Position numbers and translations under genes: made by a program
Assembly (NCBI GenBank): GCA_964576615.1
Contig: CAZNUU010000002.1
Coordinates: forward strand, 27,428-91,427
Origin: an uncultured Candidatus Saccharibacteria bacterium
Lineage (GTDB): Bacteria; Patescibacteriota; Minisyncoccia; Phycocordibacterales; DATDWN01
DNA: 64,000 bases
Reading direction: 5' to 3'
Shown here: positions 1 through 64,000 of the stretch, piece by piece
How positions within the stretch are numbered: position 1 is the stretch's first letter
How the letters are laid out: every line of letters starts with the position of its first letter
Notes under the pieces: model-generated
What the model saw: only the letters and a program-made list of their open reading frames with translations
The model's database searches: none
Told to the model about the DNA's origin: nothing

Positions 1-8036: not shown

Positions 8037-8078
8037 AACCCCGTGCCGTGAAGCACGAGGCTCCACCTTACACGGGGT
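8037..8078 (-). terminator. Rho-independent terminator after the membrane-protein gene (accccgtg...cacggggt + T-run)
   Basis: GC stem with following T-run on the minus strand. Near-identical in architecture to the terminator at 10963-10991. Confidence 0.6.
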
Positions 8079-8458
8079 CAGAATTTCTTCACTGCGTTTG
8101 ATGCCTCGACGCTGTAGCCGCAGAGGAAGGCCAGGCCCAGAGCACGATCGCGGGCTTGATGCCAGCGGTGGATCTCTTTTTGGAGATCTTCCCAAGATTC
8201 GCTCCATCCAAGCATCTCCGTCATCCTGTCGCCAGGAAGATTGCCTTTCCGGTAGTTGTCGAAGTGGTTGTATGCCTGCCGGACTTTGTACTGCAGATCC
8301 TCCAGAACATCCGTGACCACAAGGTGAGGGAGATCCGGACCGTAAATCTTGCAGAACTCGATCGCGCAACGCTTTTCGAACGTTTTGCTATCGCGTTTCA
8401 AATACAGCGTGACAACAACCCCAAACACGAACCAGGCGGCAGCGATCAAATAGATCAT
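8078..8458 (-). CDS. Hypothetical small membrane protein (N-terminal TM, ~100 aa cytoplasmic domain), GC-rich cassette 1
   Basis: 126 aa, MIYLIAAAWFVFGVVVTLYL TM segment. Preceded by the conserved leader repeat C that ends in SD GATGAGGT. Confidence 0.5.
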   Translation of the reverse strand: MIYLIAAAWFVFGVVVTLYLKRDSKTFEKRCAIEFCKIYGPDLPHLVVTDVLEDLQYKVRQAYNHFDNYRKGNLPGDRMTEMLGWSESWEDLQKEIHRWHQARDRALGLAFLCGYSVEASNAVKKF

Positions 8459-8462
8459 ACGT

Positions 8463-8530
8463 TACCTCATCCAGGGTTCCAGCCCTGGCAACTCGCTGGG
8501 TCCTTCCCAACGATCTATCGGGACAATACC
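8463..8530 (-). promoter_or_regulatory. Conserved 5'-leader repeat family C, copy 1 (hairpin CAGGGCTGGAACCCTG overlapping SD)
   Basis: cctcatccagggttccagccctggcaactcgctgggtccttcccaacgatct. About 85% identical copy at 11373-11440, in the same position upstream of another small TM-protein gene. Confidence 0.6.
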
Positions 8531-8683
8531 ACTTTATGTATTATCAGTCAATATATTAGTTCAGAGGATTTTTGGTCGAGTTCAAGGCGCGAGTGAGCAA
8601 TGCGACCAAGCTGTATAGAAATACTGCGCGTGGAGCATGCGGAGCGAGCAACGCAGAAATCGGGCAAAAAGACCTGAACTAAT

Positions 8684-10933
8684 TTATTTTGCTACAGCGA
8701 TTGCTTCATCAAAAGCAACGCTAAGTAATTTCGATCCACCCTGTGAGCCCATAGTCACCCCATACAAAACTCCAGCTCGAGACATTGTTTCGCGGTTGTG
8801 GGTTATGACAATTAGTTGTGACTTGTTTGCTAAATTTTCCACCATATCTCCGTATTTTTTTGAGTTGGCCTCATCGAGCGCTGCGTCTGTTTCGTCGAGA
8901 ATAATAAAAGGCGGTGGATTCACCTGAGAAATTGCAAAAAGAAGCGCAATGGATGTAAGCGCCCTCTCCCCGCCAGAGAGCATCATTAGGCCTTTTACTT
9001 TTTTCTTGGGTAGGCTGACGTCAATATCTATGCCCTCTTCTGATTCCTCAACTTCCTCTAATTCTTCTTGTCCATCCTCCAGAAGTTCATCGACTTCTTT
9101 TTTTCTACGCTTCACCGGCTGACTTACCGAGAGTCTCGCCTCCCCGCCACCAAACATAAGTTTGAAATATTCATTAAACTGATCATTTATTTTCTCTATG
9201 CCAGACTTAAATTCGGTAGACAATTTGTCCTCAAGATCTTTTATAAGCAAAGTGAGAGAGCCCGCGGACTTCGCCAAATCTCCCAGTTCTCTCTCCAAAA
9301 ATGTGTCTCTCTCATTTGCTTCCGTAAACTCCTTCATAACGTCCGCTTCCCCAATCCCACCCGCATCTTCCAGACGAATTTTTATTTTCTCTATCCTCTT
9401 GCGCCTCTCCTCTTGCTTCGACCTATCTTCATCCAAATCAGTTATTTCCAATTTCTTGTAACTTAAAGCAACAGTGCCGAGTAAAATACCAAGCTCTTGC
9501 AGCTCTCTTTTAAAATCTTCCTGCACAAGCCGCAAATTCTCCTCCTCAGCTGCAAGAACTTGAAGTTTGCTTCTCACTTCCCCTGACTGCGCCATAACCC
9601 GAAACACTGCTTTCTCCGCATCGCGATTCTTATCTTTTTCTTTTTCGATTGTTTCCTTGAGTCTCTGATACTGCCCGGAAAGCTCCGTTTCTTTCTTTTT
9701 TATTTCCTCGAGGGATTTCTCTATTTTTCTTTTGGCATCCCGCAAATTCTCAATCTCCTTTTTACTGTCATCTAACAAAGTCATGTCTACATTTTCTTTG
9801 TTCTGATGAATGAACTCAGAGAGCAGCGCGGCCACTTGGTCCAAGGCTCGTGTTAAGCTTTCGATGTCTTTACTTTCTCTCACACTTTTTATCTTAGCTT
9901 CAATCTGCCCCGACAAACTCTCCACAGAAACCAAGGTTACCGTTTTGTGCTCGTAGGATTTTGCCACATCCTCTTGCTTTTTAACCATTTTAGCAAGTGA
10001 GCTGAGCTCGCCATCTATCCGACCGAAATCCCGAAATAAATTATCTTTGTCATCTCGAACTTTATGTAAATTATTTTCTAAAGCAATTAGCTCTTCTGAC
10101 TTTTCATCCTTACCTTTGGCCTTTTCCAAATGCGTCTTAGCCTCATCCAGTTCTTTATCGAGCTTTTTCTCCTCCTGCGCCAATGGATCTTTTTCTTCTT
10201 GGATTTTTTTTGTTGTCTTATTTATGTACTCCTCCTCGCGCTTCAAATACTCCAGAGCTTCCTTTTCCAAATCTCCCTTCATTTCTATAGTTTTTTGAAC
10301 CTTCTCAACTTGCTTTTTTAGAAATTTTAAATGCGGCGCGATTTCTTTGCGCAGAGACGCCACTTGGTCTATATTTTCTCGAGTTTTCTCTAACTTTCTT
10401 TCACTTTCATTCTTTTTATATTGAAAAAGCTTGAGCCCGAGCGCATCCTCGATCATCGTTTTCCTCTCTTTTATAGATGCGTTTAAAATTCTATCTGCCT
10501 CACCCTGCGAAATAATATGATGCCCGGAGGAACCGATGTGCGCGCTAGCGAGAAGCTCGACAATATCTTTGAGCCTCACTTGAGAACCATTTATAAGGTA
10601 CTCATTTACCGAGTCCCTGTGCACCACTCGCTCGAGAGTAACCGATTCATAATCAATCGGCAGAAATTTAGACGTATTATCAAATATAACCTTAACCGCG
10701 GCTCGATTTGCTTTGGGCAAATCCCCTGCGCCATTAAAAATGAGATCCTCTCCTTTTTTACCGCGCAGAGATTTGATTGATTGTTCACCTAAGACAAACC
10801 TAAATGCTTCCGCCACATTGGATTTACCCGAGCCATTCGGCCCAACTATAGCTGTAACCTTGGAGGTGAAATTGAGTTCTGCTTTTTTAGCAAAAGATTT
10901 AAAACCGGAAAGTTCGATGCTCTTCAAGTACAT
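8684..10933 (-). CDS. smc: Chromosome segregation protein SMC, unusually short (749 aa)
   Basis: N-terminal Walker A GPNGSGKSN, long coiled coils, C-terminal LSGGERALTSIALLFAI...FIILDETDAALD. Confidence 0.85.
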   Translation of the reverse strand: MYLKSIELSGFKSFAKKAELNFTSKVTAIVGPNGSGKSNVAEAFRFVLGEQSIKSLRGKKGEDLIFNGAGDLPKANRAAVKVIFDNTSKFLPIDYESVTLERVVHRDSVNEYLINGSQVRLKDIVELLASAHIGSSGHHIISQGEADRILNASIKERKTMIEDALGLKLFQYKKNESERKLEKTRENIDQVASLRKEIAPHLKFLKKQVEKVQKTIEMKGDLEKEALEYLKREEEYINKTTKKIQEEKDPLAQEEKKLDKELDEAKTHLEKAKGKDEKSEELIALENNLHKVRDDKDNLFRDFGRIDGELSSLAKMVKKQEDVAKSYEHKTVTLVSVESLSGQIEAKIKSVRESKDIESLTRALDQVAALLSEFIHQNKENVDMTLLDDSKKEIENLRDAKRKIEKSLEEIKKKETELSGQYQRLKETIEKEKDKNRDAEKAVFRVMAQSGEVRSKLQVLAAEEENLRLVQEDFKRELQELGILLGTVALSYKKLEITDLDEDRSKQEERRKRIEKIKIRLEDAGGIGEADVMKEFTEANERDTFLERELGDLAKSAGSLTLLIKDLEDKLSTEFKSGIEKINDQFNEYFKLMFGGGEARLSVSQPVKRRKKEVDELLEDGQEELEEVEESEEGIDIDVSLPKKKVKGLMMLSGGERALTSIALLFAISQVNPPPFIILDETDAALDEANSKKYGDMVENLANKSQLIVITHNRETMSRAGVLYGVTMGSQGGSKLLSVAFDEAIAVAK

Positions 10934-10962
10934 GGAATTTTATTTATTATAGCAAAAAGGAA

Positions 10963-10991
10963 AACCTCGTGCCCGGCAGAAACACGAGGTT
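10963..10991 (-). terminator. Rho-independent terminator (aacctcgtg...cacgaggtt + T-run on minus strand)
   Basis: Stem similar to the 8037-8078 terminator. A second cacgaggtt follows at 11001-11009. Confidence 0.55.
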
Positions 10992-11007
10992 CCCGCCAAA
11001 CACGAGG

Positions 11008-11367
11008 TTATTGAACGAATCTTGCCACCGTTTTGCCATAGCCATTGATCATGCCTATACCAATGGCTCGGTCAAGTCGGCGCTGGGCCTTCCTCACCCT
11101 TCTCTCGGCGTCCTTGAAGTTTGCCTCACATTTCGACTCGTAGACTTTATTGGCACTTGATTTCGCCTGGGCTAGAAAGGCCCGGCAGGTGTTCATCCAT
11201 TCACGCTCGTTATTGAGATCAGCAGTGATTCGGACGAGCCTCAGATCGATCTCGTAATCACCGAAGGACCCGAAGGCAGGGAGGAGAGACCAAAATCGGA
11301 GCGGGGGGATGTACGGCCAGAAAACAAATGCGAAGAATACGATCGGAAACACAATGCTCATACTCAT
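11008..11367 (-). CDS. Hypothetical small membrane protein, GC-rich cassette 2 (possible paralog of 8078-8458)
   Basis: Start set at MSMSIVFPIVFF (SD GAGGTG inside repeat C) by analogy with cassette 1. The track ORF extends through the leader only because no stop intervenes. Confidence 0.45.
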   Translation of the reverse strand: MSMSIVFPIVFFAFVFWPYIPPLRFWSLLPAFGSFGDYEIDLRLVRITADLNNEREWMNTCRAFLAQAKSSANKVYESKCEANFKDAERRVRKAQRRLDRAIGIGMINGYGKTVARFVQ

Positions 11368-11372
11368 ACAAC

Positions 11373-11440
11373 ACCTCATCCAGGGTTTCAGCCCCGGCAA
11401 CTCGCGGGGTTCTTCCTCGCGATCTGCAATAAACAATACT
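11373..11440 (-). promoter_or_regulatory. Leader repeat family C, copy 2
   Basis: cctcatccagggtttcagccccggcaactcgcggggttcttcctcgcgatct. Confidence 0.6.
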
Positions 11441-11461
11441 ACTTTTAACAAATACTGTCAA

Positions 11462-12151
11462 CTACTCCCAGCCTCGAGATTTTAGGGCCTTCTGTGCTGC
11501 CTCCTGTTCAGCCTCTTGTTTAGAATCGCCTTCGCCTGTCGCAATTAGATCTTTGCCTACGTAAACACCAACTGTAAATTTCTTTTTGTGATCTAAACCA
11601 GATTCCTTAACTGTTTTATAAACTGGAGTAATACCATCAAATTCTTGGGCTTTCTCTTGAAAAAGAGATTTGGCATCAATAAATTTTTTGCCAGAAATAA
11701 TATTATCTATGAGCGGAGTAAAATGCTTATGTATAAAATCTGTCGCAGTTTTTAAACCTTGATCAATATAAATTGCACCAATTAATGCCTCGAGAGCGTT
11801 TGCCAAAATATACTGCCTCGCCCGGCCAGTGTCTTTTGATTCGCCTTTTGATAATAAAAGATAATCTGACATTCCCAATTCCTTGGCAATTTCTGCACAG
11901 GTGTCTGCATTGACTAGAGCCGAACGATAAGCAGTTAAATCGCCTTCTGGTTTTGTTGGAAATTTTTTGTAGAGAAAATCTGTGGTCACAAGCTCCAAGA
12001 CAGCGTCGCCCAAAAATTCGAGGCGCTCATTATGCGAGAGTCCAGAATTTCTATTTTCGTTTATAAATGAACGATGAACAAAGGCTTGTTTTAAAACATC
12101 TTTATCTTTGAAATTTATACCTATTTTTTTTTCGAATTTTGAGTAATCCAT
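11462..12151 (-). CDS. rnc: Ribonuclease III
   Basis: ERLEFLGDAVLELV RNase III signature, C-terminal dsRBD. Confidence 0.9.
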   Translation of the reverse strand: MDYSKFEKKIGINFKDKDVLKQAFVHRSFINENRNSGLSHNERLEFLGDAVLELVTTDFLYKKFPTKPEGDLTAYRSALVNADTCAEIAKELGMSDYLLLSKGESKDTGRARQYILANALEALIGAIYIDQGLKTATDFIHKHFTPLIDNIISGKKFIDAKSLFQEKAQEFDGITPVYKTVKESGLDHKKKFTVGVYVGKDLIATGEGDSKQEAEQEAAQKALKSRGWE

Positions 12152-12310
12152 CTTTTAATAATACCGCTAGATACGGCTAAGTCACTGTAAAACTTTCAGA
12201 TTTGGATGTAATTCGAGGCGAAATGTAAAAAAGAATTCGAGCCTTACAAACTCGTAAGGTGAGGATTATTTTTGACATTTCAACGAAGAAGTACGCCAAA
12301 TGTGGAAGTT

Positions 12311-13213
12311 TTACTTTTTAAGCAGAACATTTATCGCCTTGGTGACTAGAGGTAGAATATCATTATAGAAGTTAAGGTCAAGGATATCTGCAAGCTTAAA
12401 CCATTTTGCGTCGTCTAAGCCGCCTTTGACCTCCGGATGCAGATCCTGAAACTTGGCCTCCGCAATAAAATAAGTAACATGCTTTTTTACCTTGCCCTTT
12501 TCTGGGTGATAGGATATATATTCATTTTCACCCAGCTTTTCTTTTATTTTTATATCAATACCTAACTCTTCTTTTATTTCTCTTATCGTCCCCTCTTCCA
12601 CGGTCTCTTCTTTTGTCTCGGGACTATCACCTATTTTGCCTTTAGACAGTGTCCAGCGACCAAAAACATCGTGAACCAAGGCTAAATAAATTTCGTCACC
12701 CTCTTTGGCATAAACAACTGCTCCTCCCAAATACTCATTGGTCACATGCCCGTTTTTGTGTTTGCGATCTTTAGAGCTTTGGTCCTTGCCTGGTTCACCC
12801 AGTTCTTTGTAAACAGCGCCTAGAACACCATTTACGAATTTACTAGATGTATCGGAGCCAAATGTTTTGGATAGTTCAATTGCCTCGTTTATTGCTACCT
12901 TGGGAGGTACTTCGTTTCTATTGGCAAACAAAAGTTCCCACAGCCCAATTCTCAAGATATTTCTATCGACAATACTTATTTTACTTATCGGCCAATCCGG
13001 TGCAGCTTTTTCGATAATTAAATCTATATCTCTTTTTTTATCCAGTACACCGTTAAGGAGATTCTCCATAAAGGAGAGGTCTGCATGACCAGGCGCAAAT
13101 TCATCTACATTTCTTTTGAAAATTTCTTTTACCTCTTTTGAGCTCTTGGAACCGAAATCCCATTCAAAAAGAGTTTGAAGAACTATGGATCTGGAAAGAT
13201 GCCGATTTGCCAT
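12311..13213 (-). CDS. nusB: NusB antitermination factor fused to a C-terminal Nudix hydrolase domain
   Basis: 300 aa. N-terminus SIVLQTLFEWDF...NRNILRIGLWELLF is NusB-like. C-terminus carries Nudix box GTIREIKEELGI. Confidence 0.7.
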   Translation of the reverse strand: MANRHLSRSIVLQTLFEWDFGSKSSKEVKEIFKRNVDEFAPGHADLSFMENLLNGVLDKKRDIDLIIEKAAPDWPISKISIVDRNILRIGLWELLFANRNEVPPKVAINEAIELSKTFGSDTSSKFVNGVLGAVYKELGEPGKDQSSKDRKHKNGHVTNEYLGGAVVYAKEGDEIYLALVHDVFGRWTLSKGKIGDSPETKEETVEEGTIREIKEELGIDIKIKEKLGENEYISYHPEKGKVKKHVTYFIAEAKFQDLHPEVKGGLDDAKWFKLADILDLNFYNDILPLVTKAINVLLKK

Positions 13214-13254
13214 ACTTAAGCTTTTAACAGAATAGCAAATTGTTGAAATTTTGC

Positions 13255-13473
13255 CTAGTTCCTGTTTGCTTTTTCCTTCTTTGCTTTCTTGGCAAGTTTT
13301 GCCTGCATATCAACGACTACTCTGCCTTTATATTGGCCAGTAACTAATGAAGCTCGGTGGCGGAGGTGGGGTACGTTTGTATTTTTATCCAAAGTTGTGG
13401 CAGGAGAAGAAAGAGCGAAGTGAGATCGCCTGTTGTTTCGGTGGCTTTTTGTAGAACGCATTCGTACAACCAT
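13255..13473 (-). CDS. rpmF: 50S ribosomal protein L32
   Basis: MVVRMRSTKSHRNNRRSH...HLRHR matches L32. Confidence 0.8.
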   Translation of the reverse strand: MVVRMRSTKSHRNNRRSHFALSSPATTLDKNTNVPHLRHRASLVTGQYKGRVVVDMQAKLAKKAKKEKANRN

Positions 13474-13568
13474 GATTGGCTACTTTACATTATTAGTTAT
13501 AAAAAATCAAATCCTCCTTTACGAAAAACCACCGGCCGAAACCGGGGTCTGCCTCGTGAAATATCGCT

Positions 13569-14009
13569 TTATTTCACGAGGCCAAAATACTTGAGTGTCT
13601 CCAGAAGGCCGGGTTGGTGAGACCGGCACACCGAAACCTGAGCCCTGGTTCGACTCACCCATTCCGGCGGCAGGATGATTTCCGTACCATCTCGAATGGG
13701 TTTGTCTCGAAGCTGACCTTCGAAATCGGAATCCTGGAAAACGAAAAAGGTTTTCGGCTGACCACGATCGACCACGCTGAGTTCCGTAAGTGGTACAGCT
13801 TTTTCCTTGAGCCGGCGGCCAGTTTCGTCTCTGGTCTCTCGAGCTGCTGTTCCCCTCTTGGTTTGATCCTTCTTACTCCTCATTCCCCCCGGAAAGCCCA
13901 CTTTCTCAGGGAAACGAGGGTTATCCGGTATACTCTTCTGAACGAGGAGTTCGAGGGATTGATCTCGCCCCCTTACAGTCACAATCCCAGCCCACCACTT
14001 CTTTCGCAT
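13569..14009 (-). CDS. Nudix hydrolase (GC-rich, foreign-looking codon usage)
   Basis: 146 aa, Nudix box AARETRDETGR, SD AGGAGAG, own GC-stem terminator at 13545-13590. Confidence 0.6.
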   Translation of the reverse strand: MRKKWWAGIVTVRGRDQSLELLVQKSIPDNPRFPEKVGFPGGMRSKKDQTKRGTAARETRDETGRRLKEKAVPLTELSVVDRGQPKTFFVFQDSDFEGQLRDKPIRDGTEIILPPEWVSRTRAQVSVCRSHQPGLLETLKYFGLVK

Positions 14010-14063
14010 GACGCTCTCCTGTATTTACAGTACCACACCACCTTGAATTAGTAAATAGACAGT

Positions 14064-14657
14064 TTATTGGGCCATATTAAAGCTTTTTCTGTGAATTTCT
14101 GATAAGCCGTGTTTTCTGATAAGAGACTTGTGTTTTTTTGTTCCGTATCCCTTGTGAAGTTCAAACTTATATAATGGATATTTCTGTGCTTCTTTTTTCA
14201 TGAGTTCATCCCGAGAGACTTTTGCCAAAATAGAAGCCCAGGAAATTATTTTTTCTTTCTCATCACCCTTAATAATTGTTTTTTGATTATTAAACCTGAG
14301 TGGGGCTTTTAGAGAACCGTCAAGCAAAATTTTACTTGCCGAATTGATTTTTAAATTCTCAATTGAATTTTCAATCCCCTTCTTTATTGCAAACGAAAGC
14401 CCCCTCTTGTCTATTATTTTGTTTGAGATATGTGATATTGAATAATTAATTTTTCCCTCTTTTTTTAATTTATTTAAAATCGCTGCAAACTTTTCTCTCT
14501 CTGGACTTTTGAGTTTTTTGCTATCTATTCCTCTTGCTGGAAGATTTTTTGATTTTTTTAATTTTGTATAGGTACTCTGTAAGCACGCAAGTGCACAGAC
14601 TGTAACAGGACCCGCCAGAGGGCCTCGACCAACTTCATCGACACCAACTATGATCAT
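14064..14657 (-). CDS. rnhB: Ribonuclease HII
   Basis: MIIVGVDEVGRGPLAGPV catalytic N-terminus. Confidence 0.9.
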   Translation of the reverse strand: MIIVGVDEVGRGPLAGPVTVCALACLQSTYTKLKKSKNLPARGIDSKKLKSPEREKFAAILNKLKKEGKINYSISHISNKIIDKRGLSFAIKKGIENSIENLKINSASKILLDGSLKAPLRFNNQKTIIKGDEKEKIISWASILAKVSRDELMKKEAQKYPLYKFELHKGYGTKKHKSLIRKHGLSEIHRKSFNMAQ

Positions 14658-14713
14658 AATTAGATTTTAAAACACGAAGGCCGCCGACGCTAGAAGCGTG
14701 GCGGCCAAAGAAG

Positions 14714-15280
14714 CTAGAGACCAGAGTCCCGAAACGACTGCCCGAAACCGTCTACCCCAAGAGCCTTTCGCGCAAGTGGCAGAAACGGGTCCGGGTGTAA
14801 TTCAGCCTGAGCACTTGGAGTTTCGAGTGGGGGTGTGGGCTCGAATACAACCCGAGCGGTTTCCCCCAGCGTCTCGCGCACGATCCGGTTTGGATTGAGC
14901 TCGGCCTCAGTCATTTCTCGAGGTGGATCGATCTTCACCACAACCGCACGGGCCGCCTCCGTCACGTCATGGACGAACTTCGGATCCCAGTTGTTGTTGT
15001 AGGTATCGAGCATCACACCGTCCTTCTGGGCACGGCAACGGTTCACGACCTCGACCAGCCGGACAAGTTCCGCGATCGGTAGAACAGAGACCATCCTCTC
15101 GACCAGCAAGAGCTCGTCGAGAATATCACTGAGCTTGGCATGAACATCGCCGGTTCGGTTGAGGTCTTTTTTCCCTTCCGGAGTGGCGATCACACCTTCG
15201 TTCAGGCTCTCGGCGAGCCCTTCGACCAGTACCCGCAGGTTGCGAGTACCGGTTTGCAGATTGTTGCACAGCCAATTCAT
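14714..15280 (-). CDS. Hypothetical protein, GC-rich cassette
   Basis: 188 aa, SD GGGAGGT 5 nt before ATG, GC3-rich, no recognisable motif. Confidence 0.4.
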   Translation of the reverse strand: MNWLCNNLQTGTRNLRVLVEGLAESLNEGVIATPEGKKDLNRTGDVHAKLSDILDELLLVERMVSVLPIAELVRLVEVVNRCRAQKDGVMLDTYNNNWDPKFVHDVTEAARAVVVKIDPPREMTEAELNPNRIVRETLGETARVVFEPTPPLETPSAQAELHPDPFLPLARKALGVDGFGQSFRDSGL

Positions 15281-15524
15281 TTGAACCTCCCGACCCTGAA
15301 CAGGTCAACGGCTTTTCTTACGATCTCGGACTGAGACACGGTATCCAGAAGATGCGTGATGTAATGAACACCAGGCACCCCAGCCACATACCATGCCATT
15401 GCACTTAGAATGTGTCGCACATCGCCTCCATAGTTAACTTGTTTTCCGTTTTCATTATGGTGAATATAGCTATGCTTGTCAAAGTCAGATTCCAAAAATT
15501 GCGTGATATAATTCAAAAAATTCT

Positions 15525-18500
15525 ATGTCGAAATTTACTCACCTCCACACTCATTCCCACTATTCTCTTTTGAATGCTCTGCCTAAAATTCCTGATCTTG
15601 TCTCTGAGGCAAAAAAGAGCGGAATGACTTCACTTGCCTTAACTGACAATTGCAATCTGTATGGAGCAATTGAATTTTTTAAAGAGTGTAAAAAAAAGGA
15701 AATAAAACCAATAATTGGTATTGATGCATATGTGGCATATCGCTCAAGACAAGACAAACAAGCTGGAATTGATAAAGAAAGGTATCGTCTAATACTTCTT
15801 GCAAAAAATGACACTGGTTACAAAAATTTAATAAAATTAGTCACCCTCGCCCATCTCGAAGGTTTTTACTACAAACCTCGCGTAGACAAAGAACTTCTAG
15901 AAAAATATTCCGAAGGACTAATTGCTATTTCCCCTTCCTTTTCTGGGGATATTGTTCAATCACTCAAATTGGCAAACGAAAACCAAGCTTTGGAGAGATT
16001 GGATTGGTATAGAAAGACATTTAAAGATGGTAGTGATGGCCCAAATTTTTATTTAGAAATTACTCATCACCCCGAAATGAAGGGTCATGAGGAGACGATA
16101 AAAAAAATCGTTGCATTCGCCCGAAAAACGAAGACTCCCCTGGTTGCCGCTCACGATGTTTATTATTTAAATCCCGAAGATAAAATTGCCAGACAGACCC
16201 TAATTGCAATTCAGTCTCAAAACGATGAAAAAATCGAAATAACAGAGGAAGATTTTTCTTTTATCTCCCCGAAACAAGCGGAAAAATTATTTAAAAACGA
16301 GCCAGATGCCATTGAGAACATAGAAAAAATTGTTGAGCGTTGCAATTTAGAAATTTCCATCGGGAAATGGTTTCTTCCTCCTTTCGAAATCAAAGGCCAA
16401 AGCCACGATGAGGCATTTAGAAAAATGGTTTTAGAGGGTCTCAAGAAGAGAAATTTAAAAAACACCAAAGAGATAGAAGATAGAATTGAATACGAGTTAA
16501 AAATTATTACGGACAAGGGCTACTCACCTTATTTTTTAGTCGTGGCGGATCTTCTTAACTTTGCTCATACCAACGGAATCCTCACCACAACCAGAGGCTC
16601 AGCGGCAGGCTCTCTTGCCAGTTATCTTTCTGGAATTACTAATGTAAACCCAATTTTTTATAATTTGCCGTTTGAAAGATTTCTAAACCCTGAGAGACCC
16701 AGCGCACCAGATATTGACATGGATTTTGCAGATACTAGACGAGGCGAAATAATCGAGTATGCCAAAAGAAAATATGGAGAAAATCGGGTAGCTCAAATTG
16801 GAACATTTGGTACTATGGCCGCACGCGGTTCAGTACGTGATGTAACTCGTGCCTTGGGTTTTCCTTACACCCTGGGAGATCAGATTGCTAAGTTAATTCC
16901 AATGGGTGCTCAAGGTTTCCCAATGACAATCGAAAGAGCCATGAAAGAAGAGCCTGACCTTAAAACACTGTATCAAAGCAACTCAGATGTAAAAAATATT
17001 ATTGATATGGCAAAAAAGATCGAGGGTTGTGCAAGACACATTTCGGTTCATGCTGCGGGCATGGTTATTGCACCAACCGAATTAACTGATTTTGTAGCTC
17101 TGCAATACGATACCAAGGGCGATAACAATATCATCACTCAATACGACATGCATTCAATCGGTGAAGACGGAGCAGGACTTTTAAAATTTGACATTCTGGG
17201 TATACGTAACCTCTCTATCTTGGCGGATGCGGTCAAGCGGGTGAAAAAAATTGAAGGTCTAGATATTGATGTGGAAAATGTGCCAATTGATGATAAAAAG
17301 ACTTTCGAAATGCTGGCTCGCGGCGAAACTGAAGGGTTATTTCAATTAAACGGCGATGGTATGACCAGGTCTCTCATGGAACTTAAGCCGACAGTTATTT
17401 TCGACATTAACCTTATGGTGGCACTTTATCGACCTGGACCAATGGAAAATATCCAGGAGTATATTAAAAGAAAGCATGGTCAAAAACCTGTAACTTACAT
17501 TCATCCAAAAATGAAAAGCTTTTTGGATAAAACTTATGGAGTATTGGTTTACCAAGATGATCTTATTTTAACTGCAATTGAAGTGGCAGGTTACAGTTGG
17601 GGCGAGGCAGATAAATTTAGAAAGGCTGTTGGTAAAAAAATCCCAGAAGAAATGGCCAAGCAACACGTTAAGTTCGTGGAAGGTTGTGTTAAAAACGGCG
17701 GCATGACTGAAAAAGCCGCGGAGGATTTATGGAAACTCTTTGAACCTTTCCAGGGTTACGGCTTTAACAAAGCGCACGCTGCAAGTTACGGTAAAGTCGC
17801 TTACCAAACTGCCTACATGAAAGCACACTTCCCCGCTATTTACATGTCCGCTGTGCTCACCGCAGAATCTGGGGATGTTGAGACTGTAGCAATCATGATA
17901 AATGAATGTAAGAGACTGGGCATTCCAGTTCTACCACCCGACATAAATTATTCCTTTGAAGGTTTTGGGGTAAATAAGGCTCAAAAAAGTGGGGCTAAAC
18001 CGAGCGATAACTCGGTCGCCCGATCCAGTGAAGCTGGATTTAGGGAGAAAGATACAATCAGATTTGGATTAACCACAATAAAAAACTTTGGGGAGGGAGT
18101 GGGAACATCGATTGTAGAAGAGAGAAAGAAAAATGGGCCATTCAAATCTCTATCTGATTTTTTGACTCGCATAAAAGACAAAAACTTAAACAAGAAATCA
18201 CTCGAATCACTGATAAAATCTGGGGCTATGGACTCGTTTGGGGATAGAAATCTGCTCCTCCATAACTTAGATCGTCTGCTTCAATTCAACAAGGAACAGC
18301 GTGGGAAGGAGTCTGAGCAAGATTCTTTATTCGGAAATTTGGGCGAGAGTGTCAAAGCTGCTGACATTCACCTTGAGAGAGCTGAAAACACAACTTTAGG
18401 TAACAAACTGATGTGGGAAAAAGAACTCCTAGGGTTATACATTTCTGGACATCCACTGGAGAGTTTTAAAAGTAAACTTGAAGCAAAAACTAGTATCAAA

Positions 18501-18773
18501 AACATAAAAGAGAAAACAAAAGAACGAGATCCTGTGGTGGTAGGTGGAATCATAGAAGAAATGAAAAGTACTTTGACCAAAAGTGGGGATAAAATGGTTT
18601 TTCTTAAAATCGCTGACCTGTCGGACTCAATCGAAGCGGTTGCCTTTCCAAAAATATTCGAAGAATTTAAGGACATTTTAATCGCCGAGAATTGTGTGGT
18701 TATAAAAGGTACACTTTCAACTAGAAATGGGGGTAAATCAATTCTGGTGGATAAAGTAAAAATGATGGAGTAA
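15525..18773 (+). CDS. dnaE: DNA polymerase III alpha subunit, with in-frame mini-element insertion
   Basis: 1082 aa, PHP domain HLHTHSHYSLL. Insert peptide AKPSDNSVARSSEAGFREKD is encoded by the element at 17983-18035. Confidence 0.95.
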   Translation: MSKFTHLHTHSHYSLLNALPKIPDLVSEAKKSGMTSLALTDNCNLYGAIEFFKECKKKEIKPIIGIDAYVAYRSRQDKQAGIDKERYRLILLAKNDTGYKNLIKLVTLAHLEGFYYKPRVDKELLEKYSEGLIAISPSFSGDIVQSLKLANENQALERLDWYRKTFKDGSDGPNFYLEITHHPEMKGHEETIKKIVAFARKTKTPLVAAHDVYYLNPEDKIARQTLIAIQSQNDEKIEITEEDFSFISPKQAEKLFKNEPDAIENIEKIVERCNLEISIGKWFLPPFEIKGQSHDEAFRKMVLEGLKKRNLKNTKEIEDRIEYELKIITDKGYSPYFLVVADLLNFAHTNGILTTTRGSAAGSLASYLSGITNVNPIFYNLPFERFLNPERPSAPDIDMDFADTRRGEIIEYAKRKYGENRVAQIGTFGTMAARGSVRDVTRALGFPYTLGDQIAKLIPMGAQGFPMTIERAMKEEPDLKTLYQSNSDVKNIIDMAKKIEGCARHISVHAAGMVIAPTELTDFVALQYDTKGDNNIITQYDMHSIGEDGAGLLKFDILGIRNLSILADAVKRVKKIEGLDIDVENVPIDDKKTFEMLARGETEGLFQLNGDGMTRSLMELKPTVIFDINLMVALYRPGPMENIQEYIKRKHGQKPVTYIHPKMKSFLDKTYGVLVYQDDLILTAIEVAGYSWGEADKFRKAVGKKIPEEMAKQHVKFVEGCVKNGGMTEKAAEDLWKLFEPFQGYGFNKAHAASYGKVAYQTAYMKAHFPAIYMSAVLTAESGDVETVAIMINECKRLGIPVLPPDINYSFEGFGVNKAQKSGAKPSDNSVARSSEAGFREKDTIRFGLTTIKNFGEGVGTSIVEERKKNGPFKSLSDFLTRIKDKNLNKKSLESLIKSGAMDSFGDRNLLLHNLDRLLQFNKEQRGKESEQDSLFGNLGESVKAADIHLERAENTTLGNKLMWEKELLGLYISGHPLESFKSKLEAKTSIKNIKEKTKERDPVVVGGIIEEMKSTLTKSGDKMVFLKIADLSDSIEAVAFPKIFEEFKDILIAENCVVIKGTLSTRNGGKSILVDKVKMME
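17983..18035. repeat. Mini-element family I, copy 3 (reverse orientation), in-frame in dnaE
   Basis: ggctaaaccgagcgataactcggtcgcccgatccagtgaagctggatttaggg is the reverse complement of copy 1 over ~30 nt. Encodes the same ARSSEAGFREK peptide as the helicase copy. Confidence 0.75.
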
Positions 18774-18784
18774 ACGTTTCATAG

Positions 18785-18923
18785 GTAATCTCCGAAAAAA
18801 CACTCGGCTTCTCCAGCGGAAGCCTCGTTCGGTACTCGACGCCTCGTTGTCAAGAGCCTCTCGCTTGCTCGAGGTCATTGACAACGCCATGCTCGGCGTC
18901 TGCGTATGTTTTTCGGAGATTAC
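18785..18923. repeat. Large nested palindrome immediately downstream of dnaE
   Basis: Perfect 15-bp terminal inverted repeat gtaatctccgaaaaa / tttttcggagattac. Inner palindromes gacgcc..ttgtcaa / ttgacaa..ggcgtc and ggcttc/gaagcc. Confidence 0.7.
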
Positions 18924-19041
18924 TTCTTACACTTGTGGTTAGGGAAGCATGTGCTATGTTTTAAAATAATGAATTTGGTTAAAAGTTGTAATAAGAAAAG
19001 ATCTCGCACTGACACGATACGAGATCTTGTCTTGTGCGAGA

Positions 19042-19287
19042 TCAACAGTTGAGGAGAAGGAACGGGACCGTATTTTCTCCCTCCGGGACATCGCCAATGA
19101 GGTCACGAGTAAAGTACGGAAATGTCCCCTTACCACCCGCAGGAGGTTTTTGTTCGCCATTACGGGTCAAACGATACCGACCACGTGCGAGGATACTTCC
19201 GTCGCCCAGATCGATTTCGTCACCTGTCGCGAGATCGCGATCGACTTCTACGAGCAACCAGAGCCCAGGTCCGATAATTGCTTGCAT
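19042..19287 (-). CDS. Hypothetical protein, GC-rich cassette 3
   Basis: 81 aa. SD AAAGGA. Hairpin terminator at 18996-19031. Overlapping ORFs in all frames (GC-rich), so the call is weak. Confidence 0.3.
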   Translation of the reverse strand: MQAIIGPGLWLLVEVDRDLATGDEIDLGDGSILARGRYRLTRNGEQKPPAGGKGTFPYFTRDLIGDVPEGENTVPFLLLNC

Positions 19288-19380
19288 GAGTGTTGTCCTT
19301 TCTAGGGCATAGATTACTAGAAACTAAACGAGTGTCAAATGAAAATGCGCCGGGGATTCCGGCGCATTGGGTACGAGCGA

Positions 19381-19623
19381 TTACGATTGACTTCGCTCGT
19401 GTTCAAGCATTTTCCGAGTTTGTCGAAACCTCGAATTCAAGACTCGGTCGCTGGACTTCCTCACATAGACCATGGAAGAAGCAGCAAGAACACAGACGGT
19501 TGCAGGGATGAAGTAGTAAACATTGCGGGAAAACCACCCTGTCGCAAAAAAGATTGCGCACAGAACCCAGGTCAGGCTCTCGGTGTTTTGCCACCATCGG
19601 CTCGACCAAATCGTTTTGTTCAT
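19381..19623 (-). CDS. Hypothetical 2-TM membrane protein, GC-rich cassette 3
   Basis: Perfect SD AAAGGAGG 4 nt before ATG. Terminator aatgcgccgg..ccggcgcatt at 19345-19372. Confidence 0.5.
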   Translation of the reverse strand: MNKTIWSSRWWQNTESLTWVLCAIFFATGWFSRNVYYFIPATVCVLAASSMVYVRKSSDRVLNSRFRQTRKMLEHERSQS

Positions 19624-19673
19624 TTCGCCTCCTTTACAAATAAATCAAAATTATTTTTCGATGTCAATACAAT

Positions 19674-19701
19674 GTTGACAAAATCAATAGAAAAATTAAT
19701 A
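19674..19701 (+). promoter_or_regulatory. Sigma70-like promoter (TTGACA-16/17-TAATAT) for the thrS leader
   Basis: ttgacaaaatcaatagaaaaattaatat. The -10 ends ~7 nt before the leader-peptide ATG. Confidence 0.55.
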
Positions 19702-19707
19702 TAAAAT

Positions 19708-19752
19708 TATGAAATCCATAAGAACAACAACCACAACTAGACTGACCCTTTA
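19708..19752 (+). CDS. Thr-codon-rich leader peptide (MKSIRTTTTTRLTL) upstream of thrS
   Basis: ATG AAA TCC ATA AGA ACA ACA ACC ACA ACT AGA CTG ACC CTT TAG. Five consecutive Thr codons, stop overlaps the antiterminator segment. Confidence 0.55.
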
Positions 19753-19779
19753 GTTCGAAGGTTGTTTTTCCTCAAACAA

Positions 19780-19813
19780 ATTAACGGCCCTCGAACAGAG
19801 GGTCGTTAATTTT
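19780..19813 (+). terminator. Attenuator terminator in the thrS leader (12-bp stem + TTTTT)
   Basis: ttaacggccctc-gaaca-gagggtcgttaa-ttttt. Upstream segment agttcgaagg (19751-19760) can pair with ccctcgaac as an antiterminator. Confidence 0.6.
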
Positions 19814-19853
19814 TGGCTAGATTATTAAACTAAAACAAGATAACATTAAATAT

Positions 19854-21113
19854 ATGTCGGAACATAAAACAAGAGAAAATAACGGCGAGATGGACGAGAA
19901 TGACCATCGAGTGCTAGGTAAGGAACTGGATCTATTCACTTTCTCAGATACAGTTGGCAAAGGCCTACCCCTTTATACCGAAAAGGGCGCGGCTATTCGT
20001 CGTGAGCTAGAAAGATTTATCATCGATGAAGAAATAAGACGCGGCTACAAACACGTTTCGACTCCGGATATAGCAAAACTAGATCTGTACGAGAAATCTG
20101 GTCACTATCCCTATTACAAGGATTCAATGTATGCGCCAATTGAAATTGATGAGGAGAAATTCATGCTGCGGCCAATGACTTGCCCCCATCATTTTGAACT
20201 TTATCTATCAAGACCAAGAAGCTATCGTGAATTACCAATGCGCATCGCCGAAGTAGCCAAACTTTATCGCTACGAAAATTCTGGCAATCTTGCGGGATTG
20301 GTACGGGTCAGATCTTTCTGTCTCGCCGATGGTCACATTATTTGTGCCGACAAAGATCAAGCTAGAGAAGAAGTAAAAGCCGCGCTTAGACTTATTGAAG
20401 ATGTTGTAGGAGTTTTTGGTTTGAAGAAAAATGAGGATTTTTGGTACAGACTTTCTTTGGGCGACCGCAAAGATGATAACAAATACTACAAAGATGACGC
20501 GGCTTGGGATGAGGCAGAGGGAGTCTTGCGAGAAGTTTTACAGAATCAGGATGTAAGATTTGAAGAGGCTGAAAACGAGGCTGCCTTTTACGGACCGAAG
20601 ATAGACATCCAGATGAAAGACGCTCGCGGCCAGGAAAATACTGCCTTTACTGTGCAATACGATTTCGTTATGCCAAAAAGATTCCACTTGGTTTACGTCG
20701 ACAAAGATGGCAAAGAGAAACTAGCGATAGTAATTCACCGTTCTTCCATTGGCGCAACCGAAAGAATAATGGCTTTCCTCATTGAAAAATACCGAGGTAA
20801 CTTTCCTCTCTGGCTGTCCCCTGTTCAAGTTAAAGTTATTCCGGTTCGAGAAAATCATAACGCTAAAGCTCGAGAAATTTTTGAAATGCTCCGCGATGCT
20901 GGAATTCGTGTTGAAATAGATGAAGCGGATGAAAATCTCGGCTCCAAAGTTCGTGATGCCAAAGTAAATAAAATTCCTTACTGGGTTGTTATTGGCGACA
21001 AAGAAGTTGAGTCTGGCAAACTTGCTTTGGAATCTCGCGATGGTAAAAAATCTGAACTTGATTCAGAAGAGCTTCTCGCCAAACTCCAAAAAGAAATTAA
21101 AGAAAAGAAATAA
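19854..21113 (+). CDS. thrS: Threonyl-tRNA synthetase, short form (catalytic core + anticodon-binding domain only)
   Basis: 419 aa. DHRVLGKELDLF and class II motifs. Lacks the TGS/editing N-terminal ~240 aa. Confidence 0.85.
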   Translation: MSEHKTRENNGEMDENDHRVLGKELDLFTFSDTVGKGLPLYTEKGAAIRRELERFIIDEEIRRGYKHVSTPDIAKLDLYEKSGHYPYYKDSMYAPIEIDEEKFMLRPMTCPHHFELYLSRPRSYRELPMRIAEVAKLYRYENSGNLAGLVRVRSFCLADGHIICADKDQAREEVKAALRLIEDVVGVFGLKKNEDFWYRLSLGDRKDDNKYYKDDAAWDEAEGVLREVLQNQDVRFEEAENEAAFYGPKIDIQMKDARGQENTAFTVQYDFVMPKRFHLVYVDKDGKEKLAIVIHRSSIGATERIMAFLIEKYRGNFPLWLSPVQVKVIPVRENHNAKAREIFEMLRDAGIRVEIDEADENLGSKVRDAKVNKIPYWVVIGDKEVESGKLALESRDGKKSELDSEELLAKLQKEIKEKK

Positions 21114-21119
21114 GCGAAG

Positions 21120-21150
21120 AGCCCGCCAGAGGTTGCTGACGGGCTCATGA
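21120..21150. terminator. Bidirectional terminator between convergent thrS and the zinc-finger gene
   Basis: gagcccgccagaggttgctgacgggctc hairpin. Confidence 0.55.
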
Positions 21151-21158
21151 ATGTACTC

Positions 21159-21650
21159 TTAGGAGTGGAAACGGTCAGTAGGCGGAAGAAGACGGCTGAG
21201 CTGCTCCCGACGTTGCCTGAGTTCGTCGATCTCGCGTTCCGCAGCCTTTCCTCGCTGGACAGTCTCATCCTTGTCGGAAATGAGTTGATCAGTCCGTAGC
21301 AGTTCGTGCCGCCGCGCCTGGACCAGACCAAGTTTCAGGACATGGTCCAGGGCTTCAATGACACGGTAGATCGAGACTCTCCCCCCATCTGTAGGCAGAC
21401 TGCTCTGGACGGCCCCTAGTACGGAACCTGCGCTTACAGATTGCCATCTGGTGATGAGCTCGAGATCATCTGCCCGAACCCTGACGACACTGTCCAGACC
21501 CATCTCGAATGTGAGTTCAGTCGTGAGAAGGATGTCCTTGCAGACTTCCACACACTCATCGCAGATGTAAACCACCGGGCCAGAGATGAGCTTCTTCACA
21601 TCACACTGTGCCTTGTTGCAGAACGAACAACGAAGAATCTCTTTTGTCAT
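21159..21650 (-). CDS. Stand-alone ClpX-type zinc-binding domain protein with unknown GC-rich C-terminal domain
   Basis: [34 protein letters not shown] matches zf-C4_ClpX. No AAA+ domain. Start set to M7 (SD GAGAGGTG) because -10 TATAGT / -35 TTGACA on the minus strand place the TSS downstream of M1. Confidence 0.55.
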
Positions 21651-21701
21651 GCACACCTCTCTGTGCATGACTATACAAAAATATTTATAACTGTCAATAA
21701 A

Positions 21702-23825
21702 CTAGATATCTAAAGTGGCCTTAGTGGCATTTGATTGAATGAATGACTTTCTCGAAGGCACATCCGTACCCATAAGCACATCAAATATTTTGTCTGCAGA
21801 AACTGCATTTTCTATTGTCACTTGTTTGAGAACACGAGCCTTTGGATCCATAGTTGTCTCCCAAAGTTCTTCTGAGTTCATCTCTCCCAAACCTTTGTAG
21901 CGCTGGATTGAAATTTTTGGTGTCTTCGTTTTTGAAGCTTTTGCCTCAGCTTCTTCAACCTCTTCGGCTTCTTCGGATTCACTTGTTTCAGGGATAATCT
22001 CTGCTTCAGCTTTTATACTGTGTTTTTTCTTAAACGACTCCATTTCGTTCTCGGTGTAAACATAATGGATTTCCTTGCCCATTTTTATTTTGTAAAGCGG
22101 TGGTTGAGCAATGTAGATATAGCCGCCATCGAGAAGTGGTCTGAAGAATCTGTAGAACAATGTGAGGAGTAGCGTTCTTATGTGTGCGCCGTCCACATCC
22201 GCATCCGTTGCAATAATTATTTTATGATAGCGAAGTTTTGAAATATCAAATGTATCCCCTATTGCGGTACCCAAAGCGATAACTAGATTTTTTATTTGTT
22301 CGGATTCCAACATTCGATCTAGTCTTGCTCTTTCAATATTTAAAATCTTTCCACGCAGTGGCAATATGGCTTGAGTTTTTCTGTCTCTACCTGTTTTTGC
22401 AGTGCCTCCCGCAGAATCTCCCTCCACGATAAAGAGCTCCGACTCCTCAGCGGACTTAGACTGACAATCTGCAAGTTTACCCGGGAGAGTCATACCCTCC
22501 AATGCTCCTTTTCGTAAAACTGAATCCTTTGCTGCCTTTGCTGCCTTTCTAGCCTTAAGAGCAAGGATAACTTTGTTTATAATGGCCCTAGCGTCATCTG
22601 GATTTTCCTCAAGGAAATAAGTAAATGCCTCACCAAAAACCGTGGCTACAGCTGCTTGTGCTTCCACCGAACCAAGTTTACCCTTTGTCTGGCCCTCAAA
22701 TTGAATCTCTCGAAGTTTAACGGAGATAACCGCAGTTAGGCCCTCTAAAACATCTTCTCCTGTGAAGTTATCCTCACTCTCTTTTATAAGATTGTTTTTT
22801 CGGCCGTATGTGTTTAGTGTTCTGGTTAGTGCTGTTTTAAAACCAGTGACGTGAGTTCCTCCTTCAGGATTGTAAATATTGTTTGCAAAAGCTAGGAGCC
22901 TCGAAGAGACTTCGTCTACGTACTGAAGCGAAATCTCAACTGATTCGTATTCATTCGTTTTTTTCTCGACATAGAAAATATTCTTATGCAGTGGTTTAAG
23001 TGTCGCATTATAGAACTTAACGAGAGATAACAATCCACCCTCAAAGTAGAAAGACACAGATGGGATATCGAGTCCTAACTCTGAAATCTTAAACACATCC
23101 TCATCTTTTATCTTGCCAGTGTACTCACGCGCATCATTTACGGTAATTCGCATCCCTTTAACCAAATAAGCCTGTTGACGCATGTGATCCACAATCTTAT
23201 TAAAATCAAATTTAATATCAGGGAAAATAGCCTTGTCTGGTTCAAATGTCACAATCGTACCGGAAAGTTTGGTTGAACCAATCTTTTTAACAGCTGCTTT
23301 CCTTTTACCTTGCGCGTATTCTTGAAAATAAATTCCGCCATCTTTGTAAACCACTACTTTACAATAAATAGAAAGCGCGTTAACCACTGATGCACCTACT
23401 CCGTGAAGACCACCGGAAACTTTATAACCTCCACCTTCCCCGCCAAATTTTCCTCCCGCATGGAGCGTGGTCATGATTGTCTCCAAAGCGGAAACTTTGG
23501 TTTGTTTGTGAATATCAACTGGAATACCACGGCCGTTGTCAGTGACCCTCACCCGATTACCAGGAAGTAAAGTAACCTCAATATCGTTCGCAAAACCACC
23601 CATCGCTTCATCCCGAGCGTTATCAAATATTTCCGTAATCAAATGATGTAAACCATCAGGACCAGTTGTCCCAATGTACATTCCCGGACGCTTTCTAACG
23701 GGTTCTAGACCTTCTAGAACCTGGATGCTTTCAGCACTGTAGGAGTGGCCTCCACCGCTTGATTTTGAGCTAGATTTTTCGGCTTTTTCTTCCGTCTTTT
23801 TCGACTGATTTTTGGTTTTCGGCAT
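21702..23825 (-). CDS. gyrB: DNA gyrase subunit B (type IIA topoisomerase ATPase subunit)
   Basis: 707 aa. GLHHLITEIFDNARDE, Toprim EGDSAGG..., C-terminal tail. Confidence 0.85.
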   Translation of the reverse strand: MPKTKNQSKKTEEKAEKSSSKSSGGGHSYSAESIQVLEGLEPVRKRPGMYIGTTGPDGLHHLITEIFDNARDEAMGGFANDIEVTLLPGNRVRVTDNGRGIPVDIHKQTKVSALETIMTTLHAGGKFGGEGGGYKVSGGLHGVGASVVNALSIYCKVVVYKDGGIYFQEYAQGKRKAAVKKIGSTKLSGTIVTFEPDKAIFPDIKFDFNKIVDHMRQQAYLVKGMRITVNDAREYTGKIKDEDVFKISELGLDIPSVSFYFEGGLLSLVKFYNATLKPLHKNIFYVEKKTNEYESVEISLQYVDEVSSRLLAFANNIYNPEGGTHVTGFKTALTRTLNTYGRKNNLIKESEDNFTGEDVLEGLTAVISVKLREIQFEGQTKGKLGSVEAQAAVATVFGEAFTYFLEENPDDARAIINKVILALKARKAAKAAKDSVLRKGALEGMTLPGKLADCQSKSAEESELFIVEGDSAGGTAKTGRDRKTQAILPLRGKILNIERARLDRMLESEQIKNLVIALGTAIGDTFDISKLRYHKIIIATDADVDGAHIRTLLLTLFYRFFRPLLDGGYIYIAQPPLYKIKMGKEIHYVYTENEMESFKKKHSIKAEAEIIPETSESEEAEEVEEAEAKASKTKTPKISIQRYKGLGEMNSEELWETTMDPKARVLKQVTIENAVSADKIFDVLMGTDVPSRKSFIQSNATKATLDI

Positions 23826-23917
23826 AATGCTTATTATAGCAAATTGAGGACCCCTTGGCTAGTCATTTTTAGGCTCAAAACTTGAGTTTTTTAACGATTT
23901 TGGATAGACTAAGTTCT

Positions 23918-25069
23918 ATGTCAAACAAGACAATAAGAGGTCACAAAGTCTACTCCGTTTCACTTGATGAGCAGAACAAAATACTCTCTGAGCTAGAGAA
24001 GCGAGAAGATATAGAAGCTAGGCGAATGAAGCGCTATTTATCTATGCCTGACCTCTCTAGAACGGAAGGTAGCCCAATTAAAGAAGTGGTGGACAGAACC
24101 TTGGCAGTCAGAAGTTTAGAAGGATTGGACATTATAGAAGTTCCGGAAATAATTTCAGTTGATATTCTATTCGACCTTTTCAATATGCCGGAGGGTCACC
24201 CTGCAAGATCTAAGTCAGATACTTATTATGTAGATGACACGCATGTTCTGCGTACCCATGACACTGTTTTTTGGTATTACTATTTAAATTTGCCGGAAAT
24301 AAAAGAAAAAATTGCTCGCAAGGAACCGATCGGGGCAATCTGTTTCGGCAAAGTTTATAGAAAGGACGAAATTGATTCGAGACACATGAACGTTTTCCAC
24401 CAAATCGGCGGACTTTACCTTGCTCCCGATGAAAAGCAAACTGTCACAGCAGAGGATCTAAAAAATGTCCTCTCTGACGTAGCTAAAAATGTTTTCAATG
24501 TGAACTTCAGATTTTACGAGCACAATTTTCCTTATACAGACCCTAGTTTTGAGATGGAAGCAGAAATAAGAGGACAATGGGTAGAGATGCTTGGCTCAGG
24601 ACTGCCTCGAAAATCAGTCCTCAAGAACTTTGGCCTTACCGGATATAACGGTTGGGCTTTCGGCTTTGGGATGGAACGCCTTGCAATTGCCTCAATGGAG
24701 CTGCCAGACATTAGGTTACTTTGGTCAGAAGACCCTCGCGTGACCAAGCAGCTCAAGCTTGGACAAAAGTTCGTTGAAGTATCAAAGTACCCACCTATTA
24801 CTCGCGACATCTCCTTCATCGTAAACACAGGGTTCGTACCTAATAATTACTTTGACCTCATCAGAGATGTGGGCGGAGATTTAGTTGAGCAAGTAGAACT
24901 TCTGGATAAATATGAAAATGAAGAGAAATTCGGTAAGGATATGGTTAGCTACGCGTATAGAGTAGTGTACAGAAGCCACGAGAAGACTTTGACTTCAGCT
25001 GAGGTAGATGATATTCATAAGAAGTTAGAAGAAGAGACAAAAAAGACTTTTGGTGCAACAATTAGATAA
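23918..25069 (+). CDS. pheS: Phenylalanyl-tRNA synthetase alpha subunit
   Basis: FRFYEHNFPYTDPSFEMEAE...GWAFGFGMERLAI class II motifs. Start moved to ATG MSNKTIRG (track ORF begins at a TTG). Confidence 0.9.
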   Translation: MSNKTIRGHKVYSVSLDEQNKILSELEKREDIEARRMKRYLSMPDLSRTEGSPIKEVVDRTLAVRSLEGLDIIEVPEIISVDILFDLFNMPEGHPARSKSDTYYVDDTHVLRTHDTVFWYYYLNLPEIKEKIARKEPIGAICFGKVYRKDEIDSRHMNVFHQIGGLYLAPDEKQTVTAEDLKNVLSDVAKNVFNVNFRFYEHNFPYTDPSFEMEAEIRGQWVEMLGSGLPRKSVLKNFGLTGYNGWAFGFGMERLAIASMELPDIRLLWSEDPRVTKQLKLGQKFVEVSKYPPITRDISFIVNTGFVPNNYFDLIRDVGGDLVEQVELLDKYENEEKFGKDMVSYAYRVVYRSHEKTLTSAEVDDIHKKLEEETKKTFGATIR

Positions 25070-25071
25070 TT

Positions 25072-26322
25072 ATGCCTAGTTTTGGGGATACAATCACATA
25101 CTTTTTACTTTTTATTTCACTAAATTTCGAAGTCTTTATGCTCATAAAGTACTTCGAGAGGAAGGACGATATAAAGAAAGAAGAGGAATTTATAAGAGCG
25201 GGAGTAAAAAAATATCCTACTGTTTCTATTATTGTGCCTTGTTGGAACGAAGAAAACACAGTCTCAAAAACTATCTACTCTTTGCTTAATTTAGATTACC
25301 CCAAAGACAAGCTCAAGATTCTAATTGTGGATGATGGATCGAAAGACAGAACCTGGGAGGTAATTCAAAAATTCAAAAACAATCCTCAGGTCGAACTCCA
25401 CTCTAAAGAGAACGGCGGCAAATACACGGCACTTAATTATGGCTTAAGCAAAGTTAATTCTGACCTGGTAGGCTGCTTAGACGCTGACTCATATGTAGAC
25501 AAAGATGCCCTAAAAACTATTGTCACTTATTTCCAAGACAAAGAAACTATGGCAGTTACACCTTCAGTAAAACTCTGGAATCCAAAAACCCCTTTGGAAC
25601 TACTGCAAAAAGTCGAATACGGTTTTGGTATTTTTACCAGGAAAATTTTTCACTTTATGCAATCTGTCTATATTACTCCGGGACCATTTTCAATATTTAG
25701 ACGGGAGGTCTTCCACAAACTTGGCAATTATAAGCACGCCCACAATACTGAAGATATTGAGATTGCTTTAAGGATGCAGAAAAATGGCTTTAAAATTGCC
25801 CATGCCCATAGTGCCATTGTGCATACCGTTCCCCCAAAAACAATAAGAAAATTGATGAAACAGAGGGTCCGTTGGTCATATGGTTTTATAAAAAATGCAG
25901 TGGACTATCGAGATATGTTTTTCAACAGAAAATATGGCAATCTCGGAGTTTTTGTCTTGCCTATGGCCGGGATTTCTCTTTTCTCAATAATTTCAGTCGC
26001 CTTTGTTTCTCTTTTTCATTTCGTAAACCAAGCAATAAACCAATACGTAAAGATTCAAACTGTCGGACTTAACCTCAACTTTTCAAAATTATTTAGTTTT
26101 GACTGGTTTTATATAAATACTCAGATAATATCCTTGATCACCCTGGCTACTTTTATTGGAACACTAACTATGATTCTGGCTTCCAGAAAAATGTCAGAGG
26201 GTAAAACCAAAATAAATATGGATTTGGTTTATTACTTTACCCTATACACTCTTCTCGCCCCAATTTGGATGGCAAAGGCCGCATTTAACGCTATATTTTC
26301 AATAAAAACTACCTGGCGATAA
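25072..26322 (+). CDS. Processive family-2 glycosyltransferase (PgaC/NodC/cellulose-synthase-like), membrane-embedded
   Basis: VSIIVPCWNEE, DDGSKD, DADSY (DxD), QRVRWSYG (QxxRW), C-terminal TM bundle. Confidence 0.8.
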   Translation: MPSFGDTITYFLLFISLNFEVFMLIKYFERKDDIKKEEEFIRAGVKKYPTVSIIVPCWNEENTVSKTIYSLLNLDYPKDKLKILIVDDGSKDRTWEVIQKFKNNPQVELHSKENGGKYTALNYGLSKVNSDLVGCLDADSYVDKDALKTIVTYFQDKETMAVTPSVKLWNPKTPLELLQKVEYGFGIFTRKIFHFMQSVYITPGPFSIFRREVFHKLGNYKHAHNTEDIEIALRMQKNGFKIAHAHSAIVHTVPPKTIRKLMKQRVRWSYGFIKNAVDYRDMFFNRKYGNLGVFVLPMAGISLFSIISVAFVSLFHFVNQAINQYVKIQTVGLNLNFSKLFSFDWFYINTQIISLITLATFIGTLTMILASRKMSEGKTKINMDLVYYFTLYTLLAPIWMAKAAFNAIFSIKTTWR

Positions 26323-26324
26323 AC

Positions 26325-27011
26325 ATGCAAAACACGGAGTGGAAAAAATATTTGTTTTCTTTTGCTATAACTCTAGTTATTTTTGTTACTGCAATTCTTT
26401 TAAGTAATTACTTTAGTAACAAAAAACTCACAGAACTAAGAAACATCCAAGATAAGATCTCAATTGATATTTTATCCTCCGAAACCCAATTTTCACTTCT
26501 GGAAGAATCAGCTTGTAGTGATCTCGGATCCGGCTCGCTTTCGACCGAACTAGGCACACTCGAGGATAAGCTTGCCTATACCGAGGATCAAAGAGGTGCA
26601 AACGACCCTGAAGTAAGAACGCTTAAGCAGTACTACTCACTTCTTGAGATTAAAGATTACCTCCTAATGAACAAGATAAGTGAAAAGTGTAAAAAAACTC
26701 CTATCTCTGTGATTTATTTCTATGCTGACGACAATACCTGTAGTGACTGCCAGAGGGAGGGTTATGTTCTAACCCACTTACGAGAGACTTACCCCGACTT
26801 ACGTGTATATTCTTTTGACTACAACATTGGTGTCTCAGCAGTAGATACACTTATTAAAACAAACAAAATCAAAGATGAATTACCTGCGGTCATAGTCAAA
26901 GGTAATACCCATTATGGATTTCAAAGCGTTGAGGACCTAGAGAAACTTATGCCCGAGTTAGCAAAGATGAAAGCAGCTACAAGCACAACGGCAACGAGCA
27001 CAAAAATATAA
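26325..27011 (+). CDS. Hypothetical membrane-anchored protein with CxxC (CSDC) thioredoxin-like C-terminal region
   Basis: 228 aa, N-terminal TM, starts 3 nt after the GT2 stop (likely co-transcribed). Confidence 0.5.
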   Translation: MQNTEWKKYLFSFAITLVIFVTAILLSNYFSNKKLTELRNIQDKISIDILSSETQFSLLEESACSDLGSGSLSTELGTLEDKLAYTEDQRGANDPEVRTLKQYYSLLEIKDYLLMNKISEKCKKTPISVIYFYADDNTCSDCQREGYVLTHLRETYPDLRVYSFDYNIGVSAVDTLIKTNKIKDELPAVIVKGNTHYGFQSVEDLEKLMPELAKMKAATSTTATSTKI

Positions 27012-27176
27012 CTATTCGCCAAATTTAAATCCAAGATAGATACCTAAAATTCCGCCGAGACCACTAAATATAATGCCACTCATTGAAAGTAGCCCTGCTC
27101 CCCAGATTTCAGGTATAAAACCACCAATAGTTGAACCAACAAAGAGTCCAGCCCAAACAAGTTTTGAACGATCCAT
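27012..27176 (-). CDS. Small Gly-zipper membrane protein (54 aa), not in ORF track (<60 aa)
   Basis: Own translation: MDRSKLVWAGLFVGSTIGGFIPEIWGAGLLSMSGIIFSGLGGILGIYLGFKFGE. Convergent and abutting the previous gene, so uncertain. Confidence 0.35.
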   Translation of the reverse strand: MDRSKLVWAGLFVGSTIGGFIPEIWGAGLLSMSGIIFSGLGGILGIYLGFKFGE

Positions 27177-27213
27177 GGGAGTATTGTAGCACTATAACGA
27201 CAAACCCACAGTG

Positions 27214-27286
27214 AGCCACCTGTCAGGCTTGAACTGACGACCTGCCGTTTACAAAACGGCTGCTCTACCAACTGAGCTAAGGTGGC
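27214..27286 (-). tRNA. tRNA-Thr (anticodon UGU)
   Basis: GCCACCT/AGGTGGC acceptor, D-arm GCTC-AGTTGGTA-GAGC, anticodon loop TTTGTAA, T-arm GTCAG-TTCAAGC-CTGAC. No encoded CCA. Confidence 0.85.
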
Positions 27287-27322
27287 AACGCAAATTAATC
27301 TAACACATTTGATGTAAAATTT

Positions 27323-27703
27323 CTAGAATTCGCCTGTGTTTGCTTCCGCCTTTTCTTCAGCTAGTCTCTCTAGAAAAAATGAAACTGAACCACTGCTTCG
27401 AAGCATTCTCTTGCCGCGAAATTCGTTACCAGCGTTATAGTATTTCTTGGAAATATAATCTTTACTTTTGTGTGATAACTCGTACAAATATGACGGCAAA
27501 AATTCGGTCAAAAATATTCTAAGGACCTTTTCTACGTGCTTGTACTGACCCACACAGACATCCATGAAAGCGTGCATCTTTAAATCTGCCTGATTAAATA
27601 AATCAGCCACAAAGCGGATCTTTCTTACCTTGATCTCAAATGCCTTATAGGAAAGAAGGGTAAATAAACCAAACATAGAAGCAAAAAACAATACAGTAGT
27701 CAT
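27323..27703 (-). CDS. Hypothetical membrane protein downstream of tsf
   Basis: Start set to MTTVLFFASMF, 5 nt after the tsf stop. The upstream part of the track ORF overlaps tsf. Confidence 0.4.
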   Translation of the reverse strand: MTTVLFFASMFGLFTLLSYKAFEIKVRKIRFVADLFNQADLKMHAFMDVCVGQYKHVEKVLRIFLTEFLPSYLYELSHKSKDYISKKYYNAGNEFRGKRMLRSSGSVSFFLERLAEEKAEANTGEF

Positions 27704-27707
27704 AAGA

Positions 27708-28193
27708 TTAAATTGCGAAGCGAACGAAACGAGAAACCTCCATTTTCTCACCAAACTTCTGAACTGCTTCGTCTATGAGGTTAGTTATCGTTAGCTCTGG
27801 ATTTTTTATAAATGGTTGTGTTAGTAATACCGATTCCGACTCCCCGGCGGGTGCGTCTTCGGCTTTAATGTATTTTGGATCTGTAGCCGCGACTTGCATT
27901 GCAATGTCCCTGGCTAGTTTAACGAACTCTTCGTTTTTAGCGACAAAGTCCGTCTCACACATTAATTCTACCATACTTCCAACACCTCCCGCACCATGAA
28001 TATAGCTAGCGATGGTACCTGAACCCAAGGTTCTACCCCCTTTTTTTGAAGCAAATTCGGCACTTTTTGACTTTAGGATAGCCTTTGCCTTCTCGATATC
28101 CCCACCTGCCTCCTCTAGTGCCTTTCTGCACTGCATTACTGAGATACCGGTTTCCTCACGCAATTTTTTAACGAGCTCTGCGGAAATTTCCAT
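27708..28193 (-). CDS. tsf: Elongation factor Ts (short form)
   Basis: N-terminal UBA-like LVKKLREETGISVMQCRKALEEAGGD. Confidence 0.85.
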   Translation of the reverse strand: MEISAELVKKLREETGISVMQCRKALEEAGGDIEKAKAILKSKSAEFASKKGGRTLGSGTIASYIHGAGGVGSMVELMCETDFVAKNEEFVKLARDIAMQVAATDPKYIKAEDAPAGESESVLLTQPFIKNPELTITNLIDEAVQKFGEKMEVSRFVRFAI

Positions 28194-28203
28194 TTTTTTA
28201 AAT

Positions 28204-28920
28204 TTATGCCTCTTTTGGTCTCTTTAGTTGACCTGCCTTATAACTTTCTGCCACTTTTTTTAAAATAAACTCAATCGAGGTTCGAGAAGCGTCATTGCCT
28301 GGGATTGGAAACTCAACTTCGTTTAAATTATTGTCTGTGCCACAAAGCGCAATTGTTGGTATATTCATTTTTTTTGCTTCGGTAACTGCAATTGACTCTT
28401 TTTTACTATCTACTACAAAAACCGCTTCAGGTAATGACCTCATTGGGGTAAGACCTGAGAAAAATTCTTTCAATTTTTCTATTTCTCGGTCGATGAGAAG
28501 TCTTTCCTTTTTAGTATATTTGGATAACTCACCTTTTTCTCTTTGTGAAACAAGAGATTCTAATTTCTCAACTCTTTTTCTAATTTGAGGAAAGTTAGTT
28601 AAAGTCCCTCCAATAAATCTACCGGCAACGTAAGGTTGGCTAATAGATTCAGCAGTTGTAGATATTGCTGCTTTGGCTTCACTTTTGCCACTGATAAACA
28701 AGATAGTTGCGTTTCTTGAACCGAGACTTTCTATAAATTCTAAAGCCTTGCTTAAGGCATCCTTAGTCTTTTCAAGATCAAATATTTCGATTTTATTTTT
28801 TATACCGTAAAGAAATGGTTTTGCACTTGGGTGTCTCCTGGATTTAACAAAACCAAAGTGTGAGCCAGCCGAAAAAAGGCCGTCGACCAGTGTATTCCCG
28901 TTGTTATTTGATTTTTCCAT
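28204..28920 (-). CDS. rpsB: 30S ribosomal protein S2
   Basis: LFSAGSHFGFVKSRRHPSAKPF S2 N-terminus. Confidence 0.9.
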   Translation of the reverse strand: MEKSNNNGNTLVDGLFSAGSHFGFVKSRRHPSAKPFLYGIKNKIEIFDLEKTKDALSKALEFIESLGSRNATILFISGKSEAKAAISTTAESISQPYVAGRFIGGTLTNFPQIRKRVEKLESLVSQREKGELSKYTKKERLLIDREIEKLKEFFSGLTPMRSLPEAVFVVDSKKESIAVTEAKKMNIPTIALCGTDNNLNEVEFPIPGNDASRTSIEFILKKVAESYKAGQLKRPKEA

Positions 28921-29005
28921 GCAGGGATGAGTCTAACAAAAATATAAGAGAGGCGCAACCTAAAATTGAAGTGCCTCGGGGGTAAGCCGAGGCACTCGAG
29001 ATACG

Positions 29006-29377
29006 TCAAGGGTTCGCAGCTGGATACGTGCGCACAGAACTCAAGGGATCGTAGCAGCCATATACCCGGAGCTCGTCACCACTTTGATCGTTGAACCAAA
29101 CTCTTCCATAGCATTCCTTGTAGCTGGCCTTCTCGTAGAGCACGACATCTGCCCCCGACTGCGACAGGTTTCTGACTTCCAGAATCCTGAAGACCTCGGT
29201 CTTACTCCACGGTGGCCGCGTCGGGATAGATTTCTCGGCCCGAGCTTTCCACTTGTTGAAGTTACTAGCCACCTTCTCCTGCTCGGCAAGAGCCTGAGAA
29301 TCAGCCCGCTTCAGCCCCGAGAGGTATCCTCCTCCAAACAGCATGACGATAGCAAGAACAACCCAAAACCTCCGCAT
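29006..29377 (-). CDS. Hypothetical membrane-anchored protein, GC-rich cassette 4
   Basis: Start set to ATG MRRFWVVLAIVML with SD AGGAGGTG at ideal spacing (track start is GTG 6 nt upstream). GC-stem terminator at 28962-28992. Confidence 0.5.
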   Translation of the reverse strand: MRRFWVVLAIVMLFGGGYLSGLKRADSQALAEQEKVASNFNKWKARAEKSIPTRPPWSKTEVFRILEVRNLSQSGADVVLYEKASYKECYGRVWFNDQSGDELRVYGCYDPLSSVRTYPAANP

Positions 29378-29419
29378 ATCCACCTCCTGTTAAAGAGAAT
29401 ACGTGTTAAAAATTCCCTG

Positions 29420-30361
29420 TCAAGAATTGCTCATCGCCTCAATAATCGGCTCTATTCTGCCATCTAGTACACCTTCGATATTGTGCCAAGATTGTTTTAT
29501 TCTGTGGTCGGTAACCCTATCCTGTAAAACGTTATACGTCCGTATCTTCTCGGATCTGTCTGCCGTGCCTATCTGGCTTTTCCTATCTGCAGAATACTTA
29601 GCAGATTCCTCTTCGTCTTTCATCATTTGAAGCTTCGCCAGAAGAATCGACATTGCCTTCTCACGATTTTTGAGCTGACTCCTTTCCGCAGTTGAGCGAA
29701 CATCAATTCCAGTTGGCTTGTGAATAATTCTTACGGCTGTCTCTACTTTGTTTACGTTCTGTCCCCCCGCCCCGCCAGAGCGCGATGTCTCAATCTCCAA
29801 GTCAGACGGTGAGACAACAATATTTGTTTTTTTTCTAATAGGTAAAATAGCAACTGTAGCAGTTGAGGTATGAACTCTTCCGATTTTTTCTGTCACTGGC
29901 ACCCTCTGAACCCGGTGAACTCCTGTCTCAAAGCGCAAACTTTTGTAAACATCCTTCCCTCTTATTTCAAATGAAGCTTCTTTATATCCCCCTGTGGAAC
30001 TAAGGGACTCGTTTATAAGATTTACTGTCCAGCCTTTGCCTTCGGCATAACGTCGATACATATGAGCTAATTCCCCTGCAAAAAGCGAGGCTTCTTCTCC
30101 CCCCGCGCCGGCTCTAACTTCTAAAACTATCTCATTTGGAAATTCTTCTTCCTTTTCGTCTTCTTTAACAATATCCTGCATCTGGTTTAAAATAGCTTCT
30201 TTTTGTAAAGCCAAATCCGCAAGCTCTGTCTGTGCAAGCTCCATTAAACTCGAGTCTCCATCGAGCATTTTTTTGGTCTCACCTTCCTTTTTCTCGAGCT
30301 CTTTATAACTTTGAGCTAGGTAGGAGGTTTTTGGATTTTGTAAGTATTTTTCCAGGTCCAT
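29420..30361 (-). CDS. prfA: Peptide chain release factor 1
   Basis: GGQ motif [11 protein letters not shown] and PVT (PxT) tripeptide [17 protein letters not shown]. Confidence 0.85.
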
Positions 30362-30408
30362 TGCTTTAATTCTATCAAAATAACGAAGTCTTGAATCCAG
30401 TGTTTTAT

Positions 30409-30483
30409 GGACCTTGCGAGCTCGACGTAGCGAGCACGAGGAATTTTTCAGCAGAAAAATATCCGTGTCCAGAAAACTCTGGG
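30409..30483. repeat. Repeat family B, copy 2, embedded in a longer hairpin (flanking inverted repeat taacgaagtc / gacttcgtta)
   Basis: Reverse complement matches 3284-3356 core cacggatatttttctgctgaaaaattcctcgtgctc exactly. Confidence 0.85.
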
Positions 30484-30496
30484 TGATAAGACTTCG

Positions 30497-30769
30497 TTAT
30501 TTTTTACCCTTCTTCGAACTAGCAGCTTTTGCAACCCTAGCCTTAAACTTCTCAGCTCTTCCAGCTGTATCTAGATTCTTCTCTTGACCAGTGTAAAAGG
30601 GATGTGAGGCACTTGAGATTTCAAGTCTATATAGAGGGTACTTCTTGCCATCTTTTGCTTTACCCTCCTCCTTTGTCTCTACTACAGAGGAAATAATAAA
30701 TTCAGCCCCATTGGAGTTATCCAGGAAGAGGACTGGTCTGTAGTTTTTAGGATGTATATCTTTTTTCAT
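30497..30769 (-). CDS. rpmE: 50S ribosomal protein L31 (type B)
   Basis: MKKDIHPKNYRPVLF. Confidence 0.85.
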   Translation of the reverse strand: MKKDIHPKNYRPVLFLDNSNGAEFIISSVVETKEEGKAKDGKKYPLYRLEISSASHPFYTGQEKNLDTAGRAEKFKARVAKAASSKKGKK

Positions 30770-30839
30770 TGCCCAAATACAGTAACAAAATAGGCCTACT
30801 TTGGCAAGAAATCGCCGGCCCTTAAAGCCGGCGAAATTC

Positions 30840-31670
30840 TTACTTAAACAACCGAGAGAACTTCTTGTGTTCGAGGTGATAGTTAAACCCCTCCCTCATT
30901 TCCTGGAGGCGCCCATATTTTTCTTTATTGTACTTGGGCGTCTTTGGGAAATGAATAAAGGCAACTGCAGAGTAGCGACCACTTTTGGCTGTTTTATCGT
31001 TTGCAACTACCCGATGCCATAGTGCTCTGAGACGGCCCACGGATCGCAATTGCATCTGCATGTCAGGAATCACGACTGTTTCGGTCTTTGAAACAGGCAT
31101 GGGCACCCACTCACCACTGAAGTTTAAACATTCCAGTCCTGGTGCGCTTTCAAACAGATGGAACGTAACTCCGCCTTGATCCACATGAGGTTGGGCTACG
31201 GATTCTCCTTTACGTTTTTGCCCTGGATAGTGGATAAATCTTACGAAGACTAGGCCACTTTCCTCTGAGACCTCTCGCGAGAAACCTGGAAGCTCAAACT
31301 CCTTTTCAATCAGTCTTGAGAAATTGGCAACCAGTGGCCTCAGAAATTTCGCAACTTCCAGTGCATGATCGACGAAGTTTCTAACCACCAGATTGTAATC
31401 CGTCCGAGTTTGCATCCTGGCTTCAAGGGAGACCTCTGCTTCTTCTGTGATATCGAAGTTTTCCTTGATATCCCCCTTTGGACCCTCGCCTACTTTCTTT
31501 TCATAACCAAATCCGGCTGAGTTGTTGCTGTAGCCTAAAGCTAGCTTGATTTCATCTGGTAAAGCACAGAATGCTTGCCAGGACTTCTCTGCTCTCCTTA
31601 CCGCAACCTGAAGCTTTTTCGGAAAAGGTACGTCGACAAAACCCTCGGTCTCAAAATTTCTAATCTGCAT
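30840..31670 (-). CDS. 2-oxoglutarate/Fe(II)-dependent oxygenase superfamily protein
   Basis: HxD (PHVDQGG), distal His (LWHRV) and RxS (RYSAVAF) motifs. Start set to MQIRNFETEGFVDVPFP with SD AGGAG. Terminator tcgccggc..gccggcga at 30806-30834. Confidence 0.6.
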   Translation of the reverse strand: MQIRNFETEGFVDVPFPKKLQVAVRRAEKSWQAFCALPDEIKLALGYSNNSAGFGYEKKVGEGPKGDIKENFDITEEAEVSLEARMQTRTDYNLVVRNFVDHALEVAKFLRPLVANFSRLIEKEFELPGFSREVSEESGLVFVRFIHYPGQKRKGESVAQPHVDQGGVTFHLFESAPGLECLNFSGEWVPMPVSKTETVVIPDMQMQLRSVGRLRALWHRVVANDKTAKSGRYSAVAFIHFPKTPKYNKEKYGRLQEMREGFNYHLEHKKFSRLFK

Positions 31671-31780
31671 GTTTTTTCTCCTAGTTGATAAAAAAGAACC
31701 ACTAGGAAAAGTATGATTTTTAATCAAAACTAAAAAAGCGAGGGCTTCCTCACTTGAAACTAGCTTGAAATATTGGGCAT

Positions 31781-32491
31781 TTAATTGTCGCTTTGGATAT
31801 TTTCCTCAAAGAAAAACGGTAGGGATTTAATTTTATTATTTTTTACAGCTTTTAGAACTTTTACAATAGTTTTAAGGGAGTCATAATCTACTGACTCATT
31901 CTTGATGGCCTCATTTATAGGCAACCACATATTGTGACCAAACTTAGTATCAGCTAGTAACTCCCCGTTTACTACACTTGTGTATGTGATTGGAAACATT
32001 ACATCCGAGAAGATCTCATTGTTTTTATACATTACCCTCCTCTCGTAACCAACCAATTTCAACTTTGCAATAAGACCAGTTTCTTGATTTAACTTTCTGG
32101 CCGCTGCTTCTTCGATAAGTTCACCTTTAAGCACTACCCCACCCATGACACCGATTTTTCCATAGGACGGATTCGACTTTCTCAGCTGGCTTAAAATTTC
32201 GATTTTCCCCTTGTTAACCCTGGAAACTATTGTTATTACATTCATTTTAAAAAGACTTGTGATTGCATCGTTCGATGGATACGGATCTGCGACATGTTTA
32301 ATGCCATTTCCAGATAACCCGTAACCATTTCTATCTTTATTTATCAGGCCTTTTTTGACTAAAAATTGCAGATGATAGTTGAAAAGATCATTTGGCACTT
32401 TACCAAATTTGAGCTCACTATATCTTAGAGTTTTGGCGTCTTTTAGCTTCGAAAGAATGCGATTCTGAATCGAAGAGAAATTCTGTAACAT
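31781..32491 (-). CDS. Winged-HTH domain fused to C-terminal Nudix-like domain (putative Nudix-related regulator)
   Basis: N-terminus LRYSELKF...FNYHLQFLVKKGLI is wHTH-like. C-terminus has degenerate Nudix box GELIEEAAARKLNQETGL. Confidence 0.5.
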   Translation of the reverse strand: MLQNFSSIQNRILSKLKDAKTLRYSELKFGKVPNDLFNYHLQFLVKKGLINKDRNGYGLSGNGIKHVADPYPSNDAITSLFKMNVITIVSRVNKGKIEILSQLRKSNPSYGKIGVMGGVVLKGELIEEAAARKLNQETGLIAKLKLVGYERRVMYKNNEIFSDVMFPITYTSVVNGELLADTKFGHNMWLPINEAIKNESVDYDSLKTIVKVLKAVKNNKIKSLPFFFEENIQSDN

Positions 32492-32503
32492 TCCGCAGTT
32501 ATA

Positions 32504-33910
32504 CTACAAATTCTGTAGTGGATCAATCATAGTTGTCTGAATATTTTGGGCAATTTGCATGACTGAATTTCCGTAACTTAGGTTCGGTGGTCTGCGCGTG
32601 GAAGAGCAATTTGAACCGGAATAATACTTGCAAGCAGCATTTCTCTCTGCTGTGTAGGAACTTGGGTCTGCGCCGAGCTCTTGCATATAAATTGCCGTGG
32701 CCATAAAAGAGTGCTCGGGGTTCCAGGGATCAGCTATGTCAGCAGAAATTCCTAGCATATTTCCAACTTTATCTTTAAATAATTCCCAAGTCGAAGGAAT
32801 AAACTGAGATGGCCCCATCCCTCCCCCATAACCCCTACTTGAGGTATATGTTTGTCCCAACGGACACGAAACCGGCGTGTTACTCCAAGCTCTACCAAGC
32901 CTACTCGTAATATCTTGAAACGGAACTGTATCTCGTGGAGCCTTCATAACTCTTTCAAAAACACTTCCGCTATTTTTCCCTACACCATCTCCAGTATCAA
33001 GATTTGAGATGTAACATGACCCTTGGTTTTGCCCTAAATTACTTTCTTGAGTAATGATCGCAAGTAGAAATGCCGGCCTGACTCCAGTTTTAGTGCTAGC
33101 TTCCTGGGCAAATTTCAAGGCATCGCCGAACGGAATAGCAACTGCATCTCGAAGTGAGAACAACGCAGCCCTGATTTGCGCTGCTTTTTTCTGTCTCTCT
33201 GCCAAGACTTGAGAATACGTTTTTTCTTGAGTTTTACTTACCGAAATAAGATACTCTTTCTCTTTTTCATTAACTTCCACTTGTTTTTTCTGTACTTCTG
33301 CAGCCTGGCGAGTATCTGTCTCTTTATCTTTTTGTTTGCCCAGGGCCGCTTTCTCTTTTTCGGTTAAATCTTTAGTAACCTTAATTTCACCGAGTTTCTC
33401 TTTCAGAGATGTACCAACAGATTGAAAAGTATCAACATCACTAAAAAAATCAGAAATATCCTTGTTGCCAAGCATGACTTCTGGCAAACTAAACTGGTCA
33501 ATCTCGTTTGTCTTTCTTATGAGCTGCCCCAAGGATTCATGACCTTTGTCTATCTGTTCCTGAAGAGATTCAATATGCGCATTCTTTGCCGCAATATCCT
33601 TATCCAGCTGAGCAATTTGAACATTCTTCTGCTTAATAAAAGCTTTGGCTTGTTGAATTTTGGCATTTAAAACGGCAGCTTCTTGTTGAAGTGATTTAGT
33701 ATTGGCCTTGGTACTATCCAGGATTGCCTGCCACTTAGTAATATCCGCCTCCGTATCTGCTAACTCTTGGCGCCACTCGGCTTCTTGTTCAGCCTGGGTC
33801 AACGCCAAAGTAACCCTAACTGGCGCTAGAATGGCTAAAAATATGGCTACCCCTGCTGAAATTTTTACTAAGTCAGAATTTCGGAAAAAGAAAAACAACC
33901 TATTCAACAT
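32504..33910 (-). CDS. Membrane-anchored coiled-coil protein with C-terminal lytic transglycosylase (SLT) domain
   Basis: AIITQESNLGQ catalytic Glu region and GMGPSQFIPSTW. ~250 aa of N-terminal coiled coil. Confidence 0.7.
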   Translation of the reverse strand: MLNRLFFFFRNSDLVKISAGVAIFLAILAPVRVTLALTQAEQEAEWRQELADTEADITKWQAILDSTKANTKSLQQEAAVLNAKIQQAKAFIKQKNVQIAQLDKDIAAKNAHIESLQEQIDKGHESLGQLIRKTNEIDQFSLPEVMLGNKDISDFFSDVDTFQSVGTSLKEKLGEIKVTKDLTEKEKAALGKQKDKETDTRQAAEVQKKQVEVNEKEKEYLISVSKTQEKTYSQVLAERQKKAAQIRAALFSLRDAVAIPFGDALKFAQEASTKTGVRPAFLLAIITQESNLGQNQGSCYISNLDTGDGVGKNSGSVFERVMKAPRDTVPFQDITSRLGRAWSNTPVSCPLGQTYTSSRGYGGGMGPSQFIPSTWELFKDKVGNMLGISADIADPWNPEHSFMATAIYMQELGADPSSYTAERNAACKYYSGSNCSSTRRPPNLSYGNSVMQIAQNIQTTMIDPLQNL

Positions 33911-34015
33911 ATATTTAAATTATACACCAAATATAGACGTTCCGTCTGGCAAATTAATACAAAAATTTGTTGTCTAAAGATTTTTCATTATAATGTTTCT
34001 TAGAGGAGGAGGCTA

Positions 34016-34756
34016 ATGCGACATACGCAACGCGGCCTCTTCCACGGAAGAGGCAAAAGAAACTTCAACGGCTGGCTGCCTGGGATGGACACCAAGATCA
34101 AAGACGGAGGGCGGTTTGGGGAAGGCTTGATCCAACATCTTTTGGGAGGAAGGCAGAGTGAGTCAGCTAGCTCGGGAGAGGCAGACATCTGGCGAGAGGA
34201 CCTTGATCTCGGTATCGAGGTTAAGACTCACTCAAACACAGATCCTCTGCGGATCCCGGAGAGTCAACTCGACTCACATCTGGATATCTGTCAGTGCGGC
34301 TTCCCGTATTCCTATTGCTGGTATGCCATCGTCAAATACAGAAACATTAGACGAGGAGATGGATACCTCTTTCAAGCCAGTTCTGGATCACAAGAGAAAA
34401 CAGAACTGTTCTTGAAAGAAAACACGACAGCGGTTTATGTTCTCGACATCTCTGTCGTCGACGCAATCAGGAAATTTCGGGGAAACTGTATCCGAATGTG
34501 GCGAAGCCACGAGCATCAAGCCGCCGTTCGGATCAGGTGGAGCTACTTGCGAGAATTCGAAGTCTCACCCAAAGAAGCCTTGGCGCTCCTAAACCTAGAC
34601 CCTCGAAACTATCGAGCGGAGGCAAGGAGTGTACAGGTTTCTTTAGGCGGCACCTTCATGCAGTTCCCCTTCGTTCTCTGCGTTCATCGGAAATCGCTGG
34701 GAAGAGCTCACAGAAAAAAACAGCTCAACCTCTTTCCGATAGAGGAGAAAAGCTAA
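34016..34756 (+). CDS. Hypothetical protein, GC-rich single-gene cassette 5 (possible PD-(D/E)xK-type nuclease motif D..EVK)
   Basis: SD GAGGAGGAGG, GC3 ~60% against ~35% for neighbours, EDLDLGIEVKT motif. Followed by a strong terminator. Confidence 0.4.
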   Translation: MRHTQRGLFHGRGKRNFNGWLPGMDTKIKDGGRFGEGLIQHLLGGRQSESASSGEADIWREDLDLGIEVKTHSNTDPLRIPESQLDSHLDICQCGFPYSYCWYAIVKYRNIRRGDGYLFQASSGSQEKTELFLKENTTAVYVLDISVVDAIRKFRGNCIRMWRSHEHQAAVRIRWSYLREFEVSPKEALALLNLDPRNYRAEARSVQVSLGGTFMQFPFVLCVHRKSLGRAHRKKQLNLFPIEEKS

Positions 34757-34761
34757 ACACC

Positions 34762-34800
34762 TCACTTGCTTGCGTAAGTGAGGTGTTCGATTTTTTCTTA
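34762..34800. terminator. Rho-independent terminator (aacacctcactt-gcttgcgt-aagtgaggtgtt + T-run), bidirectional
   Basis: 12-bp stem, TTTTTT downstream. Lies between convergent genes. Confidence 0.7.
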
Positions 34801-34806
34801 TTTAGA

Positions 34807-35478
34807 TTATTTCTTTGCTTCCTTAACTGGTGCGGGTGCTGGAGCTTCAGCTTCACCCTCCTCTTCTTTCTTGCCTTTCTTCTCGACTTCAATTGTTGAT
34901 AGATCAACTGGTGCTTCTTCCTCGATTTTTTCTTCACGTGGTGGTGTAGCTGCAGCAACAACCTGTGTTGGCATCTCCTTTAACTCAACTCCTGTTGGCA
35001 ACTTTACATCACCAGCTAAAATTTGACTGTTAAAATCAACCAAACTAGAGATATCAACTTCAATTTGGTGTGGGATATGCATCGGATCAGCTGAAATTTT
35101 TAGTTCATGCAGAGACTTAACGAATGAACCCCCCAAGTCCTTAACCGCAGGTGAAACGCCGACGAATTCAAGTGGCACAGAAACATCAACTTTCTTACCT
35201 TTTTCAAAGACATAAAAATCAGCATGTCGTGGCACATCTGTGACCGGATCTAGGTCAACCTCGTGAATCAGTGTATCAAATGAACCCTTTGGACTCTTAA
35301 GTGTTACAACTGTAGATTCCCCTGCCACATGCCAAGCGTGTATAAATTCCTTTTTGGAAATAGAAATTGGAGTAGATTCTGTTTTTTTGCCATACAAAAC
35401 AGCCGGCATTTTGCCTTCCTCTCTAAGATTTTCTAGATTTTGCGATTTATCTCGCAGTTCAATATCCAAAGTTAACAT
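34807..35478 (-). CDS. rplY: 50S ribosomal protein L25 / general stress protein Ctc form, with Glu/Lys/Ala-rich tail
   Basis: MLTLDIELRD...PAVLYGKK...VDLDPV L25 motifs. Confidence 0.85.
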   Translation of the reverse strand: MLTLDIELRDKSQNLENLREEGKMPAVLYGKKTESTPISISKKEFIHAWHVAGESTVVTLKSPKGSFDTLIHEVDLDPVTDVPRHADFYVFEKGKKVDVSVPLEFVGVSPAVKDLGGSFVKSLHELKISADPMHIPHQIEVDISSLVDFNSQILAGDVKLPTGVELKEMPTQVVAAATPPREEKIEEEAPVDLSTIEVEKKGKKEEEGEAEAPAPAPVKEAKK

Positions 35479-35545
35479 TGCGCTAGTATATAGAAAAGAG
35501 TTTAAAAAATCAACTTATTAGGATTCCGTTGAGCCGTATCTTGAA

Positions 35546-35620
35546 AAAAGCCTTTCGCAGGTGAGAAGCGAAGGCGACGAGAAGTTCGCTGGGCGAGCCC
35601 GCCCAGATAGATTGCTTTTT
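35546..35620. repeat. Repeat family A, copy 3 (with 5-nt internal insertion)
   Basis: aagcctttcgcaggtgagaagcgaaggcgacgagaagttcgctgggcgagcccgcccagatagattgctttt. Confidence 0.85.
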
Positions 35621-35644
35621 GAAAGATATGGCGAGTAAGGAATC

Positions 35645-36511
35645 CTACAAATTATTAAAGAATCTAAGTTTCTTCTCAACCACATCCTGCACTGCCTTAA
35701 CTGCTGGTTTTAAAAACTTGTATGGTGCAACTTCGTCTGGATTCTCTAGGAGACCTTTTTGTAACCCTTGTTTGTAAGCTAGCCTTATTTCAGTGTTTAT
35801 GTGAACAATTGAGATGCCGTTTGCAATACTGCCTTTAAAATCTTCCTCCGAATTACCTGAACCGCCATGAAGTACAAGTGGAATACCAACTGCCCCTTTA
35901 ATTTGTTTAACTCTTTCGACGTTTAATTTTGGATCTACTCCCGAGCGAAGCATGCCGTGAAAATTTCCCACCGCCGGTGCTAGCATATCTACCCCAGTTT
36001 CAGTTACAAACTCTCTGGCTTTTTCGGGATTTGTTAAAGACTCTTCATCTAGTTTGACTCCCTCCGGAATTGCATCTAGAACTTTGGAAGATGTGCCGAT
36101 GTAACCGAGCTCCCCCTCTACGATTACTTCTGGATTAGTTTTACGTGCGTATTCCACACACATCTTGGTAACTTTGACATTTTCTTCAAAGGAGAGTTTG
36201 GATCCATCATAAATAACTGAATCTACTCCCGCATTTATGGCTTCTACGACTCGTTCAAAAGAATAAGTGTGATCCGCATTTATATAAATCGGATATTGAA
36301 ATTCTTCGCGCACACTTTTGACCAACGCCACAGCTTGATTCAGGCCGATAAAATCTCTCTCTCCCTCTGAAACACCTATGATCACGGGAACATTTAAACC
36401 TTGAGCCGCCTTAAATACTCCCCATAAACCTTCGACATTAGAAATATTGAAATGGCCTACTGCAACTTTATTTCTCTCTGCTTCTTTAACACATTCCCGA
36501 AGAGTTTTCAT
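35645..36511 (-). CDS. fba: Class II fructose-bisphosphate aldolase
   Basis: VGHFNISN...HGGSG...class II FBA/tagatose-bisphosphate aldolase motifs. Confidence 0.9.
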   Translation of the reverse strand: MKTLRECVKEAERNKVAVGHFNISNVEGLWGVFKAAQGLNVPVIIGVSEGERDFIGLNQAVALVKSVREEFQYPIYINADHTYSFERVVEAINAGVDSVIYDGSKLSFEENVKVTKMCVEYARKTNPEVIVEGELGYIGTSSKVLDAIPEGVKLDEESLTNPEKAREFVTETGVDMLAPAVGNFHGMLRSGVDPKLNVERVKQIKGAVGIPLVLHGGSGNSEEDFKGSIANGISIVHINTEIRLAYKQGLQKGLLENPDEVAPYKFLKPAVKAVQDVVEKKLRFFNNL

Positions 36512-36559
36512 TTAAAATAATTGTAGCATATCTCTGAGTTCGCGTGCTATAATTTTTAC

Positions 36560-37549
36560 ATGAAAAATATTGACATTCTGGCTATCGGCGATGTGGTGAT
36601 TGATGCTTTTATTAAACTCCAAGATGCGAAGTTAAATGAAGACAAAACCGAATTATGTATCCGTTACGGCGATAAAGTTCCTTATGAGTCAGTTGAAGTC
36701 TGTTATGCGGTCGGAAATAGTGCAAATGCCGCTGTTTCTAGCTCGAGGCTAGGCCTAAATTCTGCGCTTTATGCCTATGTTGGTGGGGATCACAATGGCG
36801 AAGAATGTATAAATTCACTAAAAAAAGACGGAGTGGAGACAAAATATGTTCATGTAGATAATGAAAACAAGACAAACTACCACTATGTCCTTTGGTACGA
36901 TGTGGATAGGACTATTCTAGTTAAGCACGAGCATTTTAAATATGACTTCCAAATTGAGGACACTCCAAAATGGATTTATTTGAGCTCTCTTGGTGACAAT
37001 ACATTTGATTTTCAAATGCAGATAATGGATTACCTCGAAAGCCATCCGGAAGTAAAGCTGGCTTTCCAACCTGGCACATTTCAAATAAAAATGGGCGCAA
37101 AAGAGCTAGAGAGAATTTATAAAAGATCAGATATTTTCTTCTGTAATGTAGAAGAAGCTCAGCATATTTTAGGAGAAAGTTCGCGTGACTTAAAAACACT
37201 TCTTTCGGGAGTAAACAAACTGGGACCAAAAATGGTTGTCATTACGGATGGGTTTGATGGCGCTTATGTGTTCGACCCACCTGCGCAGGCAGGGAATGGC
37301 AAATATGTTTTTATGCCTGTTTATCCGCATACTCCTTTTGAGAGAACAGGGGCGGGAGATGCTTTTGCATCCACATTTGTGGCTTGTATAGCAATGGGTA
37401 AATCACTAGATGACGCCATAAGATGGGCACCTATAAACGGCATGTCCGTAACTCAACAAGTCGGCGCTCAAAAAGGATTACTCACGCCTGAAAAAATTGA
37501 GGAATTTCTTGCAAAAGCTCCGGCAGAATATCAATTGAAAGAAATATAA
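36560..37549 (+). CDS. PfkB-family sugar kinase (possible phosphofructokinase/ribokinase-like)
   Basis: TGAGDAF motif and N-terminal GDVVID. TATAAT -10 ends 9 nt before ATG. Confidence 0.8.
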   Translation: MKNIDILAIGDVVIDAFIKLQDAKLNEDKTELCIRYGDKVPYESVEVCYAVGNSANAAVSSSRLGLNSALYAYVGGDHNGEECINSLKKDGVETKYVHVDNENKTNYHYVLWYDVDRTILVKHEHFKYDFQIEDTPKWIYLSSLGDNTFDFQMQIMDYLESHPEVKLAFQPGTFQIKMGAKELERIYKRSDIFFCNVEEAQHILGESSRDLKTLLSGVNKLGPKMVVITDGFDGAYVFDPPAQAGNGKYVFMPVYPHTPFERTGAGDAFASTFVACIAMGKSLDDAIRWAPINGMSVTQQVGAQKGLLTPEKIEEFLAKAPAEYQLKEI

Positions 37550-37555
37550 AAGCGA

Positions 37556-37588
37556 ACGCCCGTGCAGTGTTAGTGCACGGGCGTAGAA
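37556..37588. terminator. Bidirectional terminator cgcccgtgcagtgttagtgcacgggcg
   Basis: Perfect 10-bp GC stem between convergent genes. Confidence 0.65.
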
Positions 37589-37591
37589 GAA

Positions 37592-38110
37592 CTAGGCCGA
37601 CTTTTTTCCTCTGGGTAAATAGGCGCGATAGTCCCCATCCTTTACCTGAACGAGCCTTGGGAAGGTTGAAGCTAGATTTTTGAAATTGAGGAAACTACGG
37701 TATGCAGTGGCCTCCTCATCAACCAACTGGGCCTTCACCCTATCAAAATCGTCCTTAGTCCTGCCTAAAGCAGCAAGTCCTCCTTGTCTGAAACGCTCGA
37801 GGGTGTCGACGGCATCTTGATAACTTTGGGCCTTTAGACCCAACTGTTGATCAACCTCTTCTTGAAGAACCTCCTGCCTCGAGAAACAGTTGTAAAAAAC
37901 CTCCATCTCCCGCCAGTTTCCATACGCGCGGTCGAGCTCACTTCTCTTTCTCAGGATGTAGAGAGAAAGGGAAGCTAGGGCGCCGCCGAGAAAAGCAACG
38001 AACGCGAGCAAGATGTACGGGTGAACCAAGTTCCTCTCCGGTCCGGCAAGCCGAACCATGAGCATGGATGAGACGAGCGCGCTGAGCACGAATAAGCCAG
38101 TGTAGGCCAT
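37592..38110 (-). CDS. Hypothetical 2-TM membrane protein with ~110 aa soluble domain, GC-rich cassette 6
   Basis: 172 aa, GC3-rich. Possible distant similarity to 8078-8458 and 11008-11367 (TM + W/E/Y..A..F..R motifs) is weak. Confidence 0.45.
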   Translation of the reverse strand: MAYTGLFVLSALVSSMLMVRLAGPERNLVHPYILLAFVAFLGGALASLSLYILRKRSELDRAYGNWREMEVFYNCFSRQEVLQEEVDQQLGLKAQSYQDAVDTLERFRQGGLAALGRTKDDFDRVKAQLVDEEATAYRSFLNFKNLASTFPRLVQVKDGDYRAYLPRGKKSA

Positions 38111-38263
38111 AACTCACCTATCTTCCCCACAACTCGGGTAATCCAAGTTGGTAGGACATCGTCCATGGGGAGTTTTCTCCCTTAATTAAAATCTTTTAAA
38201 GACAAAAGTCAATTGCTATCCGTTATATAAAACTTCAGCGCGGATTTCTCCGCGCCGAAAAGT

Positions 38264-38614
38264 CTAGTACATCTCTTCCCTGATTCTAGAGAGCTCGAGG
38301 ATCACGGAAGGATCCGTGATTTTCTGGAATCGTGGAATAGTTTGTCCGTCCTTCTCCACTTCCCCCATCCACATCTCGAGTGGTCTGCCGTCGAAACAAG
38401 GCACGCCAAGCTCTTTTGAGGCCTTGTAGACCGACGACTCATAAAGTGGGATGTAACTCACGAAGTGCTCTTCCCCAGGGCGTGGATGATCTTCTGTGTG
38501 AAATATTACGCCAATAACCTCGTAGGCGTAGTTGTTCACGGGACCTGCGGGGTCATGCTTGTAGTGATAGTAGAACCCTACTTCTGGAACTTGCTTGGGC
38601 ATTGGTAGCGCCAT
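38264..38614 (-). CDS. Hypothetical protein, GC-rich cassette 6
   Basis: Start set to MALPMPKQVPEVGFYYHYKHD with SD GAGAGGAGAG. The upstream part of the track ORF overlaps tkt. Terminator gcgcgga-tttc-tccgcgc at 38232-38255. Confidence 0.4.
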   Translation of the reverse strand: MALPMPKQVPEVGFYYHYKHDPAGPVNNYAYEVIGVIFHTEDHPRPGEEHFVSYIPLYESSVYKASKELGVPCFDGRPLEMWMGEVEKDGQTIPRFQKITDPSVILELSRIREEMY

Positions 38615-38663
38615 AACTCTCCTCTCTAAAATTAATCTAGCTAATTTAGTAATTAAAAACAAG

Positions 38664-39659
38664 TCAAACTTTTCTTGACATAACTTTCTTTGCCGCAGAG
38701 AGAATGTGCGACTCACCCATGCCGTAATGCTCCAAAAGTTCCTCTTGCTTACCGGACTGTCCAAACTTGTCTTGCACCCCGATAAATTCGATCGGCACTG
38801 GGAAATTTGCTGACAGAACTTCTGAAACTGCACTCCCGAGCCCGCCCGCGACTTGATGCTCCTCAACTGTTACTACGGCCCTGCAAGATTTGGCTAAATC
38901 AAGTAAAGATTTTGAATCAATTGGTTTTATCGTGGAGATATTTAAAACCTTGGCATGTATACCTTCTTTTTTTAATTGCTCTGCAACTTTTAATGCCTTA
39001 TAAACGAGAGCACCAGTTGCTACAATTCCCACATCAGCTTTTTCGTCTTTGTCCCCATAATAAATTTGTGCCTTGCCAAAATCGAACGGTGATTCTTCTG
39101 TTGTAATAACTGGAGTTTTTTCACGAGCAAGACGAATATAAACAGGTTTATTTAGTGTAGCTGCAACAATTGTTGCTTTCTTTGCTTCAATAGAATCACA
39201 CGGCGAGATGACGATCATGTTTGGCATAACTCGGGTAATAGCAATGTCCTCAATAGCTTGGTGAGTTCCACCATCGGCACCAACGGAGACCCCCGCGTGA
39301 GAACCCGCAATTATCACTGGCCTATCGTTATACGCAATCGTCGTTCTTATCTGTTCCCAATTTCTACCAGGTGAAAACATGGCGTAACTTGAGATGTAAG
39401 GAATCTTGCCCATTGCCGCCATACCACTTGCAACTGCAGCTAAGTTTTGTTCTGCGACACCAATTTGAATAAAACGCTCCGGGAATTTGTCTGCAAATAA
39501 ATTCATTTTGGTCGATTCGGTTAAATCTGCGCAAAGTCCTACAACATTTTTATTTTGTTCACCCACTTCCAAAAGTCCTTGGCCAAATCCAGCCCTAATG
39601 GGCACTTGCTCTACGCCATCAAACAATTTCGGATTTAATTTTTGATTTGTGTTTAGCAT
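38664..39659 (-). CDS. Transketolase, C-terminal subunit (split transketolase)
   Basis: 331 aa pyrimidine-binding/C-terminal domains. Confidence 0.9.
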   Translation of the reverse strand: MLNTNQKLNPKLFDGVEQVPIRAGFGQGLLEVGEQNKNVVGLCADLTESTKMNLFADKFPERFIQIGVAEQNLAAVASGMAAMGKIPYISSYAMFSPGRNWEQIRTTIAYNDRPVIIAGSHAGVSVGADGGTHQAIEDIAITRVMPNMIVISPCDSIEAKKATIVAATLNKPVYIRLAREKTPVITTEESPFDFGKAQIYYGDKDEKADVGIVATGALVYKALKVAEQLKKEGIHAKVLNISTIKPIDSKSLLDLAKSCRAVVTVEEHQVAGGLGSAVSEVLSANFPVPIEFIGVQDKFGQSGKQEELLEHYGMGESHILSAAKKVMSRKV

Positions 39660-39677
39660 AATTTTTTAACAAACATT

Positions 39678-40577
39678 TTACTCATGTTCGCTTGTTATTT
39701 GCCCACCAAGTGTCCTTAACTCTCGCAAAGCAATTTTGGCTTGCTCGTCCTTTGGTGGCTCGCCTTTCATTTCTGTCCCCGGTGGTGAGCCATGCCACTT
39801 ATAATCCCTTTCCATAAAATCAACTCCCTTCCCAGGAATAGTCCTCGCAATAATTATAGACGGCCCATCAAAAACCGCCTGAGCACGTGCAACCGCGGAG
39901 ACAATTTCTTGGTAATCATGGCCGTTTATTTCTTGCACATGCCAATTAAAAGCCTCTAATTTATGATTTATGGGATCAAGCGGCATGACATCTTCTGTAT
40001 TGCCCTCGATCTGAATATTATTTCGATCCATTATGACAATGAGATTGCCGAGTTTGTGTTTTGCCGCAAGCATAGCTGCTTCCCAACTATTGCCCTCTTG
40101 CCATTCCGCATCAGAAGTAAGGCAATAAAAAAATCTATCCGATGTTTTGCCTCTATCCATCCTATCGGCTAGCGCCATTCCCACTGCTTGAGAAAGCCCG
40201 CAACCCAGCGGCCCGGAACTAGTCTCCAGCATCGGCAAATACTCTCTGTGCGGATGGCCTTGTAGGCGCGAACCAAATTTCCGAAGAGTCAAAAGTTCGG
40301 AAACAGGAAAGTACCCACTATGAGCCATGGTGGAATACAAAACAGGGTTAATATGGCCATTAGATAAAACTAACCTGTCGCGCTCCGGCCAAGAAGGATT
40401 TTTGGGATCATGGCGTAAAATAAAAAAATAAAGCGTTGCAAAAATATCCGCCATGCCTAGTGGACCGGCAGAGTGCCCCGATCCAGCAGCTACAAGCATT
40501 TCAATAATAGAGATACGGATTTGCTTAGCTTTTTCCGTAAGAAACTTTAAATTTTCATCTGTTAAGTTACTTGTCAT
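39678..40577 (-). CDS. Transketolase, N-terminal (TPP-binding) subunit
   Basis: 299 aa, TPP-binding GDG-type motif region. Confidence 0.9.
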   Translation of the reverse strand: MTSNLTDENLKFLTEKAKQIRISIIEMLVAAGSGHSAGPLGMADIFATLYFFILRHDPKNPSWPERDRLVLSNGHINPVLYSTMAHSGYFPVSELLTLRKFGSRLQGHPHREYLPMLETSSGPLGCGLSQAVGMALADRMDRGKTSDRFFYCLTSDAEWQEGNSWEAAMLAAKHKLGNLIVIMDRNNIQIEGNTEDVMPLDPINHKLEAFNWHVQEINGHDYQEIVSAVARAQAVFDGPSIIIARTIPGKGVDFMERDYKWHGSPPGTEMKGEPPKDEQAKIALRELRTLGGQITSEHE

Positions 40578-41247
40578 TGAAATGTTCTAGGCGATAAAAT
40601 TCCTCCTCCGGATTTGCCGCATTTAAAATAGCTCCACCGGAGACCAACTTATCTGCCCCGGCAGATACCAAGAGATCTTCAGTCTCTTCAATTACTCCAA
40701 TATCAATACTAATTATACGTTCGGGATAGAGAGCCTGCAACGATTTGATTTTCTCGACAGCTTTAGGGTCCAAATGAACCCCGTGCCTCCCCAACGAGTC
40801 AGACCCCATGACTTGGATAAAATCTACCCGAGTCACGAGTGGTTTTATCTTTTCGATATCAGTTGAGGGCTTGATAGCAACACCAACCGATACATCATTT
40901 TCACGACAAAGATCAATTACTTTTTGAAAATTTTCTGTCGCTTCAATATGAGCCACAATACTGGATACTCCTGTACGAACCCAATTAGAAATAATATTCT
41001 CGGGAGATTTGACCATGAGATGTAGCTCAATATCGACCTCCTGCCAGCGAGGCCAACCGATATTTTCTTTTTTTAGGTCTTCGAAATAATCCTCGTCCTC
41101 CCCGTTATATGGCCAAGTCTTGATCGGTGTAAAAATCCCATCCGAAATATCTACCTGAACCAGGTTCGCGAAAGCAGCAACCTTATTTATTTCTTCTTCG
41201 AGCTGTTCCTTATTTTCGGGAATTATTGCTGGTACAACTTTAATCAT
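40567..41247 (-). CDS. rpe: Ribulose-phosphate 3-epimerase
   Basis: Rpe family with ~25 aa insertion. Overlaps the tkt start by 11 nt. Confidence 0.8.
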   Translation of the reverse strand: MIKVVPAIIPENKEQLEEEINKVAAFANLVQVDISDGIFTPIKTWPYNGEDEDYFEDLKKENIGWPRWQEVDIELHLMVKSPENIISNWVRTGVSSIVAHIEATENFQKVIDLCRENDVSVGVAIKPSTDIEKIKPLVTRVDFIQVMGSDSLGRHGVHLDPKAVEKIKSLQALYPERIISIDIGVIEETEDLLVSAGADKLVSGGAILNAANPEEEFYRLEHFNDK

Positions 41248-41260
41248 ATTTTACTGCTGA

Positions 41261-41423
41261 AATTTTTCTAATTTTATTATTTTTAGAACATCCGCAGGCC
41301 GCAAGCATGGTTCTGTCAACGTCCGAGCTTGCTTGGCTCATTGACAGATTGCGGCCGAGGACCGAATGAACCTTTTCGCTGGAAAAGATTCATGTTTCTA
41401 AAAATAATAAAATTAGAAAAATT
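41261..41423. repeat. 165-bp long hairpin/MITE-like palindrome between rpiB and rpe
   Basis: ~31-bp AT-rich terminal inverted repeat aatttttctaattttattatttttagaacat / atgtttctaaaaataataaaattagaaaaatt, enclosing GC-rich inner palindromes ggccgcaa/ttgcggcc and ctgtcaac/ttgacag. Confidence 0.75.
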
Positions 41424-41868
41424 AATCATACTTTTCAATCTTTTTAATTCTCCTCACGTGTCGCTCGTCCTCTGTAAATTGTGTCTTAAGCCACAATAGA
41501 ACTGCTTCTTTTGCTTCAGTTGTTGTAACGAAGTTAGCTCCGATTGCTAAAATATTCGCATCATTGTGCTCACGGGAAAGAGTAATTGTGTGTTTTGTTC
41601 CACCATAAAAAACTGCACAGCGCACATTTGGAAAACGATTGGCAACCATTGCCTCCCCCTGACCGGAGTAGCCCGCGACAATACCTTTTATTTTAGGATC
41701 TCTAGAGACGGCCTCGGCTACACGAGAAATATAGTCTGGGTAATCATCATCATGCTGATATTTTTCTGGACCACGATCGTAAACCTCGTAATTATTCTGT
41801 AAAAGAAAAGTTGTTAAATCTTGTTTTAACTGAAACCCGGCATGATCTGACGCGATATAAATCTTCAT
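41422..41868 (-). CDS. rpiB: Ribose-5-phosphate isomerase B
   Basis: MKIYIASDHAGFQLKQ. Confidence 0.9.
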   Translation of the reverse strand: MKIYIASDHAGFQLKQDLTTFLLQNNYEVYDRGPEKYQHDDDYPDYISRVAEAVSRDPKIKGIVAGYSGQGEAMVANRFPNVRCAVFYGGTKHTITLSREHNDANILAIGANFVTTTEAKEAVLLWLKTQFTEDERHVRRIKKIEKYD

Positions 41869-41872
41869 TCAT

Positions 41873-42892
41873 TTACAAATAACTTGCTGCCCTTAGAACA
41901 TGGTCTACCAAGGAGTTGGTATACCCGAATTCGTTATCGTACCAGGAATAAACTGCGCACAGATCCCCATCCGTCACATGAGTCAGAGCCAAATCAGCTA
42001 TGGCTGCGTGTGACTCCCCCATAATATCTGTGGAAACTAGCTGATCTCTGGTCGTCTTGAAAACTCCTTTCCACCTATCTTCTTTTGCTGCGGATTCTAA
42101 AATATTATTTATTTCTTCGACAGTAGTTTGTCTATTTGCCAAAAAGACGATCGCAGAGATTGAACCTGTTATAACTGGCACACGGAAAGCCACACCATCA
42201 AATTTGCCTAGTAAATCGTGCACGGCTCTTGTAACTGCCGTTGCCGCACCTGTGGTAGAAGGGGCAATGTTAACTGCTGCAGCTCTACCACGCCTAAAAT
42301 CGCTTCCTTTAGTTGGACTATCAGTTAAAGACTGCGTTGCTGTATAAGCATGCACAGTATTTAGAAAAGCTTTTTTGATTCCAAGTTTTTCTTCTAGGAT
42401 TTCCATGACCGGAGAAGCAGAGTTAGTGGTGCAAGAACCGTTTGAAGAAACCGAGCATGTTTTTAAATCATCTTCGTTTATCCCCATAAGTACAGTTTTG
42501 CAATCTCCAGAATCTTCATCCTTTGCTGGAGCGGTCAAAACTACCCTTTTTGCTCCAGCTTGTTTGTGAACCGATGCCTTCTCAAAACTTTCAAAGACTC
42601 CACTAGATTCCACTACAATATCTACCCCCAGACTCCCCCACGGAAGTTTGAGCGGATCTTTTTCCTGAAGAAAAGTCACCTCTCTACCATCCACAACTAA
42701 CTTGCCCTCTTTTACTTCAACTGATTTATTGAAACGACCATAAGCTGAATCGTATTTCAAAAGATAGGCCAGGTTATCTAAATTTCCTAGATCATTTATT
42801 GCTACGATCTCAAGCTCTGGCCTGGTTACGGCTAGTTTATAAAATGCCCTGCCAATCCTACCGAAACCATTAATCGCAATTTTTGCACTCAT
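41873..42892 (-). CDS. gap: Glyceraldehyde-3-phosphate dehydrogenase
   Basis: INGFGRIGR NAD-binding motif, SCTTN catalytic Cys. Confidence 0.9.
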   Translation of the reverse strand: MSAKIAINGFGRIGRAFYKLAVTRPELEIVAINDLGNLDNLAYLLKYDSAYGRFNKSVEVKEGKLVVDGREVTFLQEKDPLKLPWGSLGVDIVVESSGVFESFEKASVHKQAGAKRVVLTAPAKDEDSGDCKTVLMGINEDDLKTCSVSSNGSCTTNSASPVMEILEEKLGIKKAFLNTVHAYTATQSLTDSPTKGSDFRRGRAAAVNIAPSTTGAATAVTRAVHDLLGKFDGVAFRVPVITGSISAIVFLANRQTTVEEINNILESAAKEDRWKGVFKTTRDQLVSTDIMGESHAAIADLALTHVTDGDLCAVYSWYDNEFGYTNSLVDHVLRAASYL

Positions 42893-42943
42893 TTGTTTTG
42901 GATTATTTGTATATAAAAATTATATCAGATTTATTAAATTGTA

Positions 42944-53063: not shown

Positions 53064-53375
53064 TTACCATGTTCGGCCACCTCGATCTCCACCAAAACCT
53101 CCTCGATCACCTCTTGGAGCTCTTGGTTCCATTGGACGAGCTTCATTTACTGTAAGCTTGCGTCCTTCGAAATCTTGACCGTTCCACTTTGCAATTGCTT
53201 TTTCAGCATCTGCATCGTTAGTCATCTCGACGAAACCGAATCCTTTGGATCGGCCTGTCATTCTGTCCATGATAATTGTAGCTGAAGTAACCTCACCAAC
53301 TTGTGAGAAAGCATCTCGAAGAGCTGACTCATTTGTTGAGTAAGGAAGACCACCTACATATAACTTCTTTGCCAT
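53064..53375 (-). CDS. Glycine-rich RNA-binding protein (single RRM)
   Basis: RNP-1 KGFGFVEM and RNP-2 LYVGGL, Gly/Arg-rich tail. ~135-nt 5'-UTR region precedes it. Confidence 0.85.
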   Translation of the reverse strand: MAKKLYVGGLPYSTNESALRDAFSQVGEVTSATIIMDRMTGRSKGFGFVEMTNDADAEKAIAKWNGQDFEGRKLTVNEARPMEPRAPRGDRGGFGGDRGGRTW

Positions 53376-53510
53376 TAACTTTTTTCCTAGTCTCTATTTT
53401 TAAAACTGTAAGGCGACTAGCTGTCCCCTATTTCCTGCTTTCGCCAAAACCAGGGAGAAACTTACATTGAGACTAATACTACTTTAATCTTATAAATTGT
53501 CAATAGCTGG

Positions 53511-54191
53511 TTATTTCACTGTCACTGTTTTCATTATGACTAGCGAGACTGGTTTATCATTTGCGCCAGTTGGAAGATTTGCGATTTTATCTACGACATC
53601 CTGACCTGAAACAACTTTTCCGAAAATGGTGTAGCTATGAGGTAGTGGATAATCCGCTGTCATTATGAAAAATTGGCTGCCATTTGTATTTGGTCCTGCA
53701 TTTGCCATTGCCACAACTCCTTTTTTATACCCAGCTTGATATGAAGCTGTGCTAGGGTTTAGTTCATCCGGAAACTGATAGCCTGGACCACCCGTGCCAT
53801 TGCCGTTTGGGTCTCCACCCTGGATCATGAAGCCGTTTATTACCCTATGAAATGTTAGACCGTTATAAAAACCCTTATTTGCTAGGGTCACGAAGTTAAG
53901 GGCTGTATTTGGAGCATCACTATTATATGTTTCAAAGACAATTTTCCCGTAATTTGTTTCAATTGTGATCATATTTTTTATTTTATCTAATTTTACTTCG
54001 GTCGTACTCGCTTGAGCAGGAGTGGTGGTAGCGGTTGTACCCAAATTATCCTCAATTGTAGTTGTAGCATAAGAGTTACTACCATTAAGGATTTCATTTA
54101 TATTATTTGAGGAATTTTTATCACGAAATATATAATAACCGCCTGCAATCAGAATTATTATCACTACCAAACTAAGAATTATATTTTTCAT
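53511..54191 (-). CDS. Cyclophilin-type peptidyl-prolyl cis-trans isomerase, membrane-anchored
   Basis: FHRVINGFMIQGGDP. Start moved to ATG MKNIILSL (track start is TTG). Confidence 0.85.
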   Translation of the reverse strand: MKNIILSLVVIIILIAGGYYIFRDKNSSNNINEILNGSNSYATTTIEDNLGTTATTTPAQASTTEVKLDKIKNMITIETNYGKIVFETYNSDAPNTALNFVTLANKGFYNGLTFHRVINGFMIQGGDPNGNGTGGPGYQFPDELNPSTASYQAGYKKGVVAMANAGPNTNGSQFFIMTADYPLPHSYTIFGKVVSGQDVVDKIANLPTGANDKPVSLVIMKTVTVK

Positions 54192-54237
54192 AACTTTACT
54201 ATTATCTACCAATTCTATTTTCTGTCAAAATTCTGTG

Positions 54238-54324
54238 CGGAAAGGGCGAGATTCGAACTCGCGATACCAGTTACGGTACGCCGGTTTTCGAAACCGGTGC
54301 TTTAAACCACTCAGCCACCTTTCC
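54238..54324 (-). tRNA. tRNA-Ser (anticodon CGA), type II long variable arm
   Basis: GGAAAGG/CCTTTCC acceptor, anticodon loop TTCGAAA, variable arm CGTACCGTAACTGGTAT, T-arm GCGAG-TTCGAAT-CTCGC. Confidence 0.8.
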
Positions 54325-54504
54325 AGGATTTTAATATAACACAATATGATATATTAGATTTCATTGCGGAATTGGTTTAGTGGCAGAATGCAGCCTTCCT
54401 GAGGTTTTGGTTAGATGGGTATCTAACCAAAAAAGCTTTTGAGATAAAATTGAGTTTAGCGAAAGTTTTATCCAAAAGGTATACTGCTCCTGTAAGGAGG
54501 AGAC

Positions 54505-54575
54505 GCGAGTGTGGTTTAGTGGTAGAACTTGTGCTTCCCAAGCACAGGGCGCGGGTTCGATTCCCGCCACTCGCA
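54505..54575 (+). tRNA. tRNA-Gly (anticodon CCC)
   Basis: GCGAGTG/CACTCGC acceptor, anticodon stem-loop TGTGC-TTCCCAA-GCACA, T-arm GCGGG-TTCGATT-CCCGC. Confidence 0.8.
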
Positions 54576-54627
54576 CAAGGGATTCGATTCTCGCATTCCG
54601 CACAAGAAATCTTGTTATAATTAAAAA

Positions 54628-55047
54628 ATGGATGGAAATTTAGATAATAAACCCCAAGGAGCCGAAACAAGCCCAAGGCCAAAAGCAGAGCGATTAAAAG
54701 ATATTTTTTCATTGATCCAATCTGCCCCACCTGCAAGTACTGCCGAGGAAGCCTTTACTATTGTAAAGAAATCATTTGATGAAGTAGAAGAAAAAGAAGA
54801 AGGACCCAGGATGAGAACGGGCAGATTTGAGAGCATGATACCTTTTTCATTAGATACTGGTAAAGATATTCTCTACATTTGGTATATCGGCCACGTCTTA
54901 CTAATTGGGCATAATGGATCTATTGAGCTAAGAGAAAAAAGTGGAGGATTCGAAGGAGCTCACTCATTAGAGATGCCCAGATATGCTCGTAGACTTAAAA
55001 TAATAATTGACAAGCCTGGATCTGATAACAAAGGAGTGTGGGATTGA
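54628..55047 (+). CDS. Hypothetical protein
   Basis: 139 aa ORF starting right after the tRNA cluster. No recognisable motif. Confidence 0.35.
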   Translation: MDGNLDNKPQGAETSPRPKAERLKDIFSLIQSAPPASTAEEAFTIVKKSFDEVEEKEEGPRMRTGRFESMIPFSLDTGKDILYIWYIGHVLLIGHNGSIELREKSGGFEGAHSLEMPRYARRLKIIIDKPGSDNKGVWD

Positions 55048-55539
55048 CTAAACAATATCAACAACTACCGGCTTAACCACCTTCAAATAATCCTCCGACT
55101 TCATGCCTATCGAATATCTCCTATCTCCTGCATTAAAGATAATTCGCTCATTCGAGAGTACTGATTTATCACAGAAAACATCGAGTCCAAATAAATTTCC
55201 AAACGGCGGAACGCCCCCTGGCAAAACTCCACCTGTAATTTCTGAAACTTCTGGTTCAGTAGCAAAACGCAAATCACTCAATCCCAAATTATTTTTTATC
55301 TTGCTCACATCAAATCTTTTACCGCCTGACACAACAAACATGACAAACCTCTTGCCCTTGCCTGCTTCTTTAACCTTTACCACCAAAGCTTTCGCTCCCT
55401 GATCAATCGTATAGCCTGAGCGAACCTTGGATGCCTCCTCGCTGGTCCGCACTGGTTCATGCTCAAAGGTCTCAAATTGAATTTGATTTTCTGTGAGTAG
55501 TGATTTTATTTTCTCGACGACAGGATGATAATAATTCAT
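55048..55539 (-). CDS. ybaK: YbaK/ProX-type aminoacyl-tRNA deacylase
   Basis: 163 aa with the YbaK/ProX-fold motif ITGGVLPGGVPPFG. Terminator aaatggtggc..gccaccattt at 55566-55590. Confidence 0.65.
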   Translation of the reverse strand: MNYYHPVVEKIKSLLTENQIQFETFEHEPVRTSEEASKVRSGYTIDQGAKALVVKVKEAGKGKRFVMFVVSGGKRFDVSKIKNNLGLSDLRFATEPEVSEITGGVLPGGVPPFGNLFGLDVFCDKSVLSNERIIFNAGDRRYSIGMKSEDYLKVVKPVVVDIV

Positions 55540-55606
55540 TTCTTATTTATACAAGAAATGGTGGCTTGTGGCCACCATTTCTGATTAAACTTTTTTGACT
55601 ACAAAG

Positions 55607-56659
55607 TTATGGTGTGCCAATAACAGAAGCAACGTTATCGAATTCATTTGTTTCTACAATTTTGTTATCTGGATCAGTTGTAACCTTGGCTACAAATGAC
55701 ATCCCTGGCATATAAGTTATGCCCCAGTTGTCCCAAGTAAATGTCTTTGGTACACACTTACTTGTTGCATACGCTTCAGGAACGTCGAAGTCCTTTGAAG
55801 TACCGTTAACTACGATTCTAACTGGAAAACTAGTTAAGACAGTACTACCGAGATTACAAAATGTTGCTTGAACACCAGTAGATTTAAGCAGGACACTTCT
55901 TACTGACAAGTGGGCACCCGGCAAAACCGGCACGGATAGTGTCGAAGAAGCGTTCAGCGGGAATTGAGTCACATTTGTCTTGTAAACTCCGTTTGGATCG
56001 ATAAGAGCAATCGCGGTGAATGTTGAACCTGGGTCATAGTACAGTCCCCAAGTATCGTATTTCCAAGTGTCCGATGTACATGCTCCCGCTTTTTGGGCCC
56101 CGATTGCTTCAAAATCCCTGTTGATGCCGTTTAGTCTAATTCTGAATGGAGCTGTCGTTAGATCGGATGTACCCTGGTTACAGAAAGTTGCACTTACTCC
56201 ATTTGAATCCAGCACTAGATTGGTTACTGCAAGTTTTACACCCCCTGCTGGAACAGGAACTGAAGCTTGAGACTCCACTCTACAGCCATAAAGAGCCTGA
56301 AGTTTCATCCTTGTTATTGCTCCCGGAATGCCTGTCCCCTTGGAAAGACCGAATGGTGCGAGAACATCGTCCATATACTTCTCCTGGAAAGCTTTTACTG
56401 CAGCTCTGGTAGTCTTACCAAACTTACCAAACTCCGATGTATCAACACTGAATCCTTCCTTTGTCAGAGCAGCCTGAAGACTTAGTAGTTGTAATTGGTT
56501 TTGGGCATCATTTGCACTAGCCGCATCAATTTTTATTTTTATTTTAAAGTCCATGCATGACCCGCCTCCAGTGCTAACCCCCAAAGGTGCAGTTTGGGCA
56601 AAAGAAAAAGCCGGTACGGCCACAAGAAGCGACAAGCCTATTAATAACTTTTTAATCAT
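55607..56659 (-). CDS. Secreted protein: N-terminal peptidoglycan-binding domain + two tandem CARDB-like beta-sandwich repeats
   Basis: Signal peptide. PG_binding_1-like LQAALTKEGFSVDTSEFGKFGKTTRAAVKAFQ. Two ~105-aa internal repeats (…ATFCNQGTSDLT… and …ATFCNLGSTVLT…). Confidence 0.55.
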   Translation of the reverse strand: MIKKLLIGLSLLVAVPAFSFAQTAPLGVSTGGGSCMDFKIKIKIDAASANDAQNQLQLLSLQAALTKEGFSVDTSEFGKFGKTTRAAVKAFQEKYMDDVLAPFGLSKGTGIPGAITRMKLQALYGCRVESQASVPVPAGGVKLAVTNLVLDSNGVSATFCNQGTSDLTTAPFRIRLNGINRDFEAIGAQKAGACTSDTWKYDTWGLYYDPGSTFTAIALIDPNGVYKTNVTQFPLNASSTLSVPVLPGAHLSVRSVLLKSTGVQATFCNLGSTVLTSFPVRIVVNGTSKDFDVPEAYATSKCVPKTFTWDNWGITYMPGMSFVAKVTTDPDNKIVETNEFDNVASVIGTP

Positions 56660-56748
56660 AAATAAATCTCTTAATTAACTATTAAATAACCTTCATTTAA
56701 TTATAAAACAAATTTTGGGCTGTGGTAACACCGTTGTGGATAGCAAAT

Positions 56749-57681
56749 TTACTTAATTCTACAGAGGTTTTTTAACTCCAAAATATCTGTAGCAGTCGGT
56801 CTTTCGTTAATACCATTGTTCAATTCATACATAATAGCCTTGGGATCTTGGTTATGGTCGAGCCCCAAAGCATGTCCCAGCTCGTGAGCTAAGACTCTCA
56901 CCAGTTTTGTCCTTGATTCAAACTGAAAAATATCAATTTCTTGTCCTGACGAGTCACTTTTGTATAACCCCTCCTCAAACTCACCGCCAAGGGAAGACCC
57001 GACTGTGTTGTATTGCTTAACATCAATATTGAGTGTCGTAGCAAGTTGATTTAATGTAACTGCCAATGCATTAATATTATCTACTTCCTGATTAAGCTGC
57101 GTCTGAATTTGGTTCAATTGGTTAGCCTCTTGGTTTATTGCATCTCTTTCCGCGCTTAGTTTGGCATACTCGTCTTTAGTTGCACCGCCCCGCCTGTTTA
57201 TTTGAGTGACTTCTTGTTCATAAGCTTGTTTCCTTTGGTTAAAATCTGCAACCTTTTGTTCAAAAAGGTTTTTGGCTGAATTATAGTTAGACATTTCGCT
57301 GTCATATTTTGCTTTTAGCTCATCGTACGAGCTCCTAGTATTTTTAACCACAATTCCCATTTGACCTAAAGTAACTGTAGCCTGCTGGCGATTGTCGTAA
57401 ATTAGATTTACCTTAAGTGAGCCATTCGGATTGTACTCAAAAAGATTTTTGTTAACGGGGGTTTCCCAGATTTTCTCCGCATCAGCTAGGGCCGAAAGGA
57501 AATCAGTCTTGGAAATTCCAAATCTAGTATCAAACGTACCCAAACTATACTCAATCGGACTTGTACATGGAAAAAATTTTGATTTCAAAATAACATAAGC
57601 ATTTTCAAGCTGTGGTTTAAAAATAACAACCACAACCAAGAGCACAGTTATAGCAAAAATATTTTTTGCAAAGTTAGACAT
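56749..57681 (-). CDS. Membrane-anchored metzincin zinc metalloprotease (matrixin-like) with coiled-coil stalk
   Basis: HELGHALGLDHNQDPKAIMY, i.e. HExxHxxGxxH plus Met-turn. N-terminal TM. Confidence 0.7.
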   Translation of the reverse strand: MSNFAKNIFAITVLLVVVVIFKPQLENAYVILKSKFFPCTSPIEYSLGTFDTRFGISKTDFLSALADAEKIWETPVNKNLFEYNPNGSLKVNLIYDNRQQATVTLGQMGIVVKNTRSSYDELKAKYDSEMSNYNSAKNLFEQKVADFNQRKQAYEQEVTQINRRGGATKDEYAKLSAERDAINQEANQLNQIQTQLNQEVDNINALAVTLNQLATTLNIDVKQYNTVGSSLGGEFEEGLYKSDSSGQEIDIFQFESRTKLVRVLAHELGHALGLDHNQDPKAIMYELNNGINERPTATDILELKNLCRIK

Positions 57682-57738
57682 GAATATAATTATACCAAAA
57701 CCAAGATATCGTTCTTTGCAAAAATGTCGTCAAAACTT

Positions 57739-58569
57739 TTATTTATTCCTCAAATTTTTATCTAGTGTATTACCTTTTTCATCTTTCCAAGCAGTCCAGC
57801 CGTTTATTGGACTCCCAGTAATTGTTGCAGCAGCTGCAGAAGGGCTCTTAAAAATTATATTCCTTAAAAATAAATACGAACTACCGTCATTGTTATCAAT
57901 CATTGTTCCATCTTCAAGATAACTCGCTCTCGCAGCCTTTGCCCATCCTGCAAAAGCAACTGTTTCTCTTTTTCTTGCCAATGAATGCTTCAATACATTT
58001 ATACTACCATCGTTTAATAACTGTGCTTTAGCATCAATACCTTCCCCTTTTAAGTAGTAGAATTTTTCGTCTGATATTGAGTCTTCGATACTATCAAAAA
58101 TATGATACCCGAAAGTTGAAAAGATTTTCTTTACACCATCAAGATATCTTTCGTTTTTTATGCGATCGAATTCGTTCTTAGCCTCTTCTCTTGGTTGTGT
58201 CGCATTTTTTACCACATATCTTTTAGCCTTTCTAGATAACTTCGCAGATATTGATTCAAGATAGTTTCTATCAGGAGGATTCAAAAAAATGAATGCCTGA
58301 TTCCAATAATCTTTTTCTGCATCATGAGACTCGAGTCGATTCGCACAATCACTAGATTCTCCGATATACACTAGCTGATTGCCTGTCTGTTTATCCTCAC
58401 CGAACAAGAAGTACAACCCTGAGGCTTGTATCTCCGGCCTCTCCTTCAGAGAGCCTATCTCAGTCCTTGGAACAATAATCGCTCTGCCGTCCCATCCAGT
58501 TAACTCAATAACTTTTATCCCATTAGGATCCCCTTTTGGAAAGATGAGCTGCATTACAAAAGACTCCAT
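57739..58569 (-). CDS. GIY-YIG nuclease domain protein with C-terminal DUF4357-like domain
   Basis: GLYFLFGE...VYIGES..R..H GIY-YIG motifs. C-terminal tail ...GSPINGWTAWKDEKGNTLD. Confidence 0.55.
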   Translation of the reverse strand: MESFVMQLIFPKGDPNGIKVIELTGWDGRAIIVPRTEIGSLKERPEIQASGLYFLFGEDKQTGNQLVYIGESSDCANRLESHDAEKDYWNQAFIFLNPPDRNYLESISAKLSRKAKRYVVKNATQPREEAKNEFDRIKNERYLDGVKKIFSTFGYHIFDSIEDSISDEKFYYLKGEGIDAKAQLLNDGSINVLKHSLARKRETVAFAGWAKAARASYLEDGTMIDNNDGSSYLFLRNIIFKSPSAAAATITGSPINGWTAWKDEKGNTLDKNLRNK

Positions 58570-58785
58570 CTCGCTATTAGATCACAGAATTAACCTCGCT
58601 GCAAAATATCTGACACATAATTTTTGGTTGCGGAAACGAAGGGATTCGAAACTTACAGTTTCAGTACCCCAATTGGATATAATATTTCGCTTTGCTTATA
58701 TTATATCTCAATCGGGCTTCGAATCCCCACAGAAGCTACGCCCATAGCTTCCTCCTAAAATTTAACTTCGTTAAATTTTTTCCTG

Positions 58786-58872
58786 CGGAAACGAAGGGAT
58801 TCGAACCCTTGAAGGAGTTGCCCCCTTACCCGCTTTCCAAGCGAGCGCACTAGACCTCTATGCGACGTTTCC
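58786..58872 (-). tRNA. tRNA-Ser (anticodon GGA), type II
   Basis: GGAAACG/CGTTTCC acceptor, anticodon loop TTGGAAA, long variable arm, T-arm AAGGG-TTCGAAT-CCCTT. Confidence 0.8.
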
Positions 58873-59559
58873 TTATTTCGTCTTATATCCTAACGCATAT
58901 TCATAAAGGACTGACCACAGCATACCCAAGCAGAAAGAAAAAACAAATTCCTCTATTGGTAAACCAAAGTATAAGTGTGGCCAAAAGTTCTTTAAGTTAT
59001 AGAAAGTAATTATATATTTTGGGAAGGCAAATAGAAATACCTGGAAAAGTAGAACGTAAACAAGCATGAACAAAAAGCCTCCAAGAAACATTTGTTTGAT
59101 GAGGTCCTTTCTGCAATAAGCCATAATTCCACAAATAAACATTATTACAGCTATGACCCCAAGTATTGGTTTTATCGGATAGACAAAAGCTGTACCGGCG
59201 TATATCAACATGCCACCCAAAAATGCGAAAAAGTGATGTTTTTTATCTCTCTTTATCTTAATCTCTTTTTTATTCTCTACGAATTCAAAAAGAACCGCCG
59301 CAATTCCACCTCCAAAAAACCAGACAATAAAATCATCCAGAGAAAACCCGACCTTATGAACTAAATCGAAAAGAAAAGGTGGATTCCAATAATATGGCAC
59401 CCAAACAAATTCAGAAGTCGCAGCAAGCACTGCGGCAATAACCCCACCAAACAACATTTCCTTTCGTAAATCCTTTCTGATAAGAAATATTGGAAACCAA
59501 ACGATAAAAAAGATTGGTGCACCAAAAACATAAGCATAACTAAACAAAATATCGTACAT
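58873..59559 (-). CDS. Polytopic membrane protein, possibly lycopene-cyclase-domain family
   Basis: 228 aa, ~7 TM. Two internal repeats with acidic motifs (SEFVWVPYYW, PIEEFVFSF). Tentative. Confidence 0.35.
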   Translation of the reverse strand: MYDILFSYAYVFGAPIFFIVWFPIFLIRKDLRKEMLFGGVIAAVLAATSEFVWVPYYWNPPFLFDLVHKVGFSLDDFIVWFFGGGIAAVLFEFVENKKEIKIKRDKKHHFFAFLGGMLIYAGTAFVYPIKPILGVIAVIMFICGIMAYCRKDLIKQMFLGGFLFMLVYVLLFQVFLFAFPKYIITFYNLKNFWPHLYFGLPIEEFVFSFCLGMLWSVLYEYALGYKTK

Positions 59560-59560
59560 A

Positions 59561-60046
59561 CTAGTGATTTCTAGATTTCAAAATTTTATCAATTTGCTCC
59601 AATTCCCACAAAAGCCCTCCTATCAAATCATATTTTTTAGCTTCTTCAAAACTTACCCAGGCAAAATCAGTCGCATCGTTATCGACAACAACTTCTCCAG
59701 ATAGATGTTTTGCAAAGTAGGTGAAACCTAGAACGGGAATACCATCTGGAGTAACGAAGGTGAAATCTTGTGAAAATTCTGGTTTATCGATCTCCAAATT
59801 TGTTTCCTCCTTTATCTCTCGTCTTAAAGATTTTTCAAGTGCCCCATACCATTGCTTACCATCAGTTGAGTAAGGACCATGAATATAATCATCCGCAGAA
59901 AGTCCGCCACCAGGGAAACACCATTTACCTGGCTGAACTTTTTTCTCGAGGGATCTTTTTACAATTAAATAAATTGGCCCAGGTTTGTAAACCACCGTGG
60001 TAGTCACTACCCGATGTAATTCCTTGTTCTTTATTTTGGGAACCAT
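59561..60046 (-). CDS. Nudix hydrolase
   Basis: Nudix box GGGLSADDY...REIKEETNLEI. Confidence 0.7.
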   Translation of the reverse strand: MVPKIKNKELHRVVTTTVVYKPGPIYLIVKRSLEKKVQPGKWCFPGGGLSADDYIHGPYSTDGKQWYGALEKSLRREIKEETNLEIDKPEFSQDFTFVTPDGIPVLGFTYFAKHLSGEVVVDNDATDFAWVSFEEAKKYDLIGGLLWELEQIDKILKSRNH

Positions 60047-60528
60047 TATTTTTTCCTAGATTTTATGATTTCGCTTACATCTCTCAGTTCATCCCAAATA
60101 CCATCAATTAGATCATACTTTTTGGCTTCCTCTAGAGTAACCCATTTAGCATCAGTTAAATCCTTGCCTAGTTTAGCTTCACCAGATTTGTAATGTGCCC
60201 AATAAGACAGCGTAACCACTGGAAAACCGTCCGGGCGAACGAAGATGAGGTCGCAAAGGTATTCTGGTTTTTCTATCTCCAAATTCGCTTCTTCTTTTAT
60301 TTCTTTTTTCAAAACCCACTCGATCACGTTATACCATTGAGGTGCTTTCTCAGAAGTGCGCGGAAGCTTAGAGTATTCTTTATAAACTACTTTTCCCCCA
60401 GGCACAGTCCACATATTAGGAAAAGCTATTTCGTGTGCTGCACGCTTCATGATAAGAAATTTATCCCCCTTCACTACTATTCCAGTGACTACCACAAAGT
60501 GCACACGAGGATCAGCTGGTTCAATCAT
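60046..60528 (-). CDS. Nudix hydrolase (tandem paralog; stop overlaps next start, TAATG)
   Basis: Nudix box PGGKVVYKEY...KKEIKEEANLEI. ~40% identical to its neighbour, with the same C-terminal KKYDLI(D/G)G..EL motif. Confidence 0.7.
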   Translation of the reverse strand: MIEPADPRVHFVVVTGIVVKGDKFLIMKRAAHEIAFPNMWTVPGGKVVYKEYSKLPRTSEKAPQWYNVIEWVLKKEIKEEANLEIEKPEYLCDLIFVRPDGFPVVTLSYWAHYKSGEAKLGKDLTDAKWVTLEEAKKYDLIDGIWDELRDVSEIIKSRKK

Positions 60529-60537
60529 GGAAATATT

Positions 60538-61134
60538 TTACTCCCCTAACTGCGAATATGCTACTACTCTATTGCGACCCGAATTTTTAGCCTTATAAAG
60601 TGCCTGATCTGCCCTCTCCAGTATTGCTTTTTGATCTAGACCTTCGTCGAAACTAGAAATTCCCGCACTGACTGTTACAGAAATATTTTCTTTGCCCTCA
60701 AATTTGAAATCCTCAACCGCCACTCTTATCTCATCTGCCTTTATCTTGGCATGCTCCTCGTTTGCACCTAAAAGCAGGACTGCGATCTCTTCGCCACCCC
60801 AACGTGCCACAATATCCTTAGCTCGAACATGACTTTCAATAATCTTTGCAACACCTTTCAAAACTTCATCACCGACGAGATGTCCGTATGTGTCGTTTAT
60901 TTTTTTAAAATGATCAATGTCAAAGAAAATCAAACTAAAATCAGATGATGTTAGCAGTTCCTTTCTTTTTTCGTCTTTATTTTTAGAAGAATCTAAATAC
61001 TCCTGTGATTTTTCCTCAAAAAAAGCCTTCGTTTTGAGAGAAGTAAGTTTGTCGTGAATCAACTCTTTTTCCAAAGAAGAAATTTTTTCCTCTAATTCTT
61101 TTATCCTACTTAGTAATTCAGCAGTGCTGCCCAT
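60538..61134 (-). CDS. GGDEF diguanylate cyclase with N-terminal coiled coil (GGEEI active-site variant)
   Basis: FFDIDHFKKINDTYGHLVGDEVL and RWGGEEIAVLL. Confidence 0.8.
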   Translation of the reverse strand: MGSTAELLSRIKELEEKISSLEKELIHDKLTSLKTKAFFEEKSQEYLDSSKNKDEKRKELLTSSDFSLIFFDIDHFKKINDTYGHLVGDEVLKGVAKIIESHVRAKDIVARWGGEEIAVLLLGANEEHAKIKADEIRVAVEDFKFEGKENISVTVSAGISSFDEGLDQKAILERADQALYKAKNSGRNRVVAYSQLGE

Positions 61135-61143
61135 GTGATTATT

Positions 61144-62007
61144 CTACCACCCACCAGAAGATCCCCCACCCCCAGATCCGCCGCCCCCAAAGCCACCAAA
61201 CCCCCCGCCGCCGGATCCAAAACCTCCACCGCCTCCAGTAAAGAACCACCACCCTCGACTTCCTGACTTTTTATACCTTTCATACGATCTAGATACGAGG
61301 AAATCTAGTAGCAGGCCGAGAAGAACAAAAAAAATAAGCAAAATTCCACCAAAGAATAGTGCTAGACCTAAAGCCCATGCGACCACAAACCCGACCACAC
61401 CTCCAACGATTCCACCTCCCCACCAAGATTTTGACCTAGCCAGGATCGATGTGATTATTTGAAAAGCAAAAATTGAAAAGAAAATAATAAACTGCAAAAC
61501 CCCAGAATTTGATTTGGAATAATTCTCTGGCACAATCTCCGTGCCACCCAAAGCGGAAATCATTTTATCCACCGCGCCATTTATTCCTCCATAGTAGTCC
61601 CCTTGTCGAAAGGCTGGAGCAATAATGTCACTTTGAATATACGATGTGCCGATGTCTGTTAGATCTCCTTCTACGCCATAGCCAGTATGGATCCTAGTTT
61701 TTCTATCAGAGAGAGAAATGAGAAGCAGTACTCCATTATTTTTGTCTTTTTTTCCTATACCCCATTTTGTAAAGATATTTTGAGCAACGTTTTCTATTGT
61801 GTCACCGTCGAGCGATGGAATTGTTACAACTGCTATTTCGTTTGTACTTTGTCTTTCATAGTTTTCTAGTTTTGCCTCGAGCGTAGAAACTTGCTCAGAA
61901 GTCAGCATCTTCGCGTAATCCTGAACAAATCCAGTTGGACGAGTCGGCACAGTAAAAGCCATTGCTACCGTAGGCAGAAGTAGAAGTGGAATTAGGAGTT
62001 TTTTCAT
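61144..62007 (-). CDS. TPM-domain (YgcG-like) protein with Gly-rich C-terminal tail
   Basis: Signal peptide, TPM/DUF477 core, TM, tail GGGGGFGSGGGGFGGFGGGGSGGGGSSGGW. Confidence 0.75.
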   Translation of the reverse strand: MKKLLIPLLLLPTVAMAFTVPTRPTGFVQDYAKMLTSEQVSTLEAKLENYERQSTNEIAVVTIPSLDGDTIENVAQNIFTKWGIGKKDKNNGVLLLISLSDRKTRIHTGYGVEGDLTDIGTSYIQSDIIAPAFRQGDYYGGINGAVDKMISALGGTEIVPENYSKSNSGVLQFIIFFSIFAFQIITSILARSKSWWGGGIVGGVVGFVVAWALGLALFFGGILLIFFVLLGLLLDFLVSRSYERYKKSGSRGWWFFTGGGGGFGSGGGGFGGFGGGGSGGGGSSGGW

Positions 62008-62027
62008 AATTTATTCTCGAGCCATGT

Positions 62028-62108
62028 CTTGAAGAGAGACTTGCGAGCGCGACTGGCGCGAGCACGAGGAAAATTTTAGCAAAAATTTATCCGTGCTCTC
62101 TGAGAGAT
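62028..62108. repeat. Repeat family B, copy 3, flanked by 10-bp inverted repeat attctcgagc / gctcgagaat
   Basis: Reverse complement aligns to 3284-3356 (gagcacggata..tttttgct.aaaattttcctcgtgctcgcgccagtcgcgctc). Confidence 0.85.
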
Positions 62109-62119
62109 ATGCTCGAGAA

Positions 62120-62704
62120 TTAAAAATTAACTTTTGGAGCTTGCTGATTTTCTGTCGGCACATTGAAATACTCATGAGCAGTAAAACCATACCAACCCGC
62201 GAGAATTGATGTTGGGAATGTCTTTACTTTTGTGTCGTAAACTCGGACCAGGTCGTTGTACTTCATTCTTTCAACTGAGATTCTATTCTCTGTACCTTCG
62301 AGAGATACCATAAGATCCCGGAAAGCCTGGCTAGACTGAAGTGTTGGATAGTTCTCTGCGATGACTAAAAGTCTCCCCAATGCTGACTCAACTTGGGTTG
62401 CTGCTGCCGCCTTCTGATCTGTTGTTTGCGCACCAGAGTACCTTGTCCTAGCTTCAGCAATTTGGCCAAATAAAGTTTGTTCCTGTTTTGCTACACCTTT
62501 CACAGTAGCTTCTAGATTTGGGATCAAATCAAAGCGCCTTTGATACTGGTTTTCCACCTGCGCCCACTGTGCTGTGATTTGCTCACCAGCACGGACAAAA
62601 TAGTTGTATGTTGATACTGCCCAACCGACAATAAGTAAAACGACAACCAAAACTATTATCCAAACCCTGTTTCTTTGCCAAAAATTTGTTGCTTGTGGTT
62701 CCAT
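62120..62704 (-). CDS. lemA: LemA family protein
   Basis: N-terminal TM and LemA core NYFVRAGEQI...RRFDLIPNL. Confidence 0.8.
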   Translation of the reverse strand: MEPQATNFWQRNRVWIIVLVVVLLIVGWAVSTYNYFVRAGEQITAQWAQVENQYQRRFDLIPNLEATVKGVAKQEQTLFGQIAEARTRYSGAQTTDQKAAAATQVESALGRLLVIAENYPTLQSSQAFRDLMVSLEGTENRISVERMKYNDLVRVYDTKVKTFPTSILAGWYGFTAHEYFNVPTENQQAPKVNF

Positions 62705-62750
62705 TTATTATTGAGTTAATTAATAACGTCCGAATTATACTACTTTTTTT

Positions 62751-64000
62751 CTAGTAATCCATGCCTCCCATACCTTGAGGCACTGACTTCTCCTCTTTTG
62801 GCTCTTCCGTAACCGCTACTTCAGTCGTAAGTAGTATCGCGGATGCACTAGAAGCATTCTGAAGGCCAGTGCGAGTTACTTTAACCGGATCAATTATGCC
62901 GGATACAAACATGTCAGGAACCATTTCATCTTTTAGAGCATCATAACCAGAGTTGCCTTTGGATTTTTTCACTTTTTCTACCACGGCTGCCCCATTTCCC
63001 TTGCCAGCATTTATTGCAATCTGTTTAAGAGGCACCTCGCATGCATTTAGGATAATTTCGTAACCAGTTTTAAATTCAGGAGTCTGGTTATTTATTTTTA
63101 TTAAATTGCCGCGAGCTTTTTGGGATGCCCTAACCAAGGCAACCCCACCACCGAGGACTATGCCTTCATCAATCGCCGCCTTTGTTGCATTCACGGCATC
63201 CTCAATTTTCAATTTCAAATACTTCATTTCTGTTTCTGTCGCTGCACCAACCTTAATCACAGCCACACCGCCAGTTAACTTTGCGATCCTCTCGTCTATT
63301 TTCTCCACATCGTATTTGGCTTTGGTGTGTTCTTTTTGCTTCTTTAATTCTCTTACCCTAGAACTAATCGCCTCTTTCTTGCCTTTGCCGCCTATCACAA
63401 TAGTGCTGTCTTTCTTAGAGACGACCTTGGCAGCTTTTCCGAGAGCCGAAACTTCAGTTGTCTCCAGCTTTAGTCCCTTCTCATCGGAAATAACCTGGGC
63501 GCCCAAGACCGTTGCGATATCCTGGAGTTCTTCTTTTTTTCTATCACCGTATCCTGGAGCCTTAATCGCAAGAACATTGAAGCCCCCTTTCAATTTATTA
63601 ATCACAAAAGTAGTCAGCGCCTCCCCATCCACATCATCTGCAATAATAACCAAATCTCTTTTACCAGATTCTGCAACTTTTTCTAAAAGCGGAAGAATAT
63701 CTTTTACAGTCGAAATTTTTTTATCGGTAACTAAAACAGAAACATCTTTGTACTCTGCCTCCATTCTCTCTGCATTTGTAATCATATAGGCAGAGACATA
63801 GCCCCGATCAAACTGAAGTCCCTCTACTACCTCGCTCTCTACCCCAAGTGTCGGGGCTTCTTCCACAGTTACTACTCCATCTTTACCAACTTTATTTATG
63901 GTGTCAGCAATAATCTTACCTATTTCCTCTGACTCAGCAGAAACTGTTGCCACCTGACGAATTTCATCTTTGCCTTTTATTTCTTTAGAGAGTGATTTGA
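62751..64000 (-). CDS. groL: Chaperonin GroEL, partial (5' end beyond window)
   Basis: C-terminus PKEEKSVPQGMGGMDY. The ORF continues in-frame to the window edge. M at 63953 is an internal Met. Confidence 0.9.
   Translation of the reverse strand, partial: KSLSKEIKGKDEIRQVATVSAESEEIGKIIADTINKVGKDGVVTVEEAPTLGVESEVVEGLQFDRGYVSAYMITNAERMEAEYKDVSVLVTDKKISTVKDILPLLEKVAESGKRDLVIIADDVDGEALTTFVINKLKGGFNVLAIKAPGYGDRKKEELQDIATVLGAQVISDEKGLKLETTEVSALGKAAKVVSKKDSTIVIGGKGKKEAISSRVRELKKQKEHTKAKYDVEKIDERIAKLTGGVAVIKVGAATETEMKYLKLKIEDAVNATKAAIDEGIVLGGGVALVRASQKARGNLIKINNQTPEFKTGYEIILNACEVPLKQIAINAGKGNGAAVVEKVKKSKGNSGYDALKDEMVPDMFVSGIIDPVKVTRTGLQNASSASAILLTTEVAVTEEPKEEKSVPQGMGGMDY

What the first reader, a model, noticed from the sequence alone, without database searches (positions are those of the whole stretch)
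12311..13213. NusB fused to a Nudix hydrolase domain
The 300-aa protein has a full NusB fold signature at the N-terminus and a complete Nudix box (…EGTIREIKEELGI…) in the C-terminal 150 aa, joined by a Lys/Ser-rich linker. A Nudix (possibly RNA-decapping or nucleotide-sanitising) activity physically tethered to the antitermination machinery would be a novel link between nucleotide metabolism or RNA 5'-end chemistry and rRNA transcription.
Basis: partly seen in the sequence, partly recalled or inferred. Interest (0 to 1): 0.6.

Follow-up and report, generated by a model that had tools for sequence, protein, structure and literature searches.

The report
NusB fused to Nudix-fold domain
This is a real gene, conserved in hundreds of Parcubacteria (CPR) species, that joins the rRNA antitermination factor NusB to an Ap4A-hydrolase-type Nudix domain, but the Nudix catalytic residues are often lost in relatives, so the extra domain most likely works as a nucleotide-binding or docking module and not as an obligate enzyme.

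Summary
Window 12311-13213 (minus strand) encodes a 300-aa protein with a bona fide NusB domain (residues 1-138), a disordered Lys/Ser-rich linker (139-157) and a Nudix-fold domain (158-300).

The fusion is not a frameshift or a merged-gene artefact:
- All 240 top database clusters are full-length with both domains.
- At least 581 species-level Patescibacteria genomes carry this Nudix half.
- In 78 of 80 genomes examined, one uninterrupted frame spans both halves; the other two are cut by contig ends.
- It sits in a conserved rpmF-nusB::nudix-rnc cluster (74 of 80).

The interpretation needs correcting. The Nudix half belongs to the Ap4A-hydrolase (NUDT2-like) clade, not to RppH, NudC or Dcp2. 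The window copy keeps REIKEELGI, but a 5-aa insertion breaks the Gx5E spacing.

Across orthologues the catalytic REx2EE is intact in only 46/120 close relatives, 44/80 species genomes and 9/57 divergent cluster representatives. The rest of the domain, including the equivalents of the phosphate-binding Lys and base-stacking Tyr, stays equally conserved whether or not the motif is intact.

The conserved role is therefore binding, regulation or docking on the antitermination complex, with hydrolysis optional. I found no description of this architecture in the literature searched. I rate it a new variant of a known kind, of moderate interest.

The parts
12311..13213 (-). nusB::nudix fusion gene, 300 codons plus stop (12311-12313)
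   Evidence: ORF. Both Pfam domains above gathering cut-offs. 100% identical protein in an independent assembly. Full-length orthologues in 78 of 80 species genomes.
12800..13213 (-). NusB domain, residues 1-138 (seven helices)
   Evidence: PF01029 E 3e-34 and TIGR01951 126.9 bits above its 88.35 cut-off. AF2 pLDDT 81-95. Foldseek TM 0.89-0.92, rmsd 1.8-1.9 A to NusB in NusB-S10 (3imq) and NusB-NusE-BoxA (3r2c). F126 = AaF122, D83 = AaE81, F16 = EcY18, all conserved.
12743..12799 (-). Flexible linker, residues 139-157 (GEPGKDQSSKDRKHKNGHV). The GEPGK start is conserved; the rest varies in sequence and length.
   Evidence: Translation. pLDDT below 50 for residues 141-155 and pTM 0.49. G139, P141 and G142 invariant in close relatives. 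Family linker length 7-43 residues, median 23.
12314..12742 (-). Nudix-fold domain of the Ap4A-hydrolase (NUDT2-like) clade, residues 158-300
   Evidence: PF00293 E 5e-11. Family profile against PDB: Aquifex Ap4A hydrolase E 2e-19, CT771 3e-15, Ndx1 2e-13, C. elegans and human Ap4A hydrolases 6e-12 to 2e-11. Foldseek TM 0.84-0.88 to 3i7u.
12557..12640 (-). Nudix box region, residues 192-219 (GKIGDSPETKEETVEEGTIREIKEELGI). The REUXEEXGU core is intact in this copy.
   Evidence: Translation. Family statistics for R211, E212, E215 and E216.
12617..12631 (-). 5-residue insertion (GDSPE, residues 195-199) that breaks the canonical Gx5E spacing. It is shared by a subgroup of 43 of 177 members.
   Evidence: Alignment A1, translation, spacing counts.
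13255..13473 (-). rpmF (ribosomal protein L32), the conserved upstream neighbour on the same strand
   Evidence: PF01783 E 2e-10. Upstream of the fusion in 75 of 80 species loci and in the most divergent members.
11462..12151 (-). rnc (RNase III), the conserved downstream neighbour on the same strand
   Evidence: PF14622, PF00636 and dsrm hits. Downstream in 79 of 80 species loci. Its start overlaps the fusion's stop in P0167.
12152..12310 (-). 159-nt spacer between the fusion gene and rnc. It folds into a long hairpin containing a terminator-like stem plus U-tract, and is much longer than in relatives (overlap to about 36 nt).
   Evidence: Terminator-like site at 12254-12238 and a promoter-like site at 12185-12158. 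RNA fold -34 kcal/mol, z = -3.5, 0 of 200 shuffles as stable. Relatives' spacers.

Best explanation
The gene encodes the cell's NusB, extended through a flexible linker of about 20 residues by a Nudix-fold domain derived from an Ap4A-hydrolase-type enzyme. Shown: the fusion is real, ancient and under purifying selection in a large Parcubacteria/Paceibacterota clade of Patescibacteria, always in an rpmF-nusB::nudix-rnc cluster. Shown: the NusB half keeps the residues that bind BoxA RNA and S10. Shown: the two domains are predicted to fold independently. Shown: the catalytic Glu/Arg of the Nudix helix are repeatedly lost, while the rest of the domain stays conserved. That includes the equivalents of the phosphate-binding lysines (K191, K244) and the base-stacking aromatics (Y232, Y283) of Ap4A hydrolases. 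Inferred mechanism: the NusB half nucleates with S10 on BoxA of the nascent rRNA leader, as in other bacteria. The tethered Nudix-fold domain acts near the RNA exit of RNA polymerase as a binding module for a nucleoside-polyphosphate moiety. That moiety could be a free dinucleoside polyphosphate or NTP-type signal, or the 5' tri/tetraphosphate (Np4-capped) end of the leader. This would couple rRNA antitermination and processing to that ligand. Copies with an intact REx2EE core, such as this window's, may also hydrolyse the ligand, but hydrolysis is not the conserved function.
For: The fusion is real and conserved. Synteny with rpmF and rnc holds in 74 of 80 species and in members at 36-37% identity. 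NusB is authentic. F126 is 57/57, D83 54/57 and F/Y16 53/57 among divergent representatives, with residue roles taken from PMC3177189. Independent domains: pLDDT 84, pTM 0.49, linker pLDDT about 35. Ap4A-hydrolase clade. The catalytic motif is not conserved. REx2EE is intact in 46/120, 9/57 and 44/80. E212 is Glu in 52/120 and 13/57. Catalytic columns rank 106-122 of 142. There is no decay after motif loss: non-box identity is 83-84% in broken-motif pairs and 84-85% in intact pairs at NusB identity of 70-90%. Pocket equivalents are conserved in divergent members: K191 53/57, aromatic at 232 in 51/57, K/R244 in 50/57, Y283 52/57. Their roles in Ap4A hydrolases come from PMC4734340 and PMC2425470. 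Precedents: CF Im25, an RNA-processing factor whose Nudix fold lacks two Glu, binds Ap4A and does not hydrolyse it. NrtR/AraR Nudix sensor domains are among the structural and profile hits.
Against: No ligand, partner or activity was tested, so the identity of the ligand is a guess. The conserved Lys and aromatic residues are partly generic fold residues of this Nudix clade and could be conserved for stability alone. Their mapping to C. elegans, human and Plasmodium residues rests on an HMM alignment that is uncertain by one residue around Y232/I233. The Nudix half is mildly acidic (median net charge -4), which does not favour direct RNA-backbone binding. E216 is invariant in close relatives, and about half of the species nearest the window keep the full motif, so catalysis may matter in this subclade. 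No BoxA-like element and no S10 gene lie in the window, so the NusB-S10-BoxA step could not be checked for this organism.
Confidence: 0.5

Rival explanations
1. One reading: an active Nudix pyrophosphohydrolase is tethered to the antitermination complex. It could be an ApnA hydrolase, an RppH-like 5'-end or Np4-cap-removing enzyme, or an NTP-sanitising enzyme. Catalysis near RNA polymerase or on the rRNA leader's 5' end would be the selected function, at least in the subclade that includes this window.
For: The window copy has an intact REIKEELGI. E216 is invariant in 120/120 and 80/80 close relatives. 44 of 80 nearest species keep REx2EE, and 28 of 43 in the subgroup with the 5-aa insertion. 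The closest solved relatives are active Ap4A/Ap6A hydrolases. The neighbour rnc is an rRNA-processing nuclease.
Against: The motif is broken in 45% of the nearest species, 62% of close clusters and 84% of divergent representatives. The general-base/metal Glu (E212) is replaced by G, K, V, I or A. The catalytic columns are among the least conserved of the domain. Motif loss leaves the rest of the domain equally constrained. The Gx5E loop is interrupted in this copy. The equivalent of the C. elegans E103 is an invariant Gly. The RppH model scores far below its cut-off (16.9 against 118 bits).
Confidence: 0.25
2. Pure scaffold. The Nudix fold has been co-opted as a protein-protein docking domain with no small-molecule ligand. 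It might bind RNA polymerase, NusA/NusG, S4, RNase III or a ribosomal protein. This would be analogous to the enzyme-fold protein SuhB, which is a structural subunit of the E. coli rRNA antitermination complex.
For: Catalytic residues are dispensable. The domain's surface is strongly conserved among close relatives, for example the invariant C-terminal helix LNFYNDILPLVTKAINILLKK. The domain is acidic, which suits binding to basic ribosomal or RNA-binding proteins. SuhB gives a precedent for an enzyme fold inside the rrnTAC (abstracts of PMC6614801 and PMC6614797). Operon coupling with rnc is tight, including a stop/start overlap.
Against: The residues that stay conserved at long range are the equivalents of the nucleotide-pocket residues of Ap4A hydrolases, not a novel surface patch. 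The C-terminal helix is poorly conserved in divergent members (mean 0.27). No partner was identified, and AF2 does not dock the domain onto NusB itself (pTM 0.49).
Confidence: 0.2
3. Artefact: two adjacent genes (nusB and a Nudix gene) merged by a sequencing or assembly frameshift or a lost stop codon.
For: None found. The only apparently stand-alone Nudix halves (P0223, P0258) looked like candidates at first.
Against: P0223 and P0258 start 39 and 23 bases from contig ends, so they are truncations. 78 of 80 species genomes have one frame and the other 2 are contig-end cuts. Hundreds of independent assemblies from NCBI, JGI, ENA and Logan give full-length proteins. The junction motif ELGEPGK is conserved.
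Confidence: 0.01

Closest known systems
Bacterial NusB (E. coli, Aquifex aeolicus, Thermotoga maritima; PF01029 / TIGR01951)
   Same: The N-terminal 138 residues match the equivalog model above its cut-off. They have the same all-helical fold (TM about 0.9). They keep the BoxA-U8 stacking Phe (F126), the acidic residue equivalent to AaE81 (D83) and the NusE-interface aromatic (F16).
   Different: Canonical NusB is a single-domain protein of about 140 aa. This one carries an extra C-terminal domain of about 145 aa on a flexible linker. Neither a BoxA element nor an S10 gene could be examined in this window.
Ap4A/ApnA hydrolases of the Nudix superfamily (Aquifex aq_158 3i7u, Chlamydia CT771, Thermus Ndx1, C. 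elegans and human NUDT2)
   Same: These are the best profile and structural matches (E 2e-19, TM 0.84-0.88). They share the W-T-x-x-K-G motif, the phosphate-binding Lys equivalents (K191, K244) and the aromatic equivalents (Y232, Y248, W271, Y283).
   Different: Those are stand-alone enzymes with strictly conserved REx2EE. Here the motif is lost in most orthologues, the equivalent of the C. elegans E103 is Gly, this copy has a 5-aa loop insertion, and the domain is fused to NusB.
CF Im25 / NUDT21 (eukaryotic pre-mRNA 3'-processing factor)
   Same: A Nudix-fold domain working inside an RNA-synthesis/processing machine. Its catalytic Glu residues are missing, and it binds Ap4A (Kd 2.4 uM) and ATP without hydrolysis (PMC2425470). 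This is the closest functional analogy for the motif-broken orthologues.
   Different: It is not a close sequence relative (different Pfam family, NUDIX_4). It is not fused to a transcription factor, and it binds RNA through additional elements. The window copy still has all of REx2EE.
NrtR / AraR Nudix-related transcriptional regulators
   Same: A Nudix domain fused to a transcription-regulating module and used as a ligand sensor and not as an enzyme. Both appear among the structural and profile hits (3gz8, 5bs6).
   Different: In those proteins the partner is a winged-helix DNA-binding domain that controls initiation. Here the partner is an RNA-binding elongation/antitermination factor. The ligand of NrtR is ADP-ribose, whereas this domain is of the Ap4A-hydrolase clade.
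RsmB (NusB-like N-terminal domain fused to a 16S rRNA m5C methyltransferase)
   Same: A precedent for a NusB-fold RNA-binding domain fused N-terminally to a second domain acting in ribosome biogenesis. RsmB models hit residues 31-151 weakly.
   Different: The RsmB N-domain is a paralogue, not the housekeeping NusB, and its partner domain is an obligate enzyme. Here the NusB half scores as the true NusB equivalog.
SuhB in the E. coli rRNA antitermination complex
   Same: A protein with an enzyme fold (inositol monophosphatase) recruited as a structural and regulatory subunit of the NusB-containing complex (PMC6614801 and PMC6614797 abstracts).
   Different: SuhB is a separate polypeptide with an unrelated fold. 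Whether these Patescibacteria lack SuhB was not tested.

Membership tests
NusB (PF01029 / TIGR01951 equivalog) | Profile match above the curated cut-off | tested here: met
   PF01029 118.6 bits against 23.1. TIGR01951 126.9 bits against 88.35.
NusB (PF01029 / TIGR01951 equivalog) | All-helical NusB fold superposable on NusB from NusB-S10(-BoxA) complexes | tested here: met
   AF2 model with seven helices, pLDDT 81-95. Foldseek 3imq TM 0.92 with rmsd 1.9 A; 3r2c/3r2d TM 0.89 with rmsd 1.8 A.
NusB (PF01029 / TIGR01951 equivalog) | BoxA U8 pocket residues (AaNusB F122 stacking, E81 H-bond) and the NusE-interface aromatic (EcNusB Y18) | tested here: met
   F126 is 177/177. D83 is 120/120 and 54/57. 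F/Y16 is 120/120 and 53/57. Mapped through the HMMER alignment to 2jr0. Residue roles come from PMC3177189.
NusB (PF01029 / TIGR01951 equivalog) | Cognate BoxA RNA and S10 partner present; antitermination activity | tested here: inconclusive
   No BoxA consensus above chance in the window (7 matches against 11 expected). No rRNA operon in the window. No S10 gene in the window. Activity is not testable with these tools.
Nudix superfamily (PF00293) | Profile match above the gathering score and the alpha/beta/alpha Nudix fold | tested here: met
   43.3 bits against 21.1. Foldseek TM 0.84-0.88 to 3i7u, and 430 PDB hits with E <= 1e-3, mostly Nudix.
Nudix hydrolases (catalytically active) | Nudix box GX5EX7REUXEEXGU in this copy | tested here: inconclusive
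   EX7REUXEEXGU is present (E203...R211 E212 I K E215 E216 L G218 I219). The G-to-E spacing is x10, not x5, because of the GDSPE insertion.
Nudix hydrolases (catalytically active) | Catalytic/metal-binding R-E-x-x-E-E conserved among orthologues | tested here: not met
   Intact in 46/120, 44/80 and 9/57. E212 entropy ranks 122 of 142 in the close set. The rest of the domain is equally conserved after motif loss.
Nudix hydrolases (catalytically active) | Pyrophosphohydrolase activity on a nucleoside-diphosphate-X substrate | not testable with these tools
   Needs an enzyme assay.
Ap4A hydrolase (NUDT2-like) clade | Closest profile and structure relatives are Ap4A/ApnA hydrolases | tested here: met
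   3i7u E 2.3e-19, 4ilq 2.5e-15, 1vc8 2.2e-13, 1kt9 5.7e-12, 3u53 1e-11. Dcp2 scores only 6e-10. Foldseek rank 1-2 is 3i7u.
Ap4A hydrolase (NUDT2-like) clade | P1-phosphate Lys of the PKG motif, the loop-L5 Lys, and the two adenine-stacking aromatics | tested here: met
   K191 (Ce K36), K244 (Ce K83), Y232/I233 (Ce F75/Y76) and Y283 (Ce Y121) are conserved in 50-53 of 57 divergent members. Roles come from PMC4734340 and PMC2425470. The mapping is alignment-based inference, uncertain by one residue at 232/233.
Ap4A hydrolase (NUDT2-like) clade | Catalytic Glu outside the box (C. elegans E103 equivalent) | tested here: not met
   It aligns to G265, which is Gly in 120/120 and 39/57. That E103 is catalytic is recalled from my own knowledge of the C. 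elegans enzyme and was not checked in a paper here.
RppH / NudC / Dcp2 RNA 5'-end decapping Nudix enzymes | Family-level sequence match | tested here: not met
   RppH model NF001936 scores 16.9 bits against a cut-off of 118. NAD+ diphosphatase NF001299 scores 15.4 against 158. Nudt16-like scores 16.5 against 27. Dcp2 and NudC are only distant structural hits.
Non-catalytic Nudix-fold binding/regulatory domains (CF Im25, NrtR, TRPM2-NUDT9H type) | Nudix fold retained while catalytic Glu residues are lost | tested here: inconclusive
   Met for most orthologues but not for this window's copy, which keeps REx2EE.
Non-catalytic Nudix-fold binding/regulatory domains (CF Im25, NrtR, TRPM2-NUDT9H type) | Binds its ligand without turnover and thereby regulates the attached or partner module | not testable with these tools
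   Needs binding and functional assays.

The most novel reading that the evidence does not exclude
NusB of Parcubacteria is a ligand-gated antitermination factor. The Ap4A-hydrolase-derived domain would sense a dinucleoside polyphosphate or related alarmone, or read the 5' polyphosphate/Np4 cap of the nascent rRNA leader. It would thereby tune rRNA antitermination and RNase III processing. Ancestral hydrolytic turnover would survive only in some lineages, as a signal-resetting activity. This would be the first example of small-molecule control acting directly through a Nus factor.
Probability: 0.2. Interest if true: 0.75.

Novelty: new variant of a known kind. Interest (0 to 1): 0.45.

Why it matters
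NusB is a universal bacterial elongation factor that has been studied almost only as a small single-domain protein. A large, uncultivated radiation (at least 581 species-level genomes) has instead kept, probably for a very long time, a two-domain NusB. Its second domain descends from an Ap4A hydrolase but no longer needs its catalytic residues.

If that domain binds a nucleotide signal or an RNA 5' end, it would directly link nucleotide or alarmone status to rRNA transcription and processing in organisms with minimal regulatory repertoires. It would also add a bacterial counterpart to CF Im25-type non-catalytic Nudix domains in RNA machines.

There is a practical point as well. The family is annotated simply as 'transcription antitermination factor NusB', which hides the extra domain. 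A naive annotation as an active Nudix hydrolase would be wrong for most members.

Tried and rejected
1. Split-gene test. Apparent stand-alone Nudix halves in the 50%-cluster library (P0223, P0258) turned out to be genes cut by contig ends, followed by rnc. They give no evidence for separate genes.
2. BoxA search (GCTCTTTAACAA, up to 2 mismatches). 7 hits against 11 expected, so nothing above chance. Rfam finds only 4 tRNAs in the window and no rRNA leader to inspect.
3. S10/NusE. Not encoded in the window, so the partner residues could not be checked.
4. AFDB fold search. The library was unavailable.
I repeated it with the closer alignment A5.
6. Taxon names for the most divergent fusions. The listing of cluster members returned none, so I used genomic context instead.
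7. RNA-binding by charge. The Nudix half is acidic (net about -4, pI 5.4) and the linker is neutral on average, so I rejected a simple basic RNA-binding surface.
8. RppH, NudC, MutT and Dcp2 identities were considered and rejected on model scores and ranking.
9. Relation between the fused Nudix half and the neighbouring 146-aa Nudix ORF. No significant similarity (best BLASTP E 0.08). PHROGs gives only a marginal Nudix hit for it and nothing for the other GC-rich ORFs.
10. Literature. Full-text searches for NusB + Nudix, Nudix + candidate phyla radiation and NusB + Patescibacteria found no description of the fusion. The Nudix-clan review PMC5389931 does not mention NusB.
Full report

Yes. Window 12311-13213 holds a 300-codon ATG-to-stop ORF on the minus strand.
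- Pfam finds NusB at residues 7-136 (E 3e-34) and NUDIX at residues 166-283 (E 5e-11). Both are well above their gathering scores.
- The NCBIfam nusB equivalog TIGR01951 scores 126.9 bits against a cut-off of 88.35.
- The connecting segment GEPGKDQSSKDRKHKNGHV is Lys/Ser-rich.
- AlphaFold2, run on a 66-sequence alignment, gives two confidently folded domains (block pLDDT 81-95) separated by a disordered linker (residues 141-155, pLDDT below 50). The overall pTM is only 0.49, so no fixed inter-domain packing is predicted.

One detail of the observation needs correcting. The window's Nudix box is GKIGDSPETKEETVEEGTIREIKEELGI. The EX7REUXEEXGU part is canonical. A 5-residue insertion (GDSPE) lengthens the Gx5E loop to Gx10E. 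119 of 177 family members have the canonical spacing and 43 share the insertion.

**2. Is it an artefact?**

No.
- The exact protein occurs in NCBI and, independently, on a Logan-assembled contig with the same neighbours.
- The best 120 clusters (74-100% identity) and the best 120 hits to a family profile (about 55-66% identity) are all 293-352 aa long and carry both PF01029 and PF00293.
- An exhaustive search of 1.84 billion cluster representatives finds full-length matches down to about 33% identity, 57 of them covering both halves.
All named ones are Patescibacteria: Parcubacteria/Paceibacterota, Zambryski-, Kaiser-, Taylor- and Nomurabacteria, and Minisyncoccia.
- In 78 of the 80 loci fetched, one tblastn segment in one frame runs from the NusB N-terminus to the Nudix C-terminus. 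The other two are cut by contig ends.
- The two candidate stand-alone Nudix halves I followed up were contig-end truncations.

**3. Context**

The gene lies between rpmF (L32, 13255-13473) and rnc (RNase III, 11462-12151), with smc further downstream and rnhB upstream, all on the minus strand.
- rpmF lies upstream and rnc downstream on the same strand in 74 of 80 species.
- The same order holds in Zambryskibacteria and Nomurabacteria relatives.
- It also holds in members only 36-37% identical. In one of these the fusion's stop overlaps the rnc start.

This is a compact cluster of translation and rRNA-processing genes. It fits a role in ribosome biogenesis but does not prove one.

**4. The NusB half**

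By sequence it is closest to T. maritima, Aquifex and E. coli NusB (E 7e-19 to 2e-15). By structure it superposes on NusB from the NusB-S10 and NusB-NusE-BoxA complexes (TM 0.89-0.92, rmsd 1.8-1.9 A).

I used the HMMER alignment to Aquifex NusB and the residue roles reported in PMC3177189.
- The Phe that stacks on BoxA U8 (AaF122) is F126, invariant in all 177 full-length family members.
- The acidic residue that reads U8 (AaE81) is D83, present in 54 of 57 divergent representatives.
- The NusE-interface aromatic (EcY18, mutated in nusB5) is F16, which is F or Y in 53 of 57.

I conclude this is the organism's working NusB. I could not check BoxA, because there is no rRNA operon in the window and the consensus is not above chance. 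I could not check S10 either, because it is not in the window.

**5. The Nudix half: which kind?**

A profile of 30 diverse C-terminal halves matches, in order:
- Aquifex Ap4A hydrolase (E 2e-19)
- Chlamydia CT771 (3e-15)
- Thermus Ndx1 Ap6A hydrolase (2e-13)
- C. elegans and human Ap4A hydrolases (6e-12 to 2e-11)
- Dcp2 (6e-10), then MutT1 and others further down

Foldseek agrees. 3i7u ranks first (TM 0.84-0.88), followed by M. tuberculosis Rv2985/MutT1, the NrtR Nudix domain, Ndx1 and CT771. Models for RppH, NAD+ diphosphatase (NudC), MutT and Nudt16 score far below their cut-offs. The domain therefore descends from the Ap4A-hydrolase (NUDT2-like) clade and not from a known RNA-decapping family.

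**6. The key finding: the catalytic motif is not what is conserved**

In the alignment of close relatives (at least 74% identity) the Nudix helix reads REIKEELG in some and RGIKEELG, RKVKKELG, QGVKDELG or KRIKDELG in others.

| Sample | Intact R-E-x-x-E-E |
|---|---|
| Close clusters (at least 74% identity) | 46 of 120 |
| Best species genomes | 44 of 80 |
| Divergent full-length cluster representatives | 9 of 57 |

- The Glu of 'RE' (E212) is equivalent to MutT E53 (from my own knowledge) and to C. elegans Ap4A hydrolase E52. It is Glu in only 52/120 and 13/57. Elsewhere it is G, K, V, I or A.
- In the close set, E203, R211, E212 and E215 rank 106th to 122nd of 142 domain positions for conservation. 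Only E216 is invariant.
- This is not domain decay. At matched NusB divergence (70-90% identity), the Nudix half outside the box is 83-84% identical between motif-broken proteins and 84-85% identical between motif-intact ones.
- What stays conserved at long range, among the 57 divergent representatives, is G164, D182, W187, T188, K191, Y232, K244, Y248, W271 and Y283.

I aligned the family to the C. elegans enzyme.

| Window residue | C. elegans equivalent | Role in Ap4A hydrolases |
|---|---|---|
| K191 | K36 (the Lys of the 'PKG' motif) | Contacts the P1 phosphate |
| K244 | K83 | Contacts the P1 phosphate |
| Y232/I233 | F75/Y76 | Stacks the adenine |
| Y283 | Y121 | Stacks the adenine |

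These roles come from PMC4734340 and PMC2425470. The mapping is alignment-based and uncertain by one residue at 232/233. Several of these residues also stabilise the fold, so this point is suggestive and not conclusive.

**7. Most likely mechanism**

Shown:
- The NusB half is authentic.
- The Nudix-fold domain is flexibly tethered and independently folded.
- That domain is under purifying selection whether or not it keeps its catalytic residues.

Inferred:
- NusB-S10 nucleates on BoxA of the nascent rRNA leader, as in model bacteria.
- This places the tethered domain near the RNA exit of RNA polymerase.
- There the domain binds a nucleoside-polyphosphate moiety through the retained Ap4A-hydrolase-type pocket. 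The ligand could be a free ApnA or NTP-type signal, or the leader's 5' polyphosphate or Np4 cap.
- Copies with an intact REx2EE, including this one, may also hydrolyse the ligand.

Precedents exist for both elements.
- CF Im25 is an RNA-processing factor whose Nudix fold lacks two Glu residues. It binds Ap4A with a Kd of 2.4 uM and does not hydrolyse it (PMC2425470).
- NrtR and AraR use a Nudix domain as the sensor of a transcription factor (hits).
- SuhB shows that an enzyme-fold protein can be a structural subunit of the NusB-containing rRNA antitermination complex (abstracts).

I give the binding-module model about 0.5. The 'active tethered hydrolase' reading gets about 0.25; it remains possible for this copy and its subclade. 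A ligand-free protein-docking scaffold gets about 0.2. An artefact gets about 0.01. The domain's mild acidity (median net charge -4) argues against simple RNA-backbone binding.

**8. Comparison with what is known, and novelty**

Each half is a member of a well-known family. Databases already hold thousands of these proteins, labelled 'transcription antitermination factor NusB', with both Pfam domains precomputed.

I found no paper describing the architecture. The Nudix-clan survey does not mention NusB.

It is best filed as a new variant of a known kind: a lineage-specific two-domain NusB whose accessory domain is a Nudix fold that is catalytically optional and often dead. It should not be filed as an RppH-, NudC- or Dcp2-type decapping enzyme, because those family matches were tested and not met. 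For most orthologues it should not be filed as an active Nudix hydrolase either.

**9. Verdict**

Interest is moderate at 0.45. It is a solid, widespread and apparently undescribed elaboration of a core transcription factor, with a testable hypothesis about ligand control of rRNA synthesis. Its function rests on inference, and the architecture is already visible in public annotation.

Noticed in passing
window 4126-4450, 7551-8525, 10951-11425, 13501-14025, 14576-15425, 19001-19600, 21076-21625, 28926-29425, 33976-34750, 37551-38625: About 10% of the window consists of GC-rich islands (at least 50% GC over at least 300 bp, against 41% overall and about 37% in the housekeeping genes). They are wedged between conserved AT-rich genes. 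Most carry Arg-rich ORFs with no Pfam or PHROG match, often with equally long antisense ORFs. The same islands are present in an independent Logan assembly (L001). 12 of 80 related loci also contain a 300-bp window more than 13 points above their own mean GC. Their origin is unexplained; possibilities are horizontally acquired genes, fast-evolving accessory genes or mobile DNA.
   Followed up: partly
window 13569-14009 (-): A second, stand-alone 146-aa Nudix ORF (PF00293 E 4e-8, non-canonical box RETRDETG, 54% GC) lies between rnhB and rpmF, just upstream of the fusion operon. A terminator-like hairpin follows it at 13545-13532. It is unrelated to the fused Nudix half (BLASTP E 0.08). It is absent from the Zambryskibacteria and Nomurabacteria relatives examined. 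Weak homologues (22-38% identity) occupy the same position in 7 of 80 related genomes.
   Followed up: partly
window 8455-8516 and 11364-11425: A 62-bp direct repeat (84% identity) lies at the edges of the two GC-rich islands that flank smc. It falls within the 5' ends of the GC-rich ORFs 8078-8458 and 11008-11451, so these may be paralogous small proteins with a shared N-terminus.
   Followed up: no
window 12152-12310 (-): The spacer between the fusion gene and rnc is 159 nt here, against overlap to about 36 nt in relatives. As RNA it folds into a long hairpin (-34 kcal/mol, z = -3.5, 0 of 200 shuffles as stable) that includes a terminator-like stem and U-tract. A promoter-like site follows just before rnc. 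It could be a terminator or attenuator, or an RNase III autoregulatory substrate.
   Followed up: partly
P0265 (142 aa; sequence): This protein's N-terminal half looks like a canonical MutT-type Nudix with a perfect Nudix box (GGRIEFGETPERCIVREIKEELGL). Its C-terminal half is very similar to the C-terminal part of the fused Nudix domain (…IGENEYVASDP…GGLDDARWF…LNFYEDMLPII…). It may be a recombinant or a genuine stand-alone relative. Its genomic context was not examined.
   Followed up: no
L090 (P0183) 5001-5900; L089 (P0167) 5001-5900: In the most divergent fusions the C-terminal domain is retained at full length, but Pfam detects it as NUDIX only weakly (P0167) or not at all (P0183). Domain-based censuses will therefore undercount this architecture.
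   Followed up: partly
L010-L012, L016, L019-L022 and many other loci: Many MAG records carrying this Parcubacteria-type fusion are titled 'uncultured Candidatus Saccharibacteria bacterium'. Their fusion proteins are 60-83% identical to those of Parcubacteria, Paceibacterota and Zambryskibacteria genomes, so the record titles are probably generic or wrong taxonomic labels.
   Followed up: no

Follow-up and report, generated by a model that had tools for sequence, protein, structure and literature searches.

A probable family of very small double-hairpin mobile elements in genes of Zambryskibacteria-type Patescibacteria

The analysed stretch of DNA is 64,000 nucleotides long and is further referred to as the window. 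It comes from an ultra-small bacterium of a Patescibacteria lineage that has a tiny genome and few known mobile elements. Three protein-coding genes of the window, encoding a PIF1-like helicase, TrmD and DnaE, each contain one copy of the same short palindromic element. The genes and the copies, with flanking dinucleotides included, are as follows.

1..1518, minus strand: host gene 1, PIF1-like helicase, whose C-terminus runs past the left edge of the window
114..169, minus strand: element copy 1, a 54-nt insertion in the PIF1-like helicase gene
3375..4121, minus strand: host gene 2, trmD, with two unrelated palindromic inserts
3890..3939, minus strand: element copy 2, a 48-nt insertion in trmD
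15525..18773, plus strand: host gene 3, dnaE, DNA polymerase III alpha (1082 aa)
17993..18045, plus strand: element copy 3, a 51-nt insertion in dnaE

That the three copies form one family, as the initial annotation of this DNA had proposed, is confirmed by a composite motif, a covariance model and sequence shuffling. The motif CCTAAA-N0-2-CCAGN5CTGG-N0-2-TCGG matches the window exactly three times, at 115 and 3891 on the plus strand and at 18044 on the minus strand, and the number of matches expected by chance, estimated from 100 dinucleotide shuffles of the window, is 0.00. The hairpin alone, with two mismatches tolerated, is not significant in the window (three seen vs 1.76 expected). The covariance model scores are 80.7 bits for the trmD copy, 36.9 bits for the helicase copy and 30.6 bits for the dnaE copy; no fourth copy was found in the window, where the next-best match scores 10 bits. 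In the Rfam scan of the window only four tRNAs reach the gathering score, and the element has no match up to E=10. The density of the element is low, with three copies per 64 kb in the window and at most three, usually one, per related locus. The host gene identities and the intactness of the ORFs hold up as first described. The dnaE copy occupies positions 17995–18043 (17993–18045 with the flanks), not 17983–18035 as initially annotated. It had also been called reverse-complemented, which is correct for the window strand; this is only because dnaE lies on the other strand, and relative to its host gene the copy has the same orientation as the other two.

Read in the sense of the host gene, the element consists of CTAAA, a hairpin, the linker TCG-X-CCGA, another hairpin and TTTAG, with a G-N dinucleotide on each side. 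It spans 46–59 bp, and the two hairpins are located on either side of the central 8-nt linker TCGYCCGA. CTAAA and TTTAG form a 5-bp terminal inverted repeat, which is invariant in 12 of the 13 aligned copies. An inverted repeat of 7 nt, GGCTAAA/TTTAGCC, had been suggested for the termini, but only these five bases are inverted, and the two outer bases are repeated in direct orientation, as GG or GA in the window copies. The parts of each copy on the plus strand are listed below.

Helicase copy, left part: CC at 114–115; CTAAA at 116–120; hairpin TCCAGC-TTC-GCTGGA at 121–135; linker TCGGGCGA at 136–143
Helicase copy, right part: AT-rich hairpin TCAAATTT-TTC-AAATTTGA at 144–162; TTTAG at 163–167; CC at 168–169
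trmD copy, left part: TC at 3890–3891; CTAAA at 3892–3896; hairpin CCAGC-TTC-GCTGG at 3897–3909; linker TCGGACGA at 3910–3917
trmD copy, right part: hairpin TCCGC-CTTTA-GCGGA at 3918–3932; TTTAG at 3933–3937; TC at 3938–3939
dnaE copy, left part: GG at 17993–17994; CTAAA at 17995–17999; hairpin CCGAG-CGATAA-CTCGG at 18000–18015; linker TCGCCCGA at 18016–18023
dnaE copy, right part: hairpin TCCAGT-GAA-GCTGGA at 18024–18038; TTTAG at 18039–18043; GG at 18044–18045

In gene sense the helicase copy reads GG-CTAAA-hp2-TCGCCCGA-hp1-TTTAG-GG (hp, hairpin) and the trmD copy reads GA-CTAAA-..-TCGTCCGA-..-TTTAG-GA. The second hairpin of the dnaE copy includes a T.G wobble, which pairs on the plus (gene-sense) strand only. 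A GC content of about 55–60% had been reported for the element; this roughly applies to the trmD copy (0.54) and the dnaE copy (0.57) but not to the helicase copy (0.43), the second hairpin of which is AT-rich and accounts for the low value. The hairpin sequences are freely exchangeable between copies, hence no specific RNA partner is implied. The two copies of locus L009 suggested that one 'constant' hairpin might be genome-specific; this idea was weakened, given that the two copies of locus L004 carry different hairpins.

As the initial annotation had anticipated, alignment with orthologs shows clean indels in variable loops of all three proteins, and the window copies are translated in frame. 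The helicase insert is located in a lysine-rich linker ahead of the C-terminal HTH_40-type tail (HTH_40 is annotated in the orthologs). All four helicase orthologs lack the element, and in L004 and L005 the empty site reads AAA AGA AAA, followed after the insertion point by GAG AAA. TrmD of the window is 248 aa long instead of the usual 216–218 aa. Among 120 TrmD orthologs, 113 do without the element; it is found at the identical codon position in L001, L004, L006–L009 and L011. The second insert in trmD of the window is 45 nt long, lies at about 3990–4039 and belongs to another palindromic family. In the AF2 model of TrmD, pLDDT falls below 50 at residues 28–43, 61–66 and 75–77, that is, within the two inserts, and the alignment of TrmD to PDB has a break from residue 25 to residue 78. 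The element is absent from all 119 DnaE orthologs; the loop at the insert is 36 aa long in the window copy vs the modal 19 aa in orthologs, and the insert falls within the HHH_6 domain match.

The in-gene copies yield a translated loop of 16–18 aa, namely AKSNLKNLIARSSEAGFR in the helicase, TKSAKGGSSDQRSWFR in TrmD and AKPSDNSVARSSEAGFR in DnaE. Translation thereby reproduces the peptides noted earlier, ARSSEAGFREK in the helicase and DnaE and SSDQRSWFRKR in TrmD. Depending on the reading frame, one element core encodes ARSSEAGFR, SSDQRSWFR or GRPIRKADLG. Since different frames give unrelated peptides, the conserved unit is the nucleic acid and not the protein. The same residues encoded by DNA that is not palindromic had been named as evidence against an inserted element; the palindromic DNA is present in all seven TrmDs that have these residues.

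In total, eight independent insertion sites were identified in at least eight assemblies of different sources.

Sites 1–3: the window helicase gene; the window dnaE gene; the trmD site
Sites 4–5: the TatD gene of L002; an intergenic region of L003
Sites 6–8: the 3' end of trmD in L009; the 3' end of trmD in L004; a second site in trmD of L011

The scans with DNA patterns gave at least one match in genome contigs and at least two in metagenome contigs. A partial 21-nt match in the viral contig L010 has no element ends and was judged to be due to chance. Searches at the protein level were also performed. A profile with the invariant ARSSEAGFR core (41 columns) had no match among the 19 candidates listed from a database of 5.8 billion proteins, and a 33-column profile of the window sequences retrieved only an unrelated TPR-repeat protein, P0241, from 1.84 billion representative proteins.

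The five copies within ORFs add 54, 51, 48, 48 and 51 nt, all divisible by three, and contain no in-frame stop. Therefore removal of the insert at the RNA level, intron-like or by bypass, was rejected as unnecessary. The three copies outside ORFs, at gene ends or between genes, add 48, 58 and 61 nt. The original statement that all copies lie inside ORFs is correct for the three window copies but does not extend to these. Given that such copies exist, the 'always in-frame in ORFs' pattern is a survivorship effect: in-gene copies persist only if their length is a multiple of three, they contain no stop and they fall into a tolerant surface loop. At the 3' end of trmD in L011 there is a probable decayed remnant, at the place where the L004 copy is intact. 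All seven sites that can be oriented are sense to the local gene, and three of them are free of frame constraint.

A check for target-site duplications revealed exact 2-nt repeats at seven of the eight sites. The flanking dinucleotides are GG/GG at six sites, GA/GA at one and AC/GC at one. At empty sites the dinucleotide is present once, and the insertion equals the element length plus 2 nt. The target is a G-N dinucleotide within purine-rich sequence. The same pattern would be produced by a target-site duplication or by both flanks matching an internal guide. At all eight sites the second base of the flank is the Watson–Crick partner of linker base 4 (G:C at six, A:T at one, C:G at one); this match involves just three states with only two departures from GG/C, and is broken in the ortholog from L007. 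At the second site in L011 (AC/GC) the first flank base does not fit, and the base complementary to the linker is kept on both sides.

The predicted fold is stable, with z-scores from −2.8 to −4.6. In the alignment of the elements 99.5% of stem cells are paired, compensatory changes are observed in 10 of the 16 pairs, and none of 500 shuffles matches this. The stem pairs that are not Watson–Crick comprise four G.T pairs on the sense strand (two of them stem-internal) vs one A.C pair at a loop edge. Substitutions are found in the loops, whereas the stems change by compensation or wobble only. Copies at the trmD site have nucleotide identity of 0.90–0.94, compared to 0.23–0.45 (saturated) at four-fold sites of the same genes. 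This conservation holds for the sister pair L006/L007, which share synteny.

We interpret these copies as a family of 46–59 bp non-coding, non-autonomous mobile DNA elements in Zambryskibacteria-type Patescibacteria (probability about 0.75), further referred to as the double-hairpin element. Eight independent sites, both in frame and at gene ends or between genes, make it a new, very small family similar to Rickettsia palindromic elements (RPEs) or to MITEs. From the MITE side, it has terminal inverted repeats, and is small, non-coding, multi-copy and insertion-polymorphic between relatives; from the side of single-strand elements, it has subterminal hairpins at both ends and a strand-specific orientation (7/7 sense to the local gene). 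The RPE-like reading offered initially, that of palindromic mini-elements that enter genes and stay translatable, is supported by the precise indels at three sites and by the eight independent sites. The accompanying term 'selfish' fares less well: mobile RPE-like behaviour is supported, but a purely selfish element does not explain the strong nucleotide conservation of the old trmD copy. Such conservation is not predicted for a decaying selfish insert and speaks against the mobile-element reading, as does the low copy number. Selection may preserve the hairpins of this copy, or other copies may repeatedly correct them.

The presence of the element in trmD is phylogenetically patchy, and the copy sits in a short mosaic patch. 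For this site only, neither repeated transposition nor purely vertical inheritance may apply: the element may have travelled between Zambryskibacteria lineages inside a small piece of the allele, acquired by transformation and exchanged by homologous recombination. We consider this quite possible, at slightly less than even odds. The seven carrier TrmDs are scattered beside non-carriers over the neighbor-joining tree, although this tree, built from 216 columns, has poor resolution. The trmD genes of the window and L005 are 93–100% identical over the 5' half, except for a patch of about 30 nt at the insertion site (10 differences per 27 nt). Moreover, four of the seven carriers and none of the 112 parsed non-carriers have Val five residues upstream of the insert. 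However, this Val is written in four codons (GTA, GTG, GTC and GTT), hence any transfer would be old, and proteins P0003 and P0020 have two element sites in common, which suggests ordinary descent. In our main reading, too, short tracts of homologous recombination seem to carry the old trmD copy from one lineage to another, in addition to transposition of the family.

Movement of the double-hairpin element would depend on an enzyme that acts in trans and whose gene lies elsewhere in the genome. Our preferred mechanism, adopted tentatively and with odds closer to one in three, is a 'peel and paste' transfer of single-stranded DNA carried out by an enzyme of the HUH/Y1 type, similar to IS200/IS605 and REP/RAYT systems. 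The enzyme would bind both subterminal hairpins on the sense strand (non-template or lagging-template), and the flanking dinucleotide would be chosen via base-pairing with the central linker. The hints toward it are the sense orientation, the flank–linker complementarity and the fact that the non-Watson–Crick pairs on the sense strand are mostly G.T. A RAYT-like Y1 gene is present in a relative (L004, 15142–15768). It is flanked by its own palindromes, and since these are unrelated to the element, the gene was rejected as direct evidence; tblastn of its protein against the window gave no match. No transposase, integrase or HUH gene was found among about 60 ORFs of the window, and the roughly 190 kb of loci examined contain no transposase or parent IS bounded by CTAAA. 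A resemblance to integron attC sites, with their R''/R' boxes, was also discarded: the element has two hairpins instead of one, a cassette is missing, and the window contains no integrase.

An argument against the HUH reading is that a 5-bp inverted repeat together with a 2-nt flank repeat looks like a DDE-type MITE. The element could then be an ordinary MITE whose CTAAA ends are recognised by a DDE transposase encoded elsewhere and inserted at a 2-bp staggered cut, the hairpins being incidental or merely an internal binding site. The perfect inverted repeat in 12 of the 13 aligned copies and the exact direct repeats at seven of the eight sites, single at empty sites, agree with this, and there is a precedent in GC42, a hairpin element of 42 nt that duplicates two bases (AG) of its target (PMC4478555). 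We regard it as the main alternative, with odds of somewhat less than one in three. Against it, no parent IS with such ends was seen in the loci examined, and it gives no reason for the linker–flank covariation, the sense orientation or the compensated stems. Moreover, the flanks of the second L011 site differ, and both nevertheless keep the linker-complementary base.

The conservation of the trmD copies could also mean that the double hairpin has been exapted and now serves the host as folded mRNA or sense-strand DNA maintained by purifying selection; possible roles include a processing or stability signal, a protein-binding site and a priming signal. Identity far above that of neutral four-fold sites, stems altered by compensation or wobble alone, and the sense orientation of every orientable copy are in line with such a role. 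On the other hand, most orthologs do without the element (113/120 TrmD, 119/119 DnaE), the functions of the host genes are unrelated, the L011 trmD 3' end bears a probable decayed remnant, an Rfam match is absent, and interchangeable hairpins imply no specific RNA partner. We estimate exaptation as the case to be an outcome of about one chance in four.

Single-strand movement of the double-hairpin element can be extended to a more specific proposal, which we consider unlikely in its entirety: a previously undescribed, minimal class of mobile DNA of about 50 nt, in which the linker is a guide pairing with the flanks, an HUH enzyme encoded by the host moves the element single-stranded, and the old copies in essential genes such as trmD are under selection. 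The element would then leave and enter transcribed genes on their non-template strand, the linker would base-pair with the flanking dinucleotide on each strand, and these old copies would remain intact via an acquired cell role or continual re-templating. If so, a strand-specific mini-transposon with its own guide is reshaping proteins of Patescibacteria.

It is very improbable that the loop peptide is adaptive or ancestral and preserved for its protein sequence, with palindromy as a by-product. TKSAKGGSSDQRSWFR is almost unchanged among several TrmDs, but the same DNA core produces three unrelated peptides in different hosts, and third codon positions of the element are 0.82–1.00 identical vs 0.23–0.45 at four-fold sites outside. 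In addition, a compensatory stem change in L009 replaces Gly with Arg, and the AF2 model shows the inserts as loops of low confidence. Finally, chance resemblance or an assembly artefact, in favor of which there is only the small copy number, can be dismissed, as shuffles give zero composite-motif matches and the element is found in independent assemblies of NCBI, ENA, JGI and Logan.

In-frame palindromic insertions into housekeeping genes have so far been a hallmark of Rickettsia. The existence of an independent and far shorter analogue suggests that protein loops have evolved in this way more than once in reduced genomes. In our literature search, no paper connected Patescibacteria with MITE-like elements. 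The inserts inflate and distort gene calls and alignments of the CPR phylogeny markers TrmD, DnaE, RNase R and S16, and create spurious antisense ORFs. The element is the size of an oligonucleotide, and its signatures (compensated hairpins, strict sense orientation and flank–linker complementarity) could reveal a guided single-strand transposition system, or selection preserving a 'selfish' hairpin in an essential gene.

The double-hairpin element is an analogue of the RPEs and not a member of them. RPE-1 to RPE-10 (Ogata et al. 2000) are palindromic and occur in frame in unrelated housekeeping genes (PMC10969869). Both are non-autonomous palindromic repeats read through in frame, with a peptide compatible with the fold and function of the protein, and a transposase is known for neither. 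RPEs are about 150 bp long (100–150) and belong to Alphaproteobacteria, whereas the double-hairpin element of Patescibacteria has 46–59 bp, inverted ends of 5 bp, a flank repeat of 2 nt, a pair of exchangeable hairpins and an invariant linker of 8 nt. The distinction is drawn from size and host phylum, and no relationship in sequence is expected. Besides differing from RPEs in size, the element has unexpectedly well-preserved hairpins.

Mitochondrial double-hairpin elements of Allomyces, reportedly described by Paquin, Laforest and Lang in 2000, whose work PMC4478555 cites, are said to be tens of nucleotides long, mobile and inserted into genes. They share the two-hairpin architecture and the signs of mobility, but are organellar and unrelated in sequence. 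We know of no flank–linker complementarity described for them. GC42, a GC cluster of yeast mitochondria, is a 42-nt GC-rich hairpin in an AT-rich genome with an AG target duplication; its substitutions fall in loops, its stems are conserved above synonymous sites, its hairpin modules seem to merge and shuffle, and no mover is known for it (PMC4478555). It resembles the double-hairpin element in being a small hairpin element with a 2-nt repeat at its flanks and loop-concentrated substitutions, and differs in being mitochondrial and mostly intergenic, with other ends and target, whereas the double-hairpin copies are mostly in bacterial protein genes.

In IS608, cleavage and target sites are read by pairing with internal guides beside subterminal hairpins, on the lagging-strand template (PMC3201880, PMC5934647, PMC6006769). 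A hairpin near each end, strand specificity and, possibly, a guide-read target bring the double-hairpin element close to IS200/IS605 PATEs and REP/RAYT (PMC3201880, PMC5934647, PMC3333891, PMC6006769). However, IS200/IS605 elements lack both terminal inverted repeats and target duplications, while the double-hairpin element has both the 5-bp repeat and the 2-nt repeat; REPs are extragenic with a conserved GTAG-type head, and the double-hairpin element has no linked Y1 gene. QMITEs of Coxiella burnetii and intragenic bacterial MITEs are likewise small inverted-repeat elements, sometimes forming in-frame fusions with host ORFs (PMC5896051, PMC3184786); these exceed the double-hairpin element several-fold in size, lie mostly between genes and descend from IS elements.

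The window has a GC content of about 40% and is dense in housekeeping genes, the majority of them on the minus strand. The composite motif of the initial annotation matches it exactly three times and does not match dinucleotide shuffles, and a covariance model run over the window recovers the same three copies and no other match above 10 bits, which bears out the three copies claimed. Their host genes are as follows.

1-1518, minus strand, PIF1-like helicase
3375-4121, minus strand, trmD
15525-18773, plus strand, dnaE

The peptides quoted initially are correct, while several details had to be amended. The dnaE copy was placed about 10 nt away from its actual position, 17995-18043; the description of the element as GC-rich does not extend to the helicase copy (GC 0.43); and of the supposed 7-nt inverted termini only 5 nt form an inverted repeat, the other 2 nt being repeated directly. 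The antisense ORFs 35-400 (+) and 17981-18193 (−), rightly dismissed as spurious, both owe their existence or their length to the element (frame LNPASLDRA) and may be reported by gene callers.

Alignments of TrmD, the helicase and DnaE with their orthologs confirmed that the window copies are insertions. TrmD is usually 216–218 aa long in Zambryskibacteria/Parcubacteria relatives, compared to 248 aa in the window because of two inserts, and the 48-nt element is absent from 113 of 120 orthologs. Where the protein is aligned with solved TrmD structures, both inserts fall within the gap, and they form low-confidence loops in the AlphaFold model. Helicase orthologs from the loci L004 and L005 of other genomes read AAA AGA AAA|GAG AAA at the site, where the window has 54 additional bases; the helicases of loci L008 and L009 likewise lack the element. 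The dnaE insert adds 17 aa to a loop of modal length 19 aa (range 15 to 52 aa) and is present in none of the 119 orthologs (63–76% identical).

These loops accept other inserts as well. Around DDK-PARPNGRSGR-W the TrmD ortholog P0070 has a different, apparently palindromic 10-aa insert one codon from the insertion site, and the DnaE loop of other lineages contains inserts that are unrelated and add as many as 33 residues; small insertions seem to be concentrated in the TrmD and DnaE loops. The DnaE orthologs P0178 and P0221 (1531-1535 aa) contain intein domains (PF14528, PF14890). In-frame inserts of another family, GC-rich, palindromic and unrelated to the element, with termini CCCCGACGC...GCGTCGGGG, occupy positions 3990-4039 (trmD) and 6459-6541 (RNase R, 5529-7511, plus strand; island folding energy −47.5 kcal/mol). 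The trmD member of this family (45 nt, peptide PRRQKGSGSRPKASG) is missing in most TrmD orthologs and carried by P0002, P0004, P0032, P0065 and P0080. Strongly structured GC-rich islands in the AT-rich genes for ribosomal protein S16 (4952-5006; at 134 aa the protein is long for its family) and a NUDIX protein (13597-13678) may be additional in-frame palindromic inserts of other families.

The window contains further repeats. A GC-rich intergenic repeat (3125-3253, 35506-35639 and, reverse-complemented, 7546-7598; 89% identical over 76 nt) with the hairpin CTGGGCG(A/G)GC(C/T)CGCCCAG lies in every copy immediately downstream of a gene and could be a terminator-like or small-RNA-like element. 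A 38-nt intergenic repeat (30430-30467 and 62058-62095, 84% identical) containing GAGCACGAGGAA lies upstream of release-factor and TPM-domain genes, and its 12-mer is found again at 3315-3330, in reverse complement and with one mismatch. A 62-nt repeat with the hairpin CCAGGG..CCCTGG (8455-8516 and 11364-11425, 84% identical) lies at the 5' ends, or a short way upstream, of the hypothetical ORFs 8078-8458 and 11008-11451, both on the minus strand. The 32-nt direct repeat at 58619-58650 and 58774-58805 (91% identical) reproduces the 3' portion of tRNA-Ser(gga) (58785-58872), adjoins a DUF4357/RAMA-domain gene (57739-58569) and looks like an att-site duplication from an integrating element. The hypothetical ORF 14714-15280 (−), with no Pfam match, is far GC-richer than its neighbours (islands spanning 14824 to 15253) and may be foreign DNA.

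Scans of the DNA of the whole collection, together with the DNA of TrmD orthologs, yielded at least 16 copies of the element at at least eight independent sites.

PIF1 helicase (window), in frame
dnaE (window), in frame
trmD, internal (window, L001, L004, L006-L009, L011), in frame
TatD hydrolase (L002), in frame
intergenic (L003), stop codons immediately upstream
trmD 3' end (L009), the element's TAA is the new stop codon
past the C-terminal Trp codon of trmD (L004), the element provides LKSH-stop
trmD, second internal site (L011), other reading frame, peptide LNRFDKNGRPIRKADLG

The in-ORF insertions add 54, 51, 48, 48 and 51 nt, and the remaining ones 48, 58 and 61 nt; four of the six frames of the constant part are open. 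These lengths and frames indicate that the in-frame pattern reflects survival of insertions rather than a property of insertion. A 21-nt exact match to the linker and hairpin B (ACGCCCGATCCAGCGAAGCTGG) in a viral contig (L010, 13310-13330) has neither the ends nor the second hairpin, is antisense within a phage ORF and is probably due to chance. The L001 bin (CAYUID010000016.1) is labelled 'uncultured Candidatus Saccharibacteria bacterium'; its trmD and element match Zambryskibacteria/Parcubacteria-type loci, and the label may be wrong.

On the sense strand every copy has the form [G-N] CTAAA - hairpin A - TCG-X-CCGA - hairpin B - TTTAG [G-N]. The copies fall into two subtypes according to whether hairpin B has an additional base pair at its foot: subtype I (helicase, dnaE and TatD copies) encodes ARSSEAGFR, and subtype II (trmD and L003 copies) encodes S(S/P)DQRSWFR. 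Single-strand folds lie well below shuffled controls (z-scores −2.8 to −4.6); comparison with Rfam gave no match. Among 13 aligned copies, 99.5% of stem cells are paired and both partners change in 10 of 16 pairs, values attained in none of 500 shuffles. Fitting this alignment to the model biased it towards the structure; the hairpins are nonetheless obvious by eye. Hairpin sequences differ wholly from site to site, only the ends and the linker being invariant. Element copies at the trmD site show identities of 0.90–0.94 across lineages, versus 0.23–0.45 at four-fold degenerate sites, also in the syntenic sister pair L006/L007. The differences are located in loops (GAA, AAC, GGA, AAA, GAC), and the L009 copy has a compensatory C-G to T-A change (Gly to Arg) and a remodelled yet perfect hairpin B. 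Taken together, these observations imply that the conserved unit is the folded nucleic acid. Most non-Watson-Crick stem pairs are G.T on the sense strand (four, two of them stem-internal, versus one loop-edge A.C), which weakly suggests that it is the sense strand that folds.

At seven of eight sites the dinucleotide preceding CTAAA is identical to the one following TTTAG (GG six times, GA once); the eighth is flanked by AC and GC. Empty sites have the dinucleotide once. In minimum-energy folds the 5' flank and the C pair with the middle of the linker, so that at all eight sites flank base 2 and linker base 4 are complementary (G:C, A:T or C:G); L007 is the sole departure among the orthologous copies in trmD. 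This covariation amounts to two independent events and is suggestive, not proof.

TrmDs carrying the element are scattered in a neighbor-joining tree, itself unreliable, each adjoining non-carriers. The closest relative of the window, L005, shares its synteny and its second trmD insert but lacks both the trmD and the helicase copies of the element. The 5' halves of the two trmD genes are 93–100% identical outside a stretch of roughly 30 nt surrounding the site, where 10 differences occur in 27 nt. An upstream Val is found in four of seven carriers versus none of the 112 non-carriers parsed at the site, and is encoded by four different codons. Our reading is that recombination long ago transferred or replaced a short patch of the allele, in addition to vertical descent. 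That P0003 and P0020 have two element sites in common is consistent with descent. At the trmD 3' site a decayed-looking remnant in L011 versus an intact copy in L004 indicates that some copies are unprotected.

No transposase, integrase or HUH domain was found among the approximately 60 window ORFs, which are housekeeping or of unknown function. The RAYT-like Y1 (HUH) transposase gene of the related genome L004 (15142-15768, minus strand) is flanked at 15139-15161 and 15779-15801 by near-identical 23-nt palindromes ATGTCAAAGAGACTCTTTGACAT unrelated to the element; the gene and its palindromes are a separate REP-like system. We prefer a model in which an HUH enzyme would transpose the element as a single strand, a tentative choice that we consider somewhat less than an even bet. 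IS608 TnpA binds subterminal hairpins, relies on internal guide sequences that base-pair with its cleavage and target sites to locate them, and uses the lagging-strand template as its substrate (PMC3201880, PMC5934647, PMC6006769). Similar transposition would account for four features of the element: the presence of two hairpins, an orientation that is strictly sense, wobble pairs on the sense strand and the complementarity of flank and linker. Its perfect inverted repeat of 5 bp and the 2-nt repeat in the flanks point, by contrast, to a MITE moved by a DDE-type transposase.

Overall, we consider it likely (probability about 75%, given the thin evidence of eight sites) that this is a mobile double-hairpin element that is translated through. 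Three anomalies take it beyond the routine, namely conservation of the old trmD copy, strand bias and flank-linker complementarity. No report of such elements in Patescibacteria was found in the literature searched. The element is a new and unusually small form of an already known type of element. Double-hairpin elements of Allomyces are reportedly also close to it. The RPE-like reading of the initial annotation was essentially right and the finding is real: like Rickettsia palindromic elements, these are in-frame palindromic inserts within housekeeping genes (PMC10969869). However, they differ in size, host and anatomy and therefore lie outside the RPE family, of which the element is, by this comparison, a functional analogue and not a member. 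The closest behavioural match is the yeast mitochondrial GC42 cluster, 42 nt long with a 2-nt AG target duplication, in which mutations occur mainly in loops, stems are more conserved than synonymous sites and hairpin modules are shuffled (PMC4478555).

Follow-up and report, generated by a model that had tools for sequence, protein, structure and literature searches.

A likely threonine-responsive leader-peptide attenuator with a probably leaderless reading frame upstream of thrS in a Patescibacteria genome

Members of the CPR/Patescibacteria possess tiny genomes with few recognisable regulators, from which amino-acid biosynthesis is mostly absent, and to our knowledge almost nothing is known about the regulation of their genes. 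The locus examined in this study raises the question of how such a bacterium might adjust the expression of thrS, the gene for threonyl-tRNA synthetase, to the supply of charged tRNA-Thr. The window, that is, the whole stretch of 64,000 nucleotides that was analysed, harbors thrS on the plus strand at 19854-21113, where it encodes a short form of the enzyme (419 aa; PF00587 and PF03129) that consists of the class II catalytic core and the anticodon-binding domain, with the editing domain absent. The best matches of this ThrRS were threonine--tRNA ligases of Paceibacterota and Parcubacteria, by which the organism was assigned to the Parcubacteria/Paceibacterota (CPR). The genes of the neighbourhood are arranged in the order dnaE, a small divergent ORF, the leader discussed below, thrS, a zinc-finger ORF and gyrB, the last two on the minus strand. 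A preliminary description, made from the letters of the DNA, had proposed that a promoter, a threonine-rich leader peptide and an intrinsic terminator precede thrS according to the classical logic of the trp, thr and pheM leaders. With reference to the sequence comparisons and folding models presented here, we consider it likely that the element is a ribosome-mediated, threonine-responsive leader-peptide transcription attenuator of thrS.

The sigma70-like promoter of that description, TTGACA and TAATAT with a spacer of 16 or 17 nt, is indeed present upstream of thrS on the plus strand (19675-19702), with the -35 box at 19675-19680, a spacer of 16 nt and the -10 box at 19697-19702. It matched 10 of the 12 consensus positions and represented the top promoter-like site that the promoter scan disclosed within 19000-21500. 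Exactly 6 nt past the -10 box, the ATG at 19709 opens a reading frame of 14 codons and a stop on the same strand (19709-19753; ATG AAA TCC ATA AGA ACA ACA ACC ACA ACT AGA CTG ACC CTT TAG), which ends at the TAG of 19751-19753, would encode the peptide MKSIRTTTTTRLTL and is probably leaderless. The five consecutive Thr codons that had been reported between promoter and thrS are there as described (ACA ACA ACC ACA ACT, 19724-19738, plus strand); these putative regulatory codons also form the 5' strand of a hairpin, and a sixth Thr codon (19745-19747) lies outside the run. Since the leader ATG follows the -10 box by 6 nt, the transcription start is predicted to be the A of this ATG or an adjacent base; from the sequence we infer both this start and the translation of the leader ORF.

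A leaderless or near-leaderless leader peptide, as earlier suggested, is consistent with the character of this genome. Among the 49 ORFs of at least 150 aa in the window, a Shine-Dalgarno-like motif was noticed in 9, and in 23 a TAnnnT element whose end lies 4-10 nt ahead of the ATG, and leaderless initiation of the leader peptide therefore fits this genome. Such a layout looks widespread among the window genes, as Shine-Dalgarno motifs are mostly absent and many -10 boxes appear 6-9 nt before the ATG. When the whole window was scanned for short ORFs with a run of at least four identical residues, the Thr leader alone was both intergenic and promoter-proximal. On both strands together, the window contains three runs of at least four ACN codons, and 1.05 Mb of related loci contain 16; two of these 16 (6 and 8 codons) lie upstream of thrS at the same position as in the window.

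These two runs belong to homologous leaders. The comparison set comprised 80 ThrRS-relative loci from species-representative genomes (out of more than 558 relatives), together with 4 around the closest protein relatives, and homologous leaders were observed at the syntenic dnaE...thrS-pspC-gyrB locus in L004, whose ThrRS is 81% identical to that of the window, and in L038 (68%). The absence of Thr-codon runs from relatives had been named as an observation that would speak against attenuation; instead, two genomes display syntenic leaders with 6 and 8 in-frame Thr codons. The L004 leader consists of TTGACA, 17 nt, TAGGAT, 6 nt and a GTG start, with the peptide VKSIQITTTTTTIMPSRSR and 6 Thr codons, and the L038 leader has the same promoter layout, with the peptide VKSALRTTTTTTTTILPSSR and 8 Thr codons; both promoters were also found by the promoter scan. 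In all three genomes, 6 nt separate the -10 box from the start codon (ATG or GTG) despite differing spacer sequence, and the start codon stays in the Thr frame although the ORFs comprise 14, 19 and 20 codons. The Thr run measures 15, 18 and 24 nt (5, 6 and 8 codons), while the complementary G/U strand stays at about 9-10 nt, and the 19 Thr codons of the three leaders without exception retain A-C at positions 1-2, with changes confined to position 3. Fixed start distance, frame, run length and third-position variation indicate, at the level of sequence, that the leader ORF is read as codons.

The leaders share 63-75% of their DNA across the three genomes, and the 250 nt upstream are at the level of shuffled background. 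The leaders of L004 and L038 are 75% identical, compared with 70% for their thrS coding DNA, and those of the window and L004 are 63% identical. An nhmmer search with the three-leader alignment against 85 related loci gave no further homologues, so that no leader copy without its Thr run exists there. In metagenomes, the pattern TGAAATC..4xACN..CCTCGAA, which is probably too specific, was detected in 86 stretches, of which L081 and L139 are real, these two being exact duplicates of L004 and L038; the remaining 84 arose by chance in unrelated coding sequence, mostly rich in GC, that has no thrS in its vicinity.

Regarding termination, folding predicted an intrinsic terminator at 19779-19814 on the plus strand, with a 14-bp stem (19779-19792/19798-19811), the loop GAACA (19793-19797) and the tail UAAUUUUU. 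Its GC-rich core of 9 bp (ACGGCCCUC/GAGGGUCGU) occupies 19784-19792/19798-19806, T5 follows at 19810-19814, its energy is -23.2 kcal/mol, and 40 nt separate it from thrS. Homologous terminators exist in L004 and L038. The stem given in the preliminary description as ttaacggccctc was recovered, its first base being at 19781 and not at 19780. A simple terminator scan reported this hairpin in the minus-strand reading only. As a candidate end of the upstream gene the hairpin was rejected, for the adjacent ORF (19381-19623, minus strand) points away from the leader and has its own terminator at 19368-19344.

Two further structures were obtained upstream of the terminator. In hairpin 1:2 (19722-19770, plus strand), the Thr-codon stretch GAACAACAACC pairs with GGUUGUUUUUCC, accompanied by the inner stem AACUAGA/UUUAGUU; the modelled hairpin would act as an anti-antiterminator and possibly as a pause hairpin. 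Its energy in the nascent free RNA of the window is -12.7 kcal/mol, within -11 to -13 kcal/mol for the three genomes, in all of which the Thr codons pair with GGUU(UU)GUU just 3' of the ORF (GGUUGUU in the window). The 5' strand of the antiterminator, GACCCUUUAGUUCGAAGGUUGUU (19744-19766, plus strand), extends across the stop codon and pairs with 19783-19804 in a helix of 21 bp that, on the side of the terminator, involves the 5' arm, the loop and the apical part of the 3' arm. This duplex reached -29.7 kcal/mol in the window, as against -10.5 +/- 2.9 for shuffles. The pairing between leader and terminator had thus been correctly anticipated, with a smaller extent than the 21 bp found here, and the segment agttcgaagg that was assigned to it is real but lies at 19752-19761, not at 19751-19760. 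Folding of the alternative structures, which had been put forward as a check, yielded hairpin 1:2, antiterminator and terminator alike.

The strength of these structures was compared with shuffled sequences. The fold of the 152-nt transcript has -36.4 kcal/mol against -21.2 +/- 3.2 for shuffles (z = -4.8; none of the 200 shuffles equal), and the z-scores of the leader folds range from -4.8 to -5.6. For the duplex between the 3' part of the leader and the terminator, z was -6.6, -2.9 and -3.5 in the window, L004 and L038, with 0, 13 and 4 of 1000 shuffles, respectively, reaching the same value. The region adjoining the thrS ATG is predicted to be unstructured. One compensatory pair is specific to the antiterminator, being A37-U95 in the window and G-C in L004 and L038, and the same U/C stays paired to G in the terminator as G.U or G-C; with three sequences only, this is a supporting detail and not statistics. 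Covariation statistics are weak because there are three independent examples only, and two of the three leaders, those of L004 and L038, are 75% identical. MAFFT/RNAalifold on the three leaders recovered hairpin 1:2 and the terminator, with the alignment slipping at the loop (5 vs 4 nt); as the RNAalifold pair counts consequently understate conservation, the helices were compared from individual folds. As for the tract itself, an ACA-rich repeat can expand by slippage, and this one is also a pairing strand; in view of that double role, part of its conservation could be structural.

The effect of a ribosome was modelled by excluding the nucleotides that it covers from pairing, in the window, L004 and L038. 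Free RNA of the window and L004 adopts the terminated fold, consisting of hairpin 1:2 and the terminator. This fold and the antiterminator state are nearly isoenergetic, with -35.9/-31.8 kcal/mol in the window, -35.7/-32.4 in L004 and -30.0/-30.0 in L038, where the antiterminator ties with the terminated state. With the A site of the masked ribosome on early or middle Thr codons, the full-length RNAs of the window and L038 adopted the antiterminator as their fold of lowest energy, in the window with the ribosome on Thr codons 6-8. In L004, masking on the Thr codons let the antiterminator win in the nascent transcript only, up to half of the 3' arm, and in the full-length RNA the terminator remains the thermodynamic minimum despite the stalled ribosome, so that read-through in L004 would have to be kinetic. 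With the ribosome masked at the stop codon, the terminator was the sole structure formed in all three genomes. In this way, ribosome-masked folding reproduces in three genomes the switch of the trp/thr/pheM logic that had been claimed for the window.

From these models we infer the coupling of transcription to translation and the threonine response of the leader, which would proceed as follows. From the strong promoter, the polymerase would initiate at the A of the ATG at 19709 or at a neighbouring base and produce a leader mRNA without a 5' UTR, and a ribosome would begin the 14-codon ORF while the polymerase moves on. When Thr-tRNA is plentiful, the ribosome is expected to reach the UAG and cover 19744-19766, whereupon the terminator (19779-19811) with its U tract would form and transcription would end some 40 nt short of thrS. 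Under a shortage of Thr-tRNA, the ribosome would stall at 19724-19738, leaving 19744-19766 free and kept out of hairpin 1:2; this segment could then pair with the 5' arm, the loop and the 3'-arm apex of the terminator, and the polymerase would read into thrS. If no ribosome is engaged, hairpin 1:2, which joins the Thr codons to GGUUGUU, would form, with the terminator following.

With respect to known families, Rfam at the gathering threshold gave only tRNAs in the window, with Thr_leader (RF00506) and the other leader families unmatched, and at E <= 10 the region 19500-20000 showed chance-level matches only, none of them to leader families or the T-box (RF00230). Likewise, nothing was found at the gathering threshold in 11 related loci, including L004, L038 and L012. 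The GGUGGNACCGCG motif, which 9 relatives possess, is missing from the window leader, as are the UGGNACC bulge and the AGAGA/specifier-loop motifs, which agrees with the earlier claim that no T-box is present; no other Rfam family occupies the locus either. On the other hand, each tested sequence-level feature of a classical trp/thr/pheM-type attenuator was found in the Thr leader: tandem cognate codons in a short upstream ORF with thrS as the gene and, by folding, an intrinsic terminator before thrS, a mutually exclusive antiterminator, and a hairpin 1:2 that contains the regulatory codons. As far as these predicted features go, it is of the classical type and stands outside the curated leader families.

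The distribution of the leader is narrow. It was present in 3 of 86 related thrS loci, and most relatives have no leader at all. It is absent from the closest ThrRS relatives of the window and L004 (L167, L168, L170 and L171; 82-86% identity) and from the nearest relatives of L038 (L039 and L040; 74%); the upstream regions inspected for the closest ThrRS relatives (P0003, P0004, P0008 and P0012) contain no leader. In the closest relatives without a leader, a promoter TTGTCA...TGnTATGCT lies about 9 nt before the thrS ATG. That such close relatives do without it signifies that the element is dispensable and patchy. A different device, a compact and divergent T-box-like leader with a Thr specifier, was noticed at thrS in 9 of 80 relatives, comprising AGAGA, a covarying stem around GGCUACCAACC, CUAAUCU, GGUGGAACCGCG and a terminator. 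Its specifier codon is ACC, or ACG in L077, and the T-box match of L012 has 23.6 bits (E = 0.0016), which is under the Rfam gathering score. These nine leaders indicate that tRNA-Thr charging governs thrS in this clade, where, judging from the leaders, the gene answers to it via at least two different devices.

Immediately before thrS, the three-leader alignment revealed an A/U-rich conserved block, TAGATT-17-TAACAT-7-ATG (19818-19853, plus strand), which bears on whether the attenuator governs the gene. It is conserved in all three leaders, its -10-like element is TAACAT in the window and TAATAT in L004 and L038, and it ends 7-9 nt before the ATG; with about 7/12 consensus, it falls below the promoter-scan threshold. 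The block could serve translation initiation in the absence of a Shine-Dalgarno motif or act as a weak second promoter, and a second promoter, if active, could reduce or uncouple the effect of the attenuator. In that case, either basal expression would be raised by a regulated contribution from the attenuator, or leader and thrS would be unlinked. The latter reading, in which the leader forms a small transcription unit of its own (encoding a 14-aa peptide or a small RNA and closed by a constitutive terminator), thrS is expressed from its own weak leaderless promoter at 19818-19853 and the Thr run has no link to the gene, is in our estimation unlikely, though it is the most serious of the alternatives. 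The conserved spacing of TAGATT, 17 nt and TAACAT/TAATAT 7-9 nt before the ATG speaks for it, as do the -10 boxes that most window genes show at that distance and the promoters that directly abut thrS in relatives without the leader. Yet the block scores only about 7/12 and was unreported by the promoter scan, and an independent transcript would leave unexplained why the 3' end of the leader is complementary to the terminator and the folds are balanced in three genomes, and why in three genomes the prevailing codons of the ORF specify the very amino acid used by the downstream enzyme. Moreover, the two readings do not exclude each other, as a basal second and a regulated first promoter may coexist. 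A read-through transcript would offer ribosomes no Shine-Dalgarno motif at the start of thrS; the T-box genomes, too, initiate at an internal thrS AUG that lacks such a motif, which answers the worry that thrS could not be translated from read-through mRNA.

A riboregulator that works independently of the ribosome, its tract and hairpins sensed by tRNA-Thr in the manner of a T-box or by ThrRS in autoregulation, with the ORF incidental, appears still less probable. The T-box-like leader at the same gene in relatives, the position of the Thr-codon tract within a conserved helix, and the established binding of E. coli ThrRS to its own leader lend it some plausibility, against which stand the lack of any T-box match at E <= 10 and of the UGGNACC and AGAGA/specifier-loop motifs. 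Mimicry of an anticodon arm, as in the thrS operator of E. coli, was rejected by inspection, the loops CUGACCC and GAACA being unlike the anticodon loop UUUGUAA of the tRNA-Thr(UGU) of this genome. An incidental ORF also sits poorly with a start codon at a fixed distance from the -10 box and in the Thr frame in three genomes, with Thr runs that vary at third positions only, and with a run of 15-24 nt that exceeds the pairing capacity of its 9-10 nt partner. Chance, meaning a low-complexity ACA repeat beside an ordinary terminator, is conceivable in A-rich sequence, where short trinucleotide-like repeats can come from slippage, but it hardly comes into consideration: the conservation of the same architecture in three genomes with unalignable flanking DNA already disfavours it, ACN runs of at least 4 codons are rare (16 per 1.05 Mb), and the fold z-scores lie between -4.8 and -5.6.

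The ribosome-mediated attenuator remains our preferred reading, and a tentative idea about its origin can be added. Possibly, the Thr leader is a lineage-specific, self-contained cassette of promoter, leaderless ORF, switch and initiation block, which in a few Parcubacteria may have taken the place of a T-box or of a bare thrS promoter, perhaps by lateral transfer; we regard this as a speculative proposal, suggested by the sequences. The similarity of the leaders (L004-L038 75%, window-L004 63%) runs opposite to that of ThrRS (70% and 81%, respectively). If the proposal is true, transcription and translation would remain tightly coupled in CPR, and 70S ribosomes would initiate on a 5'-terminal start codon rapidly enough to influence a polymerase that is only about 60 nt further on. 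A clean and conserved thrS attenuator would be direct genomic evidence that CPR couple transcription to translation, and likewise that a leaderless mini-ORF serves them to sense tRNA charging. Again, the occurrence of a T-box-like leader, a Thr leader or nothing at one syntenic gene constitutes a natural example of interchangeable regulatory devices. The mechanism is a textbook one, so that a known principle is extended and none is added, and the family is open to modelling and searching.

Concerning precedents, our literature search found no description of a leader-peptide attenuator in Patescibacteria/CPR, as judged partly from titles and abstracts, nor of a T-box riboswitch in Patescibacteria/CPR, nor of a thrS leader with tandem Thr codons. 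The novelty that was first attached to the element is nevertheless somewhat overstated. Attenuators at synthetase genes include, beyond pheST, trpS and leuS of Streptomyces (Seliverstov et al. 2005, PMC1262725), and in Streptomyces lividans the leaderless thrL, situated upstream of thrS, has been proposed to encode a threonine-dependent leader peptide (Droste et al. 2021, PMC8079986). Leaderless leader peptides are known in Actinobacteria, and the S. lividans thrL peptide MKRVRPFLETTPGFVPAR contains two Thr only, with one hairpin, no U tract found and termination unclear (PMC8079986). Most likely, then, the mechanism is classical, and the gene (thrS) and the lineage are new for it; as predicted from sequence and folding, the window leader would be the first robust Thr-codon attenuator on thrS, in which tandem codons occur together with a canonical terminator and an explicit antiterminator.

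In comparison with known systems, the thrL leader of E. coli (RF00506) and the trp, his, leu and phe leaders likewise combine a short ORF with tandem codons, 1:2, 2:3 and 3:4 hairpins, and a terminator. The window leader differs from these in being apparently leaderless and without a Shine-Dalgarno motif, in matching no Rfam leader and in its Parcubacteria/CPR host; relative to thrL, it would regulate a tRNA synthetase and not a biosynthetic operon, and it displays Thr codons only, whereas thrL also contains Ile codons. The T-box leaders of thrS (thrS/thrZ of Firmicutes and the Parcubacteria relatives) share with it the gene, the tRNA-Thr charging signal, the terminator/antiterminator output and the genomic position, but they sense uncharged tRNA directly through a specifier codon and a UGGN bulge, with no need of a ribosome, and the window leader lacks T-box motifs. 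The thrS operator of E. coli is likewise a cis-acting 5' leader that controls thrS, but it acts on translation initiation via anticodon-arm mimics bound by ThrRS, whereas the window has no anticodon-like loop and places a terminator 40 nt upstream of the start codon. In pheM-pheST of E. coli and trpS/leuS of Streptomyces, a synthetase gene is also attenuated through cognate codons, although amino acid, gene and phylum differ and the sequences are unrelated. The thrL of S. lividans is likewise a leaderless small ORF upstream of thrS; compared with it, the window family harbors 5-8 consecutive Thr codons, a canonical terminator and a predicted antiterminator that is conserved in three genomes.

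The Thr-codon leader was observed upstream of two different forms of threonyl-tRNA synthetase (ThrRS), namely a short form without the tRNA_SAD editing domain in the window (419 aa; thrS at 19854-21113) and in L004 (413 aa; 3010-4251), and a form of 585 aa bearing that domain in L038 (2473-4230), the latter two being related Parcubacteria loci in which a homologous leader is present. In the leader DNA, L004 and L038 are 75% similar and the window and L004 63%, and the order is the opposite for ThrRS, in which the window and L004 share 81% similarity and L004 and L038 share 70%. Moreover, the leader is absent from the closest ThrRS relatives of each of the three. Repeated losses, unequal rates and lateral transfer of the leader cassette would each fit this combination of reversed similarity and absence.

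Between the terminator and thrS, all three leaders keep an A/U-rich block of the form TAGATTATTTAA..ATAGGATAATAT..ATG (window 19818-19853; L004 2971-3009; L038 2435-2472), which admits two readings: a weak -35/-10 pair whose end is 7-9 nt upstream of the ATG, or an initiation region lacking a Shine-Dalgarno motif. A survey of start regions across the window ORFs of 150 aa or more, with examples at the gyrB start (23825, minus strand), at 36560 (plus strand) and at 32504-33910 (minus strand), disclosed a Shine-Dalgarno-like motif at only 9 of 49, while a -10-like TAnnnT, often TGnTATAAT, ends 4-10 nt upstream of the ATG in 23 of them. The default layout of mRNAs in this genome looks to be leaderless.

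Where the leader ORF ends, L004 (2880-2895) and L038 (2356-2373) display a small hairpin followed by UUUUGUU, which the scan marked as terminator-like and which could serve as a pause site; L004 also harbors an additional hairpin, AGGTGGAAAAACCACCT (2952-2968), 3' of its terminator. In the interval from dnaE to the leader promoter, the minus strand of the window carries an 80-aa ORF (19381-19623) that is transcribed divergently, is without any Pfam match and is followed by a strong terminator-like element of its own (19368-19344). Small minus-strand ORFs occupy the same position in L004 and L038, as well as in L167 and L171, two close ThrRS relatives without the leader, and are unrelated. A tRNA-Thr(UGU) gene was noticed 7 kb downstream of the leader (27213-27286, minus strand), and it reads ACA, which makes up three of the five codons in the leader Thr run.

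A compact, divergent T-box-like leader precedes thrS in nine Parcubacteria relatives, lying about 100-200 nt upstream of the gene (2781-2956 in L012; also in L023, L026, L029, L047, L066, L069, L077 and L078). It consists of the motifs AGAGA, CUAAUCU and GGUGGAACCGCG together with a terminator, and its covarying stem encloses GGCUACCAACC, with ACC as the Thr specifier, but ACG in L077. Our literature search found no published description of T-boxes in Patescibacteria. With reference to the known T-box family, this leader scores 23.6 bits against an Rfam gathering threshold of 93 bits, so far below it that standard annotation would miss such leaders.

Follow-up and report, generated by a model that had tools for sequence, protein, structure and literature searches.

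We found that the gene at 21159..21650 on the minus strand of the window (the whole 64-kb stretch of DNA analysed here) encodes what is, judged by its sequence, a genuine stand-alone ClpX-type zinc-binding domain (ZBD) protein, in which the ZBD is followed by a C-terminal region without relatives. The gene comprises 163 codons and a TAA stop, with its ATG at 21650; a longer version of the ORF, from an ATG at 21668, is also possible. The same 163-aa product (P0001) is predicted in the NCBI and Logan assemblies. Neither a signal peptide nor a transmembrane segment was evident, and the 163-aa protein would be cytoplasmic. Stand-alone ZBD proteins already form a large class that is annotated but uncharacterised, and this protein joins it as a singleton.

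The ZBD spans residues 7-41 (21528..21632, minus strand) and contains Cys8, Cys11, Cys30, and Cys33. It matches the Pfam family PF06689 (zf-C4_ClpX) with E=1e-15 and 57.8 bits, against a gathering cut-off of 27 bits, and this was the sole family returned by a Pfam scan of the protein at E<=1. A PDB sequence search matched the ClpX ZBD entries 2ds5 and 1ovx (E about 1e-12). Compared with the solved E. coli ZBD, 24 of 38 residues are identical (about 63%), and the CSFC...CDEC zinc ligands and the hydrophobic positions are kept. ClpX and ZBD proteins of the database share 70-81% identity with the domain, and the four cysteines are invariant in an alignment of ClpX and stand-alone relatives (alignment A1). 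The N-terminal ClpX C4 zinc ribbon claimed in a preliminary description of this DNA was thus borne out.

[quoted passage not shown] In ClpX, however, the ZBD is followed by a linker and the AAA+ module, whereas here an unrelated tail of 120 aa takes their place. The AAA+ module (Walker A/B, pore-1 GYVG loop, IGF loop) is absent, and the protein ends at residue 163. It scored only 42 bits against the NCBIfam clpX equivalog (TIGR00382 / NF003745), whose cut-off is 370.75 bits, and the match was confined to model positions 5-48. When two ClpX fragments containing the ZBD and AAA regions, including the Walker A region, were used in tblastn, they matched only at 21650-21528, and no AAA+ remnant was found downstream in any frame. 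A frameshifted clpX was rejected on the same result, as these fragments had no match in other frames. The stop codon lies 45 bp from the convergent thrS gene. We also found that clpX, clpP, and known adaptor genes are missing from the 64-kb window, a ClpP query giving no match within it. These results agree with the earlier statements that the protein has no AAA+ module, that thrS lies convergently next to it, and that it is not the 5' fragment of a disrupted clpX.

The orphan C-terminal region covers residues 44-163 (21162..21521, minus strand) and is rich in Leu and Arg. A phmmer search of 1.84 billion (1.84e9) representative proteins returned no homologue of the tail at E<=0.001, a word-indexed search of 5.8 billion (5.8e9) proteins returned no relative, and the whole protein is a singleton in both sets. 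Against Pfam at E<=10, the tail gave nothing but a marginal coiled-coil match (E=0.034). It had no match in PHROGs, PADLOC, or PDB sequences, nor in phages, plasmids (tblastn), or metagenome and viral contigs, and the anti-phage defence models of PADLOC gave 0 families at E<=1. The preliminary description had found no known domain in this part of the protein, which these searches corroborate.

It had also suggested structure prediction for the tail. AlphaFold2, run without an alignment, produced models of low to moderate confidence (pLDDT 52.6 for the full-length protein; pLDDT 67.5 and pTM 0.50 for the tail alone). The predicted fold of the tail consists of a beta-hairpin, two short helices, and a long helical hairpin, and its last helices reach a pLDDT of about 90. 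A Foldseek search of the tail against the PDB gave nothing at E<1, and its best match (E=1.3) is meaningless, so that no fold match was obtained. The coiled-coil-like end proposed earlier holds in part. A long helix is predicted at residues 94-154 (pLDDT up to about 90), but a coiled coil is not established because the heptad pattern is weak, with hydrophobic residues at 10 of 18 a/d positions in the best register.

The tail looks like a real coding sequence and not random read-through. Pro, Gly, Cys, and Trp together account for 11 of its residues, where random stop-free translations matched in base composition have 26.2 +/- 4.5 (p about 4e-4), and it has an excess of helix formers (p about 0.006). 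The probability that a frame of such length and composition would stay open by chance is about 0.01, and the GC contents at the three codon positions (GC1/GC2/GC3) are 0.72/0.42/0.59. We also considered a structured RNA in place of a coding tail and rejected it. Rfam was empty at gathering thresholds and at E<=1, the z-score of the fold was only -2.24, and codon periodicity and amino-acid composition favour coding.

The gene was previously described as having its own promoter and Shine-Dalgarno site, and both were recovered. A sigma-70-type promoter-like site, TTGACA-16 nt-TATAGT, is located at 21670..21697 on the minus strand, agrees with the consensus at 11 of 12 positions, and begins 4 nt past the stop codon of gyrB (21704-21702). 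Three promoter-like sites were found in the region against 0.8 expected, and TTGACA-16-TATAGT is the only such site across the 64-kb window. The 30 nt from 21697 to 21668 are 83% identical to positions 2903-2932 of L002, the locus of the closest relative, where they likewise lie downstream of gyrB. Judged from the promoter position, transcription likely starts at about 21664-21661, and such a start would therefore exclude the upstream ATG at 21668 and support the ATG at 21650. As read from the sequence, a Shine-Dalgarno-like GAGAGG (21656..21661, minus strand) ends 5 nt upstream of the latter.

This Shine-Dalgarno site forms the spacer of a perfect inverted repeat at 21646..21671, which has 10-nt arms and a 6-nt spacer and reads GTCATGCACA-GAGAGG-TGTGCATGAC on the minus strand. 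The start codon lies in the 3' arm, and the -10 hexamer runs into the repeat with its last 2 nt. Its arms are 100% complementary, and the RNA fold has a dG of -17.1 kcal/mol and a z-score of -5.75, with 0 of 200 shuffles as good. The palindrome is unique in the window, was matched in none of 100 shuffles even when 3 mismatches were permitted, and lies exactly where the similarity to the promoter copy in the closest relative stops. It could be an operator or a hairpin masking the start codon. Its arms and spacer also have the geometry of a dimeric operator or a tyrosine-recombinase core site. As a repeated recombination site it was rejected, being unique in the window and having only single-arm chance matches in related loci.

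An intrinsic-terminator-like element is located behind the gene at 21095..21146 (minus strand), with an 11-bp GC-rich stem (21146-21136 paired with 21129-21119), a 6-nt loop, and a U-rich run that reaches into the 3' end of thrS. The hairpin has a dG of -23.6 kcal/mol and a z-score of -4.96, with 0 of 200 shuffles as good; a promoter/terminator scan also partly recovered the element, as a weaker match. With these predicted signals, the gene has the appearance of a complete transcription unit that may be regulated.

The gene is located between the convergent genes gyrB and thrS in the genome of a bacterium that the relatives of gyrB assign to the Patescibacteria, in a Paceibacteria / Zambryskibacteria-like group. 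Genes for SMC, RNase III, NusB-NUDIX, RNase HII, dnaE, thrS, gyrB, pheS, and a GT2 glycosyltransferase make up the neighbourhood. Neither an integrase nor a transposase was found nearby, and no direct or inverted repeats flank the gene. The thrS gene itself (19854-21113) is of a short form; its 419-aa product consists of the class II catalytic core and the anticodon-binding domain only, without N-terminal TGS or editing domains. The thrS products of relatives are likewise short (413-461 aa), and the short form is therefore a trait of the lineage.

The base composition of the gene sets it apart from the native genes, whose GC3 is 0.27-0.45. GC1/GC2/GC3 of the whole gene are 0.65/0.39/0.60, and 200-nt windows over it reach a GC content of 0.54-0.585, compared with 0.41 for the whole window. 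The preliminary description had called the C-terminus GC-rich. This is correct, but the feature is not confined to the tail, as GC3 is 0.62 in the ZBD part and 0.59 in the tail. This foreign GC3 is uniform, and the gene therefore arrived whole from a GC-richer source. By the same sequence evidence, it is not derived from a resident clpX.

To place the gene among its relatives, we compared 80 related Patescibacteria loci, and it was absent from all of them. The convergence of gyrB and thrS is retained in 46 of the 80, with spacers of -8 to 5,674 bp that differ in content. One spacer (L004) holds a P-loop protein and a PspC-like protein, another (L011) an epimerase and a PspC-like protein, two (L028 and L046) are empty, and GC-rich islets directly follow gyrB in four loci (L024, L029, L037, L069). 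In the closest relative, gyrB is 94% identical, the gene is missing, and the 30-nt promoter copy is followed by GC-rich DNA unlike it. These comparisons indicate that the gene looks like a recent single-gene acquisition in a variable spacer. A homologous GC-rich ORF of about 70 aa, which carries ...EEGGSWHPACNFE(Q/H)VS, was observed in the gyrB-thrS spacers of L037 (5172-5384, minus strand) and L024 (6373-6645, minus strand), and this spot therefore repeatedly hosts small GC-rich genes.

About 10 single-gene GC-rich islets (GC 0.50-0.57, GC3 0.52-0.65) are scattered over the window, the present gene among them. They are located at 4101-4475, 7526-8600, 10951-11550, 13501-14075, 14660-15520, 18976-19650, 21114-21701 (the present gene), 28876-29475, 33976-34800, and 37551-38625. 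Nearly all of the islet proteins are small and have no Pfam or PHROG match, and several have N-terminal transmembrane segments; the exceptions are a NUDIX protein (13569-14009) and a DUF1653 protein (38264-38866). No match to the islet genes was found in the related loci, where the native neighbours are conserved; these loci extend over flanks of about 6 kb, and only some of the islets fall inside them. The one islet gene tested against the databases, g34016 (34016-34756), is a singleton. A 52%-identical relative of another, g7679, lies about 1.1 kb downstream of gyrB in L063, at the same hot spot. Between the ZBD protein and the other islet proteins or islet DNA there is no paralogy and no shared sequence. 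Accessory genes that are GC-rich instead of AT-rich are unusual.

Two further observations concern these islets. The 1.1-kb gap between dnaE and thrS (18780-19850) seems at first to be ORF-less and holds two small GC-rich genes on the minus strand. The gene at 19623-19381 encodes 80 aa with two predicted TM helices and has the Shine-Dalgarno site AAAGGAGG and a terminator at 19368-19344; the gene at 19287-19042 encodes 81 aa and has a terminator at 19028-18998. Each has a Shine-Dalgarno site and a terminator-like hairpin, and neither gave a Rfam match, a Pfam match, or a counterpart in relatives. The GC-rich membrane orphans at 8078-8458 and 11008-11451 (both minus strand) share their flanking DNA, while their coding parts have diverged. 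The shared flanks (8455-8516 and 11364-11425; 8027-8078 and 10953-11008) contain a promoter-like site, a conserved, hairpin-containing 5' leader about 60 nt long (...GCGAGTTGCCnGGGCTGnAACCCTGGATGAGGT...), and a terminator that is likewise conserved, and they may represent a cis-regulatory leader or a cassette family.

Stand-alone copies of the ClpX zinc finger are numerous in genomes and phages, and most matches to the ZBD were proteins of 89-131 aa without an AAA+ module. One family of about 113 aa, named 'ClpX C4-type zinc finger protein' at NCBI, has at least 510 database members. It occurs in Pseudomonadota and Acidobacteriota (alignment A4) and consists of the ZBD and an HTH-like C-terminus. 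Like the present protein, its members carry the stand-alone ZBD at the very N-terminus. In an hhalign comparison (99% probability), the alignment of the two covered residues 3-53, so that their similarity outlasts the ZBD by about 10 residues, and it went no further. The linker of this family, ILEATPxxFxGW (ILEATPxxFAGWD), is matched partially, whereas its conserved helix and HTH-like segment VSWxxIGxxLGVSRQAAWERFS are absent. Beyond the ZBD, the only similarity is a 7-residue coincidence (IDELRQR/IDELRRR, E=0.048).

Several stand-alone ZBD proteins (P0002, P0005, P0006, P0008) have a second, C-terminal CxxC...CxxC ribbon, and the ZBD is also present in several PHROG families (phrog_6797, phrog_12435, phrog_5259). 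These tandem-ribbon proteins and phage families resemble the present protein in being small, in lacking the AAA+ module, and in their ZBD identity of 46-81%. It differs from them in its longer helical tail and in the lack of any Cys beyond residue 37. In the searchable literature, we came across no work on the function of any stand-alone ZBD protein and nothing usable on ClpXP in Patescibacteria. The mentions of clpX and clpP in one paper (PMC10768705) bear locus tags of the host XH001 and belong to results on host genes, not on TM7x.

We also compared the protein with other small regulators. A YacG-type gyrase inhibitor was considered for its adjacency to gyrB and gave no match, the Pfam scan having returned PF06689 only (the YacG family is presumably Pfam PF03884). 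Since the gyrB-thrS spacer holds unrelated genes in relatives, the adjacency looks incidental. The idea of an anti-sigma factor, raised in the preliminary description, was not supported. No anti-sigma signature was detected by Pfam, including the HxxxCxxC domain of zinc-binding anti-sigma (ZAS) factors, and the neighbours are gyrB and thrS, with no adjacent ECF sigma factor. By analogy, the anti-adaptors IraD, IraM, and IraP, which act on RssB, and the free XB peptide of SspB would follow the same logic of competition between ZBD and adaptor that we propose below. However, these bind the adaptor or mimic its tail, none of them is a free copy of the ZBD, and they have no sequence relationship to the present protein.

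In ClpX, the ZBD dimerises constitutively, and some substrates dock on it as adaptors do. It forms a dimer to which adaptors such as SspB and RssB bind, RssB-mediated delivery is lost when it is deleted, and delivery is inhibited by a free docking peptide that competes (PMC7226468). Such a docking domain in free form readily suggests itself as a natural competitor or tether at the N-domain of ClpX. We tentatively propose, as a reading that is quite possible though short of probable, that the present ZBD dimerises with itself or with the ClpX N-domain and binds docking motifs, so that the protein would be a competitor or anti-adaptor, or would tether a ligand of its tail. The gene would have entered the gyrB-thrS spacer as a single-gene insert and would serve as an independently transcribed accessory gene. 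Because of the high identity to ClpX ZBDs, the domain would be expected to form such dimers, with itself or with the N-domain of a ClpX, and to bind the same short docking motifs as ClpX does. The protein might then withhold adaptors and substrates from ClpXP, or it might bring a partner bound to its tail to ClpX in an adaptor-like manner. Zinc binding, dimerisation, binding of adaptors or substrates, and a link to ClpXP are all inferred from the sequence. The adaptor mimic and the ClpXP decoy suggested in the preliminary description are hypotheses of the same standing. In favour of the competitor or tether are a ZBD near that of bona fide ClpX, the docking role of that domain, the full expression cassette, the protein-like tail, the foreign GC3, and the absence of the gene from all 80 related loci. 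Against it are the lack of clpX, clpP, or an adaptor gene in the 64-kb window, the singleton status, a tail with neither homologue nor fold match, structure models of low to moderate confidence, and a searchable literature in which no stand-alone ZBD protein was found to be functionally characterised. As a singleton, the protein offers no evidence of purifying selection.

Other explanations have to be weighed against this one. The protein could be a young chimeric orphan with little or no function, in which a foreign clpX or stand-alone ZBD gene contributed a ZBD-coding 5' piece that was captured along with unrelated GC-rich coding DNA, the ORF persisting as it is recent and neutral. This is possible but rather unlikely. 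It would account for a singleton among 5.8e9 and 1.84e9 proteins and for its absence from the closest relative, where the same promoter copy precedes other GC-rich DNA, and other GC-rich islets are orphans too, such as g34016. But the tail is non-random in its codon-position GC contents, its depletion of Pro, Gly, Cys, and Trp, and its enrichment of helix formers, and the gene has a dedicated promoter, Shine-Dalgarno site, palindrome, and terminator. Moreover, Patescibacteria genomes are streamlined, which argues against the retention of junk. We regard it as improbable that the protein is instead a zinc-ribbon transcriptional autoregulator unrelated to ClpXP, whose dimer would bind the 10-6-10 palindrome over the transcription start and ribosome-binding site of its own gene. 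The palindrome does lie exactly between the -10 hexamer and the start codon, and in other proteins the ZBD is combined with DNA-binding parts. It is joined to the HTH-like segment 'GVSRQAAWERFS' in the family of about 113 aa, and cyanobacterial sigma-70 factors carry zf-C4_ClpX as an accessory domain (PMC11119718). However, neither Pfam nor Foldseek detected a DNA-binding domain in the tail, and the hhalign match to the ZBD-HTH family ends at residue 53. To our knowledge, the ClpX ZBD itself does not bind DNA. It is equally possible that the palindrome acts in the mRNA, as a hairpin covering the ATG when transcripts read through from gyrB, or that it is the site of another regulator.

The two remaining explanations concern the origin of the gene. 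One is that a resident clpX was disrupted and left this gene as its 5' remnant, for which the sole support is the strong similarity of residues 1-45 to ClpX N-termini. This reading is very improbable and already effectively refuted by the lack of AAA+ similarity downstream in any frame, the convergent thrS after 45 bp, a GC3 of 0.62 that differs from native genes, syntenic relatives that have no clpX at the same position, and the gene's own promoter and terminator. The abrupt shift in GC content might also suggest an assembly chimera, with reads of a GC-richer organism spliced into a Patescibacteria contig. We consider this extremely improbable, since an independent Logan assembly (run SRR12313480) contains a 1,172-bp contig that is 100% identical and covers the 3' end of gyrB, the whole gene, and 177 codons of thrS. 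Furthermore, native stop codons bound the insert precisely, its AT-rich promoter is of native style and common to the closest relative, and about 10 similar islets with native genes on either side are present on the same contig.

Returning to the competitor or tether, a more specific version may be formulated, which we regard as a long shot. A captured free docking domain of ClpX, joined to a newly evolved helical tail, would act as a decoy or anti-adaptor that reprograms the substrate choice of ClpXP. The Patescibacteria cell would likely be an episymbiont with a minimal proteostasis kit, and the ClpXP in question might be its own or that of its host organism. The gene would use a resident promoter at a hot spot of cassette swapping and would be controlled via the palindrome at its ribosome-binding site. 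If true, this decoy or anti-adaptor reading would be the first functional assignment for the large stand-alone ClpX zinc-finger class. Any member testable in a standard ClpXP degradation assay would inform the whole class. The present protein is a poor model, being a singleton from an uncultivated organism with a tail that lacks relatives. It is mainly of value in illustrating how modular the ZBD is, and as an instance of the unusual GC-rich orphan islets in this Patescibacteria genome.

Lastly, we observed an element downstream of gyrB in the closest relative (L002, CAZQKP010000053.1). About 670 nt of GC-rich DNA at 2132-2800, with a GC content of up to 0.64, contain no ORF longer than 75 aa, are preceded by TTGACA-17-TATAGT, and have a GC hairpin at their end. 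Rfam gave no match to this DNA at E<=0.1, and no part of the window resembles it. Its minimum free energy is -262.5 kcal/mol with a z-score of -3.67, and it is a candidate for an uncharacterised large non-coding RNA.

Follow-up and report, generated by a model that had tools for sequence, protein, structure and literature searches.

Introduction

Phage "morons", described in 2000 by Juhala, Hendrix and colleagues, are reportedly single genes that carry their own promoter and factor-independent terminator, and Oliveira, Touchon and Rocha are said to have described, in 2017, chromosomal hotspots of horizontal gene transfer (HGT) flanked by core genes. The window analysed here, a stretch of 64,000 nucleotides, contains small GC-rich gene cassettes that resemble both. 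Like a moron, the cassette under study lies between genes that are adjacent in relatives, has its own promoter and terminator and an atypical composition, and comes with no integration machinery. Unlike morons, the cassettes reside in a cellular CPR chromosome, number at least ten in 40 kb, and differ from the core genes in their mode of initiation (Shine-Dalgarno (SD) versus leaderless). As in HGT hotspots, accessory genes are concentrated in a few intergenic slots between syntenic core genes, and many slots are devoid of mobile-element genes; the window units differ in being very small, one or two genes each. Integron gene cassettes are likewise small units of one gene with an imperfect palindrome at the end, but the cassettes of the window have no attC architecture (R''-L''...L'-R', GTTRRRY core, 57-141 bp), no array and no intI, they possess their own promoters, and their palindromes look like intrinsic terminators. 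To our knowledge, a consistent signature of SD and third-position GC (GC3) has no description in this clade.

Results

The window is a Patescibacteria chromosome segment with few SD-led native genes

The window has a GC content of ~41%. Flanking genes encode DnaE, GyrB, RNase R, a short SMC protein, RNase HII, L25/Ctc, a class II aldolase, transketolase and GAPDH, and the relatives of DnaE are exclusively MAGs labelled Paceibacterota, Parcubacteria, Zambryskibacteria or 'Saccharibacteria', with identities of up to 74-81%. The window is therefore a chromosome segment of CPR/Patescibacteria (Paceibacteria), from a small uncultured bacterium. SD motifs are rare on its native genes. A -10-like hexamer (TATAAT-like) lies 5-16 nt before the ATG in 19/51 native genes and in 0/13 cassette genes, and these native genes therefore look leaderless. 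This split between core and accessory genes in translation-initiation signals means that start-codon and gene prediction here needs two models. RNA genes were considered as the source of the GC islands and rejected: in the window, Rfam models matched 4 tRNAs and no other RNA, and island 2 had no match at E ≤ 1.

GC-rich islands carry their own SD motifs and terminators

A 200-nt sliding window recovered all ten islands listed in the earlier, sequence-only reading at ~50-57% GC over the 41% background, which upholds its claim of at least ten GC-rich and GC3-rich islands. Thirteen small cassette genes, curated from frame-specific GC, SD position and terminators, are spread over the ten islands; those outside the cassette under study are as follows.

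4173..4415, minus strand: cassette 1, 80-aa putative lipoprotein with a lipobox-like LMTGAC, GC3 0.53, SD GGAGGTGA and a 9-bp hairpin after the stop
7679..8560, minus strand: cassette 2, two genes, 8078-8458 (126 aa, N-terminal TM helix) and 7679-8056 (125 aa)
8459-8560, minus strand: promoter and 55-nt leader of cassette 2, common to cassette 3
10960..11470, minus strand: cassette 3, gene 11008-11367 (119 aa, TM helix), leader paralogous to that of 2a, 20-bp terminator 10964-11008
13569..14009, minus strand: cassette 4, Nudix hydrolase, 146 aa
14679..15516, minus strand: cassette 5, gene 14714-15280 (188 aa, GC3 0.65), promoter TTGACA-17-CATAAT, hairpin 14679-14706
15277-15420, minus strand: small conserved upstream ORF of cassette 5
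19042..19623, minus strand: cassette 6, two genes, 19381-19623 (80 aa, 2 TM helices) and 19042-19287 (81 aa)
19344-19368 and 18998-19028: terminators of cassette 6, one per gene
21113..21697, minus strand: cassette 7, 163-169 aa, ClpX-type zinc finger only, promoter TTGACA-16-TATAGT, 11-bp terminator
29006..29377, minus strand: cassette 8, 123 aa, signal/TM segment, SD AGGAGGTG, 11-bp hairpin
37556..38614, minus strand: cassette 10, two genes with a terminator each, 37592-38110 (172 aa, 2 TM helices) and 38264-38614 (116 aa, DUF1653)

Cassette genes (n = 13) have a GC of 0.49-0.57 and a GC3 of 0.49-0.66, and native genes (n = 51) have a GC3 of 0.348 ± 0.043 with a maximum of 0.429. The cassette values lie z = 3.3-7.4 above the native ones, with no overlap between the distributions (Mann-Whitney p = 3e-8). 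The shift is present in every synonymous class (4-fold G+C of 0.58 versus 0.35; 2-fold C or G of 0.56-0.58 versus 0.32-0.33), and amino-acid use is also shifted (Arg up, Lys and Ile down). The composition of the cassettes is a whole-sequence shift rather than selection for particular codons.

All 13 cassette genes, compared to 2/51 native genes, have an SD-like motif 4-18 nt upstream of the start (Fisher p = 8e-12), although an internal start was chosen partly for its SD in 4 of the 13 cassette genes, which biases the count somewhat. The native counts use curated starts, which replaced automated calls that were internal false starts. Every one of the 13 cassette genes has a GC-rich stem-loop directly after its stop, and in 9-10 cases the stem-loop is strong and has a T-run. 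The 3' hairpins are 25-47 nt long, have no common sequence and are mostly followed by T-runs. These results agree with the earlier reading, which had SD motifs on the cassettes and mostly not on the native genes, terminator hairpins as cassette boundaries and no integrase (none was present among ten mid-size ORFs checked in the window). Its description of single-gene cassettes fits most islands; islands 2, 6 and 10 hold two genes apiece, and island 5 also has the small upstream ORF. The conserved boundary motifs that it proposed to look for were not found except in the 2a/3 pair, and homology among the cassette proteins is limited to a weak similarity of 2a to 3. A lineage-specific family of small genes, its alternative idea, fits cassettes 2a and 3 only, by virtue of their common leader and terminator.

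Cassette 9 fills a junction that is short in relatives

Cassette 9 is a complete transcription unit between the start of a transglycosylase-like gene and the stop of the L25/Ctc gene.

33931..34806, plus strand: whole inserted unit, between the transglycosylase-like gene start (33910) and the L25/Ctc stop (34807)
33967..33994, plus strand: putative promoter, TTGTTG (33967-33972), 16-nt spacer, perfect -10 TATAAT (33989-33994)
34002..34012, plus strand: SD AGAGGAGGAGG, 3-6 nt before the ATG (34016)
34016..34756, plus strand: ORF of 246 aa, GC 0.51, GC3 0.56
34756..34800, no strand assigned: intrinsic terminator, stem AACACCTCACTT/AAGTGAGGTGTT extendable to 14 bp, then CGATTTTTTCTT

We infer the promoter from the letters, a consensus scan having passed over its weak -35 (3/6 matches). 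The hairpin at 34756-34787 has 14 bp (-22 kcal/mol, z = -5.3), and the terminator also serves the convergent L25 gene, making it bidirectional.

Eighty metagenome loci were fetched through the L25 protein, and in 70-71 of them L25 directly adjoins a homologue of the transglycosylase-like gene (468 aa). Gap lengths were corrected for unaligned gene ends. The junction measures 896 bp in the window versus a median of 42 bp; none of the 70 related loci has one as large, and 94% of the gaps are under 300 bp. In the closest locus, L092, the gap holds just the L25 terminator and a leaderless promoter. The junction is tight in relatives, and cassette 9 is therefore a lineage-specific insertion; the search for empty insertion points that the earlier reading called for thus gave an empty site in 70/70 loci. 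A tblastn search with the cassette 9 protein found no match in 160 related loci, a survey that covered ~20 kb per genome, so that a copy elsewhere in those genomes is possible. An independently assembled Logan contig, 100% identical to the window over cassette 9 and its two flanks, crosses both junctions, which argues against a chimera and sides with the earlier judgement that a chimeric assembly was unlikely.

The search for an insertion scar yielded only an imperfect 11/13 direct repeat (33979 and 34789), plausibly a chance match in AT-rich DNA, and no attachment site, target-site duplication, inverted repeats or convincing flanking repeat was found at cassette 9. Residence in a phage or prophage is not indicated by the flanks (L25, fructose-bisphosphate aldolase, DnaE and GyrB), and there was no PHROG, phage or viral-contig match. 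Horizontal acquisition of cassette 9 is supported.

Cassette 9 encodes a predicted PD-(D/E)xK nuclease of a rare family

The N-terminal ~115 residues of the 246-aa protein are predicted to form a PD-(D/E)xK core (E36, D57, E68, K70 and Q84). The predicted fold has the alpha-beta-beta-beta-alpha-beta core of the superfamily, and the folds nearest to the N-terminal half are Hjc, RecU and I-Ssp6803I. In the model, the catalytic residues map to strand 58-60 (D57) and strand 65-73 (E68 and K70). Across 44 homologues K70 never varies and D57 and E68 hardly do; the alignment adds Q84 and L133 to the invariant positions and F96, P97, Y108 and D144 to the near-invariant ones. We read the family pattern from this alignment as D...ExK...Q with a frequent Glu in the first helix (E36). 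The segment EDLDLGIEVK, on which a PD-(D/E)xK nuclease in 34016-34756 had originally been proposed, contains the conserved ExK (E68 and K70), and the fold prediction is consistent with that proposal. The C-terminal ~120 residues have no recognisable fold or structural match.

When 1.84 billion cluster representatives were scanned exhaustively with HMMER, 83 relatives were identified (E < 1e-3; clusters at 50% identity), all of 210-275 aa and the best 39-42% identical. A word-indexed protein search returned the query itself only, and a profile search of the same index contributed a single further protein. The protein had no match in Pfam, NCBIfam (even at E ≤ 10, Hjc and RecU included), PADLOC or PHROGs; a sequence profile search of the PDB gave 0 hits and Foldseek against the PDB gave nothing. 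No relatives were found in phage, plasmid and viral-contig collections by tblastn and a single-protein viral scan. DUF4365 is the UniRef name of one homologue, P0003, and the Pfam model of that name matched none of P0003, P0084, P0002 and the window protein at E ≤ 10. There was also no match to a known defence-system model or a modified-base reader domain, and no DNA methyltransferase gene adjoins the cassette gene in the window or its homologues in eight other contexts. Beside P0010, a small-molecule-type SAM methyltransferase is encoded two genes away.

No sequence-family membership was detectable with the closest known nucleases, which are Hjc, RecU, I-Ssp6803I and, among type IV restriction enzymes, the N-terminal domains of NhoI and Eco15I, and the cassette 9 protein differs from all of them by its extra ~120-aa C-terminal domain and by a Q-x3-H motif in the helix after the third strand. 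A PD-(D/E)xK-type nuclease is supported at the level of predicted fold and motif; there is no such support for placing it in a named family. The protein is a member of a rare, uncatalogued family, and this rarity argues against a housekeeping resolvase. It is most likely a Mg2+-dependent stand-alone DNA endonuclease that would act in defence or selfish maintenance and not in housekeeping recombination; its C-terminal half has no assigned fold and no defence family matches it, and the cellular role is therefore a guess.

Homologues are stand-alone units at unrelated loci

Eight other homologue contexts, all in other Patescibacteria, were examined (nine with the window). In two genomes the homologue, P0002 in one and P0084 in the other (56% mutual identity), is located upstream of recO. 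Another homologue is beside fpg with ruvA nearby, and one from a Nomurabacteria MAG is between a gene for a metallo-beta-lactamase-fold protein and a small ORF. A GGAGG-type SD is present in 8/8 of these contexts at the same place as in cassette 9, a hairpin usually comes right after the stop, and the neighbouring genes are without an SD. The GC of the homologue gene minus that of its flanks is +0.15, +0.11, +0.09, +0.08, +0.07, +0.03 to +0.065 and -0.05, an excess in 7/8 contexts with one member GC-poorer than its host, and the hosts range from 40 to 57% GC. The homologues are stand-alone, separate transcription units at unrelated loci in every context examined. The family behaves as a self-contained unit moving among Patescibacteria, and it adds to the PD-(D/E)xK nucleases a family with a novel C-terminal domain.

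Inter-operon slots vary across the clade

Housekeeping genes at 4.9-27 kb and 27-40 kb are collinear in relatives, and control junctions within operons are always tight. The junctions of cassette 9 and of the insertion at 30.8-32.5 kb are tight in relatives and expanded in the window only; the latter insertion comprises a 2OG-Fe(II) oxygenase gene and a Nudix-wHTH gene that is not GC-rich. At cassettes 2, 3, 4, 6, 7 and 10 the junction is of variable size in most relatives and contains unrelated genes of mixed composition; at cassette 8 the median junction length over 37 loci is 91 bp. In tblastn searches of the collinear loci of relatives at E ≤ 1e-5, no cassette protein other than the Nudix protein found a match.

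A survey of ~160 loci compared core genes with accessory ORFs, defined as ORFs without a homologue in the other loci. GC3 was at least 0.12 above the locus median in 17% of accessory ORFs versus 1% of core genes and at least 0.12 below it in 9% versus 1%. An SD-like motif preceded 19% of accessory ORFs and 4% of core genes, with a background rate of 8-9%. Gene transfer among Patescibacteria is frequent, and most transfers are from Patescibacteria to Patescibacteria (PMC12455944). The clade-wide outlier pattern fits both HGT hotspots and such frequent transfer. The DUF1653 family of cassette 10 is widespread and well conserved in Patescibacteria, with 862 hits at 70-79% identity, and the GC of its homologues matches the host in two other genomes. 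The DUF1653 GC thus tracks the host elsewhere, which suggests that the copy in the window is a xenologue that came from a Patescibacterium of ~50% GC.

Cassettes 4 and 5 retain their GC excess over long divergence

The slot between the RNase HII and DnaE genes holds a 188-198-aa gene on the same strand in the window and in loci L007 and L004, with a GC3 of 0.65-0.66 in hosts of ~42% GC. The three cassette 5 proteins are 22-32% identical and barely alignable, with a common LVxxV[ND]xCR motif. The promoter, the small upstream ORF and the 3' hairpin (~95%) are conserved between the window and L007. Four-fold sites of DnaE are 33% identical between the three lineages versus 27% by chance; identity is near chance, and neutral sites are therefore saturated. 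A GC excess derived from a donor should have decayed at such a distance, yet it is intact in all three copies of cassette 5. Cassette 4 (Nudix) has a positional orthologue in L055 with 36% identity that is likewise GC-richer than its locus. Cassettes 2a and 3, which are paralogues, have a promoter and leader that are 87% identical, an alignable terminator and diverged coding sequences.

Since old positional orthologues of cassettes 4 and 5 still show the GC excess, GC-richness alone is no proof of recent import. Part of the signature is thus maintained, and biased gene conversion, repeated allelic replacement at the slots and selection are not distinguished as the cause. Repeated acquisition from a GC-richer donor, as the sequence-only reading had it, is therefore not supported as an account of all the islands. 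That reading had named syntenic orthologues in many relatives with the same GC bias as a sign of ancient native genes, and this sign is borne out in part by the orthologues of cassette 5 (L007 and L004) and cassette 4 (L055).

Discussion

Cassette 9 is probably a self-contained accessory transcription unit that was acquired horizontally and inserted in a usually very short gap between the L25/Ctc and transglycosylase-like genes, and the other nine islands are probably alike in kind. The unit may have come from another, GC-richer Patescibacterium and would have entered by DNA uptake followed by illegitimate or flank-homology-assisted recombination, a route that calls for no dedicated integrase. 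Its persistence could be due to the tolerance of inter-operon gaps for insertions; where the core is leaderless or SD-less, perhaps an import can be expressed harmlessly only if it brings an SD and a terminator of its own. The other nine islands would be the same moron-like accessory units in variable inter-operon slots, many of them encoding small membrane or secreted proteins. Their ages appear to be mixed: cassette 9 and the 30.8-32.5-kb insertion would be lineage-specific, and cassettes 4 and 5 would be older, fast-evolving units that have kept their GC bias. Against this explanation, no donor is identified, the nearest homologue being only 42% identical, and the homologues beside recO (two) and fpg/ruvA (one) hint at a role in repair. 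The islands are a clean case of a known phenomenon, moron-like single-gene HGT into inter-operon hotspots, plus a new PD-(D/E)xK family. They resolve gene gain by a streamlined CPR genome down to the single gene, with complete promoter-SD-ORF-terminator units plugged into scarce inter-operon gaps.

The nature of the encoded protein raises two other possibilities for cassette 9. It could be a free-standing homing endonuclease gene that is copied into naive genomes during repair after its product has cut them, either at the unoccupied L25/transglycosylase junction or at a conserved site close by. The sporadic distribution of the family, the position between conserved genes with its own expression signals, the existence of occupied (window) and empty (70 related loci) versions of one site, and the recurrence of P0002 and P0084 at the same site upstream of recO are all compatible with homing, although the last could reflect vertical inheritance. 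Homing is nonetheless unlikely: a homologue is at the L25 junction in 0/70 other loci, two genomes must meet in one cell, and there is no intron or intein context. A housekeeping recombination or repair nuclease, either a Holliday-junction resolvase or a RecU analogue, would suit the recO and fpg/ruvA neighbours and is more improbable still, given the 83 clusters that make up the whole family, its absence from the syntenic site in 70 relatives, the lack of a Pfam or NCBIfam match with the Hjc and RecU models included, the additional C-terminal domain and the separate transcription unit in all contexts. Two further accounts concern the islands as a class, and we give hardly any credence to either. 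Site-specific mobilisation, with the 3' hairpins as recombination sites of integron-like attC type or of a MITE-like element, draws on the hairpin that ends every cassette, on the conservation of the cassette 5 hairpin with L007 in spite of saturated neutral sites, and on a 120-nt interspersed repeat that is present in some slots. The hairpins, however, lack a common sequence and R''/R' GTTRRRY cores, they are as short as ordinary terminators and run into T-runs like them, the cassettes are scattered with their own promoters and form no array, and the ORFs scanned include no integrase. Assembly or binning chimeras come to mind because the sequence is a metagenome-assembled genome, but the island boundaries coincide with promoters and terminators, the independent contig spans cassette 9 and its flanks without a mismatch, and similar occupied slots exist in relatives.

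A more serious competitor, which we still hold to be doubtful, is that the cassettes are fast-evolving native accessory genes, many for surface proteins, in which an active process preserves the high GC3 and the SD; GC-biased gene conversion at recombination-prone slots would be one such process, and selection on mRNA or expression another. Its case is made by the cassette 5 orthologues, which agree in slot, strand, size and GC3 despite the saturation of DnaE sites, by the GC-rich cassette 4 orthologue, by flanks conserved around a hyper-divergent coding sequence, by the leader and terminator that 2a and 3 have in common without a common coding sequence, and by the positive GC offset of the cassette 9 family in 7/8 other contexts over hosts of 40-57% GC. 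The empty junction in 70/70 relatives, the family member that is GC-poorer than its host, the DUF1653 homologues that track host GC elsewhere and the deviation of accessory ORFs in both directions across the clade speak for horizontal acquisition instead. A broader idea, which we advance as speculation, is that GC3-rich genes with an SD and a terminator, found in inter-operon slots only, and an AT-rich, SD-less and largely leaderless core are two separate classes, and that a slot-specific force beyond incomplete amelioration keeps the GC excess and the expression signals on either side while coding sequences diverge. Such a force could be GC-biased gene conversion driven by frequent allelic replacement, or else selection that acts through SD-dependent expression. 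The persistent high GC3 of old, fast-evolving slot genes makes it possible to test for GC-biased gene conversion or for selection in a bacterial genome.

The composition of insertions in the window is not uniform, and some lineage-specific ones, such as 31781-32491, are not GC-rich.

Junctions that gain or lose DNA

Additional DNA was found at a junction outside the cassettes, the GC-rich islands between conserved operons, and at the cassette 9 site in a related locus, L144.

30840-32491 (-), two-gene insertion, not flagged in the sequence-only reading
L144 2144-2785, insert at the cassette 9 site, a different gene encoding a 213-aa membrane protein, with its own terminator

The junction holding the two-gene insertion spans 1734 bp in the window, whereas the median over 45 relatives is 90 bp. 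One gene encodes a 2OG-Fe(II) oxygenase (GC 0.46) and has a Shine-Dalgarno (SD) site and a terminator. The other encodes a Nudix-wHTH protein with a GC content of 0.36, so lineage-specific insertions are not all GC-rich. The L25 junction occupied by cassette 9, the putative PD-(D/E)xK nuclease gene, is expanded in few relatives, one of which is L144. The L144 gene (GC 0.46 versus 0.39) differs from cassette 9, and therefore the junction has been used independently at least two times. The L25/aldolase gap (35479-35644) is the opposite of the window-expanded junctions, being short in the window (166 bp, filled by the repeat described below) and long in most relatives, which have 1.2-2.6 kb of extra DNA.

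An interspersed non-coding repeat

7516-7639 (+), copy of the ~120-nt repeat
3134-3254 (-), copy
35512-35640 (-), copy
18786-18934 (+), longer, related form
L067 4968-5087, L055 13238-13386, L097 5807-5916 and L004 2379-2433, repeat in related loci

The repeat is non-coding and interspersed, with copies 86-90% identical inside the window, and includes the GGGCGGGCTCGCCC hairpin and a second, terminator-like hairpin. It lies directly 3' of RNase R and of DnaE as well as in the aldolase/L25 gap, and its location is conserved in part among relatives. A search of Rfam gave no match to the repeat. One of the copies is covered by the ORF at 3101-3328, which is therefore probably spurious.

Cassette leaders and translation starts

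8459-8560 (-), promoter and leader of cassette 2a, compared with cassette 3
11368-11470 (-), promoter and leader of cassette 3, compared with cassette 2a
Window 14679-15516, L007 440-1290 and L004 9289-10000, cassette 5 slot compared across lineages

Cassettes 2a and 3 have a common promoter (TTGAC[TA]-N17-TATTGT) and a 55-nt leader of 87% identity that ends in the SD site, whereas their coding sequences are hardly related. The leader folds into two hairpins with compensatory changes between the copies in hairpin 1, and could act as a regulatory leader RNA. Neither an Rfam match nor a further copy in the 174 other loci searched was found for it. The promoter, a small upstream ORF and the 3' hairpin (~95% identity to L007) are kept in the cassette 5 slot, and the 190-aa coding sequence has diverged down to 22-32% identity. 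Its third-position GC remains ~0.65 in three lineages despite saturated neutral sites.

Judged from their upstream sequences, core genes throughout the window appear to be largely leaderless or to lack an SD site. Of 51 native genes, 19 have a TATAAT-like hexamer ending 5-13 nt upstream of the ATG, and just 2 have an SD-like motif. Example starts are at 10933, 23825, 33910, 36511, 36560, 54628 and 57681. The same holds in 160 related loci: the SD-like motif is present in 4% of their core genes, less than the random background.

Unusual protein architectures

12311-13213 (-), NusB with a C-terminal NUDIX domain, a single 300-aa protein
8684-10933 (-), SMC homologue, 749 aa
21159-21668 (-), cassette 7 gene, ClpX-type C4 zinc finger, then a helical tail
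57739-58569 (-), 276-aa protein with DUF4357 and RAMA domains, native GC

The NusB-NUDIX fusion is conserved over its full length in relatives (68-76% identity). Three Nudix-domain genes occur in 20 kb (12311-13213, cassette 4 and 31781-32491). The cassette 7 protein is without an AAA+ module, and its weak PHROG matches are confined to the zinc-finger part. The SMC homologue is short compared with the typical model (~1180 aa) and relatives are equally short, pointing to a strongly reduced coiled coil. RAMA is the restriction enzyme adenine methylase associated domain, and the DUF4357/RAMA gene, which lies outside the GC-rich islands, may be related to defence.

Follow-up and report, generated by a model that had tools for sequence, protein, structure and literature searches.

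Long intergenic hairpins of a CPR genome include copies of a conserved branched element, one of several families of structured repeats at gene junctions

Introduction

Pneumococcal BOX and enterobacterial ERIC/IRU elements are short, non-coding, intergenic and transcribed, occur in both orientations and have stable predicted RNA folds. In the Correia elements of Neisseria (CREE, nemis) a single 26-bp terminal repeat is conserved, and a TA duplication and an IHF site are also present. REP/REPIN-RAYT systems and the palindromes derived from IS200/IS605 are hairpin-forming intergenic repeats which act as single strands and have no classical terminal inverted repeats or duplications; REPs, of about 20-35 nt with a conserved GTAG-type head, depend on a RAYT gene. 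Rickettsia palindromic elements (RPEs), in addition, also insert in frame into genes. Repetitive hairpin-forming elements (RHE) of AT-rich organelle genomes have been described in sponge mitochondria (PMC2800124), and one report on CREE describes their hairpin RNA as bound or cleaved by RNase III (PMC2649163).

Here we analysed a 64-kb stretch of DNA (the window) from a Paceibacterota (CPR) genome, in which three long intergenic palindromes, E1, E2 and E3 (Table 1), had been noticed from the letters of the DNA alone (the sequence-only reading). Two of them belong to one family, F3; at least six such modular families (F1-F6) occupy gene junctions of this genome and its relatives. These elements share with CREE an intergenic length of 100-160 bp, terminal inverted repeats around a conserved core, multiple copies, presence or absence between genomes and probable co-transcription with neighbouring genes, and CREE were adopted, by analogy, as a putative functional model. 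However, each F1-F3 copy here has outer repeats of its own, the ends show covariation, no duplication is unambiguous, and the core is branched and shows compensatory evolution. Like BOX elements the families are modular, as an F1-like hairpin module recurs in F5, and a mobilising enzyme is as little clear here as for BOX and ERIC; unlike those elements, to which they show no sequence similarity, they occur in another phylum and with several families side by side. We know of no BOX or ERIC copies with long, copy-specific perfect outer arms or a consistent one-strand G.U asymmetry. In contrast to REPs, the cores are branched and 100 nt long, and neither RAYT nor TnpA was found in 30 window ORFs scanned. 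The likeness to RHE and RPEs lies in GC-rich hairpins of several families which have repeatedly entered short spacers in genomes that are small, AT-rich and streamlined, whereas every copy found here is intergenic and the type of host differs. Integron attC sites are likewise imperfect palindromes (60-140 nt) directly past stop codons, strand-specific and conserved in structure over sequence, but the elements described here have cores conserved in sequence within families, lie between syntenic housekeeping genes, and show no R''/R' core sites, integrase or cassette array.

Results

All three palindromes are closed by perfect inverted repeats and are predicted to fold into a long rod or branched hairpin, with -63.9 kcal/mol for E1 (z -8.15), -58.8 kcal/mol for E2 (z -5.72) and -71.1 kcal/mol for E3 (z -9.85). 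These folds lie far beyond the dinucleotide-shuffled controls, as none of 200 shuffles per element was as stable as the observed fold, and chance palindromes are ruled out by the z-scores together with the recurrence of the families. The sequence-only reading was right about this long-hairpin folding, about the AT-rich arms (7% GC) around the GC-rich core (53% GC) of E3 and about the 15-bp repeat of E2; it had placed perfect terminal repeats at all three sites, where we find them as well, but those of E1 and E3 measure 21 bp instead of 18 and 28 bp instead of about 31. The genomic settings that it gave also agree with our annotation. E1 lies in the divergent spacer between the genes for S16 (rpsP) and RNase R (rnr), which were assigned by synteny with the related loci L126, L127, L134 and L135, and E2 begins 11 nt past the dnaE stop codon, upstream of a terminator-like palindrome at 18998-19028. 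E3 is flanked by rpiB and the ribulose-P 3-epimerase gene (rpe) within the conserved operon gap-rpiB-rpe-tkt; the AA of the rpiB stop codon forms the start of one arm, and the other end stops 13 nt short of the rpe ATG.

Table 1. Positions in the window of the elements, their parts and genes discussed in the text. The strand listed for E4 is the more stable, structured one.
Feature	Family	Position	Strand	Remarks
F2a	F2	3138..3261	+	core AAAAGCCTTTCGCAGG..GCGACGAGAAGTTCGCTGGGCGAGCCCGCCTAGATAGATTGCTTTT
E9	F1	3259..3377	-	adjoins F2a; downstream of trmD
E1		5291..5475	.	orphan 185-nt palindrome; perfect 21-bp inverted repeat, arms 5291-5311/5455-5475
F2b	F2	7509..7632	-	begins on RNase R stop codon
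E7	F6	8550..8688	+	abuts SMC stop codon
RNase III gene		11462..12151		by synteny with Pfam-annotated genes of L125 and L126
E6	F4	12187..12314	+	between RNase III and nusB
E2	F3	18785..18923	+	homologous to E3
E2 closing stem P1	F3	18785-18799 paired with 18909-18923		arms of the inverted repeat; 15 bp, perfect
E2 P2	F3	18806-18824		loop CCAGC
E2 P3	F3	18832-18907		
E4	F1	30377..30503	+	16-bp perfect arms; between L31 (rpmE) and RF1 (prfA)
F2c	F2	35519..35647	+	between fructose-bisphosphate aldolase and L25 (rplY)
Ribulose-P 3-epimerase (rpe)		40567..41247	-	
E3	F3	41261..41423	-	fills 174-nt rpiB-rpe spacer
E3 closing stem P1	F3	41261-41288 paired with 41396-41423		arms of the inverted repeat; 28 bp, perfect, 7% GC
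E3 P2 hairpin	F3	41393-41366	-	12-bp stem, CAGC loop
E3 junction between P2 and P3	F3		-	UCG
E3 P3	F3	41362-41290	-	long GC-rich hairpin, internal loop ACCAUGC
LacAB_rpiB		41422..41868	-	
E5	F1	62003..62130	+	between LemA and TPM-phosphatase genes

Two of the three long hairpins, all of which are genuine, represent a single conserved branched-hairpin element. E2 and E3, which had been taken for unrelated palindromes, can be aligned over their whole cores (E2 on the plus strand, E3 on the minus strand) and share the architecture that defines F3: a closing stem P1, a hairpin P2 with a CAGC loop, the junction UCGGUNCUCG, a long P3 with an ACCAUGC internal loop, and the motif CUGCGNAUG before P1'. 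Together with CUUUUCCAGCGAAAAG and ACCAUGCU, the sequences UCGGUNCUCG and CUGCGNAUG form the conserved motifs of the family. By BLAST, both elements match L130:6276-6421 (E 2.5e-13 for E2, 8e-24 for E3). Against the covariance model R1, for which both served as training sequences, E3 scored 148.7 bits and E2 126.8 bits; BLAST matches to L130, L123 and L125 link the family independently of R1. Using R1 and nhmmer, we located F3 in L130 (two copies), L125, L134, L120/L124 and L123, at least five CPR assemblies besides that of the window. Two short contigs (L001 and L123) end inside F3 copies, in line with the tendency of repeats to break assemblies. A strict metagenome scan with a 23-base pattern matched only L123 and L124, a loose scan of genome contigs with TCCAGCGN{6,14}TTCGGTNCTCG gave at least 120 matches, of which all those listed except L120 were chance-like and in GC-rich genomes, and a BLAST search of E3 against phages and plasmids returned a single chance match to AT-rich sequence.

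The pairing of F3 is conserved, with 92.3% of pair cells paired and 26 of 44 pairs compensatory; no shuffle out of 500 matched these values, and slid controls reached 40-49%. All eight copies are oriented in sense, 0-26 nt past a stop codon, and the genes upstream include dnaE, pheT and the transketolase N-terminal gene. Since the same family follows these and other genes, the suggestion that E3 might be a 5' regulatory RNA specific to rpe, whether leader or riboswitch, was rejected.

The three palindromes are not alone, as at least eight more elements of like style lie in the window. In total it holds at least 11 elements of 119-185 nt, from at least five families (F1, F2, F3, F4 and F6) plus the orphan E1, which occupy 2.4% of the window, or about 23% of what is non-coding in it. 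One arm of E4 overlaps the stop codon of the L31 gene, and the corresponding junction of L132 likewise holds an F1 copy; the arms of E5 overlap the stop codon of one neighbour and the start codon of the next gene. E6 has the conserved termini TAAAACTTYCAAATYTGG and the core GAGCCTTAC..GTAAGGTGA, and the relatives of E7 are L132:15598-15755 and L132:3247-3392. E1 is like the other elements in style and has no detectable relatives, as none was found in about 290 kb of related DNA and it does not match R1. It has an AT-rich core and a second stem of 12 bp (GTGAGTACCCAG / CACCTGGGTTACTCA). The rpsP-rnr spacer that contains it is 242 nt long, compared with 57-65 nt in L126, L134 and L135, and given a promoter-like site at 5506-5478 (-), E1 would be part of the rpsP 5' leader.

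Taken together, F1-F6 comprise about 42 copies in roughly 290 kb, found in nine further assemblies (12 loci including the window). Every copy lies between genes and adjoins or overlaps a stop or start codon, and orthologous junctions in relatives are empty or carry either the same family or another one. The rpiB-rpe junction has F3 in the window and in L130 and a spacer of just 2 nt in L132; the junction between the N- and C-terminal transketolase genes has F3 in L130, F4 in L131 and L132, and 18 nt in the window; rnc and nusB are separated by F4 in the window, by F1 in L126 and L134 and by a partial F1 copy in L135; and F3 follows pheT in both L125 and L134. F1 and F2 point both ways relative to the flanking genes, and F2 at the trmD junction is flipped between the window and L134. 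L123 contains two F2 cores with 99% identity over 99 nt in different flanks, which appear from their sequences to reflect a recent copy. Gain and loss at junctions are deduced here from occupancy across distant genomes, with DnaE about 75% identical. Scans of viral contigs for F2 and F1 cores gave either no match or one chance match in coding sequence (L129). The search for related copies, carried out over the window and about 290 kb of related DNA, places E2 and E3 in a family with multiple copies in several genomes and leaves E1 without a second copy; the uniqueness in the genome that would have made all three plain terminators is contradicted for two of them by the multi-copy family and its variable occupancy of junctions.

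Compensatory changes are frequent in other families as well (31 of 45 pairs in F4, where 92.0% of cells are paired, and 22 of 35 in F1). Paired and unpaired columns are about equally conserved in sequence (roughly 0.6), a pattern closer to that of a repeat family than to that of a classical ribozyme or riboswitch. The classical RNA signature of conserved loops and variable stems was looked for and not seen. One strand is more stable in every copy of F1 (8/8, plus a further copy in L134), F2 (5/5, plus L134:8819-8978) and F4 (11/11), and G.U pairs outnumber A.C mismatches about 3:1; neither this strand asymmetry nor the excess of G.U pairs is predicted for a double-stranded-DNA transposon. Four of six F3 sequences have a G.U pair at the base of P3, where the other strand would have an A.C mismatch, and in five of six F3 copies the reverse strand is slightly more stable. 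In F4, one G.U pair is kept in 10 of 11 copies and is flanked by GA/GA, which we take to resemble the tandem sheared G.A motif; the F4 core (GUGAUGA, with GA/GA next to the conserved G.U) is a possible K-turn or box-C-like motif. The cores are GC-rich, and the outer arms are AT-rich, perfect (28, 24, 21, 18, 16 and 15 bp) and copy-specific. In F3, F1 and the F2 copies of L123 the outer repeats are unrelated in sequence and the ends covary; similar termini occur only in F4 and, within the window, in F2.

The proposal that the palindromes are MITE-like stands in part. F3 is multi-copy with variable occupancy, and the families, though not E1, are multi-copy, short, non-coding and present or absent at orthologous sites. 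However, conserved terminal repeats are missing from F3, F1 and the L123 F2 copies, and the covarying, unconserved terminal repeats of F1-F3 are unlike MITE ends recognised by a transposase. Target-site duplications, which had been named as a sign of mobility, were found at none of E1, E2, E3 and E4; the ends of F2 and F4 read TA...TA, where a TA duplication and a part of the palindrome look the same. A transposase, HUH enzyme or reverse transcriptase was detected neither among the 30 scanned ORFs of the window nor in the relatives' annotated loci. Nor do the elements have the hallmarks of REP/REPIN, given their 100-nt branched cores and no Y1/HUH protein among the same 30 ORFs, or those of attC, as the ends of E1-E4 and F4 have no R'' (RYYYAAC) or R' (GTTRRRY) core sites.

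A search of the whole window with Rfam returned four tRNAs only at the gathering threshold, and at E<=1 (whole window) and E<=10 (E3) only chance matches to long hairpins. An identity of the elements as tRNA or tmRNA was rejected, and hammerhead, twister, pistol and hatchet ribozymes had no match to E3 at E<=10. A more general role as a structured RNA is the main rival reading for F3.

Discussion

Our best reading is that the elements are MITE/BOX/ERIC-like dispersed repeats between genes, which are probably co-transcribed, given their position inside operons, and are neither plain terminators nor an rpe-specific regulator. For the elements at 41261 and 18785 we put the probability at about one half that, as F3 copies, they are structure-dependent, non-coding dispersed repeats of about 110-160 nt which arise as follows. 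The conserved unit would be the GC-rich core, which would fold as a single strand, into a three-way junction in the case of F3, and the occupancy pattern suggests that this unit is gained and lost at differing junctions in differing lineages. The core would end up inside a long, perfect, copy-specific AT-rich inverted repeat that reaches the neighbouring stop or start codons. This outer repeat was probably made from local DNA, either by hairpin-templated (quasi-palindrome) extension or by landing of the core in the apex of an existing terminator-like palindrome. Perfect stems of 15-28 bp would offer dsRNA substrates to RNase III, whose gene lies in the window, and its action would punctuate or destabilise polycistronic mRNAs, as for the Correia elements of Neisseria. 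Such putative cleavage calls for at least about 20 bp of double-stranded RNA; the window contains perfect stems of 28 and 21 bp (15 in E2) and an rnc gene.

Alternatively, F3 and perhaps other families could be structured RNAs that serve the host, such as a cis-acting 3'-UTR or intercistronic module or a ribozyme or protein-binding RNA not described before, kept by selection. The folded sense RNA would then act in the operon (processing, 3'-end protection, uncoupling of cistrons), and the copies would reflect reuse and not selfish spread. We consider this reading possible though rather unlikely as a whole, while F3 itself may have such a role: it lies uniformly in sense closely past stop codons, and two pairs of distant genomes have each kept it at a shared junction (the window and L130 at rpiB-rpe, L125 and L134 after pheT), which a host-selected RNA fits at least as well. 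The strong covariation of F3, its G.U at the base of P3 and its conserved motifs also favour a host function, as does the G.U with GA/GA flanks kept in F4. However, unpaired columns are no better conserved than paired ones, the reverse strand of F3 tends to be the more stable one, and no Rfam family matches, small ribozymes included. Moreover, copies of F1, F2 and F4 lie either way round, and their structured strand, which lacks a promoter, is often antisense to the operon. The family at a given junction can differ from genome to genome, and close relatives have rpiB-rpe junctions with no element at all.

A broader and speculative reading, which we think unlikely, would unite F1-F6 in a CPR-specific superfamily of mobile, strand-specific structured nucleic acids. 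These would be small RNAs or single-stranded DNAs of which the fold, and not the sequence ends, is propagated, and which would home into the apex of intergenic palindromes or into gene junctions without a classical transposase. Some of them, F3 for instance, may have become domesticated modules for the processing of intercistronic RNA, and some may even represent a class of self-cleaving or protein-binding RNA undescribed so far.

We regard it as improbable that the elements are substrates of single-strand recombination or transposition, recognised as folded ssDNA like attC sites, REP/REPIN-RAYT or the ends of IS200/IS605. Such recognition would explain both the conservation of structure instead of sequence and the strand asymmetry, and it would agree with the covarying termini, with a family-specific structured strand that is independent of gene orientation, with the missing target-site duplications and conserved terminal repeats (F1-F3) and with an attC-like place right after stop codons. 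Yet the flanks are housekeeping genes in conserved synteny and not cassettes, RYYYAAC/GTTRRRY core sites are missing from the ends, and neither the ORFs scanned nor the annotated loci revealed an integrase, RAYT or TnpA. The occurrence of both orientations at the same junction is also unlike strand-directed HUH insertion, although inversion through the arms could yield it.

Independent small-RNA genes, each with its own promoter, would account for the well-defined, more stable strand with G.U pairs in each family. This is a very improbable explanation, as in 30 copies there was no sigma-70-like promoter upstream and no terminator downstream of the structured strand, whereas elsewhere in this genome, at 45.2-45.9 kb, two further non-coding RNAs are flanked by perfect 12/12 promoters and U-tract terminators. 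Simple intrinsic terminators, strong and bidirectional and by chance of great length, as the sequence-only reading had also considered, are hardly credible: although the long stable hairpins stand directly past stop codons, some arms look like a split A-tract and T-tract (for example AAAAACCGATAGG...CCTATCGGTTTTT in L123 F2 and AAAATAACG...CGTTATTTT in E4) and the ordinary terminators of this genome are likewise 15-17-bp perfect palindromes, these ordinary terminators elsewhere in the genome are compact (4463-4501, 53005-53040), no U-tract follows the closing stems of E1, E2 and E3, a terminator scan found nothing on the sense strand of E2 and E3 (its sole match was antisense, to the P2 hairpin of E2), E3 lies inside an operon in which relatives have only the 2-nt spacing noted above, and terminators do not have conserved cores of 100 nt that recur across unrelated junctions and genomes.

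Few bacteria have genomes as streamlined as those of CPR/Patescibacteria, and in the literature on CPR/Parcubacteria repeats, MITEs, hairpins and structured RNA motifs we found neither these elements nor any account of dispersed repeats in such genomes. In the 64 kb analysed here, structured repeats of several families make up roughly one quarter of the non-coding DNA. The families are shared between genera, evolve through compensatory changes and have no counterpart in Rfam or among catalogued types of transposons. If they are mobile, they would represent a component of the mobilome not listed before, with an apparently structure-based mechanism, and in practice would also cause contigs of CPR assemblies to break. 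Should they instead be host RNA modules, they would point to a widespread RNase III-type or structure-based punctuation of operons in organisms with few known regulators. Under either reading, covariance models of these families would help to annotate many CPR intergenic regions and provide a concrete set of RNAs for testing.

The palindromes and their families

The three palindromes described by the sequence-only reading (E1, E2 and E3) were all found where it had placed them, and its gene context (rpsP/rnr, after dnaE, and rpiB-rpe) is borne out by gene calls and synteny. The perfect arms of E2 have the 15 bp claimed for them, while those of E1 and E3 measure 21 bp and 28 bp rather than 18 and about 31. 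None of 200 dinucleotide-preserving shuffles attained the observed RNA folding energy in any of the three cases (0/200 each). E3 fills the 174-nt spacer between LacAB_rpiB (41422..41868, −) and the ribulose-phosphate 3-epimerase gene (40567..41247, −), E2 starts 11 nt after the stop codon of dnaE (15525..18773, +), and E1 is flanked by the divergent S16 and RNase R genes, identified by synteny with annotated relatives.

The palindromes had been called unrelated, which does not hold for E2 and E3: with both strands aligned, E2 (+) matches E3 (−) through the entire core and the architecture is common to both. Stem P1 closes the structure; inside it come hairpin P2, whose loop is CAGC/CCAGCG, the junction UCGGUNCUCG, hairpin P3, which is long and GC-rich and has ACCAUGCU as its internal loop, and CUGCGNAUG ahead of the 3′ arm of P1. 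E1 is an orphan with no relatives in about 290 kb of related sequence; its architecture is of the same style as that of the other elements. A promoter-like site at 5506-5478 (−) would put E1 in the rpsP leader.

The inverted-repeat list of the window held further intergenic arm pairs with a spacing of about 90-145 nt. Reading and folding these regions, followed by BLAST and nhmmer over related loci (L numbers, from other assemblies), defined six families of short structured repeats, F1 to F6, whose taxonomic range and copy numbers are lower bounds. Together the eleven window elements cover 1,505 nt, or 2.4% of the window; of the non-coding DNA alone they make up about 23%. None matched Rfam at any threshold tried. 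Elements of different families often lie side by side in one spacer, such as F1 and F5 upstream of rplY (L131:16381-16476 and 16507-16715) or the adjoining F2 and F1 copies downstream of trmD in the window.

Coordinates of repeat elements and other structures (window positions unless a locus is named)
Feature	Coordinates	Description	Copies elsewhere
E1	5291-5475	perfect repeat 5291-5311 / 5455-5475 (repeat finder); −63.9 kcal/mol, z = −8.15	
E2 (F3)	18785-18923	perfect repeat 18785-18799 / 18909-18923 (repeat finder); −58.8 kcal/mol, z = −5.72	L120/L124 (MAG labelled Candidatus Saccharibacteria), L123, L125, L130 (two), L134
E3 (F3)	41261-41423	perfect repeat 41261-41288 / 41396-41423 (repeat finder); −71.1 kcal/mol, z = −9.85	as E2
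F1	30377-30503, 62003-62130, 3259-3377		L123, L126, L127, L131, L132, L134; partial L135
F2	3138-3261, 7509-7632, 35519-35647		L123 (two), L134 (two)
F4	12187-12314		ten: L126, L127, L131, L132
F5	none in window	bears F1-like hairpin module	L131, L133, L134
F6	8550-8688		L132 (two)
Terminators	4463-4501, 53005-53040	15-17 bp, perfect	
Terminator	19778-19812	15 bp, one mismatch	
Terminator	18998-19028	12 pairs	
Structured RNAs	45230-45500, 45572-45905 (+)	unannotated	
Flanking proteins	42944-45151, 45907-48084 (−)	725-735 aa	
rpsP-rnr stretch	L127:520-1000 (and L128)	480 nt, 49% GC, −145 kcal/mol	
Leader-like fold	L127:13205-13473	spacer between dnaE and threonyl-type tRNA synthetase gene	

Conservation of the F3 fold

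BLAST matches of E3 and E2 to L130:6276-6421 (E = 8e-24 and 2.5e-13) and of E2 to L123 (E = 2e-14) are an independent tie between the F3 copies. RNAalifold returned a three-way junction for the six-sequence alignment A2. Standard pairs filled 92.3% of the pair cells, where shuffles gave 71.8% and slid partners 40-49%, and 26 of 44 pairs showed two-sided changes. These pairing measures were attained in none of the shuffles (0/500). Two independent short-read contigs end within F3 copies (L001:1688-1763 and L123:1-106), as is expected of repeats, which suggests that F3 repeats break CPR assemblies.

Turnover at orthologous junctions

The window DnaE has a 100% identical counterpart encoded on a 117-kb NCBI contig; its next relatives are about 75% identical and are labelled Paceibacterota, Zambryskibacteria, Minisyncoccia or Parcubacteria by their sources, all of the candidate phyla radiation; window GC is 41%. 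Gene order around dnaE and rpiB-rpe is kept in the relatives compared, so that orthologous junctions can be compared.

Occupancy of gene junctions in the window and in related loci
Junction	Window	Relatives
rpiB-rpe	F3 (E3)	L130 F3, same orientation; L132 2-nt spacer; L131 108-nt AT-rich spacer
transketolase N/C	18 nt, without element	L130 F3; L131 and L132 F4
rnc-nusB	F4	L126 and L134 F1; L135 partial F1; L127 36 nt
after SMC	F6	L126 and L127 F4
L31-prfA	F1	L132 F1; L130 and L131 ordinary terminators
after trmD	F2	L134 F2, opposite orientation
rpsP-rnr	242 nt (E1)	L126, L134, L135 57-65 nt

This pattern requires repeated insertion and/or loss, and the comparison shows that the elements are not bound to particular genes. 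At rpsP-rnr, where other relatives have 57-65 nt, a Zambryskibacteria-like locus (L127) holds a highly structured stretch annotated as a 95-aa ORF without a Pfam match. The large fold after dnaE in the same locus ends in a terminator-like hairpin and may be a T-box-type leader.

Ends, arms and strands

The outer arms of F1-F3 are unrelated between copies and perfectly complementary within each (28, 24, 21, 18, 16 and 15 bp). Arms are AT-rich and cores GC-rich (7% and 53% GC in E3), and the arms reach or overlap neighbouring stop and start codons. The extreme ends of F2 covary (AGATTTC/GAAATCT, AAATATC/GATATTT, GGATTCC/GGAATCC), which would not be expected of a transposase binding site, and L123 has two F2 cores that agree at 99% over 99 nt although their flanking arms differ, which suggests that the core is the unit copied. 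The ordinary terminators of this genome are unusually long palindromes and resemble the outer arms of some elements minus the core. Those at 4463-4501 and 53005-53040 are perfect over 15-17 bp, and in at least these two the stem joins A-tract to T-tract, as in TAAATCAAAAGATCCGC / GCGGATCTTTTGATTTA.

Within each of F1 (8/8, likewise a further L134 copy), F2 (5/5, likewise L134:8819-8978) and F4 (11/11), all scored copies have the same strand as the more stable one, by 4 to 22 kcal/mol. G.U pairs number 18, 13 and 37 on the structured strand of F1, F2 and F4 against 3, 3 and 10 on the complement, and one F4 G.U is retained in 10 of 11 copies. This strand has no fixed relation to flanking genes: F1 has four copies each way, F2 three and four (two L134 copies counted), and F4 seven antisense, two sense and three in convergent spacers. 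Conservation is about equal in paired and unpaired columns.

Among 30 copies, no promoter-like site lies upstream of the structured strand and no U-tract downstream, whereas two other non-coding RNAs of the window have textbook signals. These apparently paralogous RNAs lie in a 755-nt gap between two large minus-strand genes and have TTGGCACAATG and TTAGCCACA as common motifs. The TTGACA-17-TATAAT promoter of each is perfect (12/12) and includes an extended −10 TG, and each RNA terminates in a GC-rich hairpin and T-run. They had no Rfam match at E≤5 and no homologue in the related loci. Of the flanking proteins, one has only a weak AAA_5 match and the other no Pfam match.

Probable dispersed repeats and a possible host function

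Many copies, modular families, junction turnover, both orientations, a strictly intergenic location and uniform conservation of paired and unpaired columns point to dispersed repeats akin to Correia, BOX, ERIC, Rickettsia palindromic or organelle hairpin elements. Compensatory changes and strand-specific wobble pairs both show that what is maintained is the fold of a single strand.

A host RNA function is a serious rival for F3, all eight copies of which lie sense to the gene immediately upstream, 0-26 nt past its stop codon, and which is kept at two junctions across distant genomes. Strand asymmetry is weak in this family (G.U 16 against 10), but one G.U at the P3 base speaks for the sense strand. 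Domestication of a mobile element would reconcile the two readings. Of the three options first offered for the palindromes, a MITE-like element is the nearest, and yet the defining MITE features were not found: the outer arms of F1-F3 are not shared between copies, no target-site duplication was seen at E1-E4, the TA...TA termini of F2 and F4 are ambiguous as such, and none of thirty window ORFs scanned against Pfam matched a transposase, an HUH enzyme or a reverse transcriptase. An rpe-specific regulator is contradicted by the genes upstream of F3, namely rpiB (twice), dnaE, the transketolase N-terminal gene, pheT (twice) and two unnamed ones. The missing U-tract contradicts plain terminators and, with the missing promoter-like site, independent sRNA genes; attC sites are contradicted by the ends of E1-E4 and F4, which lack the RYYYAAC/GTTRRRY core sites.

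For the dispersed repeats, the perfect, copy-specific AT-rich arms are best explained by a DNA-level process acting on local sequence, perhaps extension or correction templated by a hairpin, perhaps insertion at the apex of a palindrome already in place. Because they lie inside operons, the elements are probably transcribed along with them, and their long perfect stems would be RNase III substrates, for which Correia elements set a precedent (PMC2649163); the window carries rnc (11462..12151). In the literature searched, we found no description of small palindromic intergenic repeats of this phylum. The elements are classed here as such repeats, a known kind, with structure-based ends, a one-strand wobble bias and copy-specific perfect arms as further features.
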